From positions 53,940,001 to 54,004,000 of the forward strand of contig CM075983.1 of assembly GCA_038087875.1 (NCBI GenBank): a stretch of 64,000 nt of DNA, given 5' to 3'. This document shows positions 1-64,000 of this stretch, piece after piece (position 1 is the first letter of the stretch; each line of letters starts with the position of its first letter). The notes below the pieces were generated by a model, which worked only from the letters and a program-made list of their open reading frames with translations, did not search any database and had not been told where the DNA came from. The translations under genes and the position numbers were made by a program. The DNA is from Malacoraja senta (lineage: Eukaryota).

Positions 1-133
1 GATCACTAGATCACCCCAACTAGCAATCCAGGACTTATAACCATCTCGCTGTCGCAAGAGAGCAACCAATATCATCAAAGACACCACCCACCCAGCACAC
101 AAACTGTTCACCCTCCTACCATCCGGCAAGCGC
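1..133 (+). mobile_element. Rex1/Babar-type LINE 3' ORF fragment
   Basis: Translates to ..RATNIIKDTTHPAHKLFTLLPSGKR, the typical Rex1 C-terminal motif. Confidence 0.7.
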
Positions 134-2987
134 TGGGTTGAGCCCCGGTCCCATGTTCTGGAGGGGATTCTGGGGAGGGTGGCAATGGGGACCACTCGGG
201 TGATATGGAGCAGGGGGAGATTCCTGTTGGGGAGGGAGTCCTGCATCATGCATCTGAGGAAGCCCAGGAGCAACCCACCCAGGATGAGGCGCAGAGCACG
301 CCTCTGGAGGTAGAGACTGTAGGCGGGGAGGGGATAGGGGAAACCAGCCTTTCTCTCCGTCAGGACCTGGTTCCAGAGGGACTCCCTGAGTCTGGTGCAC
401 CAGAGTTCACTCTGGGCCCAACTGGGGGAGGGATAGACGCCCCCACTGTCGATGGTCTTGACTCCCCGGGTACATCTGGGGAAGGCCCCTCTACCACTGG
501 TCCCAGGGTTGGGACTGAGGTGGAGGAGAGACCAGCGGGTGGGGCAGAGGCAACGGCTGCACAGGGTGAGGCGGGAATATCGAGCACTATGGGTATGTCC
601 GGGGATGGGGATGGTGACTCCATCTGCAGTGAGCGGGTGGAAGGGGACTCCTCGGACAATGAGTAAGTGGATGTTCCTGCTCCCCCCCGACGCCACTCCA
701 CTCATTCCAGTGGAGGAGATCCGCGAGTTGATCACGGCCACCGAGGGAGCCCAACATCGGCCCAGACTGCCCTCCCATCGGTGGCCGAACTTACAAGGGC
801 TCACCGGCTCGCTGAACCTCATCCTCAAACGGAGGGGCATGGGGGCGATGGGGGTGAAGGGGAACGACCAGCGTCAGCTCTGGTCCTTCTTGGACGACCT
901 GCAAAGGGACGCCAAGGCCGAGAGCAGCGTCGTTCCTGCTGAGGGTAGAGGGAGCAGTAGAGCGTCCCTTGTAGCAAAGATACGGAAGGTAAGACCCACC
1001 GCCAATCCACCTAGGGTCCGCAGGGGGAGGAGCAGCTCTGCTGTCAGCGACCGGGGGACTGGTGAGGGGATCTAGTGTACTCCTGACATGGCGATCACCA
1101 TAGCCAGTTACAACATAAATGGCAGCAGGAGGCGTGCCGTTGCATTTTGTCAACGTGTACGCCCCCAAGCCCGCCATGTTGCAGACGCGCCTGTTCCGGG
1201 AGGTGTCTGCCCTGCTGAGCTCCATCGACCCTGGTGACTGCGTGATCCTCGGGGGTGATTTCAACTGTACCCTCGAGGAAGGAGACCGTTCCGGTATCCA
1301 GCGTGGTCAAGGGTCAGTGAAGAAGTTGAAGCAGCTCCTGGATTCCTTTGACTTGGTAGACACCTGGAGGAACCTCCATCCCGACTCTAGTGCTTTCTCC
1401 AGGAGGTCAGAAGGGGGTGGGTCTCGCATCGACCGCCTGTATATTTCTCGGGGGTACGTCTCCCGCGTCTCGGCGGCCTCCATGCTGCCGGTGCCGTGCT
1501 CGGACCACCACCTGGTGTGGGCGGAGTTTACCCCGCTGCGCAGGAGGGGAGGGTCCGTGTACTGGCACTTTAACAACCGGCTGCTGGAGGATCGCCGCTT
1601 CCGGGACTCGTTTGAGAGGTTCTGGAAGGGGAAGCGGGGAGGATTTCACTCCCTGCGGCTATGGTGGGACGTGGGCAAGGTCCACATCCGGAGTTTCTGT
1701 CAGGAGTACACTAGAGGGTCGACCAAGAGACGCGATTCCAAGATCAGACAGCTCGGGAGCGAGCTGCTCGATTTGGATTCGCGTCTAAGTCAGACCGTCG
1801 GGGACACGATCCTCTGGAGGGAATACCAGGAGAAGAAGGACGCGCTGAAGGAGCTACAGTTGGACCAATCTGAGGCACGTACGTGAGGTCGCGGATCCAA
1901 TTGCTCCACGATTTGGACCGCGGTTCACCCTTCTTCTACTCGCTGGAGAAGAGGCGGGGAGTCCGTCAGCAGTTAGTGGAGCTGCTCGCTGACGATGACT
2001 CCTCCGTCACTGATCCAGAGGATCAACGCAGCGGTTCGTTCCTTTTACGGGACCTTGTTCTCACCAGATAGTTCCAGCGGGGACGAGTGCAGTGGTTTAT
2101 GGGAAGGTCTAGCCACGGTCCGCCCGGAAGGTGCAGAGCGTTCGGACGCCCCCCTGACACTGGACGAACTGACCGCGGCCCTCCATCAGATCCGAAGGGG
2201 CAAATCCCCTGGCCTGGACGGGCTGACAGTAGAGTTCCTCCCACTTTCTGGGGGATCCTGGGGGAGGACTACACCATGGTACTGAGGGAGAGCCTGGTGA
2301 CCGGAGAGATGCCCCTGTCTTGGCGGAGGTCCTTCTGCCCAAGAAGGGCGATCTCTACCATCTAAAAAACTGGTGCTAGGTTTTTCCCTCCTCTGTACCG
2401 ACTACAAGGTCTTTGCCAAGGCAATGGCCAACCGTCTGGGCCCAGTGCTGGCCCAAGTGATCCACCCTGACCAGTCTTACATGGTCCTGGGCCGGTCCAT
2501 CCAGGACAATATCCATCTGGTCCGGGACCTGGTCGACATGGCTCAGGAGACCGGTGTACCCACTGCCTTTCTCTCCCTCGACCAGGAGAAGGCTTTCGAC
2601 AGGGTGGATCATGAGTATCTGTTAAGGACTCTGCGGGAGTTTGGGTTCGGACCGCACTTTGTTGTGCAGATCCAGCTTTTATACGCCGCCGCGGAGTGCC
2701 TTGTGAAAGTAAACAGATTCTTGACGGCCCCCATTGCCTTCCGCAGGCCATCTGCGTGGAGCCATTCCTTAGTCTGCTTCGAATGGCATGGTTCTACGCA
2801 AGCCGGACATGGAGGTGGTCCTCTCGGTCTACGCCGATGATGTGCTCCTCATGGTCACCGACCCCGTCGACCTGCAGAGGATGCGTGAGTGCCAATGAGT
2901 CTTCTCGGCCGCCTCCTCTGCCAGGATCAACTGGGAGAAATGTTCTGGTCTCTTGATGGGTCCCTGGGAGGTGGACTCCCTCCCGAA
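134..2987 (+). mobile_element. Tx1-clade (L1-like) LINE, decayed: ORF1 C-terminus (stop 1075), ORF2 from ATG 1088 with APE endonuclease and RT, truncated at both ends
   Basis: MAITIASYNING, VNVYAP, GGDFN, SRIDR, SDHH, KSPGLDG, LDQEKAFDRV and YADD motifs, with frameshifts and an internal deletion near 1130. Confidence 0.9.
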
Positions 2988-3199
2988 GCTTTTACTTCAA
3001 CCCAAACCCCCACCGACCATTTGCAGCTTTTACTGGTTGGTGGGGGTTTGGGTTGAAGTAAAAGCACTGCAAATGGTTGTTATGGGTTTGGGTTGAAGTA
3101 AAAGCACTGCAAATGGTTGGTGGGGATTTGGGTTGAAGTAAAAGCACTTCAAATGGTTGGTGGGGGGTTGGGTTGAAGTAAAAGCACTGCAAATGGTTG
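2988..3199. repeat. 40-bp tandem repeat (4 copies, TGGTTGGTGGGGGTTTGGGTTGAAGTAAAAGCACTGCAAA) preceded by an inverted copy
   Basis: Direct copies at 3034-3199; reverse-complement copy at 2988-3033. Confidence 0.92.
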
Positions 3200-4347
3200 A
3201 AGATTTGGTGATAGTAAATGGGGAACAGCTGCCAAGGACGTTTACATGGCAAGTTTACAGTTCATTATTTCAAGTAATTGTGTAATGAGAGTCATCAAAG
3301 AAGAGTCAATTTAAAATCTGATTTGACAACGCACAGCAAACCAACAGAGCAAATTGTGTGATCATACTTGCAAATTGTGCAATATATTTCAAGGTTAATT
3401 ATAGCTGCCCTGTCAATGGCTGTCCATGATTGATACCAGTAATAGAGTCATAGCCTGATACAGTGTGGAAACAGGCCCTTCAGCCCAACTTGCCCACACC
3501 GGCCAATATGTCCCAGCTACACTAGACCCACCTGCCTGCGTTTCACCAACGTAATGTCCTATTATTTCAACAAGTACTTTCTACTTCACTGCAATGTTAT
3601 CAATAACAATGCAACTTTATGTAACAACTTCAATATAGCAGAAATGTTCCAAGTGCTTCACAGGTGTGTTACGGGATATCTGAGAACTAATCCTAACGAT
3701 TGTAATCCTCTGGGTATTCCTGCTGTTAATAATAAACATTTAGTGCTGCTCATAATAATACTCTGCACAGCATTGCCATCAGTATGAATATTATGTTAAT
3801 TAATCATGATGATCACAGAACTACTAGTAATATTGATATCAATCAACAGGGGACCAGAAGAACCAAAGATGTTCTGAAAATCTCATTGAAGAAATTGCAG
3901 CAATAATTCCTGCAATTTGCTGGTACTCTGTCAGTACCAGCAATAATGGTCTTAGTTATTGCTGCTGGTAATAATGCCTCCTATTACCCCGCTTAACATT
4001 TCTCACAGTAATAATGCGTTGACTACTTTCTTACAGTACCAATACTCTGAATATTACTGTTGCCAGCAATTATGGCCTGATATTATTCTTGTAATACAGT
4101 GTAATACACTCCTGTTGTACACAGCATTAATATTCTAAACATTTTTTCTGCTAATAATATTGTACTAAGTATTATCCAAGTTCTAATTCTCCAAGTATTA
4201 TTGATACTAGTAATGATGCTGCAAGCTATTTCTCCCAGTAATTATGTTGTGAAAAGTATCGTGTTCAGTTTCATACTTGTTTGTATTCTCCTAATACTAT
4301 TACAAAGCTCTGTGCATTGGTTCTCCCTGCAACATTGCATTAGCAAG

Positions 4348-4880
4348 AAAACACAAACTGCTGGAGGAACTCAGCCGGCCTGCCAGCATTTGTGAAGGAA
4401 TGTGGACAGACAATATTTCCTGTAGGAACCTTTCTTCAGACTGAAAATAGACAAAAATGCTGGAGTAACCCAGCGGGACAGGCAGCATCTCTGGAGAGAA
4501 GTAATGGGTGACGTTTCGGGTCGAAACCCTTCTTCAAATTGAGAGTCGGGGAGAGGGAGACCAGAGATACGGAAGGGCAAGGTGTGAAAATTAAAGATCA
4601 AAGCAGGTAATGATAAGGAAATGTATAATGGTTCTGTTAGCTAAGGGAAAGGTGACAAGGAGGCATACAATAAGTAAAATTTATCAGAAGGACAGGGAAA
4701 TTAGTTGGAGAACTAGGAATAGGGGACGGATGGAGAGAGAGGGAAAGCAAGGGTTACTTGACGTTAGAGAAATCAATATACTGCTGGGTTGTAAGCTGCC
4801 CAAGCGAAATATGAGGTGCTATTCCTCCAATCTGCGTTGGGCCCCACTCTGACAGTGGAGGAGGCTCAGGATAGAAAGGT
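4348..4880 (-). mobile_element. Penelope-like element 3' fragment (GIY-YIG end plus terminal repeat with a degenerate hammerhead motif)
   Basis: Minus strand reads ..QRRLEE*HLIFRLGSLQPSSILI; same terminal repeat as the element at 48195. Confidence 0.8.
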
Positions 4881-5140
4881 CCTTCTTCAGTCTGATAGAG
4901 TAGACGGGTGAAAGCTGATGGAGAGGGGTGAGGGCAAGGGGTGGCAAGTGAAAGGTGGATTCCAGTGAGGAGGTGGAGGAGCGGGCTGTGTGGAGGCACA
5001 GTAATGGAGGATGGAGGTGAAGCGGAGAAGACAAAGGACACAGAGGTGGAGCTGGTCGCAGTTGGCGAGGCCGCCTCCCGCTGGCAAGGAGGGAGGGGTT
5101 GATGTGAGGAGATGGAGGAGAGGACTGTGTGGAAGCAATA

Positions 5141-5693
5141 ATGGAGGCTGGTTGCTAGGGGTGAGGAGGTGGAGGCAGTAATGGAGCCGGTTGCTAGGGG
5201 CCAGGTGCAGAGTGATGGAGCCGGTTGCTAGGGGCGAGGTGCAGAGTGATGGAGCCAGTTGCTAGGGGCGAGGTGCAGAGTGATGGAGCCGGTTGCTAGG
5301 GGTGAGGAGGTGAGGAGGTGGAGGCAGTAATGGAGCCGGTTGCTAGGGGCGAGGTGCAGAGTGATGGAGCCGGTTGCGAGGGGCGAGGTGCAGAGTGATG
5401 GAGCCGGTTGCTAGGGGCCAGGTGCAGAGTGATGGAGCCGGTTGCTAGGGGCCAGGTGCAGAGTAATGGAACCGGTTGCTAGGGGCCAGGTGCAGAGTGA
5501 TGGAGCCGGTTGCTAGGGGCGAGGTGCAGAGTGCTGGAGCCGGTTGCTAGGGGCGAGGTGCAGAGTGATGGAGCCGGTTGCTAGGGGCGAGGTGCAGAGT
5601 GATGGAGCCGGTTGCTAGGGGCGAGGAGCAGTGATGGAGCCGGTTGCTAGGGGCGAGGTGCAGAGTGATGGAGCCGGTTGCTAGGGGCGAGGT
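5141..5693 (+). repeat. Minisatellite, 16 copies of ~34-bp unit ATGGAGCCGGTTGCTAGGGGCGAGGTGCAGAGTG
   Basis: GTTGC(T/G)AG counted 16 times from 5151 to 5677, mostly 34 bp apart. Confidence 0.97.
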
Positions 5694-6110
5694 CACAGGT
5701 CGCGCCCACACGGCGCGGTGACGTGGGCGCTCCCACAGTGCAGCGGGCGCGGCCTAAGATGGCGCTGCTCTGGACGTTGTTGCGAGGCGGTGTTCACTTC
5801 CACAGGCGCCGGCTGATTTTCCTCTCACAGCCGGCCAGCGCGGTGCACTTGCTGTGTAGCTCCAGCAACCGCCCCAAGCGGCGGCCGGAGGTGAGCGGTT
5901 ACGGGGCAATGGCACGAGAATGGTGTTGGGAGGGAATGATAGTTCAGCCATGGTTGACTGAGCGGTCTAACTCTGCTCCTGGAAGTTATGAAGCTGCGAG
6001 CGTGGCCGTGGGAGGGAAGGTGATGGGACTGAGGAGAGAGCGGCCTGGCCGCGGGTGCCACCGCCTGGGCATCGCTCCCTAACACGGTCGGGGCAGCTGG
6101 TGCTTCCTGC
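5690..6110 (+). promoter_or_regulatory. CpG-island promoter of ABCB7 with CRE/ATF half-site (TGACGT 5719-5724) and YY1-like AAGATGGCG overlapping the start codon (5756-5764)
   Basis: Locally GC- and CpG-rich against an AT-rich background; motifs read directly from the sequence. Confidence 0.7.
5759..5890 (+). CDS. ABCB7: ABCB7 exon 1, mitochondrial targeting peptide ([44 protein letters not shown])
   Basis: AAGATGG start inside a CpG island; begins MALL like human; Arg-rich, acid-poor presequence; donor GAG|GTGAGC at 5891; phase 0. Confidence 0.85.
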
Positions 6111-9100
6111 CCCCTTTGTTTTTAATGACCGCATCGTTTCCCTGTTTGGTTTTTATATTTTTCTGTTCTCAGGATCAGGCCGGGATATTCCAGCCAAAGA
6201 TAAAGGGGACGTGTGCGAGTAGCGTCAATACTATTTTATCAGCTGACCGTGTAAATTTATCACCACTGTCATATTATAAACTTACAAAGAACTTTAAGGC
6301 ATTGCTGTTGTCTGTATTTTAAACACCCGTTTGTTATTTGCAGATTCTGTTAGCGCTAAAGTTTGTTCTTACGACAACGCGGTCGTTGTGTTCATGAGAA
6401 ACGTGCAATAGAAAATCGTGTTATAAAGACACTCGTGACAATTGGGGAAAGGGGGTTAGGCGCTAGTTTCAGACTTGCTATAACACATTTAACCCCACCC
6501 CGGGTTTTCAAAAGTAAAACATTTTCCAATAACAATATGTTTACTCTTGTTGCAGCAAGCTAAAAATACTAGAGGCTATATGTTACATTGTTTAACCAGA
6601 GTATGATTGTACAGGAGTCAATAGAAATGACACAGCATTATAGTTCCTCTCTACATCAAAATTACTACTTGCCAGTTTCCCAATGGCCATGTGTGGTTAA
6701 AGTAACACCAGTGTTTTGAGAGACAATATGTCTGAGGTTAGGTGGAAACAGTTATTGATATTGTTTTATTGTCACATGTACTACAATATGGAGAAAAGTT
6801 TTGTATGCTATCCAGTCAAATCATACTGTACATGAGTACAATCAAGTCACAAGGTAGTGCAATGAGAAAAGATATCAGTTATTGTAAATACCAGCGTTTA
6901 AGTGTTGTAGCACTACCGCTGCAGAGTAAGTGGAGATACAAAAAAGTACAAAGGCCCTATTAAGATATCTTGGGAGGTCGGTGCTGTGCCCGTCTGTTAC
7001 TAGAGGTTGATCAGTAGGGAAGAAGCTATCCTGAATCCGGTATTATGTGCTTTTAAGGTTTTGTATCTTCTGCCTGATGCAGAGAAGAGGGAATGGTTGG
7101 GGTGTAACTCGTCATAAGGCAACATGAAGTGTAAATGGAGTTGATGTGGGGTAAGCTGGCTTGTGTCATTGCCTGTTTACATGCACAATTCTGCTATTTC
7201 TAAGATCTTGGCCAGAGCTATTGCCAAACCAAGTTGTTATGCACCTAAATAGGATGCTTTCTCCATTGCATCTGAAGTTGATATGGGTCATTGAAGTCAT
7301 GTGAACTTCCTTTGTCTTCTGAGGAAGCAGAGGCATTGGTGCACTTTCTTGCTGTCACGTCAATGTGGTTGGTTCAGGACAAATAGTAACTTGAAACTCT
7401 TGAACATCTCCACTTTGGTATCATTGTGCTGACTGATGCGTATACACCACCTTGTTTCCGGAAGTCAATAGCAAGCTTTGTGTTGTTGATGTTGAGGGAG
7501 GGGTTATTGCTTTGGCGCAATGTTACTAACTGCTGTTTTTTCTTCCTGTATTATGTCTCATCATTGTTTGAGTTCAGGCCCACTATGGTGGTCCCATCTG
7601 TGAACTTGTAAATGGAGTTCCTTTTAAATCTCATCCCAACCCTGGGGAAAAAGACTGTGTATTCACCCTTTCTATGTCCCTCATGATTTTATCCACCTTA
7701 CAATCAATCACACCTCATTTTCTTAAATTATAAAGAATAAAATCCTTGCCTGCCTAACCTTTCTCTGTAAGTCAGGCCATTGAGTCTTGGCAATAATCTT
7801 GTATGTCATCTTTGCGCTCTTTCCAGCTTAATGTTATCTTTACTATAGCAGGGCAACAAAACCGTACTCAGTATTCCAAATATATAATCACAAATGTCGC
7901 GTACAACTGTTACATAATGTCCCAACTCCTATGCTTGACCTGACTAATGTAGGGTAGTGTGCCACATGCCAATGTCACCATTCCTCTCTCCAGAGATGCG
8001 CCAGAGAGTTACTCCTGCATTTTGTGTCTATCTGCCAATTTCACCACCCTGTCTTCCAGTGACACCACCTACAGGGCGATATGTAATTGTACTCCTTGGT
8101 CCATCTATTTACAACACTACCAAGGGTGCTCCTATGAAAGTCTTGCTCTGATTTGACTTCCCAAAGTATAGCACCATGCACTTGTCTGAATTGAATACCA
8201 TTTGCCAGTATTGGCCATTTACCTAGTTGATCATGATCCTGTTGATCATGTTCACCTTCTTCACTATCTACAATACCATCTATTTTTATGTTTCTGCAAA
8301 CTTATTAACTATGCCTTGTACATTCTTCTCCAAATCCTTTACAAAAATGTGCACAGTTCCAATCACAATGGCACCCCACTAATCACAGGCCTCCAGTCTA
8401 AACAAAAACCGTCCACTATCATCCTGTCATCAAGCTAAATGTGTATCCATTGAGCTAACTCTCCCTGGATCCCATGCAATCTAAACCTCCATTCTGCTGT
8501 GTGGGACCTTGGCAAAGGCCTTGCTAGATAATGCCCACAGCCCTGTCCTCATCAAACCTCTTGGTTATCTCTTCAAAAGTCTCAATAGATTTGTGAGACA
8601 TGATTTTCCTTGCACAGCTTAATATTGACTATCCCTAATCAGTTTTTGTCTATCCAAATTCCTGTCCCTCAGAATCCCCTACAGTAACTTCTCTGCCATT
8701 GATGTCAGGCTTGCCATCCTATAGTTGTTTCCTGGCTTGTCTTGCTGGCCCTTCTAAATAGAGGTGCAACATTAACCACCTCTCCAGAACTTCACTTGCA
8801 GCTAAAGATGCAAATATCTCTGCAGGGGCCAGAGGAATTTCTACCCCAGCTTCCCACAAGGTCTAAAGGGCCTTTCCCACTTGGTGATTTTGCTGGCGTT
8901 ATATCAGTGTCGCCAAAAGATTTTGAACATTTCAAAATCTAGCGACACTTGAAAAAACGACACTTGAAAAACCACCATGCGTCATACGTCATATGTCATC
9001 ACGCCATGTATTTTTCAGTGACCTAATATGTCAGTCAATGAAGCCAGCAGTCGCCGAAAAAATCGCCAAGCAGGACAGGCCCTTTAGTATGCACTTGATC

Positions 9101-12100
9101 AGGCCCTTGGGATTGGCCCACCTTAATGATTTTTAAGACTGCCCATATCACCTCTTTTGTAATTTGTATATGGTCTGATAAATTGCTAATCATTTGCCTC
9201 AGTTCTTAGCTTCCCTGATCTTCTCTGTCGTAAAAACTGATGAGAAATAGTCATTAATAATAATAATAAACTTTATTTCGGACTCAAGGGACAACATTAC
9301 ATAAAAATGCATTGCATATTTAAAAAAACATCATAACGTACATATAAAATCTTTGTATCACTTATAAAAGCATCATAAATTATATATTAAAAAAAACCCA
9401 CAATACATGAATTAAAATCCAGAATAAAAAGAATGATCAATGTCCTACAATGAGACAACGATACCAGTGTCTCCACAACTGGGATTCGTAGCGTGAGTGC
9501 TAAACCTTATGTTTGACAAGGCCACAATAATTACATTTTTAGAGTCATTTATCCTGCAGATGAATTTATACATATGATTTCTTAGGATAGCTTCTAATGT
9601 ACTGACTCCTGCAGCCACAAACATGTTACTAGCACTACACCATCTAGGTTTCCTTAGCAGTGTTCTCATGGCATCATTATATGACACCTTTAGTCTCTGC
9701 AGACTTGTCTTTCCATAGTTTGACCACAGGTGCGCAGTATAGACTGGTGTGCAATATGCTCTAAACAGCGACATTTTCACCACATCTGCACACGCACCAA
9801 ACTTACGCAAGAGAATATTCGCCATTAAAGAGAATATTCGAACATTAAAGATCTCTTATCTCCCATGGCTCTTCACAAAGACAGTCTTGTTGGTCTTTAA
9901 GGAGAACTGTTCTTTCCTTAACCACCCTTTTGCTCTTAATACATGTGCAGAATTTATGGGATTTTCCTTTATGTTGCCTGCCGCATTCATTTAATGTATT
10001 CAAATCCTGTACTGATTTTAATAAAATACAACGTCTCCATTGAAACATAAGATTCTGTGGAATTACACATGCAATGCGAGTGAGTACATCTCTGAATGTT
10101 CTAACACCTTTGCTGGTTCCAAATGAATTCCATCGATGATCTAAAAGCCCTTGCTGTTTCCAAACGACAATAGACAATAGGTGCAGGAGTAGGCCATTCG
10201 GCCCTTCGAGCCAGTACCGCCATTCAATGTGATCATGGCAGATCATCAGTACCCCGTTCCTGCCTTCTCCCCATATCCCCTGACTCCGCTATCTTTAAGA
10301 GCCCTATCTAGCTCTCTCTTGAAAGTATCCAGAGAACCGGCCTCCACCGCCATCTGAGGCAGAGAATTGCACGGATTCACAACTCTCTGTGTGAAGTGAA
10401 TTCCATGGATGTTCTAAAAGCCTCTGAGGACAGGGAACCCAGACAGCCAAAGTTAGTCTTGAGTACACAAATTGCTCTATTATTGCCAGACAGATAAATG
10501 TGCCACTGCACTGTGTTTGATGTGTAGAGTGACAAATAAGTCTGGTCTGGACATTTCCTTCATCTCTGTCACAATGGTGCAAAGTAACTTAACGTGTCTG
10601 TTTTGATGTATGCCCGATGATACCCCGTTGTCTTACAATGGGCTGATACTTACATGAATATGTCATGGTCATGTCAATAGGCAGCTCTACTCGATTACAA
10701 AGCTGTACTTTTAATTTCAAAATGATTAGCATTTGCACCGCACATTAACACAGATAGTTAAAATGCCTGCTACATCCCCATAATTTCAGAACTCCTGAAT
10801 AATCCCTAACGCCACTTACATTTTCATCCAAATCAAAATAATTCTACCCTTTATCTTCTACCCTTTGAATTTAATTTTCTAACACGTCCTGGATCCTGAC
10901 GTATGATTTTTTTTGGAAAGACTTTGCCTAGTCCATAACTGGTACTGCCCTCCCTACTTTCAAAAGCATATACATATGCTGTGGGATCAAGAAGACGGCA
11001 TTCATCATTAAGGATCCCCACCATCTGGATAAGGCCTTCTTGCTGCTACCATCTGGCAGGAGGTAGATAAGCCTGAAGTCACACATGACCAGGTTCAGGA
11101 ATCGGCTACTTTCCTACAACTGTCAGGTTCTTGAACCAGCCTACGCAACACTAATCCTACCCTGCAATGGAACACCTCGTACTTTAGCATTATCATGAAC
11201 TCGTTTTTTGATTAATGCTTTGTACTAATATTTTTTGTTTTTCACTGTCTCGTAGATGTGTAACTTACAAATGATTTATGTTTTTATGTGCTGTCTGAAT
11301 CTATGTGCGTGTGATGTTTTGCAAGCAAGATTTTCATTACATCTGTACTTCCACTGTACTTGTGCATATGTCAATAAACGTGAATTGGCTTGAAGTGCGC
11401 AAACTGAAATATCTCAAAATATGATTTAAAATTTGCAACTATTGACTTTGAACTAGAGAGAAAAAATTCAATGTCATCTGATCGATTGTTTCATATATTG
11501 GTGAATCAAAATGGAGTTCTGGATACCTTTGGAACCATAGAAGTTAGATGATGTTTTATAATTTGCTTAATCATGCATTTCTTTACTTGGGTGTTGCTGC
11601 TTTGCTAGTTTTGTTTGGCATTGGTCATTCTCTGGTGCTCTAGTTTTACTTGTCAATCAGCCTTAAAAAGAAAATCACTTGTATGATGGCTTTTGTAACA
11701 TTTTAATGTCACAAGCGCCTTTGAAACTAATTATACACCAAGTTATATGTTGTCCATGTAATTATTTCCACAATATTGTTAGGGGGGGATATGAAGGATA
11801 ATCTCGTCCCTGCCCCTTCCCTCGCTCTTCCTCAGAATAATACTATGGTGTATTTTATGTGCACTGAAAAAAGAACCTTGTTGTTTAATTCAAAATGATG
11901 ACATGAAGAATTTTGCCGCAAAACCAGCCAAGACTGTGTACTTAAGTGTCTGGAATTGCCATGAATCTTTTCATTCAGAGACATGAACGCTAGCCAACTG
12001 ATCCTTGTCCACTGAGTATCTTTGTACCTGTTCACATCATCCAAAATCTACATGTGCACTTTGGACAAGAATCCTGGAAATTGCTGTTTCCTCTATTACT

Positions 12101-15100
12101 CTTGCCTGCAGTGGCCAATTAATTTAATGCATGTTTTTTTTAATGCACCCTTTTTATTCGAATTTTGAAGCTTTAGCACCTGCACAGTGCCATCGGTGAA
12201 ATTTCCACAGGACTAGTTAATATTTCCATTGGTCCTTTCATCAGGTTCTCTCATAAACTTTAGATTTGAACTTTGTTTTATGAAGATGCCGATGACTATC
12301 CTAAATTAATCAATTGAAGTACATTTGCTACAAGGAAGCTGAATTAATAGTAATAAATGAAAATTTATACAACCTAATGGAGGTGGAGCTAATGAGTTTC
12401 TCTGGTAGAGAGCCTGTGCAGACCCAGTTGGCTAATGGTGGCCTACTGTGCTGTCATTATGAATCTAAAGGAATAAGCATATATCATTACCAAAATAAGT
12501 GAACCTGAGGATTGGGATCATTTCAAAATTTAGCACAGGAGGACCAAGCCATTGGTAAGGAAAGGCAAAGTAGAATATGAGAGGAGGCTTACTAGAAACA
12601 CAAAATCAGATTGTAGGAGCTATCGTATATTTGTAGAAAGGAAAAGATGAACAAATGTTATTACAGGTACCTATCAGACTGAGACAGGAAAATGTGTTGG
12701 AGAATGAAGTGAGTGAAAAATTAATCATGTTGGGTGCTGAATCAGCTGCTGAATTATCTTTTATCAAGACTGTTGCAAAGTGTTTGCTTATCTCACTTAT
12801 GTGGGTAACCCTTGCAGTACCAAATTGGCTATGCTCTTTCTTTATGTAGTTATCAAAGTAAATGCAAATAAATTTTATTTAAATTGCATCTACTTTTTCA
12901 TACTTTCTCTTTTCTTTCCTAATTTCCCTTTTAAATTTGCTTATACATTTTTTTAATGCACTTCCAGGCTTATTCCATTAACCTCTCGGTGACTGATACA
13001 TTGCTCTTTTGCAACATTGCATCTATATGCCCTTTGTCATCCAAGGGCTTTAGATTTAGCAGTCCTACCCTTTTTATGGGAACATATTTACTCTGGGGTA
13101 AGTTCCATTAGTGGGAGAGTCTAGGACTAGAGGTCATTGTCACATCTTCGCCTCAGATGTGGAATAATACTGATACTGACACAATATTTACAGGTTACAT
13201 TCCTTTGTCTCTGTGTTTATTATCTCCCTCGGCCATGGCCTCCTGCCATGGCTTACACCGCACACCCGATCTGACCTTCAAGTCAGCTGACATCAAGGTC
13301 AAGATATTAGCATATCATTATCATGACTCATCGTCATGACATCCCTCCTTTACCAGAATTAAACTTTGAATTAATATGTATTCTTTCTAATATACTTTCC
13401 AATTAAATTTTTACAAAACATATTTGTGTTTTCATTTGTGTTCCAATAACTCACAAAACAGATGCATTACAACTACAAAACAAATGCAACTTTTTACACT
13501 CTTGTAACCTTAATAAACCTGATCATAATAACACAACTGCACAATCAAACAATTATTTACCCTTAAGAATTATTATGTTGGCTTATTAGCCAAATACAGC
13601 ATAGCCTATGAAATACTAAATACCTGTACAAATACAAACAAATTATTTTTTTCCTTAATACAAATAATAACCTGTAGGCTTCCTTTGCCTTTAACCAAAT
13701 GTCATTAATCTGTATAATTACTAAGCAAAACTAACCTATAACAAAATCGTTGTATCGCTTGGGGACTCTCCTTTCACGTTTTGGTCTACCAGCTGGCGCA
13801 GGAGCATCAGAGCCTGTTGAATCTGCCAAGGTGTTGTCACCCAGACACCTTCTCTGCTCACCACCTGCGTTGCAGCGTGCTGCCTCTGCAACTCTGGTCA
13901 CCACCTCGTAAATGCTGGTTGTCTCAGGAACACTGGTCCCTACCTCAGGGATGTCGTCTGGCCCCTCTGAATCAGTAGCTCTTGGTGGATTTTGGGCTAC
14001 CTCATTTCGAGTGTCTCTGGACATGTAATTTTTGACGCTCGATACATTTCTCTTGTAGCTAACACCTTCTGGAGACTTGACTGTCACCATGCTGCCGCTC
14101 CTCGATACAACATTGTATGGCTGGCAATAGTAAGGAGTGTCTATCTTACCGCCATCATCTCGCCTCACAAGCACATCATCCCCAGGAATTATTTCAGAGT
14201 GCCTGGCTCCTCGTTTCAAGTCGGTATACCATTTTGCCGCACCTTTCTTTTCGGCATCACAGTCTCACATCTCCTGGTCTTCCATGATCTCTCGCACTTC
14301 TGGTATTTTAGTGCGAATTTTTCTTCCAAACAAGGCTTCTGATGGACTTTTCCCTGTCGTTGATTGAGTGATCACCCGATATGCTAACAGTGCCTCCTTC
14401 CAGTTTTTCCCTTTGACCTCTTTAGGGACTGGTTTTGTCTCTCTACTTGTCCGTTAGCTTGTGGCCATTTCGCAGTCACCTTGTAATGATGGATGCCTGT
14501 GATTCCCATGTATTCAACAAACGTCTCGGAAACAAACTGTGGTCCATTGTCCAATGTAACAGGCAACCCGTGTCTGGCGAAGATCTCTGCTAATGCCTGT
14601 ACAGTTTTTTCTGCTGTAGTTAACTTCATCACTGCATACTCATAGTACCTACTACAGTAGTCTACCACTACCATAATTGATTCACCTGTTGGAAGTGGTC
14701 CAAGAAAATCAACAGCTACGTCAACCCATGGTCCTGTCAACATCTTTCTCACACCCTGGCCACCACACTTTGCTGTGAAAATTCTGTTTAGTTCCGACGA
14801 TGCCTAAATTTCCTTCATGAGCTAATGACACGATCCTTGGTCATAGGGCCTGCGGGATCACCAATCTGCTACCTCTCAGCATGCTGACCAATTACACAAA
14901 ATTCATCTTTTATGGGAGCATATGCTTTGTGAGGGCATTGATCCCATTGCCCACTGTGAATATGCTCTCTGATCTCTGAGTTCAGGATCATGTTCTGATT
15001 CCCTTTCAACTTCCTTCGTTGTCACGGCTCCTGGCGTTGACTGAATTGCGACAAAGCGCACAAAGTTCTCTGCTTCCCTCTCTAGTGCGGATGTTGCTCC

Positions 15101-18100
15101 CGGCTGTTTATCCTTCACCAGTCTCGACAGCGGGTCCGCGATGTTTGCTTTCCCAGCAATGTGGATACTTTGTACTTGTACTGTTGGAGTCTCAGCACCC
15201 AACGTTCTATTCTGGCACATGGCTTAGACCTTGTCGAATAGATCACTTCCAGCGGCTTGTGATCTGTAACAAGTTCAAATTCAATGCCGTACAAGTATGC
15301 ATGGAACCTTTCACAGGCCCACACTAGTCCCAGTGCTTCTTTCTCCGTTTGAAAATACCTTCTCTCCACGCTGGTTAACGATCGACTGGCATATGCTATG
15401 ATTCTGGGACCATCTGCATGTGTCTGTACCATCACTGCTCCTAAGCTGACCGGACTAGCATCTGCAATGACTTTTGTTGGTGCAGCTGGATCATAATATT
15501 CAAGGATTTCTGCACTCATTAGACTCTGTTTCAGTGATTTGAATGCCTGTCTCTGTTAACTATCAAACTGGAACGGTACGTCTTTCCTGGTCAACATTCT
15601 CAGCGGATCTGCCAGTGAAGCAAAATTTTGAATACATTTTGCACAGTAATTGACTAGTCCTAGAAAGCTCCTCATCTCGGTTGCATTCTGAGGTTCACAT
15701 GCATCTGCAACAGCTTTCACTTCAGCTTTGGCTGGGTTCAGCCCTTCGCTTGTGAGTCTGTCCCATGAAATCCATCTCAGAGACGATAAACTTGCACTTG
15801 TCTTCATTCACGGTGAGACCTGCTTCTTGAAGTTTAGTCAACACTAGGTTCAACCTCCTGTCATGCTCTTCACGAATTGATGCATGGACGATGATGTCAT
15901 CTGATATGTTTGCTGCTCCTGGTACACCTTGAATCACTCTGTAGATTTCGTCCTGATAGATCTCGGGGGCAGCATTGATTCCAAACATTAGTCTTTTGTA
16001 CCGGTACAATCCGCAGTGAGTGACGAATGTTCTCACCTCTCTTGACTCAGGATATAATTCCAACTGATGATATCCACACTTGAGATCAGTTTTGGAGAAC
16101 ACTTTACTGGTTTCGTGGAATTCCCTGCCACAGAGGGCAGTGGAGGCCAAATCACTGGATGGATTTAAGAGAGTTAGATAGAGCTCTAGGGGCTAGTGGA
16201 ATCAAGGGATATGGGGAGAAGGCAGGCGCGGGTTATTGATTGGGGACGATCAGCCATGATCACAATGAATGGCGGTGCTGGCTCGAATGGCCACCTCCTG
16301 CACCTATTTTCTATGTTTCTATGGTTGATAACTCTTGTAGCACCTCGTCATCCATAGGAATTGGGTGTCTTTCTCTGATTATTGCCTCATTGGCTCTCCT
16401 CGTGTCAACGCACAGTCTAATGCATCATTGGGTTTCGGCACAATCACAACTGGACTCACCCATGGTGTCGAATGTTCAACTGGTTCAATAATGTCCTGAT
16501 CAATCAACTCCTTGATTTAGCTTCTACTTTTCCACGAAGTCCAAATGGCGTTCTCTGCACCGGTTGAGCTATCGGCTTGACATTTTCATCAATGACTAAC
16601 TTCACTTGCCGACCTTTCAATTTTCCAACCCCTTGGAATACTGAATGAAATTCCTGCCTCATGTCATCATATGACTGCACTGAATTGACATGCACTCCGA
16701 TGTGAAGAGCTCCCAGCTCTCGAGCTGTATTTCTACTCAGCAGAGGTTCTCCATTCTCCTCTATCACCACACATTCTGGTTCAGTTTTTCTATCTCTGAC
16801 CTACTTTAGCCGTGAAACATCCAATGGTCTGCAATGGTTTAGTTGCGGTGTATGGATATAACTTCCTACTACACCTCCTTGACGTGCACTCGATTTTCTG
16901 CTCTTTCAAGCATTCCCAAAGTGATCTGTCAATTACGTTGCTGTCGCTACCCGAATCTACAATCACTGGCACTGTAACACCTCCGATGGTCACTGCAACT
17001 TTCTCGTGATGGCTATCAGTCAATGCAAACATAATTCCTTTTAACAGCATGCTCACCAACTTCATCACTGTCTTCATCACTTCCAAAATCACCTTCTACG
17101 TGACGGACATGACCCTTCTTTTTCTGCCAAGGTCTGTCTTTCTTTTCACTGGACTTCCCTTTCTTGTTGTAATCATTTGTCTGGTCCCTGGCCTTACTTT
17201 TACATTTCTTTGCAAAATGATCTTTATCTCCACATTTCCTATATGTTCTACCTTTTGCTGGACAACATGCATCTTTCCCTATGTGACCCTTGTTGCCACA
17301 CCTGTAACACTCAATCTCACGTTCAGGCATACTTCTTGGTCTACAGCCAGTTAACTTTCCCAGTCTTGGAATCTTTCAATTTCATGCTGTGAAATTTGTC
17401 CCTCAACAGCTTCCAGTGCTGCTGCAATTGACAAAGCATCATTAAGGTTTAACTCGCCCCCTTTTTCTAACAGCCTTCTCCTGAGCTTGTCTGACCTGCA
17501 ATGCAGAACAACCTGATCCAATATCTGGTTCTCCACATCAGCAGCCACATATTTGCATCCTACAGACACCTGTCTGAGTCTCGTCACAAATTGAGCAACA
17601 GTCTCACCCTCTTCCTGCATTGTTTTACGGAATAAATGGCGTTTAAATGTAGCATTCGGCACCACCACATAATGACTGTTCAAAGCATCAACGGCTTTCT
17701 TATAGTCTTCCTTCATGGAGTATCAGGGAGTGTTTTAAACATTTCTCGAACTGCTGGCCCTGCAGTGAAAAGAAGCAACGCTCTCTGCTGCGCCTTCTGC
17801 TATCTAGAAAGAGCCCTCGACTGTTGGCGTAAGCTTCAAATTCCTCCAGCCAAGCGTACCACTTCACGCTGACGGTACTCGCATCACCCAATGGATCAAA
17901 GTGTGGAACTCCACGAAGTGCTAAGAAATCAGCTCCAGCGACTGCAATTTTTTTTTCCTTTTAAATCTGTTTCCAGCTCGCAGCCACGGATTCAGAATCC
18001 AAAATATCCTCGTCGCCAATGTCACATCTTCGCCTCAGATGTGGAATAATAATGACACTGAGACAATATTTACAGGTTACATTCCTCAGTCTCGGTGTTT

Positions 18101-21100
18101 ATTATCTCCCCGGGCCATGGCCTCCTGCCGTGGCTTACACAACGCACACCAGATCTGACCTTCAAGTCAGCTGACAGCAAGGTCAAGATATTAGCATATC
18201 ATTATCATGACTCATCGTCATGACAGTCATCGGCTCGGAGTTCCTTTAGGAAGGAGATAAGAAGGAATTTCTTTAGTCAGAGGGTGGTGAACCTGTGGAA
18301 TTATTTGCCACAGAAGGCTGTGGAGGCCAAGTCAATGGATATTTTTTAAGGCAGAGATAGATAGATTCTTGATTAGTACAGGTGTCGGGGGTTATGGGGA
18401 GAAGGCAGGAGAATGGGATTAGGAGGGAGAGATAGATCAGCCACGATTAAATGGCGGAGTAGACCTGATGGGTCAAATGGTCTAATGCTGCTCCTATCAC
18501 TTATGACCTTATGACCATGAATCTCTTGCATGTTCCTCATGAGACCACTTAACCATGGTAGCCGTTTTCAGTCCACTTTTGCTAAATTGATCCGCAGTCT
18601 ATTGAACTGTGCAAGACATCTTTGTATAGTACCACCGACGGCATCTGACTTGCTCAGTACCCAGTATTTCCTGTTTCATTGTAATTTGTCTGTCTTCCAC
18701 TACCATCCAAATCATGATGCTGGCGAAAATTAGACATTGTTTTGAGGGAAAGAGGAGAAGGAAGAATAACCCATGTTATTGATGTACAGTATGGCAGATC
18801 AAAAGAATATGAATTAATGTTTATTGGCAAAGTATGTACACCTACAAGGAATTTGCCTTGGTGCTCCGCTGCAAGTAACAACACGGCATACATTAAACAA
18901 TTAAGAATAAATCATCAAACATTAAAACATTCAGAATAAAACATTATAGATTAAACATAATAATAATAATAATAATAAGTTTATTTATATAGCACATTTT
19001 CCAATCGATTTAACTCAAAAGCCAAAGTGCTTCACAGTTACTAACCAAACAAATAATAAAAAGAGATAGAAAAAATGACAACACACTATAAGAAATTTTA
19101 CACAAACACGAACATCCCCCCACAGTAGAATCTACACTCTCCACTGTGAGGGAAGGCACTAAAATGTCCAGTCCTCCTCCTCCTCCTAGTCCACCCGAGG
19201 TCGGGGCCAGTCTGAGGCCACTGCAGCCAGTCGCCGCAACGGCAGCCCGATGTTGTTTGCCCACCCGCATCGGGTGGAAAAGTCCTCAGCAGCTTGGAAA
19301 TGTCTGGAGCGGCCGCTCCTTCCCCGGAGACTGCGACGCCCGCGGACTTCAGGTCGCGCCGGTTGGTGCTTCGACTCCGCGGTGTTTTTGATCCAGCGCC
19401 GCCCGCCCGTGGCGGGATGCCCTCAAACCGCAGACCGCAGACCACGGCTGCTCGATGTTGGTGGTCGGCGGTCACAGCACTCCGGAGCGGCGACCCGACA
19501 AGGCATCGCCCGCTCCCTGCTGATGTCCCAGCGCTGTGCCGCCGAAGCTGTGGTCCCCGGCAGGAAACGCCGCTCCAGCCCGATGGAAGGCCGCATGGGG
19601 AGACCGGAGACGCGATTCGGAGGAAAACCGCATCTCCGACCAGGTAGGACTGGGGTTAAACAGTTCCCCCCCCCACATAGAAAGAATAGACTCCAAATAA
19701 TAAAAAAATAAAAAATATTCAAACAATAAAAGAGTTAGACGACGGACTGCAGGCAGGCTGCCATACAAACGGCGCCCACTCCTGCACATCCGCCATCTTG
19801 ATGAAACATGTGAATGAAATAAAATACCAGAGCAAAAGGAGGCTACAGACTTTTGCTTATTGAGTAGAGCTGTTGCTCGTGGAAAAAAGCAGTTTTTATG
19901 TCTGGCTGTGGTGGCTCCAGAGGGGAGTGCTTCAAAGAATTTGTAGCCAGGGTGAGAGGGGTCAGAGATGATCTTGCCCGCTCGCTTCCTGGCCTTTGCA
20001 ATGTGCAATTTGACGATGGGGGGAGGGGGGAAGGTTGCGGCCAACAACCTTCTCAGCTGATCGAATTTGCTGCAGCCTCCGGATGTTGTGCTTGGTGGCT
20101 GAGCCAAGCCAGACCATGATGGAGAAGGTGAGGACAGACTTTACGATGACAGTATAGAATTGGACCATCGTCGCCTGTGGCAGATTGTTTCCTCAGCAGC
20201 CGCAGGAAGTACATCCTCTATTGTGCCTTTTTGACTGGAGTCGATGGTAGCACCCCATTTAAGGTCCTTGGAGATGATGGTTCCAAGGAACTTAAAATAC
20301 TCCACAGATGTGACTGTGGTGTTGTTGATGGTGAGTGGGGGGAGGGGAGGGGAGGGAGAGCTCTCCGAAAGTCTACTATCAATTCCACTGTCTTAAGAGC
20401 ATTGAGCTCCAGGTTGTTGCGAAGGCACCAAGACGCCAGCTGTGCCACTTCCTGTCTGGGCAGATTCCTCCCCATCCTGGATCAGTCCAAGTTGTGTCGT
20501 CCGCAAACTTGCAAAGCTTTACAGAGGAGTTTGTAGAGATTAAGTTGTTCAGCTGGCGCTGGCTTGTAAATGCCACATGACCTGTGGAAATTGGTGAGAA
20601 ACAGTAAATTCTAACCTTCCAAACATATATTTTATTGCCATTGTAATCATTTTTGCCGCTGTCTGTGTTAGTGCAGGAAGATGTCACTTCATATTTATTG
20701 CAGTGATTAAATATGGGTCTTGCGTCCTTTGTGCATACTTTCTCACACTTCGTTTAATAATGTTTTACACCTGTTGCTTGTTAAGACCTGTATTCATTGC
20801 AACAAAGACCTAGAAAAAAAGAATTATATTTGAATAAACTTGAATGACAGTTCAGTTTTTGTATTTCTGTTTTAGTTTTACCAAGGTGAGGACTCGGTTA
20901 GTGTTTGCTGATTCTTGTCAACATTTCTATTCTTGGCAAGTGGAACAATAAGTAGAAGAGGCATTTTTTTATCCTGCCAGTGGGACTGTACATATCCATC
21001 CTTTATCAGTTAGACAATCCTGCATATCAGTGACAAACGTTAGAAAAATGGTTGCTTTTCCATGCTCCTGCCTAGGTCTTCCAGCTATGGAGTTGAATGC

Positions 21101-24100
21101 TAATGAAATAATTCTGTCAATTTTGTGGCATCGGCAGTGACATTTTTTTTAATGCATTAGAAGGGTTAATAACTTGAATTTTGTAAGCAATTTTACTTTA
21201 TCTTTTGTTTTTTTCTGTGTTTCAGGCTGCACAGTGGTGGCAACATGTGGATAAGAGGACAGACTGGCATGGACATGCTGGTGGAGGCCTTCATTCCGAC
21301 CCCAAAAATGTAAATATTTCTGTTTTTATCATTGAGCCATAATTTTAAAATCTGTTGACTTGGTTTTACTGGAAAGAATGTCTATAAAATTTCATGTTGG
21401 GAATAGTTTATTTTTTGTTTTATTGATGAAAACTTGAGCATTACTTGTCATGTATTGTCCATCCCTACACGTCATTGTTTCAAGAATGTTATCAGTTTCT
21501 CTGACGAGTAACGAGCTCTATAGATCTATTCAACGACACAATGTAGGCAACCCAGAGAGAAATTTAGAGGTTATGGTTTCCTTGTGTGCCTGTAGAGATT
21601 ACAAGTTTTGGAGCTTTAGAAGAAATGTTGCTGTTTCTGAAGTGCATTTCCTATATGTTGCACTCTAAAAGGGTGCTGATCAAGTATGGTAAATGTTGCT
21701 TGAGATGCACTCAGACGGGAATCATCCATTTGTATATATTGAAAATATGTTGTGGGTTTTTAACTCCTGTGAAGTGTCTAGGTATACTTTGCACCATTAA
21801 AGTTCAAACTGCAGAATACACGAGTAATGCTCAGTAGGTCAGGTAACATCTACAGGAAAAGAAAGGGGATTATCAGATTATCTGACCATCAGATCAGGGA
21901 AAAATTGGATTTTAATTAAATGAAGAGTTAGGGCAAAGAGAGGAAAGAACAAAACAAAGAATCTCGAAGGTGGAAGGGAGAGGGTTTAAAAGATCTAGTT
22001 TTTGTAGGACAACAGAGGATGGTAATGATATTAAACAAAACATAGCACCATTCTGATATTGTTAAAACATCAGGGCATTGATTATAATAAACTGTTGAAC
22101 TCTGGAGTCTACTTGTAAACGGATGGATCAGTGCCATTCCTTTAGCTTGTTCAGTTTCAATGGAACGATCTACAAAGCCAGGATCAGAGTGGGGTGGGGA
22201 AGAGATTGAAAATGACAGGCTCAGGGTTACACTTTTGTACAAAAATGAACAAATTCCACAAATCAATAACTTTATTGGCATTGAGGCTCTGTCTTTATAG
22301 TCAAGCCTGTTTTGTTTGTGAGTAATGTATGGAGAAGATTTCACCTTCAGATCAAGTACCTAAAGGGCCTGTCCCACTTACGCGACTTTTTAGGCGAGTG
22401 CAGGAGACTGCGCTCGCCACATGGTCGCCACATGTTTGCTGGTGGTCTCTGGTGAGTCTCCTTCATGGTCGCGATGAGTTCCCACATTCTGGGAACTAGT
22501 CGCAGCCTCAGTATGGTTGCCGCAAATTTTTCAACATGTTGAAAAAATTTCTGTGACCACAAATTGGTCGCCATGGAGAAAAGCGATAATCCTGTAGTCG
22601 TAGGTGCAGTTGTAGTGGGGTCGTTATGGGTAGTCGTAGGTAGTTTTAGTTAATCGCCTTTGCTGAGCGGGCATTTTCATTGGCTCATTGGGGAAAAAAA
22701 CGTAAGCAAGAGTTTTCAGAACCAAGGATAACCAATGTTAAATGCCTGCTGAAATTCACAACTGTGTATCTCTGGCTTATTAAAAGTTGTCTGGCTTCTT
22801 AAAAGTTCTCTTCCTCCGCGCCACCCCCCCCCCCCCCCCCCCTCTGTGTGTGTGTGTGTTCACAGTCGCTGTTCCAGTTCCCGGTTTTTCAAGTGACTGC
22901 CAGCAACTTGACAGTCGCCGGAAGTCCGCTGAAAAATCGCCTAAATGGGACAGGCCCATAACAGCATGTTGGACTTAAAATTCACCTTCAGATCAAAATC
23001 AGCCTTTTTGATTGTTGATAGTGAATACTTTTGATAAACTGCTGTTGTTATTTGTGACTTCTCCAAATTTATTTCTTTTCCCTATAATTTCTTTGATGTC
23101 ATAACATCTTAAATTATCGCCATGTTTTGCATGTGCCACCCTTTTAAAACCCCTTTTGAGTCTCACATACAACTTCCATAGCATTATTATACACTATTTA
23201 CTTTTACTAAAATCTTTTTTTATTCCTAATTTCTTTTATATATTTGCTCTAGCCATGTCATTCCAACTGATTACCAATTTTAATCTGTATCATGTTCTTT
23301 AAAAGCTCTCACATGGGTATATAGTTTAGCTCTCTCATGGGTATAGTTTATGGGTGTATAGTCTGAAGAAGGGTTTCGACCCGAAACATTGCTTATTTCC
23401 TTCGCTCCATAGATGCTGCCTCACCTGCTGAGTTTCTCCAGCATTTTTGTCTACCTTCGATTTTCCAGCATCTGCAGTTCCTTCTTAAACATATATAGTT
23501 ATGATCACTTTTTTTACCCTTCAATAGTAATCTCCTCTGGTACAACATTTTTGTCCAAGGATATTTGAATGATTTTCTTTTTTTCCCCAGCAGCATTCGT
23601 TGAGAAAGGGTTCAGCAGTGGATCCTTATCTATAATTATCATGTCTAATTATTTCAGCTCCTCTCCATATCTTTAATTACCACAAAGGCACTCTTCTGTG
23701 AAAACCCAGACAAAGGATTTATGACTATTCTTTCATCCTCTGAGATTATTCATTTACGTCTAATTGTCATGTTATTCTTTTAGGCTATTTAACATTGTTG
23801 ATAAAAATCTTTCCCTATTTTCCTTTTTTACAATGCCATGCCAGTCTTTCTTACTTTGATTTAGCATTGTAATATATTTAGCTTTTTTCTATTCTGTTGT
23901 CTGTATCTACCTCAATTTTAATGTATATTTTAGCATGTTCCTGAGAAGATGACGTGATGTTCAGATTGCACCATTCCATTCTGCAGTTTTGCACTTGAGT
24001 TATTGCATTTATCATTAATGGATGTATAATGTTTATTCTCAGTTTCAGGTGAACGGCAAATTTCATTGCACCTTGGTATATATGGAAAGAAACTAATCTG

Positions 24101-27100
24101 AAACTGACTAACTGGGAAGATTTGATGCATCAATGAAACGCTGTTTCTAAAAAACAATTTTGAAATTATATATCTATAATTGCATTCAAAATAGAAAACT
24201 TGGTATTTTTACCAAGCAATATCTTAATTTGGATATAGTTAACATTTTGTAGTTTGGAGAAAAATGTGCATAGGTGTGGTATAAATATGGAGCATTTTGT
24301 GTACAAAAAGACTAGATTTGGTATGTTAACACCAAATATTTATGACATTTTAAAATAAGCAAATGGGATTGTCATCTGATACCTTTTATACTTTAAGCCA
24401 AAATCGATTACCTGTTTAAAAGAGTCTTGACTGGAAAGAATTTTAAAAATTCCTTTTATTCTATATGTTGATAAATTTCATATAAACAAAAATTAAAATG
24501 AAATGATAGCAAGAGAATGTTCTGAGTCACACTGTTAGCCATGTTTGCTGTGATAATGATCTTGAATCAGAAGGACAATGGTCAATTCAATGCCATTTCC
24601 ATTGCCTTCTCAATGATCGTTACAGAACAGAAATATTAGCCGTCTACCTATATTTATTTATCCAGTGTTAATAGTGTGCTAATTTTGTACATTTTATATT
24701 TCAGTTTAAGGATACTGACACAAGAGAAATCATCAAAGCTATGCTGACTTACGTTTGGCCAAAGGATAGACCTGATCTCCGTGCAAGGGTGGCATTATCT
24801 CTTAGTTTATTAGGTGGGGCAAAGGTTGGTGATTTCTGTATATTTTTTAAAAAAAATTCTTGCAGTTTGTATTAAGTAATTTTATTAAGCCAATGGATTT
24901 TAAACTTTAAAATCTATTTTATATTTAAATAAGTATTTTCTGACCATAGTTTTAAAAATAGTGCGTAGTAAAATGTTTGATCATATATTTTTAAACAGAG
25001 ATAATTTTGTTATTTGTGTCGTGGACATTTAATCATTTAGACCAACTAGAGGACTAACGAGATTTCTGAGCATTTGGTCTGAGGACTTATGGGTTCTAGG
25101 ACATTATGTTCAATGGTGTATGTTTTAAATGCTTTTGGGCTTTCTCCCTCTGTTAACCTATCAGTGAATCATGATTACACCATTTAGTCTTGGCTCCTCC
25201 AGCTAAGGACACTTGTCCAGGACATGGGGAGGAATCTGACTTTCTCGTCTGGCTTGCCTTGCCTTTTTATTAGACTGTTGTTAAATTTTAGTGGACACTT
25301 ATTATTGGACATCTTAACCACTTATAAGGTTGAAAGTTCATTAATTGATTTACTGTTAATTGAATTAATTAATTATTTAATCATTGGTTGTTTTGTGTTT
25401 TCAAATTTTCCTTACCTTTGCTCTAACTCAAAATACAAAATTAAGCTGCTGTTCTTGTCAGCCGATCAGATCTCTATAGAATCTTTGAATATGAATATTT
25501 TTTTGAACTCCCAGCAACTCTCAAATCACTATTGGAGTTTTGATTTTCTCATCTGATTAAACATAAACTAAAGTTAATTGGTCACTTAGAATTGCCAATC
25601 ATTAGGTCTTGGCCTGGATTATTTTGTTCTCCTGAACAAGCTGTGGGAGCCTGAGAGTGAAAGGTAAGGGGAATCAGATTTAATTTTACAGGAACAGAGA
25701 TAAAAAAAATAATTGTGCAGGAAGGAACTGCAGCTGCTGGTTTACACCAAAGATAGACACAAAATGCTGGAGTAACTCCAGCATCTCTGAAGAAAATGAA
25801 TAGGTGATGTTTAGGGTCAAGACCCTTCTTCAGACTGAAGGTCAGGAGAGAGGGAAACTAGAGGTATGAAAAGGTACAGAGAACAAAAGAATGAAAGGTA
25901 TGAAAAGAACAAATGATGAAGGAAAGGTGGCGCCCACATGGTCCATTGTTAGCTGTGGAAGAGATGATAACGAGGGGTTACAAAGAGTGAAACTGTAAGA
26001 CGACAGTGAAACGAGTGGGACGACTACGGTAGGGGAGAGACGGGGAATGCAAGGGTTGCATAAAATTAAAGAAATCAATATTCATACTATGGGTTGTAAG
26101 CTGCCCAAGCAAAATATGACTGTTACTCCAATTTGCATTTGGTCTCTGACAGTGGAGGAAGCCCAGGACAGAAAGGTCAATATGGGAATGACAAGGGCGG
26201 TTAGTGTTTGGCAACTGGGAGATTGCATAGGCCAAGGCACACGGGACAAATTGCTCATCTACTCTAATTTGGCCTACATCATTCTGAGTACCTGTCCAAA
26301 TGTTTTTTTAAACATTTACCCCTTCTCTCCAGAGATGCTGCTTGTCCCGCTGAGTTACTCCAGCATTTGTGTCTACCTTATCTGTGTTGAACTCCATTAG
26401 CCATTCCTCCGCCCAGCCAATCGAGATCCTGCTACAATTTTTGAGCAGCATCATCTTCACTAACTACAATAGTATTCACTTTAATGTCATCTGCAAACTT
26501 ACTAATCATGCCTTGTACATTTTCATTCAAAGCATCGATATAGATGACGAATGACAATGGGCCCAGCACCGAGCCCTGAGCGCACCACTAGTCACAGGCC
26601 TCCAGTTCAAAAACAACCTTGCATCATCTCCCTCTGTTTCTTTCCACAAAGACAATTTTATATCCAGTCGGCTGGTTCCCCTTGGATCCCATGTGATCTA
26701 ACCTTCCAGAGCAGCCTACCATGTGGGACCTTACTAAACGCCTTGCTGAAATCTATAGAAATAACAGATACAGCTCTGCCCTCATCAACTTTTTTGACTA
26801 AATCTGCAAACAACTCAATCACTTTCGTGAGACACTTTCTCCCAGGTACAAAATAAACAGTGCTGAATGTAGCTAATCAGCCTTTGTCTATCGGAATGCA
26901 TAATCTATCTTATCCCTCGGAATATTCTCCAGTAACTTTCCGACCAAAGATGTTACTGGCCTGTAATTACCAGGCTGTTCCTTGCAGTCCTTCTTATTTA
27001 TTTTCTGTCCTCTTTCTAATTAGCGTGATGGCGCTTGATAGCTATAAAAGCAAGTTATCCAATTGGCCTCCCAGCGAAATAAAGACATGACGTTGTGGAG

Positions 27101-30100
27101 TGGGAGAAAGGAAAGCAGAATAAAAACAGATACATTGTTTTTGTCAGTATACAATTTAAACTGGGGTTTTGTATTTTTTTAATTTTTTTTTTATTTTTTT
27201 ATTTATTAGAAGTACAGTAAATTACAATAAATTATATTAATACACACCACATATATCTTATTACATTTAATGTACCCCTTCATTTATTAAAGCTATTAAG
27301 AAAAGATGGAAATTGAGAAAATAGAGAAAGTGAAAGAAAATAGTGTTAGTGTAAAAGCGTGACGAAAGGAAAGAAGAAAGACCCTTTAGACGAGAAATTA
27401 GAGAAAAGAAATTAAGAGATAGACCCTAGGAAAGAGAAAAGAAAAAAGAGAAAGTCAGATACTCTATTATGAACATCGCACAAAAGGGATATACCAGCTC
27501 GCCACTATTCATCCCCCTTTACCAAGTCCTGACAGTGCCTTTTTAAAGTACTGTTGCACCTTATGCTTGTAGTAATTCTATAAATGAAGACCACGTCCTA
27601 TAGAAGTGATCTGATTTGCCTGCCAGGAGGAGTCTTATCTCTTCCAGGTGTAATGTTTCAAACATATTTGAAATCCACATGTTTATTGTTGGTATAGGAG
27701 CGTTTTTCCAGAATTTTAGAATAAGCTTTTTTCCAGTTATTAACCCGTAATCAAATGGGTTCTTTTGAAACACATTTAGTTCAGGGCTACCTTCCGTTGT
27801 TCCAAAGATAATCCATTCTGCTTTTGGTATCAGTTTTATTTTAAATAATTTTGTAAAGATTTCAAAAATTTCAATCCAAAATTTTTGAATTTTTATACAA
27901 AAGACAAATGAATGCGCTATAGTAGCTTCTTGAGACTGGCATTTATCACAGATAGGTGATACGTTGGGAAAAAGTTTACTTATTTTGTTTTTTGAGTAGT
28001 ATAATATGTGTAAAATTTTAAATTGGATTAAAGTGTGTCTTACATTAATCGAGCATTTGTGCACATTTAATAAATGTTCATCCCACCTCTCTTTTGAAAT
28101 TTTAATAGCTAATTCTTGTTCTCAGTCTCTTCTAATACCATCCGTTGCTGGTATTTCTACATTTAAAATAATATTATACAAATATGATATTAAGTTTGCT
28201 GATTCGGCTTTTGTCTTCATTGCTTCGTCCAGTAAATCTAATGGCATATTGTAATAATCTTGTGTATATTTTTTCAGATAATCACATATTTGAAAATATT
28301 TAAAATATTGATTGTTTCCCAGATTATATTTTAGTTGTAATTGTTGGAATGATAGTAATTTTCCAGTTTCATACAAGTCTCCAAGCATTTTAATTCCTAT
28401 TCTTTCCCATTGTGTAAATGATTTGTCTATAATGGAGGGTTTAAACGAAGGGTTATTAGCTATTGGAGATAAGAGCGATAGATTTCTTAATTTTAAATTA
28501 TGTTTTATTTGTTTCCAAGTTCTAATTGTACTATGTATGATTGGATTTTTGTTATAGTTTGTGTTATTCAACTTCATTGGTGAGAGGAGGATCGCTCCAA
28601 CATTACAAGGGGAGCAGTCCTCTCTCTCCATTATAATCCAATCCACCTGCTGGGCAGAGTTGTCCAGCAGTTGAATCATATTTTTAATATTTACTGACCA
28701 ATAATAGTACATAAAGTTAGGGAGTGCTAAACCACCTAATAATTTAGGTTTGTTCAAATGTGTTCTTTGTATTCTATGGGATTTATAATCCCATATAAAA
28801 TTTGTAATGTCTGAATCCACCCGCTACCCAGACGCTAGCAGGTCGCGTAAATGGCACGCGAATCACGGCCAAGTGGGACAGGCCCTTGAGTCTTTTTTTC
28901 CCTGACTCTGTCTGAAGAAGGGTATCGACCCGAAACTTCACCTATTCCTTTTCTCCTGCGATGCTGTCTGACACGCTGCGTTACTCCAGCTTTTTGTGCG
29001 TATCTTCGGTTTAAACCAGCATCTGCAGTTCTTTCCGACACGTTTCTGCACTTTCTGCTGAAATCTTTCTTGGGTTCTTTCTGCTAAAACACACCTTTAT
29101 TGTTGAAGACTCAAATCGTGCTCATATGTTATTTTCAGTTATCAAGTCTAATTATTAAATTAACTGTACTTCGTGTCCTGAAAATACTGGCTTCGTTTAC
29201 TTGAAAAAATTAAGTTGCGTAATATCCGCATGACTGCATTGCCCTGAAGCAATTTGCTCTTCTTTCCTGTTAGAATAAATCTCATTATACAGCACGGTGT
29301 GTCATTTTCTATTCTACAAGTTTGGATTTTTTTGTTTTAAAATTATAAGCTCTGCGGTGATTTTTAATTTTAAGTGCTAACTTAAGATAATGTGTATTTG
29401 TTGAAACTTAATTTCAGTATCATACTGACTTTGTTTTTAACAAGAAACCCATGTTTAAAAAAAAAATTGCACTGCCTTTGGCTGCAAGCCTACCTCAATG
29501 TCACCATGCAGCAAGATTTTCCTTGTAGTTCTCTCTAATATATAGTTTTCTTTGTACAGTGCCCTCCATTTTTATACATTTTGGTTTCACCATGCAGAAA
29601 TGTTTGGGGCACAGCAATGTCTTGTAAATTAAAGTAGTCATGTTTAGTATTTTGTTGCATATCCTTTGCATGCAATGACTGCTTGAAGTCTGTGATTCAT
29701 GGACATCGCCAGTTGCTGGGTGTCTTCTCTGATGATGCTCTGCCAGGCCTGTATTGCAGCCATCTTTAGCTTATGCTTGTTTTGGGGGCTAGTACCCTTC
29801 AGTTTTCTCTTCAGCATATAAAAGGCATGCTCAATTGGGTTCAGATCGGGTGATTGACTTGGCCACTCAAGAATTAACCTTTTTTTTGCTTTGAAAAACT
29901 CTTGTTGCTTTAGCAGTATGTTTGTGATCATTGTCTTGCTGTAGAATGAAAAGCCGGCCAATGAGTTTTGAGGCATTTGTTTGAACTTGAGCAGATAGGA
30001 TGTGTCTATACACTTCAGAATTCATTATGCTACTACCATCAGCAGTTGTATCATCAATGAAGATAAGTGAGCCAGTACCTTCAGCAGCCATACATGCCCA

Positions 30101-33100
30101 GGCCATAACACCCCCACCACCGTGTTTCACAGATGAGGTGGTATGCTTTGGACCTTGGGCAGTTCCTTCTCTCCTCCATACTTTGTTCTTGCCATCACCC
30201 TGATACAAGTTAATCTTCGTCACATCTGTCCACAAAACCTTTTTCCAGAACTGTGGTTGCTCTTTTTAAGTACTTCTTGGCAAACTGTAACCCGGCCATC
30301 CTATTTTTGCGGCTAACCGGTGGTTTACATCTTGCAGTGTAGCCTCTGTATTTCTGCTCATGAATTCTTCTGCGGACAGTGGTCATTGACAAATCCACAT
30401 CTGTCTCTTGAAGAGTGTTTCTGATCTGTCAGAATTTGAATGGGTGTTTGGAGATTTTTCTTTATTATAGAGAGAATTCTTCTGTCATCAGCTGTGGAGG
30501 TCTTCCTTGGCCTGCCAGTCCCTTTGCGGTTAGTAAGCTCACCAGTGCACTCTTCTTAATAATATTCCAAACAGTTGATTTTGATAAGGCTAAGGTTTGG
30601 CTGATATCTCTTAACAGTTTTATTCTTGTTTCTCAGTCTCATAATGGCTTCTTTGACTTTCATTGGCACAACTTTGGTCCTTATGTTGATAAACAGCAAT
30701 AAAAGTTTCCAAAGGTGATGGAAGGACTGGAGGAAAGACTAGGTGCTGAGAGCTCTCTTATACAGTACCTGCATTAAGGAGGCAATTAAACACACCTGAG
30801 CAATTACAAACGCCTGTGAAGCCATGTGTCCCAAACATTATGGTGCCCTAAACTGGGGAGACTATGTATAAACACTGCTGTAATTTCTACATGGTGAAAC
30901 CAAAATGTATAAAAATGGCCTTTATTAAAATCTGACAATTTGCACTTTAACCACATGTGATTTTTTTCCATTACAACTCTCAAATTGTGGAGTACAGAGG
31001 CAAATAAATAAATGACGGGTCTTTGTCCCAAACATTATGGAGGGCACTGTATGTATTCTGGCAATATGTATATATATTTTGCATTTTAATTTAACTTAAA
31101 TATGCTCATTTTGTCAAATTGACCATCATATTACCCTTCAGCAGGGTCAGATTTCATCAATAGATCAGATAATCTTTTGTGGATTGTTATCCTAGCCTTT
31201 TTAGCTTGCTGAGCTTGCAGCTTAGCAAACAGAACTCACAGAGCAGAAAATGCTTGTTGACCAAACTTGATTTTGCTACCAGGTTCTCTCTTATTTCATG
31301 TCCATTAATGTGGGGCTGTGTCACCTAAAGCTTTATCTAACAAATGAATAGGTCAACTTTGTGGGAAGAGATCAGCATTTGATCAAAACCTCCTTGAAGA
31401 AATGCAACCTCCATTGACTCCTGGGCATCACTGGCTCAAGACCACTAAAAGAGAAGGATCACTTGGAATAGTATGGAGAAGTTAAGTTGCAGGCCATGCA
31501 TGGACAGTGTAGAGAGGCTCAATGTAAGTGGCAATAGGAGGTCATCGCCTGTCCTGTCTGTAGAACAACGTGCAGTTTTCACGTTGGCCTCATTAACCGC
31601 TTCAGTAGCATGAACCATCTCAGCAGTGATGAGGAGAATACTGGCAGTAGTAGGGAATCCTAAATGACAAGATATTGTGCTTCTGGTCAGAAGAAAGTGG
31701 AAGAGGTCAGATACAGGCATCAAGAAAATCCAAATAAATTTTATGTACTGTATATTCAGAGGAAAAGGATAACTGCAGAGAGAATAGGGCCCCTCTAAGA
31801 CCAAAGACCACGTCTATGTGTAGAGCTGCAGGAAATGGGCATTACAATAGAGGAAGTGTTGGTCGTTTTAATATCTACAAAATTAGATAAGTCTCCAGTG
31901 CCTGAACAGGTATATAAAAGAACACTGGAAAGTAAGAAATTTCGCAAGCTGTGGCTGAGATATATGCATCATCTTTAGCCAAGGATGAGGTGCTAGTGGA
32001 CTGGAAAGTAGCTGATGGAGTGCCTTCACTTAAAGGGGACTGCAAAGGGAAGCCTGGGAACTATAGACTAGCAAGTCTGACATCTGTGATGGGTAAGTTA
32101 CAGGAGGGGATTCTGACGGATAAGATATACTTGCATTTGGTAATACAGCTGAGGTAGTTTGTTTCCAGTCCGAAGCAGTCACTGGACAGTTTAAAAATGA
32201 GCCATTTGATTGGCTCATTGAGAGGTACAGAAGCCAATAGGAAGGGAAGGTATAGCAATGCAACTTAATTGGAATGGCCATGTTGGGTGAGGCTGTCGAT
32301 GCTGAGGCTTTGGCTCGTGAGGGTAAAATATGGTGAGGTCTTGTTCTTTCACAAGTTCTTCCAGTGGTAGTGCTGAGAAGATGGAAGTTGGAGCATTGGT
32401 ATGCTTCACCCTGCAGGTTCCTAGGAGGTTGTGTTGCCTCCTTCGTGTCAGGGTCCAGGATGTCTCGGAGAGGACACAAAACATTCTTGAGGGAGGGTGA
32501 GCAGCACAAAGGCGTGTGAACATTGGCAGAAAAGCGAAGGGGATGGTCCTGCAGTGTGACTATCGGGAGGACATAGCAGGACCCCAAGTGTAGCAATCTC
32601 CAGATAACATAGAACAGTACAACACAGGAACAAGCCCTTTGGCCCACAATGTTTGTGCTGAACACAAGGCTAAGTGAAACTGATCTCATCAGCCTGTACA
32701 TGATCCATATCTCTTTATTCATTGTACTTCCATGTGCCTATCTAAAAGCCTCTTGAACACACTATTGTGTCTACATCTACCACTGACCCGGCAATGCATC
32801 CCAAGCCCCCAGTACTCTCAGTGTAAATAAAAACTACTCGCCTTTCATGTCCCCATTAAACTTTCCACAGTCTCCATTAAACTTTGCCCCTCACACCTTG
32901 ATCGTCCTTTTGTGTTGGACATTTCCACCCTGGAAAATAGTCCTGACTGTCTACCCTATCTATACCTCTCATAATTTTATATGTTTCTATCAAGTCACCC
33001 CTCATTCCAGAGAAAACAGTCCAAGTCTATCCAGCTATCTGTTGTTGAAACCCTCTGACCCAGGCAGCATTCTGGAAAACTTCCTCTACACCCTATCCAG

Positions 33101-36100
33101 AGCCTCCACATCTTTTCTGTAATGGGGCAACAGAACTGCACGCAATACTCCAAATGCGGCCTAAACCAAAGTCCTAGAGAGTTGCATCATGACTTCCTGA
33201 CTCCTGTATTCAATGTCCCTAGCAGTGAAGACAAGCATACTTTACGCTGCCTTTATCCCCCTTGTGCTGCCTTCTTTCGTGAGCTATGAACTTGAGCTCC
33301 AAGATTGCTCTGCACATCAATACTGCAAATGATCTTGCCATTTACTGTGTATTCTCTCCTTGCATTCAACCTCTTGAAAATCCAGCACACCACTTTCTGG
33401 AGTTAAACTCCACCTGCCATTGGTCCACTCATTCAATCAAGTTTGTGGGACGTGACCTGTCGCGTACAATGCCGTGTTGGCTTTCCCAAAGTAGCTCATT
33501 CTCTTCCAAATGGGAGGAAATCCTATCGTAAAGAATTCCCTCCCATAGTTTCACGACCACTGTTGTGAGGCTCAACTGTCTATAGGTCACTGCATTCACT
33601 CTGCTTCCATTCTTAAACAAAGGAACAACATTGGCCATTCTCCAGTCCTCTGGGACCTCGCCTATGGCTAGAGAAGAAACAAAGAACCTTGTCAGGGACC
33701 CTGCCATCTCCTCTAGCCTCCCTCAATTACCTGGGATAGATGCCATCAGGCCCTGTGGATTTATCCACCTTAATGTTCTTCAAGAGCCTCAGCATCACCT
33801 CCTTCTCGATCTCAAACTGCCCTAGCCTATTTGTACTCTCCACACTGTTCTCCGTGAATGCAGACGCAAAGTACTCATTTCCTACCTCGTCTACATCCTC
33901 CAGCTCCAAGCATAGATTCCCTCCTTTCTCATTGAGCGGTCCTACCTTCTCCCTGGTCACCGTCTTATTTTTAAATTACGTATAAAAAAAACATGGGATT
34001 TTCCGCCAATGAAATTTCATGTCCCCTTTTGGCCTTTCTAATCGCCCAGGACCCTTCTTCAGACTGACTGTGTTGGGGAGAGGAGTGATGGTTGGAAGAG
34101 AAGTTGGGGGCAGGGCAAATCCTGGTGAGTGATGGGTGGATACAGGTGAGTGGGCTTTTTGATCAGCAAATGGTTGGACAAAGGCTAGTGTTGAAAAGAC
34201 AAAATATGTGAGATAAGGATAGAGGAGGTGAGAATTGTGAAGTCAGAGGAAGGAATATGGATGGAAAGGGAGAAATGGGTGTGAGTCCAGAGGGGGCAAA
34301 GAACAAAGGGGTAAAAATTAAATGGGGGGGGGGGTATTGTTTGTAGGTTAGATATCTAAAATTTGAGAATTCAATGTTCATACCGTTAGGTTATAAACTA
34401 TCCAAGCAAAATATGAGGTGTTGTTTCTCCAGTTTGCATATGGCCTCACGCTGGCAATGGAGGAGGCCCAGGGCACAAATGTCAACATGGGAATGGGACG
34501 ATGAGCGAAAATGGTTAGCAACTGGGAGATCTAGAAGGCCTCACAGTGCCAGTAATCAGATCACGTTTGGTCTTGCTGATATGAAGAGGTCACATTCGGA
34601 ACACTGAATGCAGTAGATGAGGTTAAAGGAGATATCTCCATGGTTTTTGATTGTTTTGAATAAAGATAAATCTGGATGTTGGATTAAGATAATAAATTAC
34701 AGTAAAACAGTTTACAACATTATTAGGCAGGAGCTCAAGAGAGTAAATTTGGAGCCGTTATTGGGTTAGTCTATACCTGACATGTGCGAGTCAATTAGAG
34801 ACTAAACAGAATTACGGACTGGCATATTCTTGTGAGGAAGACTAAGGATGCAAGATAAAGGACCCTGGGATGACCAAAGAGGTTATAAATGGTTAAAATG
34901 AAAAAGGAAGTATATGCAAGGTTTCGGAAAATGCACTCAAACAGGGCATTTAAGGGATATAGAGCAAGCAGCCAAAAAGGGCCATGAAATGCATTGACAA
35001 GAGGTCATTAAGCTAAAAACAGTGCAAAAGAAGATTTGAGGATGTTGCCAGGACTCGAGGGACTGAGTTACTGGGAGAGGTTGTGAGAGATGCATGAAAT
35101 CATGAGGGGCATAGTTAGATTTAATGCAACCATAGGTTAGGGGAATCAAGAAATACATAGTTTGGGTTTAAATTGAGAAGGGAAAGATTTAATGGGAACC
35201 CAAGGTGCAATTTCTTCAGATGTGTTCCGTTCATCAATTACATTATATCCAATTAGCGTTATGCAAACATGCCAGGTAACAAAACAATCTCTGCTTTAAA
35301 TTGCAGTACAAGCCTATTTGCTTTATGGTGAAATATTTGGAGCAATTTTGAAATGTGCTTTGAGCATGGTTTTATTTAGGGCAAAGGTCTTTAGAAAAAA
35401 TGATGAATGCTTCCTTATGAACTTATTGGATTGTTAATGAAATATTATTTTGCTGAGAATAGATCTGCAACCTTTTCTCAATGTTGCCATTACAATCCCA
35501 TAGGTTGAATGAAAGAAGCATCCAACATCGCAACGTTCTCAGCTATGCTACAGGTTTCCAGGGTTGTTTATTTTATTTTATCAACTTTCTGCTTGGATGT
35601 CCATTTATGAATAGAAAAGGATTGGACAGCCCAACATATCCATACCACTTCATCATCCTCAAGCCTCTCTTAACTATTGACTTTTTAATCTATTTAATGC
35701 TTGTGCATTATTTTAAAAAAAAATCCCAACTTAAATGGATCTAGTTTAGTTTAGAGAGACAGAGTGGAAATTGTCCCTCTGGTCAAGGCCATAAGTGGTG
35801 GTGGCCCGTCGGTAACGACGATGGCAGATTGTGCAGTCTCAATTCTGGTGAGTTCTCACATGGCTCACGAGTCCAATTCGTGAACAGCACACTCGAGGGC
35901 AGTGGGGGCAGATGAAGGTCATCGTTGGCGGGTTCTGGGCGGCACCCTTCCTCCTCTGCCTGGCTTTGGTAAGTCGCTCTAGGTGGCGCTCCTCGAAGCT
36001 GCTAGTTGCTGTTCGCACTGCTGCGCGCCAGCGTGTTCTGTCACTGGCGCAGGCTTCCAGTGGCTTGGGCGCAAGACCACAATAGTGGAGATGGTCCTTG

Positions 36101-39100
36101 ACGCAATCTTTGTACCGCTTCCTGGCACGCCCACTGTTTCTTTGTTCCTGGGAGACCTGTCGATGCATGCGGGTTTCAACCATCCCGTTGACGTGCCCAG
36201 TCCATCGGAGCTGTGCTTTGATGATCATTGCCCTGATGCTTGTGATACATCGATGCTCGATGGTTGGGCACTTTGTCCTGCCAGCGAATGCCCATGATGG
36301 ACCATAACGAGCGCATATGCAGAGCTGCCAAGTAGTACGGATTTTCCGTATTTTGTACGGAAATGCTATAAGAATACGGATGTACGGATTTGCTTTGTAA
36401 AATACGGATTTTTTTAAAAACGGCGCAACTTCCTGTTTCAACTTGCTGCTTAAAAAATGCAAGGATATAAAAAGTCATACTGTAACTCTAAAAATTATAG
36501 CAAAATAAATCTATTCGTATTTTAAATTTCAAGATCTGGATGATTATTTTTGTAAGCTTTGATCTGCCTGTCCCGCTACAGGTTTAAACAGTGCTGTTAA
36601 TTTAGCGTGTGGGAATTTAAACGAACAGCGCTATGGGTTCTAATTATAGCGCTGCCAGCTGGAGCGCTATTGCCTTTACACACAGCACTATGGGCTTTAC
36701 ACATAGCGATATGGCCACAGCGCTGCGGGTCACAGACTGTTCGGGGAGGGAGAAGGATAGAGGGAGAGAGAGGGAGGGAATAAGAGAGGGAGGGAGAAAA
36801 AAAGGAAGGATAGGGAGGGAAAGTGGGAGGGAGGGAGAGGGAAGGAAAGAGAGCGAGGGAGGGAGAGGGAAGCTTCCAAAATGACTTCTACATCATCATC
36901 TGGTGCTAAAAGCAGGAAGCAGCCGTTCAAACAGAAGTATACAAAGAGATGGGAATGAATGCACTGTCAAGTAAGGTGCGTAGAAGACATGTCAATTGGT
37001 AGCAAAGTTATGCATTCCTGTACTCTTACATGGGTATGACTGCACATTAAATAAAAAAAAATTCAGCAAAATGGCACCGCGTAAAAATACTGATTTCCTC
37101 AGCAAAATACTGATTTTCAGGTCCTAGAATACTGAAATGCTCTGACAAAACTTGGCAGCTCTGCATATGGAAATCCTCAAGTTGACGGATGTGGCTCCGA
37201 TACAAGGTCCACGTTTCACAGCCATAGAGCAGGCTGGAAAGCTTTGTAAACGTAAGTAATAGGAGCAGGATTAGGCCATTTGGCCCGTCAAGTCTACTCC
37301 ACCATTCAATCATGGCTGATCGATCTCTCCTAACCCCATTCTCCTGCCTTCTCCCCATAATCCCTGACATCCGTACTAATCAAGAATCTATCTCAGCTTT
37401 AAAAGTATCCATTGACTTGGCCTCCACAGCCTTCTGTGACAAAGAATTCCAAATATTCACCGCCCTCTGACTAAAGAAATTACTTCTCCTCTCCTTCCGA
37501 AAGGAACGTCCTTTAAATCTGAGGCTATGACCAATAGCCCTAGACTCTCCCACTAGTGGAAATATCCTTTCCACATCCACTCTATTCAAGCCTTTCACTA
37601 TTCAATACATTTCAATGAGGTCCCCACCTCTTCTAAACTCTAGCAAGTCGAGGCCCAGTGCTGTCAAACGCTCATCATAAGTTAACCCACTCATTCCTGG
37701 GATCTTTCTTGAAAACCTCTGGTCCCTCTCCATTTCTCGGATATAGTGCCCAAAAATTGCTTTCAATACTCCAAATGCGGCCTGACCAGCACCTTATAGA
37801 GCCTCAGCATTACATCCCTGTGGTCCATGCCGACCAACGATCATCATGCACTATTTCTATCCTACACACTAGGGACAATTTACAGAAGCCAATTTACAGA
37901 AGCCTACAAATTTACTTGTCTTTGGAATGTGGGAGGAAACCGGACACCTGCAGACAGCACCCGTAGTCAGGATTGAACCTGGGTTTCTGGAGCAGTAAAG
38001 GGCCTGTCCCACTTAAGCGATTTTATTTCGGTTACAGGTGACATGGTCGCAGGATGACGCCTGTATGGTCGGGAGTTGTCTCCTCAAGTCACCTAAAGAG
38101 TCGTAACATTTTTTCTTGTCGCCGCTGGATTTTGAAATGTTTAAAACTGTTCGGCGACTGTGCTTGACATAGCTTGTCTTTTCCTGTCGCAGGTTGTCGC
38201 CAGGATGACGCAGGTTGCCGCCAGGTGACGTAGGTTGTCGCCGGGTGATGACTTCAGTGAATTCCATTGGCGACTACCTATGTCAACTGGCGACAGGTAC
38301 CTGCGACTGAGTTGTCTTCAGTTGTCGCTGACAAGGTCGTAACTTGTCGTGGATGGACGTAGGTTGACTTCGGTTGTCGCCTATGTGGTTGTGGGTGTGG
38401 TCATAGGTGGACGTCCTAATGGGTGGATGGTTGTGGTAGCTTGATGTCGACTAGGTGGTAGGTTGTCGTAGACATTGTCGAAGGGGGGGTCCAGTGGCCG
38501 TTTTTTCGGCGACCTGCTACGACTGTGACTGTCGCCAGCAGTCGCCGCAAAAATCGCCTAAGTGGGACAGGCCCTATAGGCAGCAACTTGACCGTTGCAC
38601 CAATTTGCTGCCCAACATTATGTTGTACGCTGTATTTGTTTTTGGACTTTTTGCTATGTTTGATTCCTGAAAAAATAATGGCAGGAAATTTCATGGGGAT
38701 TAAATGAAATTGAAGCCCAGATTGTTAACAGGTACACCTCAGCAGGTAAGGCATCACCAGCATTTCAATTAACTAATGCAAAAACTGTTCCCTTTTCAGA
38801 AAACTACTTCCTCACATCTTAGAAAAATCAATCTTCAACATTTTCCAATAATTCTAATTGCACACGGTTTTTTGTGATTCGTTTTGCTTATTTATTGTCT
38901 TTGCTCTATTGTTCATGAATCCTGATAAGACAGAAGAAATTTGAAAGCAATTATTGTGAAGTCAAGATCAAATATTAACCTTGTACATATACTGGTGATT
39001 AAATACGAGAGGCATATAAAGTTTAAGCCGTAAGTTAACATTTTAAGTTAGAATGATTTAATCAGAATTTATAATTCTTAAAAATAATGTAATAAATATC

Positions 39101-42100
39101 TATGTTGTACTTATGATTGTTTTTCCCTTTTAAAATAGGATTGGGTGCAGCAGTGTTCTTTAGTACATATTAATCAAACTGCTGCTGTCTGGTTCTTTGT
39201 TGTTACAATCAGACATGTAAATACAGTGAAGCAATGATAGCTATTAGCTGTTGTAGTGAATTAAATCTTTACTACCAACTTTTTACAGCATCAAGGACTT
39301 GACATTTCAAAGTGCCTCCAGGACCTTTATTCAGAGAACTGTAAATCAGTCAAATTATTCACTCGGTGTAATGTTCAACCTTTTGTAATGTTTTGTTCTT
39401 GTGTCGTTGCAGCTTATGAATGTGATGGTTCCTTTCATGTTTAAATATGCAGTAGATGATCTCAACCAAATGTCAGGTAGTGTTTTGAACCTGAATGATG
39501 CAACAGGCACAGTCATCACTATGGCAACAGCTGTTCTCATTGGCTGTAAGTAAAGTATTTTATTTTTCTTGACAGATGTTAACTGACTCGCAGGCACCAG
39601 CAAATATTTCTGGTGATTAGAAATGCCGTGATTTGTTTTCACTTTGCATACATTCATATTGTAATAGTGGAGGCTGTTACTGCAATGATTTGTTGAGAAT
39701 TTATAGATCATTATATCAAAATGAGTCGTGTAAATGTTTCAAATGAAAATAAACAGAATACATTAATATAAAGTGAGACATGCATGTGGCAGGTAACTCT
39801 CTGAAGGAACAATAGATCTGGCTTAAAATGTGTACTCAAACAGGCAAATATTGTAAATTGATTAGGTTAGATCTTCATTCCCCCATACAATAGCTCCTTG
39901 TCATGATTGTTCAACCATTCTGTTAGAAGTCCGAATGGTTTCATGGAACACTTTAGTGTATTGTACCTAGACTGGATATTTGGGGGAGCTATCTAGTACA
40001 GTGCCTCTGCATTCTCTCTATTACCAAGTTCAATTTCCGTCTGTTCAAATAGATGCTCAGAGGAAGGCATTCAAAACCAGGTAGTAATGTGGACATCCAG
40101 AATAAATATAAAGGAGTTAGCATGGAAATAGCATTACATATACAGTGTTATTGAAATAACTTGCCAATAATTGGCATAAGTATCCCAGAAACATTTCAAT
40201 TTATAATGGTGGTCACACTTTTTTTCTCTCACTGAGACATTTGATTTCTTACTGAGTTAAGATTTTCAGATACCAGTTGTCATCCATAACATTATATAAA
40301 TTGTTATTTTTCATGAGATACGTGCTGAGCAGGAGCAAGTTCTGCCAATAATTGGATGGATCCAAGCAGAGTTATCCTGTCTTCAGACAGCATCTTCACA
40401 TGCACTTCTAGCAATTGATTTTAGAATTCTACATTTCTAGAAACAACTTTAAAATGCCGAAGTACATTTTAAAAAGGTAACTTGAAACTTCTGAATTTCC
40501 TTGCAGATGGAGTTTCTAGGGTTTGTGCAGCAGGCTTCAACGAGCTGAGGAATGCTGTCTTTGGCAAAGTAGCTCAAAGTTCCATCAGGCGAATTGCTAA
40601 AAATGTTTTCCTCCATCTGCACAACTTGGATTTGGGTTTTCACCTCAGCAGACAGACGGGTGCACTCTCAAAAGCTATAGACAGAGGAACTAGAGGAATC
40701 AGTTTTGTGCTCAGTGCATTGGTATTTAACCTGGGTCCCACCACATTTGAAGTGCTGCTTGTCAGCAGCATTTTGGTAAGTGATGTGTATTTAAACTGTT
40801 TGGGTACTCTGCTGAAATGCCATAGACCACGTTATCATTAAACAGCTGTTGGGTAATATTGGGACTTTTATTTATATTCTGTATACCCTCAGTTGTGTGT
40901 TACTAATATGCAAGAGTGTAAGGCTGGAAACCTTCCCTTGATTCTTATTACACAGTAATAATCTTGGTTTGGTTTAGTTTAGAGATACAATGCGGAAACA
41001 TCAAGTCCGCACCAACCAGCAATCCCAGCACATTAACACTATCTTACACTATGGACAATTTTTAAAAAACATTTATAAAGCCAATTAACCTACAAACCTG
41101 TACATCTTTGGAGTGTGGGAGGAAACCGAAGTTCTCAGAGAAAACCTAAGCAGGTCATGGGGAGAATGTACAAACTCCGTACAGATAAGCATCCGTAGCC
41201 AGGATCGAACCTGGATCTCTGGCGCTGTAAGTGCTGTGAAACAGTAACTGCCACTGTGCTGCCCATTCGGAAACCCAGTTGAAGAGCTGGATCCAAAAAG
41301 GTTCAAATGTGATGAAGCAAATGTGAAAATAGCGATGTGCAGGGAGGGACTGCAGATGCTGGTTTAAACCAAAGATAGACACAAAAAGCTGGAGTAACTC
41401 AGCCCATCAGGCAGCATCTCTGGAGAAAAGGTATAGGTGACGTTTCGGGTCGAGACCCTTCTTCAGATTCTTCAAAATAGTGATATTCAGATTTGTGTAA
41501 GACATATACTAGTATGCAAATAATATTTAATGATGCACAATGAATTTTGGTATCTATAATCTATATTTTTCTTTACATTAATCCCATTAATTTTTAATGT
41601 TTTTTTAATTTTTAATCATCTCTTATTTCCAACATAGAAACATAGAAAATAGGTGCAGGAGTAGGCCATTCGGCCCTTCGAGCCTGCACCGCCATTCAAT
41701 ATGATCACGGCTGATCATCCAACTCAGTATCCCGTACCTGCCTTCTCTCCATACCCCTTGATCCCTCTAGCCACAAGGGCCACATCTAACTCCCTCTTAA
41801 ATATAGCCAATGAACTGGCCTCAACTACTTTCTGCGGCAGAGAATTCCACAGATTTACCACTCTCTGCATGAAAAAAAAAAGTCTCATCTCGTTCCTAAA
41901 AGACTTCCCCCTTATCCTTAAACTGTGACCCCTTGTTCTGGACTTCCCCAACATCGGGAACAATCTTCTTGCATCTAGCCTGTCCAACCCCATAAGAATT
42001 TTGTGATTTTCTATAAGATCCCCCCTCAATCTTCTAAATTTTAGCGAGTACAAGCCGAGTCTATCCAGTCTTTCTTCATATGAAAGTCCTGCCATCCCAG

Positions 42101-45100
42101 GAATCAGTTTGGTGAACCTTCTCTGTACTCCATCTATGGCAAGAATGTATTTCCTCAGATTTGGTGACCAAAACTGTACGCAATCCTCCAGGTGTGGTCT
42201 CACCAAGGCCCTGTACAACTGCAGTAGAACCTCCCTGCTCCTATACTCAAATCCTTTTGCTGTGAATGCTAACATGCCATTCGCTTTCTTCACTGCCTGC
42301 TGCACCTGCATGCCTACTTTCAATGACTGGTGTACCATGACACCCAGGTCTCGTTGCATCTCCCCTTTTCCTAATCGGCCACCATTCAGATAATAGTCTA
42401 CTTTCCTGTTCTTGCCACCATAGTGGATAACCTCACATTTATCCACATTATACTGCATCTGCCATGCATTTGCCCACTCACCCAACCTATCCAAGTCACC
42501 TTGCAGCCTCCTAGCATCCTCCTCACAGCTAACACTGCCCCCCAGCTTCGTGTCATCCGCAAACTTGAAGATGTTGCATTCAATTCCCTCGTCCAAATCA
42601 TTAATATATATTGTAAATAGCTGGGGTCCCAGCACTGAGCCTTGCGGTACCCCACTAGTCACTGCCTGCCATTCTGAAAAGGACCCGTTTACTCCTACTC
42701 TTTGCTTCCTGTCTGCCAGCCAGTTCTCTATCCACATCAATAGTGAACCCCCAATACTGTGTGCTTTAAGTTTGCATACTAATCTCTCATGTGGGACCTT
42801 GTCGAAAGCCTTCTGAAAGTCCAGATATAACACATCCACTGGTTCTCCCTTATCCACTCTACTAGTTACATCCTCGAAAAATTCTATAAGATTCGTCAGA
42901 CATAATTTACCTTTCATAAATTCATGCTGACTTTGTCCAATGATTTCACCACTTTCCAAATGTGCTGCTATCCCATCTTTAATAACTGACTCTAGCATTT
43001 TCCCCACTACTGATGTTAGACTAATTGGTCTGTAATTCCCCGTTTTCTCTCTCCCTCCCTTTTTAAAAAGTGGGGTTACATTAGCTACCCTCCAATCCTC
43101 AGAAACTACTCCAGAATCTAAAGAGTTTTGGAAAATTTTCACTAATGCATCCACTATTTCTGGGGCTACTTCCTTAAGCACTCTGGGATGCAGCCTATCT
43201 GGCCCTGGGGATTTATCGGTCATTAATCCATTCAATTTACCTAACACCACTTTCCGACTAACCTGGATTTCACTCCGTTCCTCCATCTCATTTGACCCCC
43301 GGTCCCCTGCTATTTCCGGCAGATTATTTATGTCTTCCTTAGTGAAGACAAAAGTAGTTATTCAATTGGTCTGCCATGTCCTTGTTCCCCATGATCAATT
43401 CACCTGTTTCTGACTGCAAGGGATCTACATTTGTTTTAACTAATCTTTTTCTCTTCACATACCTATAAAAGCTTTTGCAGTCAGTTTTTATGTTCCCTGC
43501 CAGTTTTCTTTCATAATCTATTTTCCCTTTCGTAATTAAGCCCTTTGTCCCCCTCTGCTGGACTCTGAATTTCTCCCAGTCCTCTGTTAGGCTGCTTTTT
43601 CTGGCTAATTTGTATGCTTCATCTTTTGTTTTGATACTATCGCTGATTTCCCTTGTTATCCACGGATGCACTACCTTCCCTGATTTATTCTTTTGCCAAA
43701 CTGGGATGAACAATTGTAGTTCATCCATGCGGTCTTTAAATGCCTTCCATTGCATATCCACCGTCAACCGTTTAAGAATCAATTGCCAGTTTATCTAGGC
43801 CAATTCACATCTCATACCCTCAAAGTTTCCTTTAAGTTCAGAACCCTTGTTTCTGAATTAACTATGTCACTCTCCATCCTGATGAAGAACTCAACCATAT
43901 TATGGTCACTCTTGCCCAAGGGGCCACGCACAACAAGACTGCTAACTAACCCTTCCTCATTACTCAATACCCAGTCTAGAATAGCCTGCTCTCTCGTTGG
44001 TTCCTCTAGATGTTGGTTTAGAAAACTATCCCGCATACATTCCAAGAAATCCTCTTCCTCAGCACCCCTGCCAATTTGATTCACCCAATCTATATGTAGA
44101 TTGAAGTCGCCCATTATAACTGTTTTACCTTGGTTGCACGCATTTCTAATTTCCTGTTTGATGCCATCCACAACTACACTACTACTGTTAGGTGGCCTGT
44201 ACACAACTCCCACTAGCGTTTTCTGTCCCTTAGTGTTTCGCAGCTCTACCCATATCGATTCCACATCCTCCAAGCTAACAGATACACTGTTGTGGAAGTA
44301 CGCTCTGGGATATAAGGCATCACTTTGGCCTTGGTGCCAGAATGCTGATTGTTTAGCCGTTCACATTTAGGGAGAGAGATGTGGGGAGCAAGTTCAGACA
44401 ATAATCCAGTCCAACAGCAAAATAGTGATTTAAGAAACTTGACAATGATCATACTGTGCGTGATGCCAAATTTTTAATATTGAAGTATTTTATTAAATGT
44501 TAAGGCATTTCCATCACCATTTATAGATACAAAGGTAGACAAAAATGCTGGAGAAACTCAGCTGGTGAGGCAGCATCTATGGAGCGAAGGAAATAGGCAA
44601 AGTTTCGGGTCGAAACCCTTCTTCAGACCATTTAGGGATTCCTGTCTCAGTGATGCAGATTGTTGTTTGCTTCACAATTGAGCAACAACATTCCTGAGTC
44701 CAGAAAAAGCAGTTCACTGGGTAGGATGGATTAAACTGTAGTCTCAGAATATCCAACATTTCACGATGTTGGCCAATTCATGATGTATACTTAAATTTTG
44801 AACTATCGTGGAGTCATTTATAATTTGAACTGTCTTGGAAAGAACAAGACTCGGTTGTATACATTTTCAAACAATGGATTTAATGTTTGTTTATTTAAGT
44901 TTATGGTATACAATTTATTGGCATTTCTTTTGAAGTCTATAATTAACATAATATCCAGTGCCTAATAAATGTAATCATAAAGAACAGACCAAATAAAGAA
45001 ACAAGGAACTGTAGATTGACAAAAATGCTGGAGAAACTCAGCTGGTGAGGCAGCATCTCTGGAGCGAAGGAAATAGGCAACGTTTCGGGTCAAAACCCTT

Positions 45101-48100
45101 CTTTCAGACTGAAGAAGGGTTTCGACCTGAAACGTTGCCTATTTCCTTCGCTCCATAGATGCTGCCTCACCCGCTGAGTTTCTCCAGCATTTTTGTCTAC
45201 CTTCGATTTTCCAGCATCTGCAGTTCCTTCTTAAACAAAGAACTGTAGATGCCAGTTTACAAAAAAGACACAAAGTAATTTGTGTCCAAATGAAGATAGA
45301 TTTTGAAATTATGATTTCATTCTCATGTCAATCAATCTGAATTTGTCATATTTTGCAAATCATATTTTGACTAATATCTTTAGTTTTCAATATTAATGTG
45401 TTTTTTTCCCTTGCAGTACTTTAAATGCGGTTTGCCGTATGCATTAGTTACCCTGGCGACTTTAGCTGCATATGCAGCTTTTACCATTAGCATTACACAG
45501 TGGAGGTACTGTAGAAGTAACATTTGATTTTAATTTTTCATATATGCTCATGTCTTTTCTGTGGTAACTTTACAACTTCAGTTTATTTTATTTGTAGGAC
45601 TATCTTCCGAATCAAAATGAATAAAGCTGATAATGATGCAGGCAATGCTGCAATAGACTCTCTCCTGAATTATGAAACTGTAAAGGTACAAAGTTCTGAA
45701 TTATATTTGATTAGATTCTGAATAGATTCTTACTTTTTAAGCAACCCTTTCCCTCACTAAGATTATACACTTATAATTCTTCCTTCCCTCCAAATAACTT
45801 CTGGTGCTGTAGAATTGTAAAAATAAAAAGACTGCTTCCATTTGCATACTACATCTTGTGCATTTTAAGTTTCCTTTTGGTTCCTTGTAACTTGAGCTAA
45901 TTAGATTATTTCTATCGCAATAGATAATATTTTGCATACTTTGCACAGATTTATTGTGAATATAATCCAATTGTGGTAAATCTGTTGGTTACAATTATTC
46001 TGAATTGATGACTAGTTTGAATAGCTAGACGTGGCAATTTCATAAGTGTTAGTTTTCTTTGCTAAACTGTTGTGGAAATATTACAGTACTGCATGCTACC
46101 ATTGTGCAATTATTGGTACATTAATGGCAGAGACATGGTTTAGAATTCTGATCACTATTTGTGTCTATATAATGAGCTACAGCTGCTACAAAAAGCATAC
46201 ATTTTCTCTGCTTTAGATGGGACATTTGCTAGAAAGGTGGCAGCATTACCATGCATTTATATGTATCTAAGTGCTTATGTATAGTGAAATGTACTGAACT
46301 GTATACAAAATTGAATTTCACTGTACCTCGGTATATGTGACAAAGTACCATACCTCGCACCTCCTTTCAAGCCACTTGCAGTTAAGTTGATGAGGCCTGG
46401 AACTAAGCTGTTTTCCTACAATTTCAGCTCGTTAATGTTATACACAATTAACGAAGTGATGGATCCACCAATATGTAACTGGTTAAGTTGGTAACAGACA
46501 TGGAGTTCCATGGCGTAGTCAGGGTCATCTTAGCAGCATTATAGGCCCCCGGTCAAAGCAGTGCACTGGGGCCCCTACCTACACAACCACTCACAGGAAT
46601 AAAAATGTAAATGGTCGATAAAATTAAACATTTATTGGTACTTCCAATAAAATCAGTGTTTAAACATTAAAAAACATGCTGTACAGCAAAGATTAATCAA
46701 CACAAACGTTTGAACAATATAACATGAGCCTTGAAAAACACAATAATTTCTATATATAAATGATAATTGGTAAACCATACAGACAGAGATGGCACATCTC
46801 TGTCTAGGTCTACATTCTACAATTTTCACATCTTGTATAAACAGCTTGTCCATTCACATATCACAAACTATCAATACCTGGTTACTAGTGCTGCATCATA
46901 AATTCATAATCTTGAATGACTACTACATGCTTACCCTACAAGTGTTCCTCATGAATCTCAGATTCAATCTCTAATAACCAATGGCATATAAATATAACCA
47001 ATATCATTGCTATTAACTGTCAAGTGAGTTGAAGTGACATTAACATATACGCTTTTACGTTATGTAGCGCGTGAGATATGTACACATACATGCACGTGTG
47101 GTTGCAGAGGTGACCATGATACTAAATCAGAGGCGAATACCAATGTCCACTTGTTATCATAAAAATTAACATTAATATTGTTCATTATCTTTAGTAAAAC
47201 ACATGCAGAATATGCATTTTCCAATAACAAATATTTATAGTTTAATATAGTTTAGTATTTATTTATTGACAGCAAGTCACAACATACATAGATTAGCATG
47301 GGGACCCTATGCTCGTGGGGCCCCGGGCAATGCCCAGCATGCCCATGCGTTAAGACGGCCCTTGGCGTAGTCCCAAGTTGTCAATATTGTAGGAATTGGC
47401 GTGAAATATAGACTTCAAACTGAAGAGCAAAGAAATCACTTTTGATTTTCTGCACAACAACAAAAAAAAGGGTATTTTCTGCAATATTCGTATCCATTTC
47501 CTTAGATACTTTATAAAGTGGACAGTTGTAGATCCAAACAAACACGCCTGATTTCCATGGAAAGTCCCAGGCACAGAGCCACAGAGCCATTGCTCTGTCT
47601 GTGGGAGGGTCCAGGGCATGAGTATTAATGATGCTAATATAAGAAGTGTTTTTGGAAAAAATAGAAATCATTTAATTGTGAATAAGGGATATTCAGATGA
47701 ATATCCTTTGCAAGTGTACTTCATGTATTTGCTTTGTAAAGTGTAACTTATTTGCTCTGCATTTATGATAACGGACTGATATTCAAAATAAGTCATTGAC
47801 AAAAAATACTAATGATTAAATTCCAATTACAGTATTTCAATAATGAGAAGTATGAAGCAGAAAGATATGATGGATTCTTGAAGTCATATGAAGAATCATC
47901 TCTGAAGACTACCTCAAGTCTTGCAGTACTGAACTTTGGTCAGAATCTTATCTTTAGCTTTGGTCTGACTGGGATCATGATACTTGCTAGTCAAGGAATC
48001 ATGGCAGGTACAGTAGTTAAATTAATTAATGTTTTATGCTTGAGAATTTACATTTTCCTGTTGAGTTTTATTTTGAGAAGTGCTCCCACATTCGTCATTA

Positions 48101-51100
48101 AGGTGCAGTTGATATAATCTGTTAATTCTGCTGGGAAACCGCTGTTTGCTATGGGGAGCTAGCTGCGGAGTATGCATGTTGTGCAGAGTGAACACAGGAT
48201 AGACACAAAAAGATGGAGTAACTCGGTGGGACAGGCTGCATCTAAGGAGAGGAGGAATGGGTGACGTTTCGGGTCGAGACCCGTCTTCAGACTGTTTAGG
48301 GATAAGGGAAACGAGAGATATAGACGGTGATGTAGAGAGATAAAGAATAATGAATGAAAGATATGCAAAAAAGCAACGACGATAAAGGAAGGCCATTGTG
48401 GGGTGAAAATGAGAACCTACTGCGACTTGGGTGGGGGGGGGGGGGGGTATAGAGAGAAGGAATGCCGGGGCTACCTGAGGTGAGCGAAATCAATATTCAC
48501 ACCACTGGGCTGTATGCTGCCAAAGCGAAATATGAGATGCTGTTCCTCCAATTTGCGTTTAGCCTCACTCCGACAATGGAGGAGACCGAGGACCGAAAGG
48601 TCTGTGTAGGAATGAGAATGAGAATTAAAGTGTTTAGCAACCGGGAGATCAGGTTGGTTTGGGAGGGCTGAGTGAAGGTTTTCTGCGAAATGATCGTCCA
48701 GTCTGTGTTTGGTCTCGCCGATGCATAAGAGTTCACATCTTGAACAGCAAATACAGTAGATGAGGTTGGAGCAGGTGTAAGTGAACCTCTGTCTAACCTG
48801 AAAGGACTGCCGGCGTCCCTGGACAGAGTCGAGGGAGGAGGTAGAGCGACAGGTGTTGCATCTTCAGCGGTTGCAGGGGAAGGTACCAGGGAAGGGGGTG
48901 ATTTGGGTGGGAAGGGATGAGTTAACCAGGGAGTTGCGGAGTGAACGGTCTTCAGCAGAAGGCAGAAAGGAGTGGAGATGGGAAAATGTGGCTAGTGGTG
49001 GGATCCCGTTGGAGGTGGTGAAAATTTTGAAATTTTACCGCTCCTCCCCGCTCCCCTCCTCCTCTCCCTCCCTCCCTCCTCTCCCCCCCTTTCCTCTTCT
49101 TCCCCCCTCCCCCCCATCTCCTCCATACAACATATGTGTTGTATGTGACGGCTGGTGGGGTGGAAGGTAAGGACTAGGGGACTCTGTCTCCATTGCAACT
49201 AAGGGAAGGGGGTGCAAGGGCAGAGCTGCAGGGTACCTAGGAGACACGAGTGAGGGCCTCATCTATGATGGGAGAGTGCAATCTCGTTCCCTAAAGAATG
49301 AGGACATCTCTGATGTTCCAGCGTGAAACACCTCACCTTGGGCGCAGATGCGGCAAACACAGGTTTTCCAGCAGACTTAACAGAATATATCAACTGCACT
49401 TTAATTGGGAGTAGGGGAGAGAGTTTTTGCAGGAAGCAGGGTGGGAAGAAGTGTAGTCGAGATAGTTGTGGGAGTCAATGGGTTTGTAATAGATGTCACT
49501 CAATAGTCTATTTCCTGTAATAGAGACTGTGAGATCAAGAAAGGGGAGGGAGGTCTCGGAGATGATCCAATTAAGTTTGCGTGCAGGATGAAAATTGTGG
49601 TGAAGTTAATGAAGTCCACGAGTTCTGCATGGGTGCAGGAGGTAGCACCGATGCAGTCATCAATGTAATGGAGATAGAGTTCGGGGATAGGGCCAGTGTA
49701 CACCTGGAACAGGGATTGTTCAACGTACCCAACAAAGAGGCAGGCATAGCTGGGGCCCATGCAGTTGCCCACAGCTACGCCTTGGACTTGGAGGAAGTGG
49801 CAGGAGTCAAAGGAGATGTTGTTGAGGGTGAGGACCAGCTCCGCTCGGCGAAGTAGTGTGTTAGTTGAGGGAAATTGGATGGTTCTGCGGTCAAGGAAGA
49901 AACAGAGGGCTTTAAGGCTTTCCTGGTGGGGGATTGAGGTGTGGAGTGACTGATCGTCCATAGTAAAGATGAGGGAGTGGGGGCTTGGGAAGCAGAAGAA
50001 CACAGGTGTGTTATAAAGTTGGATGAGGATACTGTTTCATTGTTCTTGAGGAAGAGATTGATCACATTGGTGAATATACCATTAAATGGCTTTTCTCTGG
50101 TCTATGAGGCAGGCATGTCAGCAAATGATTTTGTGAATGGACACCTTGGTTCTCACTCCTTAACATCTGTCTATTTGCTTTATCAGTTCTGAAAATAGAT
50201 TTTATTTAAAGATTTTTTTTAAAGATGTGCTGTCTACTGTCAATACTTATCTACTGTCAGTGCAGAAAAAAATACCTGAGACTTCTCCAAATGCATTGAC
50301 TAATAAACCAGCAATAATCTGAAAATTTAGGAAACCATTCTACCTCCAAAGGTTGTCAGACTGCCAATGGCAGTGCTGAAATTCCTGATGTAAGCATGTT
50401 TATATACACATGCCCAACATGGTGATTGCATTTCAATAATAGTGTTTTCAAAGTTTATGTCAAACATTTTGTTGAAGCTCGTGGTCTTTGGTCATTATCA
50501 TTTGTTTGCACTCTTTCAGATGACCATTGTTATATTGTTACAATCGAAGCTGGGTTGCAACATGCAAATTCAGTGCATGACGTAGTTAAATCATGTGATC
50601 TAGATAGCGCGAACGGTTGCAGAATGAGAACCTGGAGATGCCATTTTTAATAGATGGCACTATTAAAAGAGAACTACAACACAAGTGCTGTCTCCATTGT
50701 TTATCTTGAAGATAGACTTCAAGGCAACACAAAACAGAATATGGTGGCAACGGTATACGGGGCTATGATTCGGAGGACTACCCTCAAGTGCTAAATATGC
50801 TTTAATCAGCTACCGAAATCTCAAATGTTCAAAAAAAGATTACTTCATTTTGTCACTCGATGCTAGTGAAAGCAAGTGTGTAACCACACTGCAAACTTAA
50901 ATATTTATAACTGATTGAACTTGTCACGTACAATTGGAATGGCTATGCTGCCTGCATGGCAATAGATATGGCTGCAATAAACATGCCCGTTCTTGCGCCA
51001 CTAATGGACTGGGAAGTAGCTGATATAATGAATGTCTTTGCCAGATTTAGACAAAAATGTGGTCTAACGTTCAACGGTGTGGTAAAGAATGCTAGTGAGA

Positions 51101-54100
51101 TTGAGAAAGCTAGGTATCTGCTTCTATGGACAGTAGAGAAGAGACTAGAGTTGTACAACATCTGGACATTTGAGCAAAAAGAGGACAGAGAGAAGACAAA
51201 AGTTATTTTACATAGGTTTGAAAGACACCTTGAACCAAAGACCAACCATCGCATACATCGCTACACTTTAAGGGCTCCACAAACTAGTGATGAATCTGTG
51301 CATGACTATCTCACAAAGCTGAAGAACATTTCATTGAAATGTAAGTTCAGGGAAAGGCAAGAGATAAATGACAGGATAGTTGACCAATTCATATGGTGAA
51401 TATTCCATGACGAGGTCCAGAAGTCTCTCATTTGCCGTTCGTCCTTTAATTGCCATATTTCTAATCAATATGACTAATATTGTATGTTACAGTGTAAAGA
51501 TATGACATTGTTAAAAAGGTTAAGGAAACTCGTCACCATTTCATCCCAAAATGTTTTTTAAAAATTCTCAAACTGAATTGAATTAAATGGAAATGAAAGT
51601 TTCTTGTAACGTTCGATTCATTTTTACAGGAGCACTAACAGTAGGAGATCTGGTGATGGTAAATGGACTGCTTTTCCAATTGTCTCTTCCCTTAAATTTT
51701 CTGGGCACCGTATATAGAGAGACACGACAGGCACTAATAGACATGAACACATTGTTCAATTTGCTAAACCTTGATACAAAGATTAAGGTATGATGCTAAC
51801 GTGTTAGTGATGTTCTTTAGTTCTGAATTTATTGTCTGACATTTTATATAAGAGCTTGTAAAAATTAAATTGTGAATTTTTTAAAATTCATAAACTGAAA
51901 ATTTGAAAAGTACTAAGCATCAAGACAGTAATATACAGTTGCAATATCTGAGGAGACACCATGTGTTTATATTTGCAAACTGAATGTGGCCCCCAATGCT
52001 GTAATGCAACTTCATGGTTCTTTTTATGCTTTTGTAGGAGGTACAAATGGCTCCAGTACTTCAGCTTACGCATGAAAAGTCTACCATCACTTTTGATGAT
52101 GTGTACTTTGAATATCTCGATGGTCAAAAGGTCCTTAATGGAGTATCATTTGAAGTTCCTGCTGGGAAAAAGGTGGCAATTGTAGGAGCTAGTGGTTCAG
52201 GGTAAGTTGCCTTTTATTGGTCTCCCTTTAGGTTAGTTTTTGAAATATTTTCAGATTCTCTTTTATATTTTTCCTGTATTTTATAATTTAATATTTTCTC
52301 CTATTCTGGTCATATTCATTAAATTGCCAATGAATAATAAATGACCACCACTCTAGCCCAGTGCCTTGTTGAAACATTGGTATCGTTGGGATCTGTATAG
52401 CTGAGAACCTATGCAAGAGAATTGACGATTTTGCAGAAATGCACTTCACTCGTCCCTCATCTCATTTGTTACACTCCTATGTTGCTTGCCATTTTGTTTT
52501 AACTAATGCCTTCCACTATCTTAACATTCGTACATAGAAACATAGAATACATAGGATACATAGAAAATAGGTGCAGGAGTAGGCCATTCGGCCCTTCGAG
52601 CAAGCACCGTCATTCAATGTGATCATGGCTGTTCATCCACAATCAGTACCCCGTTCCTGCTTACACCCCATATCCCTTGATTCTGCTAGCCCTGAGCTCT
52701 ATATATCTCTCTTTTGAATGCATCCAGTGAATTGGCCTCCACTACCTTCTGAGGCAGACAATTCCACGAATTAACAACTCCTCATCTCAGCTCTAAATGG
52801 CCTGCCCCTTATTCTTAAACTGTGGCCCCTGGTTCTGGACTCCTCCAACTTCGGGAACATGTTTCCTGTATCTAGCGTGTCCAATCGCTTAATAATTTTA
52901 CATGTTTCCATAAGATACCCTTTCATCCTTCTAAATTCCAGTGAATACAAGCCCAGTCATTCCATCCTTTCAACATATGACAGTCCCGCCATCCCGGGAA
53001 TTAAACTCATGAACCTGCACTCCCTCAATAGCAAGAATGTCCTTCCTCAAATTAGGAGACCAAAACTGCACACAATACTCCAGGTGTGGTCTCACCAGGG
53101 CCCTGTACAACTGCAGAAGGAACTCTTTGCTCCTATACTGAGATCCTCTCATTATGAAGACCAACATGCCATTAGCTTTCTTCACTGCCTGCTATACCTG
53201 CATGCTTACTTTCAGTGACTGATGTACAAGGATACCCGGGTCTCGTTGCACTTTAACGTTTCCTAATCTCATACCATTCAGAGAATAATCTGCCTCCTTG
53301 TTCTTGTCACCAAAGTGGATAACCTCACATTTATTCCCATTATACTGCACCTGCCATGCATCTGCCCACTCACCGAACCTATCCAAGTCACCCTGCATTC
53401 TCATAGTATCCTCCTCACAGTTCACACTGCCACACAGCTTTGTGTCATCTGCAAATTTGCTAATGTTACTTTTTGCTAATGTAAAAGGGAGGGGAGGGCG
53501 ACATTTGGGCAGGCAGGTTTGCTAGTGCTACACCTGTGGGTTTATACTAAATAGCGGGGGGGGGGGGGGGGGTTGACAAATTGGGAGTAGAAAGGTGGAG
53601 TTAAAGGGGAAGTGAGTACAGGAAAAGTTACAAAAGACTCCCGAATTAATGGGAAAGAAAGTTTGAGAAGGGATAAGAGAGTAAGGTCAGGGCCAATAGT
53701 CAGGGGCAATTTGATAAGGGAACTCGAGGTAAAGGAGCCATTAGGAGGTAGTGACCATAATATGATGTTTTAATCTACAATTCGAGAGGGAGAAGGGAAA
53801 ATCGGAAGTGTCATTATTACAGTAGAGCAAAGGGGACTATGGAGGCATGAGGCAGGAGCTGGTCAAAGTTGACTGGAAAGAGACCCTAGCAGGGATGACA
53901 GTGGAACAACAATGGCATTTATTTCTGGGAATAATACAGAAGGTGCAGAATCAGTTCATTCCAAAGAGGAAGAAAGATTCTAAGGGGAGTAAGAGGCGAC
54001 CGTGGCTGAGAAGGGAATTCAAGCACAGTATAAAAATGAAAGAGAATAAGTCTAACATAGCAAAGATGAGCGGGAAGCCAGAGGATTGGGGAACTTTTAA

Positions 54101-57100
54101 AGAGCAACAGAAGGTAACTGAAGGAGGCAATACGGGGAGAAAAGATGAGGTACAAAAGTAAGCTAGCCAAGAATATAAAGGAGGATCGCAAAAACTTCTT
54201 TAGATATGTAAACAATTAGTTAAGACAAATGTGGGTCCCTTGAAGACAAACAGGTGAATTTATTATGGGGAACAAGGAAATGGCAGAGAAGTTGAACATG
54301 TACTTTGGATCCGTCTTCACTAAGGAAGACACAAACAATTTCTCAGATGTACTAGCGGCCAGAGGACCTAGAGTGACGGAGGAACTGAAGGAAATTCACA
54401 TTAGGCCGGAAATGATGTTGGATAGACTGATGGGACTGAAGGCTGATAAATCCCCAGGGACTGATGGTCTGCATCCTGGGTACTTGAGGTGGCTCTAGAA
54501 ATCGTGGATGCATTGGTGATAATTTTCCAATGTTCTATAGATTCAGTTTCTGTGGATAGGAGGGTAGCTAATGTTATCCCACTTTTAAAGAAAGGAGGGA
54601 AGAGAGAAAACAGGGAATTATAGACCAGTTAGTCTGACATCGGTGGTGGGGAAGATGCTGGAGTCAATCATAAAAGATGAAATAGCGGCACATTTGGATA
54701 GCAGTAACAGGATCGGTCCGAGTCAGCAAGGATTTACGAAGGGGAAATCATGCTTGACTAATCTTCTGGAATTTTTTGAGGATGTAACTAGGAAAATGGA
54801 CAAGGGAGAGCCATTGGATGTAGTGTCCCTGGACTTTCAGTAAGCCTTTGATAAGGACCCTCATTTAAGAACCTTATTCTTAAACTGTGGCCCCTGTTTC
54901 TGGACTCCCCCAACATCGGGAACATGTTTCCTGCCTCTAGCGTGTCCAAACCTTTAACAATCTTATATGTTTCAATGAGATCTCCTCTCATCCTTCTAAA
55001 CTCCAGAGTGTACAAGCCCAGCTGCTCCATTCTCTCAGCATATGACAGTCCCACCATCCCGGGAATTAACCGTGTAAACCTACGCTGCACTCCCTCAATA
55101 GCAAGAATGTCCTTCCTCAAATTAGGGGACCAAAACTGCACACAATACTCCAGGTGTGGTCTCACTAGGGCTCTGTACAACTGCAGAAGGACCTCTTTGC
55201 TCCTATATTCGATTCCTCTTGTTATACAGGCCAACATGCCATTCGCTTTCTTCACTTCCTGCTGTACCTGCATGCTTGCTTTCATAGACTGATGAACAAG
55301 GACCCAGATCCCATTGTACTTCCCCTTTTCCCAACTTGACGCCATTTACATAGTAATCTGCCTTCCTGTTTTTGCTACCAAAGTGGATAACCTCACATTT
55401 ATCACATTAACATTACATTAAATTACTCACATTAAAGGGTGAAGTACAACGGGATCTGGGGGTCCTTGTACATCAGTCACTGAAAGTAAGCATGCAGGTA
55501 CAGCAGGCAGTGAAGAAAGCTATTGGTATGGTGGCCTTCATAACCAGAGGAGTTGAGTATAGGAGCAAAGAGGTCCTTCTGCAGTTGTACAGGGCCTTGG
55601 TAAGACCACACCTGGAGTATTGTGTGCAGTTTTGGTCTTCAAATTTGAGGAAGGACATTCTTGCTATTGAGGGAGTGCAGCGTAGATTCATGAGGTTAAT
55701 TCCGGGGATGACCGGAATGTCGTATGTTGAAAGAATGGAGCAACTGGGCTTGTATAGACTGGAATTTAGAAGGATGAGAGGGGATCATATTGAAACATAA
55801 GATTGTTAAGGGATTGGACACGCTAGAGTTAGGAAACATGTTCCTGATGTTGGCGGAGTGCAGAACCAGGGTCCACAGTTTAAGAGTAAGGGGTAGGCCA
55901 TTTAGAACAGATGAGGAAAACCTTTTTCGCAGATAGTTGTGAATGTGTGGAATTCTCTGCCTCAGAATGCAGTGCAGGCCGATTCTCTAGATGCTTTCAA
56001 GAGATAGATAGAGCACTTAAAGATAGCACTTAAAGATAGAGCACTTAAAGATAGTCAAAGGATATGGGGAGAAGGCTGGAACGGGGTGCTAATTGTGGAT
56101 GATCAGCCATGATCACAGTGAATGGCGGTGCAGGCTCGAAGGGCCGAATGGCCTACTCCTGCACCTATTGTCCATTGTAAAGTATCTCGGTCTGCACTGC
56201 GGCCTAACATCATAATAATAATAATAATAATATCTTTTATTGTCATTGCACGTCAGTGCAACGAGATTTAGTATGCAGCTCCACCGATGTACAAGAAAAG
56301 TAAGATAAATAAATAAGCAAGCAAGCTGAGTGACGTGACCATCCGAGGGAGACTGTCCGGGGGGGGGTGGGGGTGGGTGGGCACTCAGCAGGGCCGGTTC
56401 AGAGCCGCTATAGCTCTTGGAATAAAGCTGTTTCTGAGTCTGGAGGTTCGGGCGTAGAAGGCCTTGTAATGTCTGCCGGAGGGAAGTAGTTCAAACAGTT
56501 CGTTACAAGGGTGTGATGAGTCCTTATGGATGCTGACGGCCTTCCTGAGGCACCGTGTGTGGTAGATGCCCTCCAAGGCTGGTAGCTCTGTCCCAATGAT
56601 CCCCTGCGCTCTGTGAACGACGCGCTGAAGAGCTCTCCTCTCCGCCTCCGTGCAGCTGAGATACCACACAGAGATGCCATACGTTAATATGCTCTCTGGT
56701 GCAGCGGTAGAACATTGTCAGCAGCTGTTGGGGCAGACCAGTCTTTTTTAATGTCCTCAGGAAGAACAGTCGTTGCTGTGCCTTCTTGACCAGCGCAGCG
56801 GTGTTGGTGGACCATGTGAGGTCCTCTGAAATGTGAGTGCCCAGAAACTTAAAGCTGGACACTCTCTCCACACTTTCCCTGTAAATGGAGATTGGGGCGT
56901 ATTCTCCATTATGGGACCTCCTGAAGTCACTAATCAGCTCCTTGGTCTTGGAGGTGTTTAGTGACAAGTTGTTATGAGCGCACCAGTCCGCCAGGTTCTG
57001 CACCTCCGCTCTGTATTTTGTTTCATCACCGTTGGTGATCAGCCCAGATCATGGAGCTGGTGGTCCCTCTCGGGGATCGACCGCCAGTGCTCCAACCGCG

Positions 57101-60100
57101 GGAGCCTGCGGACTTTAGCATCGTGGAGCTCGCGGTTCCTTGATTAGGGACCGACTTCAGGAACTCCAAGCCACAGGAATTTCAACTGCCCTGATCGCGG
57201 GAGCTTCAATCGCTGGTTGCAAGAGCTTCGATCGCCCCGACTGCGGGAGAATAAAGAGGGAAGAAGATTAGACTTTATTGCCTTCCATCACAGTGAGGAA
57301 TGTGGAATCCGCTGTGGTGGATGTTTATGTTAACTTTTATGTAATTGTGTGTCTTGTTGCCTTTTTTAGTATGGCTGTATGGTAATCGAGTTTCACTACC
57401 TTAATTGGTACATGTGACAATAAACAGACCTTTGACCTTTTTGACTTTTGAATTCCTTCATCTAAATCATTGATGTATATTGTAAAAAGCTGCGGTCCCA
57501 GCACCGAGCCTTGTGGCACACTAGTCACTACCTGCCATTCTGAAAGGGACCCATTAATTCCTACCCTTTGTTTCCTGTCTGCCAACCAATTTTCTATCCA
57601 TGTCAATACCCTACCCCCAATGCCATGTGCTCTAATTTTGCCCACTAATCTCCTGTGTGGGACCTTATCAAAGGCTTTCTGAAAGTCCAGATACATTACA
57701 TTCACTGTCTCTTCCTTGTCCTTTACTTGCTACATCCTAAAAAAATCCCAGAAGATTAGTCAAACAAGATTTCCCCTTCATAAATCCATGCTGACTTTGA
57801 CCGATCCTGTTATTGCTATCCAAATACGGCACTATAACATCTTTAATAATTGACTCCATTCGATAGCTAAAATCTGCAATTGCCTCTATCCCAACACATC
57901 TGGCACTTCAAATCATCCTCAATTTATGTTTGACCAAAGTCATCCAAAATGAGGAACTTGATAGATGTTCAGATACAGTTTAATCCCATCAGTAACTTAA
58001 TTGGGTCATACGTTTTTTTCATAAATGTTTATGGTATCATTCAGATCCTTATTAAAATAGTGCAATAATAATAATAATAGATTTTATTTGTATAGCGCTT
58101 TTCAAGGACTCAAAGTCGCTTTACATGGAGAGTCAAGAACAAAACAAAATAGAGCAGTAAGACAGAGATGCAAAGGGGAGGGGGACATGGAACTAAGGGT
58201 ATGCAGAGGTGAAGAGATGGGTCTTGAGGCGGGACTGGAGGATGGTGAGGGACTCAGAATTTCGAATCAATTGTGGGAGGGAGTTCCAGAGCCTGGGAGC
58301 TGCCCTGGAGAAGGCTCTGTTTCCAAAAGTGCAGAGGTTGGATTTCGGAATGGAGAGGAGACAGGCTGATGTGGATCTGAGGGACCGTGAGGGTTGGTAG
58401 GGGGAGAGGAGGTCAGTGAGATAAGGGGGGGCCAAGTGGTTGAGGGCTTTGTAGGTGAGGACCAGGATTTTGTAGATGATCCAGTGGGAAATGGGAAGCC
58501 AGTGAAGTTCTTTGAGAACTGGGGTGATGTGGTGCCAGGATTTGGTGTGGGTGATGAGTCGGGCGGCTGCATTCTGGACCAGTTGGAGTCGGTTGATGTT
58601 GCTGGAATTAATGCCAAAGAGAAGAGAGTTACAGTAGTCCAGTCGGGAGGAGATGAAGGCATGGATGAGTCTTTCAGCAGCGGGGGGTGTGAGAGAGGGT
58701 CTGATTTTGGCAAAGTTGCGGAGGTGAAAAAATGATGTTTTGACAACATGGCAGATGTGAGGCTCAAGGGAGAGGGTTGAGTCAAAGATCACGCCAAGGT
58801 TGCGGGCCTGAGGAGATGGGGAGACAGTGGTGCCGTCAATAGTGAGAGTGGGGTTGTTAATTTTGGTAAGTGTTGATTTGGAGCCAATGAGGAGAAATTC
58901 TGTTTTGTTACTGTTTAATTTAAGGAAGTTGAGTTGCATTCAAGATTTGATGGCTGACAGGCAGGAGTTGATATGGGAGAGAGGGGGTTGGTGGGGGGAC
59001 TTGGTGCTGAGATAGATCTGGGTGTCATCAGCATAGCAATGGAAGTCCAGGTTGAAGTGACGGAGTATATGACCAAGGGGGAGGATGTAGATGATGAAGA
59101 GGAGGGGACCGAGAACGGAGCCTTGGGGAACGCCTTGAGTGACAGTGGCTGTGGCAGAGGTGTGGTTATGGAGAGAGATGAAGTGGGATCGGTTGGAAAG
59201 GTAGGAACGGAGCCATATTAAGTGCAGAACCTTCAATGCCAAGATCTTTAAGTCTGGTAAGCAGGATGTTATGGTTCATGGTATCGAAGGCTGCACTCAG
59301 GTCGAGGAGGATGAGGATGTTGAGGGAACCAGTGTCAGCAGAGGTGAGGAGGTCGTTGAGGACTTTGAGGAGAGCCGTTTCTGTGCTTTGGAGGGGGCGA
59401 AAGCCAGATTGGAGGGGTTCGTATAGGTTGTACGCGAGGAGGTGGGAATGAAGTTGTGACTCGACGATACGCTCCAGGGTTTTTGAAAGAAAGGGGAGGT
59501 TTGAGATAGGGCGGTAGTTGATGAGAGAGGAGGGATCAAGACCAGGTTTCTTTAAGATTGGTGTGACAGCAGCAGTTTTGAAAGCAGAGGGGACAATTCC
59601 TTGGGTCAATGAGGAGCTGAAGAGATTAGTGAGGTAGGGGCAGAGAGCGGGGAGGCAGGACTTCAGCAGGGGAGTGGGGAGAGGGTCAAGGGAGCAGGTA
59701 GTGGGTTTGGAAGAGCTGATGAGTTTGGAGATTTCAGTAGGGGTGACCGGGTCAAACTGGGAGAGGAAGCAGTGTGGAGGAGGGGTAAGGAGGTCAGTGG
59801 AGATGTTGAAAGGAGGGGCCTTGGTAGGTGGTGGAGTAGATGCTGGGGAGTCGGGTACAGGGGATAAAGATTGTTGTGTTCCATTTTACTGAAGCAGCAG
59901 TATGATGTTTGTAAAACAAAGATTGTTGGGTGGGTGGGGGGGGGGACACATGGAGAATACCTCTGATTCTCTTAATAGGCAAAGAATAATTATGCCAAAA
60001 CTACATAATGTATTGGAGGCAAAATGGCTGTTTGAAGTGGCCCCATCAGCACTATTCTACTTTCCACTTTCTCTTTGAGCCCAGCTAGCTTCGTCCCTTA

Positions 60101-61404
60101 AAGCATCTGCAATGTTCACCATAGCCCCTCCTTGTGATGTGCCATTGTACATTTATGCAACTCTTTCGTAGTGAAGTTTACCTGAATATTTTGTTGGGTT
60201 TCTGAAAGATATAATTTGTATTTGTGACCGTTCTTTTGGGACTTCAAAAGTGGAAACCTATCTGCATGTATTTGTTGGGGGAAATTGTAGCCTTCTCTTT
60301 TCTGGGGGAAAGAAGTTCCAGTCTGGCTTTATTTCTGAATTTATCCTTGTGAACCTCTTTGCAAATTTTGTAACTCAAGTGTGATCGCACCATGTTTTTA
60401 TACAAGCATAACGGAATATATTTGAAAGGAACTCTCGTGCTCCATTTTTTGACCATTCATGAACATGTTCTTACTTTGAGTGTTACCTGTTAAGACTCAC
60501 TTTTGCTTCGACAAAATTAAGATTTCAATCCGATCATTATGTGAAATCCTGAATCTTTCCACCAGGGTGCACTGTGCACTTTTCTACATTTGTTTTGTCA
60601 ATTATATGCCCAATCGGTTGTACTTTTGGTTTCACAAGGTAAACTATATCCTTAAATTAATTGAAGTCTGCAGTTTTAAAATAATATTTCTAATTCAAAA
60701 TACCAGATCTCTCATTTACAAGTAGTGAACCAGTTTTTCCAGCTTCAATCACTATGGAACACTACTTTCTAGCTTTCTCTGTAGTCTAACTGCTCATATT
60801 TTGTAAATGTTTTTCTTGTTTTATATCCAGTTTGCCATTCATGCTGTAACTTCCCTCAACGCAGCACAAGTCCCATGTAGTAACTCACCTAATGGCATGT
60901 AAAGATTTAAACATTTTACATTGCTTTATCCAGTTTCTTTTATTTCAAAACTCTGATCAAGTGTGGATCCAGTTGAAATAGAGCTGATTGTTTGGTTTCG
61001 TGATTTAAAAAAAAATTGCATCCTCGCTTAATATTTTTGCCGTATCTCATAGCACCAACTGTAAACTATATGCCCAATAATTTTCTATACTTCACCATTC
61101 TTCCTCTTTTTAGAAATGGAGACCTGATATTAGTTTTCTCAGCCCTTTAACGCAGCCCCCGTTTCAATGAATTACTTGTGTCTGGTGAGCCCTCTGCTAA
61201 ATTTTAAGTTATGGATTTACCTCATCATTCTGAATTGATGTTAAATAATGGTTCCAATTTTTCCAATGGTTTAGGAAAAGCACAATAGTGAGATTACTGT
61301 TCCGCTTCTATGAACCTCAGAAAGGAAACATCTATGTAGCTGGCCAGAACATTAACAACGTCAGCCTAGAAAGCTTGCGGAAAGCCATTGGCGTTGTACC
61401 ACAG
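5759..61404 (+). CDS. ABCB7: ABCB7 (mitochondrial ABC transporter, Atm1 ortholog), coding exons 1-12; 3' end lies outside the window. join(5759..5890,6173..6250,21226..21309,24705..24824,39413..39545,40507..40775,45417..45505,45598..45685,47833..48007,51630..51787,52038..52201,61275..61404)
   Basis: Spliced translation matches recalled human ABCB7 ([56 protein letters not shown], Walker A GASGSGKST). All introns are GT-AG and phases chain consistently (1620 nt). Confidence 0.97.
6173..6250 (+). CDS. ABCB7: ABCB7 probable exon 2 ([26 protein letters not shown])
   Basis: Strong pyrimidine tract plus CAG at 6170-6172; open phase-0 frame; donor GTAAAT at 6251; 78 nt, the recalled size of human exon 2. 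Sequence is not conserved, as expected for this region. Confidence 0.6.
6740..7610 (-). mobile_element. Old Rex1/Babar-like LINE remnant
   Basis: Degenerate 3' tail (tttattgtcacatg) and RT C-terminal remnants. Confidence 0.55.
7620..8865 (-). mobile_element. Old CR1 LINE RT remnant, interrupted by a short Penelope terminal-repeat fragment (~7970-8030)
   Basis: Degenerate similarity to the younger CR1 copies in the window. Confidence 0.65.
8867..9083. mobile_element. Harbinger-like MITE (TIR AGGGCCTGTCCCACTT)
   Basis: Inverted termini, TAA/TTA flanks; same TIR as the copies at 22364 and 37999. Confidence 0.75.
9255..9830 (-). mobile_element. RTEX-type LINE 3' fragment with (TTA)n tail
   Basis: ORF 9445..9825 contains [33 protein letters not shown]; TAA repeats at 9255-9270. 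Confidence 0.75.
10166..10398 (-). mobile_element. CR1 (HER1-like) 3' end fragment
   Basis: Same 3' UTR (ggtgcaggagtaggccattcggcccttcgag) as the copy at 41634. Confidence 0.85.
10985..11392 (+). mobile_element. Old Rex1/Babar-like 3' fragment
   Basis: [14 protein letters not shown] remnant followed by a tgtcaataaa tail. Confidence 0.6.
13138..13341 (-). repeat. 3' LTR of the Gypsy element (204 bp), preceded by PPT AAAGGAGGGA (13342-13351)
   Basis: Direct repeat of the 5' LTR with an adjacent purine tract on the minus strand. Confidence 0.93.
16113..16323 (+). mobile_element. CR1 3' fragment nested in the Gypsy RT
   Basis: CR1 3' UTR ending TTTCTATGTTTCTATG; Gypsy RT resumes on both sides. 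Confidence 0.9.
18020..18225 (-). repeat. 5' LTR of the Gypsy element (206 bp), followed by PBS TGGCGACGAGGAT (18006-18018) complementary to tRNA-Ser(GCU)
   Basis: Direct repeat of 13138-13341; PBS matches the tRNA-Ser 3' end ATCCTCGTCG-CCA. Confidence 0.93.
18810..20535 (-). mobile_element. Rex1/Babar LINE (RT C-terminal half), interrupted by an insertion at 18959-19803
   Basis: [29 protein letters not shown] and [14 protein letters not shown] motifs. Confidence 0.85.
18959..19803 (-). mobile_element. Non-autonomous ~845-bp CpG-rich retroposon with L2-type 3' tail and (TTA)n, TSD AAACAT
   Basis: AAACAT at 18953-18958 and 19804-19809; tail tgtgaagcactttg...gtgctatataaataaac(tta)n; no coding homology recognised. 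Confidence 0.8.
21226..21309 (+). CDS. ABCB7: ABCB7 exon 3 ([28 protein letters not shown])
   Basis: [18 protein letters not shown] motif; T-rich acceptor tttcag; donor GTAAAT. Confidence 0.93.
22364..22958. mobile_element. Harbinger-like MITE (TIR GGGCCTGTCCCA), TAA flanks
   Basis: TIRs at both ends and TAA on both sides; GTCG-rich interior. Confidence 0.8.
23361..23491 (+). mobile_element. Penelope terminal-repeat fragment with hammerhead-like motif
   Basis: CTGAAGAAGGGTTTCGACCCGAAAC followed by the conserved repeat body. Confidence 0.8.
24705..24824 (+). CDS. ABCB7: ABCB7 exon 4 ([40 protein letters not shown])
   Basis: High identity to human exon 4; 120 nt; AG/GT flanks. Confidence 0.97.
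25714..26380 (-). mobile_element. Penelope 3' fragment (GIY-YIG end plus terminal repeat) with a short inverted terminal-repeat piece at ~26315-26380
   Basis: [10 protein letters not shown] and MNIDF remnants; same repeat family as 48195. Confidence 0.75.
27174..28820 (-). mobile_element. L1 LINE, 5'-truncated (ORF2 C-terminus with Cys-rich motif, 3' UTR, poly-A)
   Basis: ORFs 28122..28820 ([13 protein letters not shown]) and 27561..28064 (CDKC..HSFVFC); T-rich tail at 27174-27205. Confidence 0.9.
28895..29042 (+). mobile_element. Penelope terminal-repeat fragment with hammerhead-like motif
   Basis: CTGAAGAAGGGTATCGACCCGAAAC at 28912. Confidence 0.8.
29557..31049 (-). mobile_element. Tc1/mariner DNA transposon (DD34E-type transposase, frameshifted), IR/DR-type TIRs, TA TSD
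   Basis: TA|CAGTGCCCTCCA...TGGAGGGCACTG|TA; [20 protein letters not shown] and SPDLNPIE motifs. Confidence 0.95.
31660..34040. mobile_element. Cluster of decayed CR1 fragments (+ RT 31660-32140, ORF1 esterase remnant ~32430-32520, - RT 32606-34040)
   Basis: [28 protein letters not shown] and [12 protein letters not shown] motifs. Confidence 0.75.
34049..34630 (-). mobile_element. Penelope GIY-YIG 3' fragment
   Basis: [22 protein letters not shown] remnant plus the start of the terminal repeat. Confidence 0.7.
35785..37245 (-). mobile_element. RTE (BovB/Expander-like) LINE 3' part, split by a DNA element at 36320-37163
   Basis: [17 protein letters not shown]|[32 protein letters not shown]. 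Confidence 0.88.
36320..37163. mobile_element. Non-autonomous DNA transposon, TIR CAGAGCTGCCAAG, 6-bp TSD CATATG (hAT-like)
   Basis: Perfect 13-bp TIRs; removing the element and one CATATG restores the RTE reading frame. Confidence 0.88.
37255..37815 (-). mobile_element. CR1 3' fragment
   Basis: ORF 37380..37598 ([13 protein letters not shown]) and CR1 3' UTR. Confidence 0.8.
37999..38575. mobile_element. Harbinger-like MITE inserted into a tRNA-SINE (SINE remnants at ~37820-37998 and ~38578-38602, minus strand)
   Basis: TIR AGGGCCTGTCCCACTTA at both ends; SINE sequence resumes on either side. Confidence 0.8.
39413..39545 (+). CDS. ABCB7: ABCB7 exon 5 ([22 protein letters not shown]...MATAVLIG)
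   Basis: 133 nt, gcag|...|gtaagt, homologous translation. Confidence 0.97.
40507..40775 (+). CDS. ABCB7: ABCB7 exon 6 ([19 protein letters not shown]...EVLLVSSIL)
   Basis: 269 nt, lies within ORF 40482..40841; gcag|...|gtaagt. Confidence 0.98.
40964..41263 (-). mobile_element. tRNA-derived SINE (HE1-like of sharks and rays)
   Basis: B-box GGTTCGATCC near 41202-41211, A-box-like 5' end, (TAAAC)n-type tail. Confidence 0.8.
41439..41466 (-). ncRNA. Minimal type-I hammerhead ribozyme-like motif in a Penelope terminal repeat (41337-41468)
   Basis: CUGAAGA-A-GGGUCUCGACCC-GAAA-CGUC: complete catalytic core, stem II, palindromic ACGU stem III and GUC triplet. Confidence 0.65.
41634..44278 (-). mobile_element. 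Young CR1 (HER1-like) LINE, 5'-truncated: APE endonuclease part and an uninterrupted 520-aa RT-containing ORF (41724..43286)
   Basis: GVVYRPP, GDFN, SDH; [21 protein letters not shown]; (CTATGTTT)n tail at 41634. Confidence 0.96.
45018..45197. repeat. ~180-bp palindrome formed by two inverted Penelope terminal repeats
   Basis: Arms of ~90 bp mirrored about TCAG-A-CTGA (centre 45108). Confidence 0.93.
45417..45505 (+). CDS. ABCB7: ABCB7 exon 7 ([30 protein letters not shown])
   Basis: 89 nt, transmembrane helix, canonical splice sites. Confidence 0.96.
45598..45685 (+). CDS. ABCB7: ABCB7 exon 8 ([29 protein letters not shown])
   Basis: 88 nt, near-identical to human; preceded by a 92-bp intron. 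Confidence 0.98.
46520..47363. mobile_element. Non-autonomous hAT transposon (TIR ~CAGGGCCGTCTTA, 8-bp TSD GGCGTAGT)
   Basis: GGCGTAGT at 46512-46519 and 47364-47371; GGGCCC subterminal motifs; AT-rich interior. Confidence 0.88.
47833..48007 (+). CDS. ABCB7: ABCB7 exon 9 ([17 protein letters not shown]...SQGIMAG)
   Basis: 175 nt, acag|...|gtacag, homologous translation. Confidence 0.98.
48195..50000 (-). mobile_element. Penelope-like retroelement (RT plus GIY-YIG, decayed) with 3' terminal repeat
   Basis: ORF 49500..50003 ([35 protein letters not shown]); GIY-YIG end near 48500-48760. Confidence 0.9.
48263..48290 (-). ncRNA. Hammerhead ribozyme-like motif at the 3' end of the Penelope element
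   Basis: CUGAAGA-C-GGGUCUCGACCC-GAAA-CGUC, downstream of the GIY-YIG ORF end. Confidence 0.65.
50528..51435 (+). mobile_element. Truncated Gypsy element: possible LTR remnant, tRNA-Leu-type PBS (TGGTGGCAACGGT, 50742) and gag fragment
   Basis: ORF 50956..51399 is gag-like ([27 protein letters not shown]); the LTR boundary is uncertain. Confidence 0.65.
51630..51787 (+). CDS. ABCB7: ABCB7 exon 10 ([42 protein letters not shown]...TKIK)
   Basis: 158 nt, near-identical to human. Confidence 0.98.
52038..52201 (+). CDS. ABCB7: ABCB7 exon 11 (start of NBD, ...[16 protein letters not shown])
   Basis: 164 nt; contains most of Walker A; gtag|...|gtaagt. Confidence 0.97.
53480..54858 (+). mobile_element. 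CR1 fragment (ORF1 end, internal deletion, ORF2 middle)
   Basis: ORFs 53847, 54265 and 54643 match CR1 ORF2. Confidence 0.85.
54860..55410 (-). mobile_element. CR1 RT C-terminal fragment
   Basis: ORF 54788..55345 ([13 protein letters not shown]). Confidence 0.88.
55436..56178 (+). mobile_element. CR1 3' fragment
   Basis: ORF 55492..55800 plus CR1 3' UTR. Confidence 0.88.
56211..57046 (-). mobile_element. Rex1/Babar LINE 3' part with (TTA)n tail
   Basis: [28 protein letters not shown] and [15 protein letters not shown] motifs. Confidence 0.9.
57050..57440 (+). mobile_element. Non-autonomous CpG-rich retroposon fragment with Rex1-type tail (catgtgacaataaa..gaccttt repeats)
   Basis: No ORF; shares a hairpin core with the element at 18959-19803. 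Confidence 0.65.
58066..59875 (-). mobile_element. L2 LINE, 5'-truncated (RT and 3' end, (TTA)n tail)
   Basis: [33 protein letters not shown] and [10 protein letters not shown] motifs; tail at 58066-58080. Confidence 0.93.
61275..61404 (+). CDS. ABCB7: ABCB7 exon 12 ([17 protein letters not shown]...AIGVVPQ; Q-loop)
   Basis: 130 nt; completes Walker A (KST) and ends at the Q-loop; canonical splice sites. Confidence 0.98.
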
Positions 61405-62198
61405 GTAAAGATCGTCACGTGTCAAAATAACCTTTTTCATTTTGTCTTGATCGCTGTACATATGGTTAAAACTTTAAGCAGTTGCCCGATCTGGACTCAA
61501 AAAGAAGGAACATCTGAATATAGATTTGATATCCATTGACTTTGGTGAGAAATGCAAACTGGCGTATGGTGATTACTTGCAGCATAGTTGTCAGACTGTA
61601 ACCCAGTGAATAGCTTAAAATTCATTGCCTTAGGAAAATTATCAGCCAAATTGTTAAGCACAATAGTGGTCTGAGTTATTCTTGCTTTGGGCAATTTTCT
61701 GAAATTGGAAGCCCAACTTGAAGCTGACTGCAATGACAGATGGTAGACTGTTTATCTGATTTAGAATAACTTAGCTGCATAAATGCATCAGCTATGATGA
61801 GATGTTTGGTATTTGTCTTGCATGCTAATCTTAAGATTCAAAAATGTTCATGCTATGTATGTAACAAATCTTTAAGGAGTAGATTTGCTCCATATTTTTA
61901 ATTTGAAAATTGCTGGCTGGGCTACGGGATGAACAGCTTGAATGTTGTAGGCTTGCTTCAGACCTTTCTGTTTGAGGGCTTTGCTTTGAATATTTCAAAA
62001 GGCCATGGCATGCTCACTGGCTCTTCTTATTTACAGTGATATAGCTGCTTTTGAAGCAATTTCAGGCATTATTCTATGTTAAAATTGCTATGACAGATGT
62101 TGCAGGGAATGGAACTGCTTATCAGGGTTGTATGTAATGGATCCCAGTCCATTGCCCATTGTTTTCTGCCAGCATAGAACATTTCTACCCGATTGTTT

Positions 62199-63100
62199 AC
62201 ATCAAAACATAGAAAATAGTTGCAGGAGGAGCCATTTGGCCCTTCGAACAAGCACCACCATTCAATATGATCATGGCTGATCATCCAAAATCAGTACCCC
62301 ATTCCTGCTTTCTTCCCATATCCCTTGATTCCGTTTGTCCAAAGAGCTATATCTAACTCTCTTGAAAACATCCAGTGAATTGGCCTCCACTGCCTTCTGT
62401 GGCAGAGAATTCCACAGATTCACAACTGGGTGAAAAAGTGTTTTTTTCTCATCTCAGTCCCAAATGGCCTACCCTTGACTATTAAACTGTGACCCCTGAT
62501 TCTGGACTCCCCCAACATCGGGAACATTTTTTCTGCATCCAGCCCGTCCAATCCCTTAAGAATTTTATATGTTTTTATATAAGATCCCCCCCTCATCCTC
62601 CTAAATTCCAGTGAATATAAGCCCAGTCGATCCATTCTTTCGTCAGTCCCGCCATCCCGGGAATTAACCTGGTGACCCTACGCTCAATAGCAAGAATGTC
62701 CATCCTCAAATTAGGAGACCAAAGCTGCACACAATACTCCAGGTGTGGTCTCACCAGGGTCCTGCACAACTGCAGTAAGACCTCCTTTCTCCTATACTCA
62801 AATTCTCTCGCTATAAAGGCCAACATGCCATTTGCTTTCTCACTGCCTGCTGTACCTGCATGCTTACTTTCAGTGACTGATGTACAAGCACACCCAGGTC
62901 TCGTTGCACCTACCCTTTTCCTAATCTGACACCATTTAGATAATCTGCCGCCTTGTTCTTACCACCAAAGTGGATAACCTCACATTTATCCACATTAAAC
63001 TACATCTGCCATGCATCTGCCCACTCACCCAACCTATCCAAGTCACCCTGTAGCTTCATAGTATCTTCCTCGCAGCTCACACTGCCACTCAGCTTTGTGT
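62199..63100 (-). mobile_element. CR1 3' part, which resumes at 63938-64000 after a nested copy
   Basis: CR1 RT C-terminus and 3' UTR; continuation tgtaatctgcaaatttagagatg at 63938. Confidence 0.88.
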
Positions 63101-63116
63101 GTAAAGTAAAATCCAC

Positions 63117-63937
63117 GCAGTATAATGTGGATAAATGTGAGGTTATCCACTTTGGTGGCAAAAACAGGAAAGCAGACTATTATTTAAATGGTGGCCGATT
63201 AGGAAAAGGGGAGATGCAGCGAGACCTGGGTGTCATGGTACACCAGTTATTGAAAGTAGGCATGCAGGTGCAGCAGGCAGTGAAGAAAGCGAATGGTATG
63301 TTAGCTTTCATAGCAAAAGGATTTGAGTATAGGAGCAGGGAGGTTCTACTGCAGTTGTACAGGGTCTTGGTGAGACCACACCTGGAGTATTGCGTACAGT
63401 TTTGGTCTCCAAATCTGAGGAAGGACATTATTGCCATAGAGGGAGTGCAGAGAAGGTTCACCAGACTGATTCCTGGGATGTCAGGACTTTCATATGAAGA
63501 AAGACTGGATAGACTCGGCTTATACTCGCTAGAATTTAGGAGATTGAGAGGGGATCTTATAGAAACTTACAAAATTCTTATGGGGTTGGACAGGCTAGAT
63601 GCAGGAAGATTGTTCCCGATGTTGGGGAAGTCCAGGACAAGGGGTCACAGCTTAAGGATAAGGGGGAAATCCTTTAAGACCGAGAGGAGAAAAACATTTT
63701 TCACACAGAGAGTGGTGAATCTCTGGAACTCTCTGCCACAGAGGGTAGTTGAGGCCAGTTCATTGGCTATATTTAAGAGGGAGTTAGATGTGGCCCTTGT
63801 GGCTAAAGGGATCAGGGGGTATGGAGAGAAGGCAGGTACGGGATACTGAGTTGGATGATCAGCCATGATCATATTGAATGGCGGTGCAGGCTCGAAGGGC
63901 CGAATGGCCTACTGCACCTATTTTCTATGTATCTATG
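63117..63937 (+). mobile_element. Young CR1 3' fragment nested antisense in an older CR1
   Basis: Open frame to stop 63849, nearly identical in translation to the 41724..43286 ORF; CTATG-type tail. Confidence 0.93.
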
Positions 63938-64000
63938 TGTAATCTGCAAATTTAGAGATGTTACATTTAATTCCTCTTTCTAAATAGTTAATATATATTG

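What the first reader, a model, noticed from the sequence alone, without database searches (positions are those of the whole stretch)
57260..57335. Covarying RNA hairpin core shared by two retroposons with different LINE tails
Seen: 57284-57321(+) TCCATCACAGTG..CGCTGTGGTGGA and ~19115-19154(-) TTCCCTCACAGTGGA..TCTACTGTGGGGGGA are homologous, with shared flanks (gac..ttt..tgccttcc upstream, gatgtt downstream). Both fold into 12-15-bp stems, and the differences preserve pairing (A-U to C-G, U-G to U-A, G-C to G-U). One element ends in an L2-type tail and the other in a Rex1/Babar-type tail. Known: SINE superfamilies (CORE, V, Deu) are defined by a conserved central domain with exchangeable tails. 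Inference: this may be a new structured central domain defining a modular retroposon superfamily.
Basis: partly seen in the sequence, partly recalled or inferred. Interest (0 to 1): 0.7.

Follow-up and report, generated by a model that had tools for sequence, protein, structure and literature searches.

The report
Conserved hairpin core of tail-swapping retroposons
The stretch is the best-kept part, a small RNA hairpin, of an abundant gene-less jumping element of skates that occurs here with the tails of two different helper LINEs; it is a real but modestly novel form of a familiar genomic parasite, and what the hairpin does is not shown.

Summary
57284-57321(+) and 19115-19154(-) are homologous (about 80% over about 95 nt, blastn E 5e-8) and are the only two copies in the window. 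Both fold on the sense strand, and every difference in the stem keeps pairing. With two sequences that is suggestive, not proof.

Copy A (57046-57446) is a 5'-truncated 401-bp insert inside an L2 ORF. Copy B (19799-18959) is a complete 841-bp insert in an L2 3'UTR, with a 10-bp target duplication and a YY1-like first ten bases. Both share one layout:
- an undepleted CpG-rich body;
- a purine tract;
- the hairpin core;
- a U-rich spacer with a T6 run;
- a LINE tail.

A's tail matches an L2 3' end in the window. B's tail matches a Rex1/Babar-like LINE 3' end in the window. The core is absent from those LINE 3'UTRs.

There is no tRNA, 5S or 7SL head, and internal T runs argue against Pol III, so these are not SINEs in the strict sense. 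Raw reads pile highest on the hairpin, on the order of 10^4 copies, and contigs from other species carry it.

Genome-wide covariation and comparison with Dfam or Repbase could not be done. Earlier notes of this scan describe the same kind of element elsewhere in this genome.

The parts
57046..57446 (+). Element A: a 5'-truncated 401-bp copy of an ORF-less retroposon, inserted into a minus-strand L2 LINE
   Evidence: The family consensus of the flanking L2 resumes right after 57045 and right before 57447 (loose ends). The L2 ORF pieces lie on both sides.
57046..57233 (+). CpG-rich body made of degenerate repeats that vary in number between copies
   Evidence: GC is 0.59 and CpG o/e 0.92 for 57046-57259. 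Direct repeats are spaced 46, 72 and 99 nt apart. Many contig joints skip 80-115 nt or go back about 40 nt.
57234..57326 (+). Conserved core shared with element B
   Evidence: The local alignment scores z 25. Read depth is highest here. No listed variant in the reads outnumbers this copy's letter between 57223 and 57343 (with 163 rows hidden).
57284..57321 (+). Sense-strand hairpin. Pairs are 57284-57294 with 57311-57321, then 57297-57299 with 57308-57310; the loop is 57300-57307
   Evidence: About 20% of reads carry two extra G in the loop.
57322..57367 (+). U-rich spacer ending in a T6 run (57362-57367)
   Evidence: Similarity to B in this stretch is not significant.
57368..57446 (+). L2-type 3' tail. 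Its own stem-loop (57394-57416) has lost 2 nt in this copy
   Evidence: It matches 21 of 23 positions of the 3' end of the L2 LINE at 6763-7030(-), z 5.4, 0 of 1000 shuffles. 71% of reads have TG inserted after 57396, which restores the stem.
18959..19799 (-). Element B: a complete 841-bp copy of a sister family, inserted in the 3'UTR of an L2 LINE
   Evidence: Target duplication at 19800-19809 and 18949-18958, 9 of 10 identical. The L2 ORF end lies upstream, and an L2-type tail follows downstream at about 18840-18900.
19790..19799 (-). YY1-like motif (AAGATGGCGG) forming the first ten bases of B
   Evidence: The border is fixed by the target duplication.
19208..19679 (-). CpG-island-like body of B
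   Evidence: GC 0.66 and CpG o/e 0.97, against 0.44 for the window.
19110..19207 (-). Conserved core of B
19115..19154 (-). Hairpin of B: 16 pairs in the minimum-free-energy fold
   Evidence: -28.4 kcal/mol, z -4.0.
18975..19072 (-). Rex1/Babar-like LINE tail of B, followed by (ATT)n at 18957-18978
   Evidence: 87% over 39 nt (E 2e-7) to the 3' end of the LINE at 58063-59609(-). A colinear alignment of about 95 nt scores z 3.7, 2 of 1000 shuffles.
58063..59609 (-). Rex1/Babar-like LINE fragment (RT ORFs, about 110-nt 3'UTR, (ATT)n). It is the reference for B's tail and has no core hairpin
6763..7030 (-). L2 LINE 3' end (ORF2 C-terminus with SFFP, 3'UTR and tail). It is the reference for A's tail and has no core hairpin

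Best explanation
The stretch is the most conserved segment of an abundant, ORF-less, LINE-dependent retroposon lineage of a skate-like genome.

The layout, from 5' to 3', is:
- a YY1-like first ten bases (seen only in the complete copy B);
- a CpG-island-like body whose degenerate repeats vary in number between copies;
- a purine tract;
- a core of about 95 nt holding a 14-16-bp sense-strand hairpin;
- a U-rich spacer with a T6 run;
- a LINE-derived 3' tail.

The two copies in the window belong to sister families that kept the core but carry tails of different helpers: L2 for A, a Rex1/Babar-like LINE for B.

Inferred mechanism:
1. The element is transcribed by RNA polymerase II from its own CpG-rich head.
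2. The helper LINE's reverse transcriptase recognises the tail and copies the RNA into the genome by target-primed reverse transcription.
3. The hairpin lies outside the tail and survived a change of helper, so it most likely serves a step that does not depend on the helper, such as RNA stability or RNP assembly, and is kept by selection among source copies.

Shown: the homology, the fold, the element borders, the tail assignments, the abundance, and the absence of a Pol III head. Inferred: Pol II transcription, the role of the tails, and any function of the hairpin.
For: - Homology and fold.
- Pairing kept through 4-6 differences with none broken. P = 0.002-0.07 under random substitution.
- Sense-strand bias: G-U pairs make the sense fold 3.5 (A) to 12 (B) kcal/mol better than the antisense fold.
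- Borders of A come from the loose ends of the flanking L2 family. Borders of B come from a 9-of-10 target duplication and the split L2 3'UTR.
- Tails.
- The core is absent from three L2 3'UTRs and the Rex1-like 3'UTR in the window.
- The core is more alike than its surroundings: z 25, against 3.7 for the body, 0.2 for the spacer and 3.4 for the tail.
- Raw-read depth is about 8,000 on the hairpin, about 3,700 on the tail and 450-1,000 on the body.
- Contigs of two other coded organisms cover 57234-57435 at about 90%.
- No Rfam family and no tRNA.
- CpG o/e is 0.92-0.97 in both bodies.
- The concepts of bipartite non-autonomous LINEs and tail exchange come from PMC5786205. Repeat arrays near the 5'UTR of CR1-group LINEs and high Rex1 coverage in rays come from PMC13343379.
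Against: - Only two sequences could be aligned, so covariation is statistically weak and the structure was chosen on the same data.
- The depth peak may partly be an artefact. The body has variable repeat numbers and a length-variable purine tract, and this copy has private deletions in the tail (after 57385 and 57396). Both of these clip read alignments.
- The core is CpG-poor (o/e 0.33-0.49) while the body is CpG-rich, so part of the contrast in conservation could be mutational.
- No transcript evidence: the runs guessed to be RNA are contigs of unknown nature.
- An autonomous LINE that carries the core in its UTR may exist outside this window.
Confidence: 0.65

Rival explanations
1. The core is a piece of an autonomous LINE, from its 5'UTR end or its 3'UTR start. 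A and B would then be internally deleted, bipartite derivatives of LINEs, and the hairpin would be a LINE UTR element rather than a retroposon-specific domain.
For: - B has the layout expected of a bipartite non-autonomous LINE: a Pol II-like start, no ORF and a LINE tail (concept from PMC5786205).
- CR1-group LINEs can carry repeat arrays near the 5'UTR (PMC13343379).
- B's spacer at 19062-19100 resembles the proximal 3'UTR of the L2 at 6934-6972: 31 of 39 positions, z 6.2, 1 of 500 shuffles, one of six tests.
Against: - No similarity of the core to the ORF ends or 3'UTRs of three L2 copies, or to the Rex1-like 3'UTR.
- No LINE in the window carries the body or the core.
- The same core sits in front of tails of two different LINE types.
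Confidence: 0.25
2. The hairpin has no function. The core merely looks conserved because the body decays fast through CpG loss and repeat slippage and the tail was replaced, and the pair-preserving differences are luck.
For: - Bodies are CpG-rich and the core is CpG-poor.
- This copy's differences from the read majority in the body are mostly C-to-T or G-to-A type.
- There are only one or two double changes.
- P is as high as 0.07 under a strong transition bias.
Against: - All 4-6 stem differences keep pairing, while the loop and bulge differ at 4 of 10 positions.
- The G-U bias favours the transcribed strand.
- None of the four runs lists a variant that outnumbers this copy's letter in 57223-57343, whereas the tail lists four such positions in 89 nt (with hidden rows as a caveat).
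Confidence: 0.25
3. It is a new central domain of a true Pol III SINE superfamily, comparable with the CORE, V, Deu or Meta domains.
For: A shared central segment with exchangeable LINE tails is the defining pattern of SINE superfamilies (PMC4824008; PMC5786205).
Against: - No tRNA, 5S or 7SL-like head.
- T6 and T7 runs near B's 5' end, and a T6 run between the hairpin and the tail in both elements, would stop Pol III.
- The complete copy is 841 bp.
- No hits outside related organisms.
Confidence: 0.07
4. The hairpin is a precursor of a small RNA (miRNA-like).
For: Chimaera SINEs have been linked to miRNA biogenesis (abstract of PMC5499810).
Against: The stems have 14-16 pairs with 8-nt loops. 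From general knowledge of miRNA biogenesis, not tested here, that is far shorter than the roughly 33-bp stems Drosha needs. No small-RNA data could be examined.
Confidence: 0.03

Closest known systems
SINE superfamilies with a highly conserved central domain (CORE, V, Deu, Meta; PMC4824008, PMC5499810)
   Same: A conserved middle segment is shared by families that otherwise differ, and it is combined with 3' tails taken from different LINE partners.
   Different: There is no Pol III head, and internal T runs are present. Length is 0.4-0.85 kb with a CpG-island-like repeat body. Conservation is shown only within one genome and related species. Sequence comparison with the known domains could not be run here.
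Bipartite ORF-less non-autonomous LINEs and their tail exchange (Kojima 2018, PMC5786205)
   Same: ORF-less, presumably Pol II-transcribed, ending in the 3' end of an autonomous LINE. Tail exchange is a documented process.
   Different: That paper reports such derivatives only for the RTE, Ingi, Vingi and R2 clades, whereas the tails here are L2 and Rex1/Babar-like. Identity of the 5' part with a LINE 5'UTR could not be tested.
   Same: A short RNA hairpin in the 3' part of a retroposon RNA.
   Different: Those hairpins sit in the LINE-derived terminal 30-60 nt next to the terminal repeats. This hairpin lies 125-137 nt from the 3' end, outside the LINE-derived part. The tail has its own stem-loop (57394-57416, with family majority CAC-TG-TACC).
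SVA-type composite retroposons of hominids; comparison from general knowledge
   Same: Non-coding, Pol II-type, with a GC-rich variable repeat body, mobilised by a LINE.
   Different: There is no sequence relation. The tails are specific LINE 3' ends rather than poly(A), and the helpers are L2 and Rex1 rather than L1.

Membership tests
SINE superfamily (HCD-SINE) | 5' head derived from tRNA, 5S or 7SL RNA with a Pol III promoter | tested here: not met
   ARAGORN finds nothing in the window. Rfam gives nothing at gathering or E-value thresholds. T6 and T7 runs lie within 100 nt of B's start.
SINE superfamily (HCD-SINE) | Central domain conserved between families whose other parts differ | tested here: met
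   The core scores z 25, against 3.7 for the body, 0.2 for the spacer and 3.4 for the tail. Only two families were compared.
SINE superfamily (HCD-SINE) | Domain shared across distant taxa | tested here: inconclusive
   Contigs of two other coded organisms carry it at about 90%, but their taxa are unknown. The metagenome, viral and prokaryote scans gave one chance hit or none.
SINE superfamily (HCD-SINE) | 3' tail derived from a partner LINE | tested here: met
   A against the L2 3' end: 21 of 23, z 5.4. B against the Rex1-like LINE 3' end: 87% over 39 nt, and about 95 nt colinear.
Bipartite ORF-less non-autonomous LINE | No protein-coding capacity | tested here: met
   Only short ORFs that are not conserved. 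The gaps between A and B in the core are 2, 2 and 1 nt. Word searches with the translated frames found nothing.
Bipartite ORF-less non-autonomous LINE | 3' part identical to the 3' end of the parent LINE | tested here: met
Bipartite ORF-less non-autonomous LINE | 5' part identical to the 5'UTR of the parent LINE | not testable with these tools
   The window holds no full-length L2 or Rex1 5' end, and no eukaryote genome collection could be searched.
LINE 3' recognition stem-loop (stringent type) | The hairpin lies in the LINE-derived terminal tail and is present in the partner LINE | tested here: not met
   The hairpin ends 125 nt (A) and 137 nt (B) from the 3' end. It is absent from four LINE 3'UTRs in the window.

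The most novel reading that the evidence does not exclude
The hairpin core is a functional RNA module that does not depend on the helper LINE. It lets a Pol II-transcribed, gene-less retroposon lineage of cartilaginous fishes move between helpers of different LINE groups (L2 and Rex1). That would be a conserved-domain 'superfamily' outside the Pol III SINEs, with a structured rather than merely sequence-conserved domain.
Probability: 0.25. Interest if true: 0.6.

Novelty: new variant of a known kind. Interest (0 to 1): 0.4.

Why it matters
The origin and role of the conserved middle parts of non-autonomous retroposons are an open question (PMC5786205). Here the conserved part is a small hairpin with pair-preserving changes. 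It sits outside the LINE-derived tail and was kept while the tail changed from one LINE group to another. That gives a concrete element to test: unpair the stem and then restore it. If it is functional, it would point to a step in retroposon RNA biology that is independent of the helper's reverse transcriptase. If it is not, the case shows how CpG content and tail swapping can mimic a conserved domain.

Tried and rejected
- **More copies through spurious ORFs.** Word searches with translated frames of B and A found nothing, so this route to other genomic copies failed.
- **Pattern scans.** The viral contig scan gave 0 hits. The metagenome scan gave 1 hit, L001, a GC-rich bacterial-looking contig with no flank similarity, which is the number expected by chance. 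The prokaryote genome scan gave 0 hits.
- **Covariance model.** A model built from the two copies found no third copy in the window with filters off.
- **Rfam and ARAGORN.** Nothing.
- **Literature search with six 14-19-mers of the core and tails.** One unrelated human primer paper. No supplementary files are held for the two SINE papers.
- **Coding reading** (both hairpins share a frame, AFHHSEEC and AFPHSGEC). Rejected, because the gaps between A and B are not multiples of three and a +GG variant in the loop occurs in about 20% of reads.
- **B as the 3'UTR of the adjacent L2.** Rejected, because of the target duplication and because the L2 3'UTR and tail continue downstream of B.
- **Monomer structure in B's body.** Not significant, z 1.3.
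- **Long-range pairing of the purine tract with the U-rich tracts around the hairpin.** It appears in both minimum-free-energy folds, but the whole-region z scores are only -1.8 and -1.4.
- **The CACAGTG in the stem equals the V(D)J heptamer.** No nonamer at 12 or 23 nt was seen on reading the sequence, so I take it as coincidence.
- **Covariation from reads.** Minor stem variants were among the 163 hidden rows, so this could not be assessed.
Full report
**Observation**

- blastn inside the window aligns the two regions at 75% over 76-103 nt, E about 5e-8.
- A local alignment of the ~95-nt core (57234-57326 against 19207-19110) scores z 25 against shuffles.
- A covariance model of the two copies, run with filters off, finds no third copy in the 64 kb.

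Both sequences fold into the hairpin as their minimum-free-energy structure. A gives -20.0 kcal/mol (z -2.6) and B gives -28.4 kcal/mol (z -4.0). The opposite strands reach only -16.5 kcal/mol, because the G-U pairs become A-C. That asymmetry points to an RNA structure on the strand that carries the LINE-type tails.

**Pairing**

On a 12-pair stem, 8 pairs are invariant, 3 differ on one side and 1 differs on both sides (A-U against C-G). None is broken, and sliding the partner by 1-3 columns drops pairing to 42-70%. RNAalifold prefers 11+3 pairs with a 2-nt bulge, which gives two double changes, two one-sided changes and none broken.

My simulation gives P = 0.014-0.078 that four random substitutions keep all pairs of the 12-pair stem. 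For six substitutions in the 14-pair structure it gives 0.002-0.020. The structure was chosen on the same two sequences, and the shuffle control cannot discriminate with two rows (260 of 500). I therefore call the covariation suggestive, not established.

**Anatomy of A**

Reads and contigs laid on 56900-57600 show that the family consensus of the flanking minus-strand L2 LINE resumes immediately after 57045 and immediately before 57447. The overhanging consensus encodes the KFADDT motif on both sides.
- A is therefore a 401-bp insert (57046-57446) inside an L2 reverse-transcriptase ORF, whose pieces appear. About 40 bp of the target were lost.
- A starts inside one of its own degenerate repeat units (57048-57068 resembles 57120-57140 at 81%), so it is 5'-truncated.
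- The body has repeats spaced 46, 72 and 99 nt apart. Many contigs skip 80-115 nt or go back about 40 nt there, so the number of units varies between copies.

**Anatomy of B**

Upstream of B lies an L2 ORF2 end (KFADDTT ... [10 protein letters not shown]). At first this suggested that the hairpin sits in that LINE's 3'UTR. It does not.
- A 10-bp duplication with one mismatch flanks B (19800-19809 and 18949-18958).
- Downstream of B the L2 3'UTR continues to an L2-type tail near 18840-18900.

B is therefore a complete 841-bp insertion (19799-18959). Its first ten bases are AAGATGGCGG, a YY1-like motif. T6 and T7 runs follow within 100 nt.

**Shared layout**

Both elements have the same order of parts:
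- a GC-rich body with undepleted CpG (o/e 0.92 and 0.97, against 0.44 for the window);
- a purine tract;
- GAC..TTTA..TGCCTTCC;
- the hairpin;
- GGATGTT;
- a U-rich spacer with a T6 run 37-41 nt after the hairpin;
- the tail.

Outside the core the similarity is marginal: z 3.7 for the body, 0.2 for the spacer and 3.4 for the last ~27 nt of the tail.

**Tails**

| Element | Reference LINE in the window | Match |
|---|---|---|
| A | L2 at 6763-7030(-), with an SFFP-type ORF2 C-terminus | 21 of 23 positions, z 5.4, 0 of 1000 shuffles |
| B | LINE at 58063-59609(-), whose RT and C-terminus differ from the L2 type | 87% over 39 nt, E 2e-7; about 95 nt colinear, z 3.7 |

- For A, 71% of reads carry TG after 57396. 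This restores a 9-bp stem-loop just before ACAATAAA, so the tail has its own hairpin.
- I call B's reference LINE Rex1/Babar-like from my recollection of that group's hallmarks. This was not tested by phylogeny.
- A's tail against the Rex1-like 3'UTR is not significant (z 0.6).
- The core shows no similarity to three L2 ORF-end and 3'UTR regions, or to the Rex1-like 3'UTR.

**Not a Pol III SINE**

ARAGORN finds no tRNA-like sequence in the window. Rfam finds nothing at gathering threshold, and nothing meaningful at E-values up to 5 on either element. The internal T runs and the 841-bp length also argue against Pol III. The gaps between A and B in the core are 2, 2 and 1 nt, so the shared reading frame across the hairpin is not coding.

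**Abundance and spread**

In about 1.94 Gb of raw DNA reads (run X21), counting reads at least 80% alike, summed depth runs as follows:

| Interval | Summed depth |
|---|---|
| 57044-57091 | about 170 |
| 57092-57259 (body) | 450-1,900 |
| 57260-57283 | about 5,350 |
| 57284-57331 (hairpin) | 7,900-8,200 |
| 57332-57355 | about 6,500 |
| 57380-57427 | about 3,700 |

- For a genome of 2.5-3.5 Gb (assumed, not known), the hairpin depth corresponds to roughly 10,000-14,000 copies of the core.
- The peak fits a core shared by several families, but part of it is technical. Variable repeat number, a length-variable purine tract and this copy's own tail deletions all clip read alignments.
- None of the four runs lists a variant that outnumbers this copy's letter between 57223 and 57343. 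Twelve such positions are listed in 57083-57222 and four in 57344-57432. The caveat is that 163 rows were hidden.
- About 20% of reads have two extra G in the loop.
- Contigs of two other coded organisms cover 57234-57435 at about 90%. Those runs are only guessed to be RNA, so I claim no expression.

**Interpretation**

The data fit an ORF-less, probably Pol II-transcribed retroposon lineage that borrows the reverse transcriptase of L2 or Rex1-type LINEs through an exchangeable tail.

The concepts are known:
- conserved SINE bodies with exchangeable tails (PMC4824008, PMC5499810);
- bipartite non-autonomous LINEs and tail exchange (PMC5786205);
- repeat arrays near the 5'UTR of CR1-group LINEs, and high Rex1 coverage in rays (PMC13343379).

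What differs here is the combination of four things: no small-RNA head, a CpG-island-like repeat body, tails from L2 and Rex1 (groups for which PMC5786205 reports no bipartite ORF-less derivatives), and a conserved domain that is a discrete hairpin.

Whether the core comes from an unsampled LINE UTR could not be tested. One hint is that B's spacer (19062-19100) resembles the proximal 3'UTR of the L2 at 6934-6972 (31 of 39, z 6.2, one of six tests). That would fit an older L2-derived tail remnant in front of a newer Rex1 tail.

The function of the hairpin is inferred only. It lies outside the helper-derived part and was kept across a change of helper, so a helper-independent role in the element's RNA is the most economical guess.

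**Earlier notes of this scan**

Notes s1-206930, s1-140178, s1-178004 and s1-140483 describe the same kind of 0.7-1.0-kb gene-less skate retroposon with swappable LINE tails on other DNA of this genome. One follow-up also found the hairpin conserved but not shown to covary. They agree with my reading but are not independent evidence.

Note s1-207030 covers element B in this window. I confirm its 5' end and its CpG-rich body, but I find its tail Rex1-like rather than L2-type.

**What could not be done**

- Genome-wide collection of copies.
- Comparison with Dfam, Repbase and SINEBase.
- Small-RNA or CAGE data.
- A read profile for B.

Noticed in passing
window 56233-57045 and 57447-57705 (-): An L2-type LINE split by element A. 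The read-family consensus shows that about 40 bp around the KFADDT motif were lost at the insertion site. The two halves differ about tenfold in read depth.
   Followed up: partly
window 19062-19100 (-) and 6934-6972 (-): B's spacer after the hairpin resembles the proximal 3'UTR of an L2 LINE (31 of 39, z 6.2, 1 of 500 dinucleotide shuffles, one of six tests). It may be a remnant of an older L2 tail in front of the Rex1-type tail.
   Followed up: partly
window 57362-57367 (+) and 19073-19078 (-): A T6 run sits at nearly the same distance after the hairpin in both elements: 41 nt in A and 37 nt in B.
   Followed up: no
window 57252-57269 (+) and 19172-19190 (-): In both minimum-free-energy folds, the purine-rich tract before the hairpin pairs with a downstream U/C-rich tract, enclosing the hairpin. 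The whole-region z scores are not significant (-1.8 and -1.4).
   Followed up: partly
window 58063-59609 (-): A Rex1/Babar-like LINE fragment with 248-aa and 147-aa ORF pieces, a 3'UTR of about 110 nt and an (ATT)n end. The clade assignment rests on recollection only.
   Followed up: partly
window 55800-56160 (+): Another very common cartilaginous-fish repeat lies next to the L2 3' end and its (ATA)n microsatellite at 56209-56232. It was not analysed.
   Followed up: no
L001:327-362 (-): The only metagenome contig that matches the core pattern is GC-rich and looks bacterial, with no flank similarity. I take it as the single hit expected by chance.
   Followed up: yes
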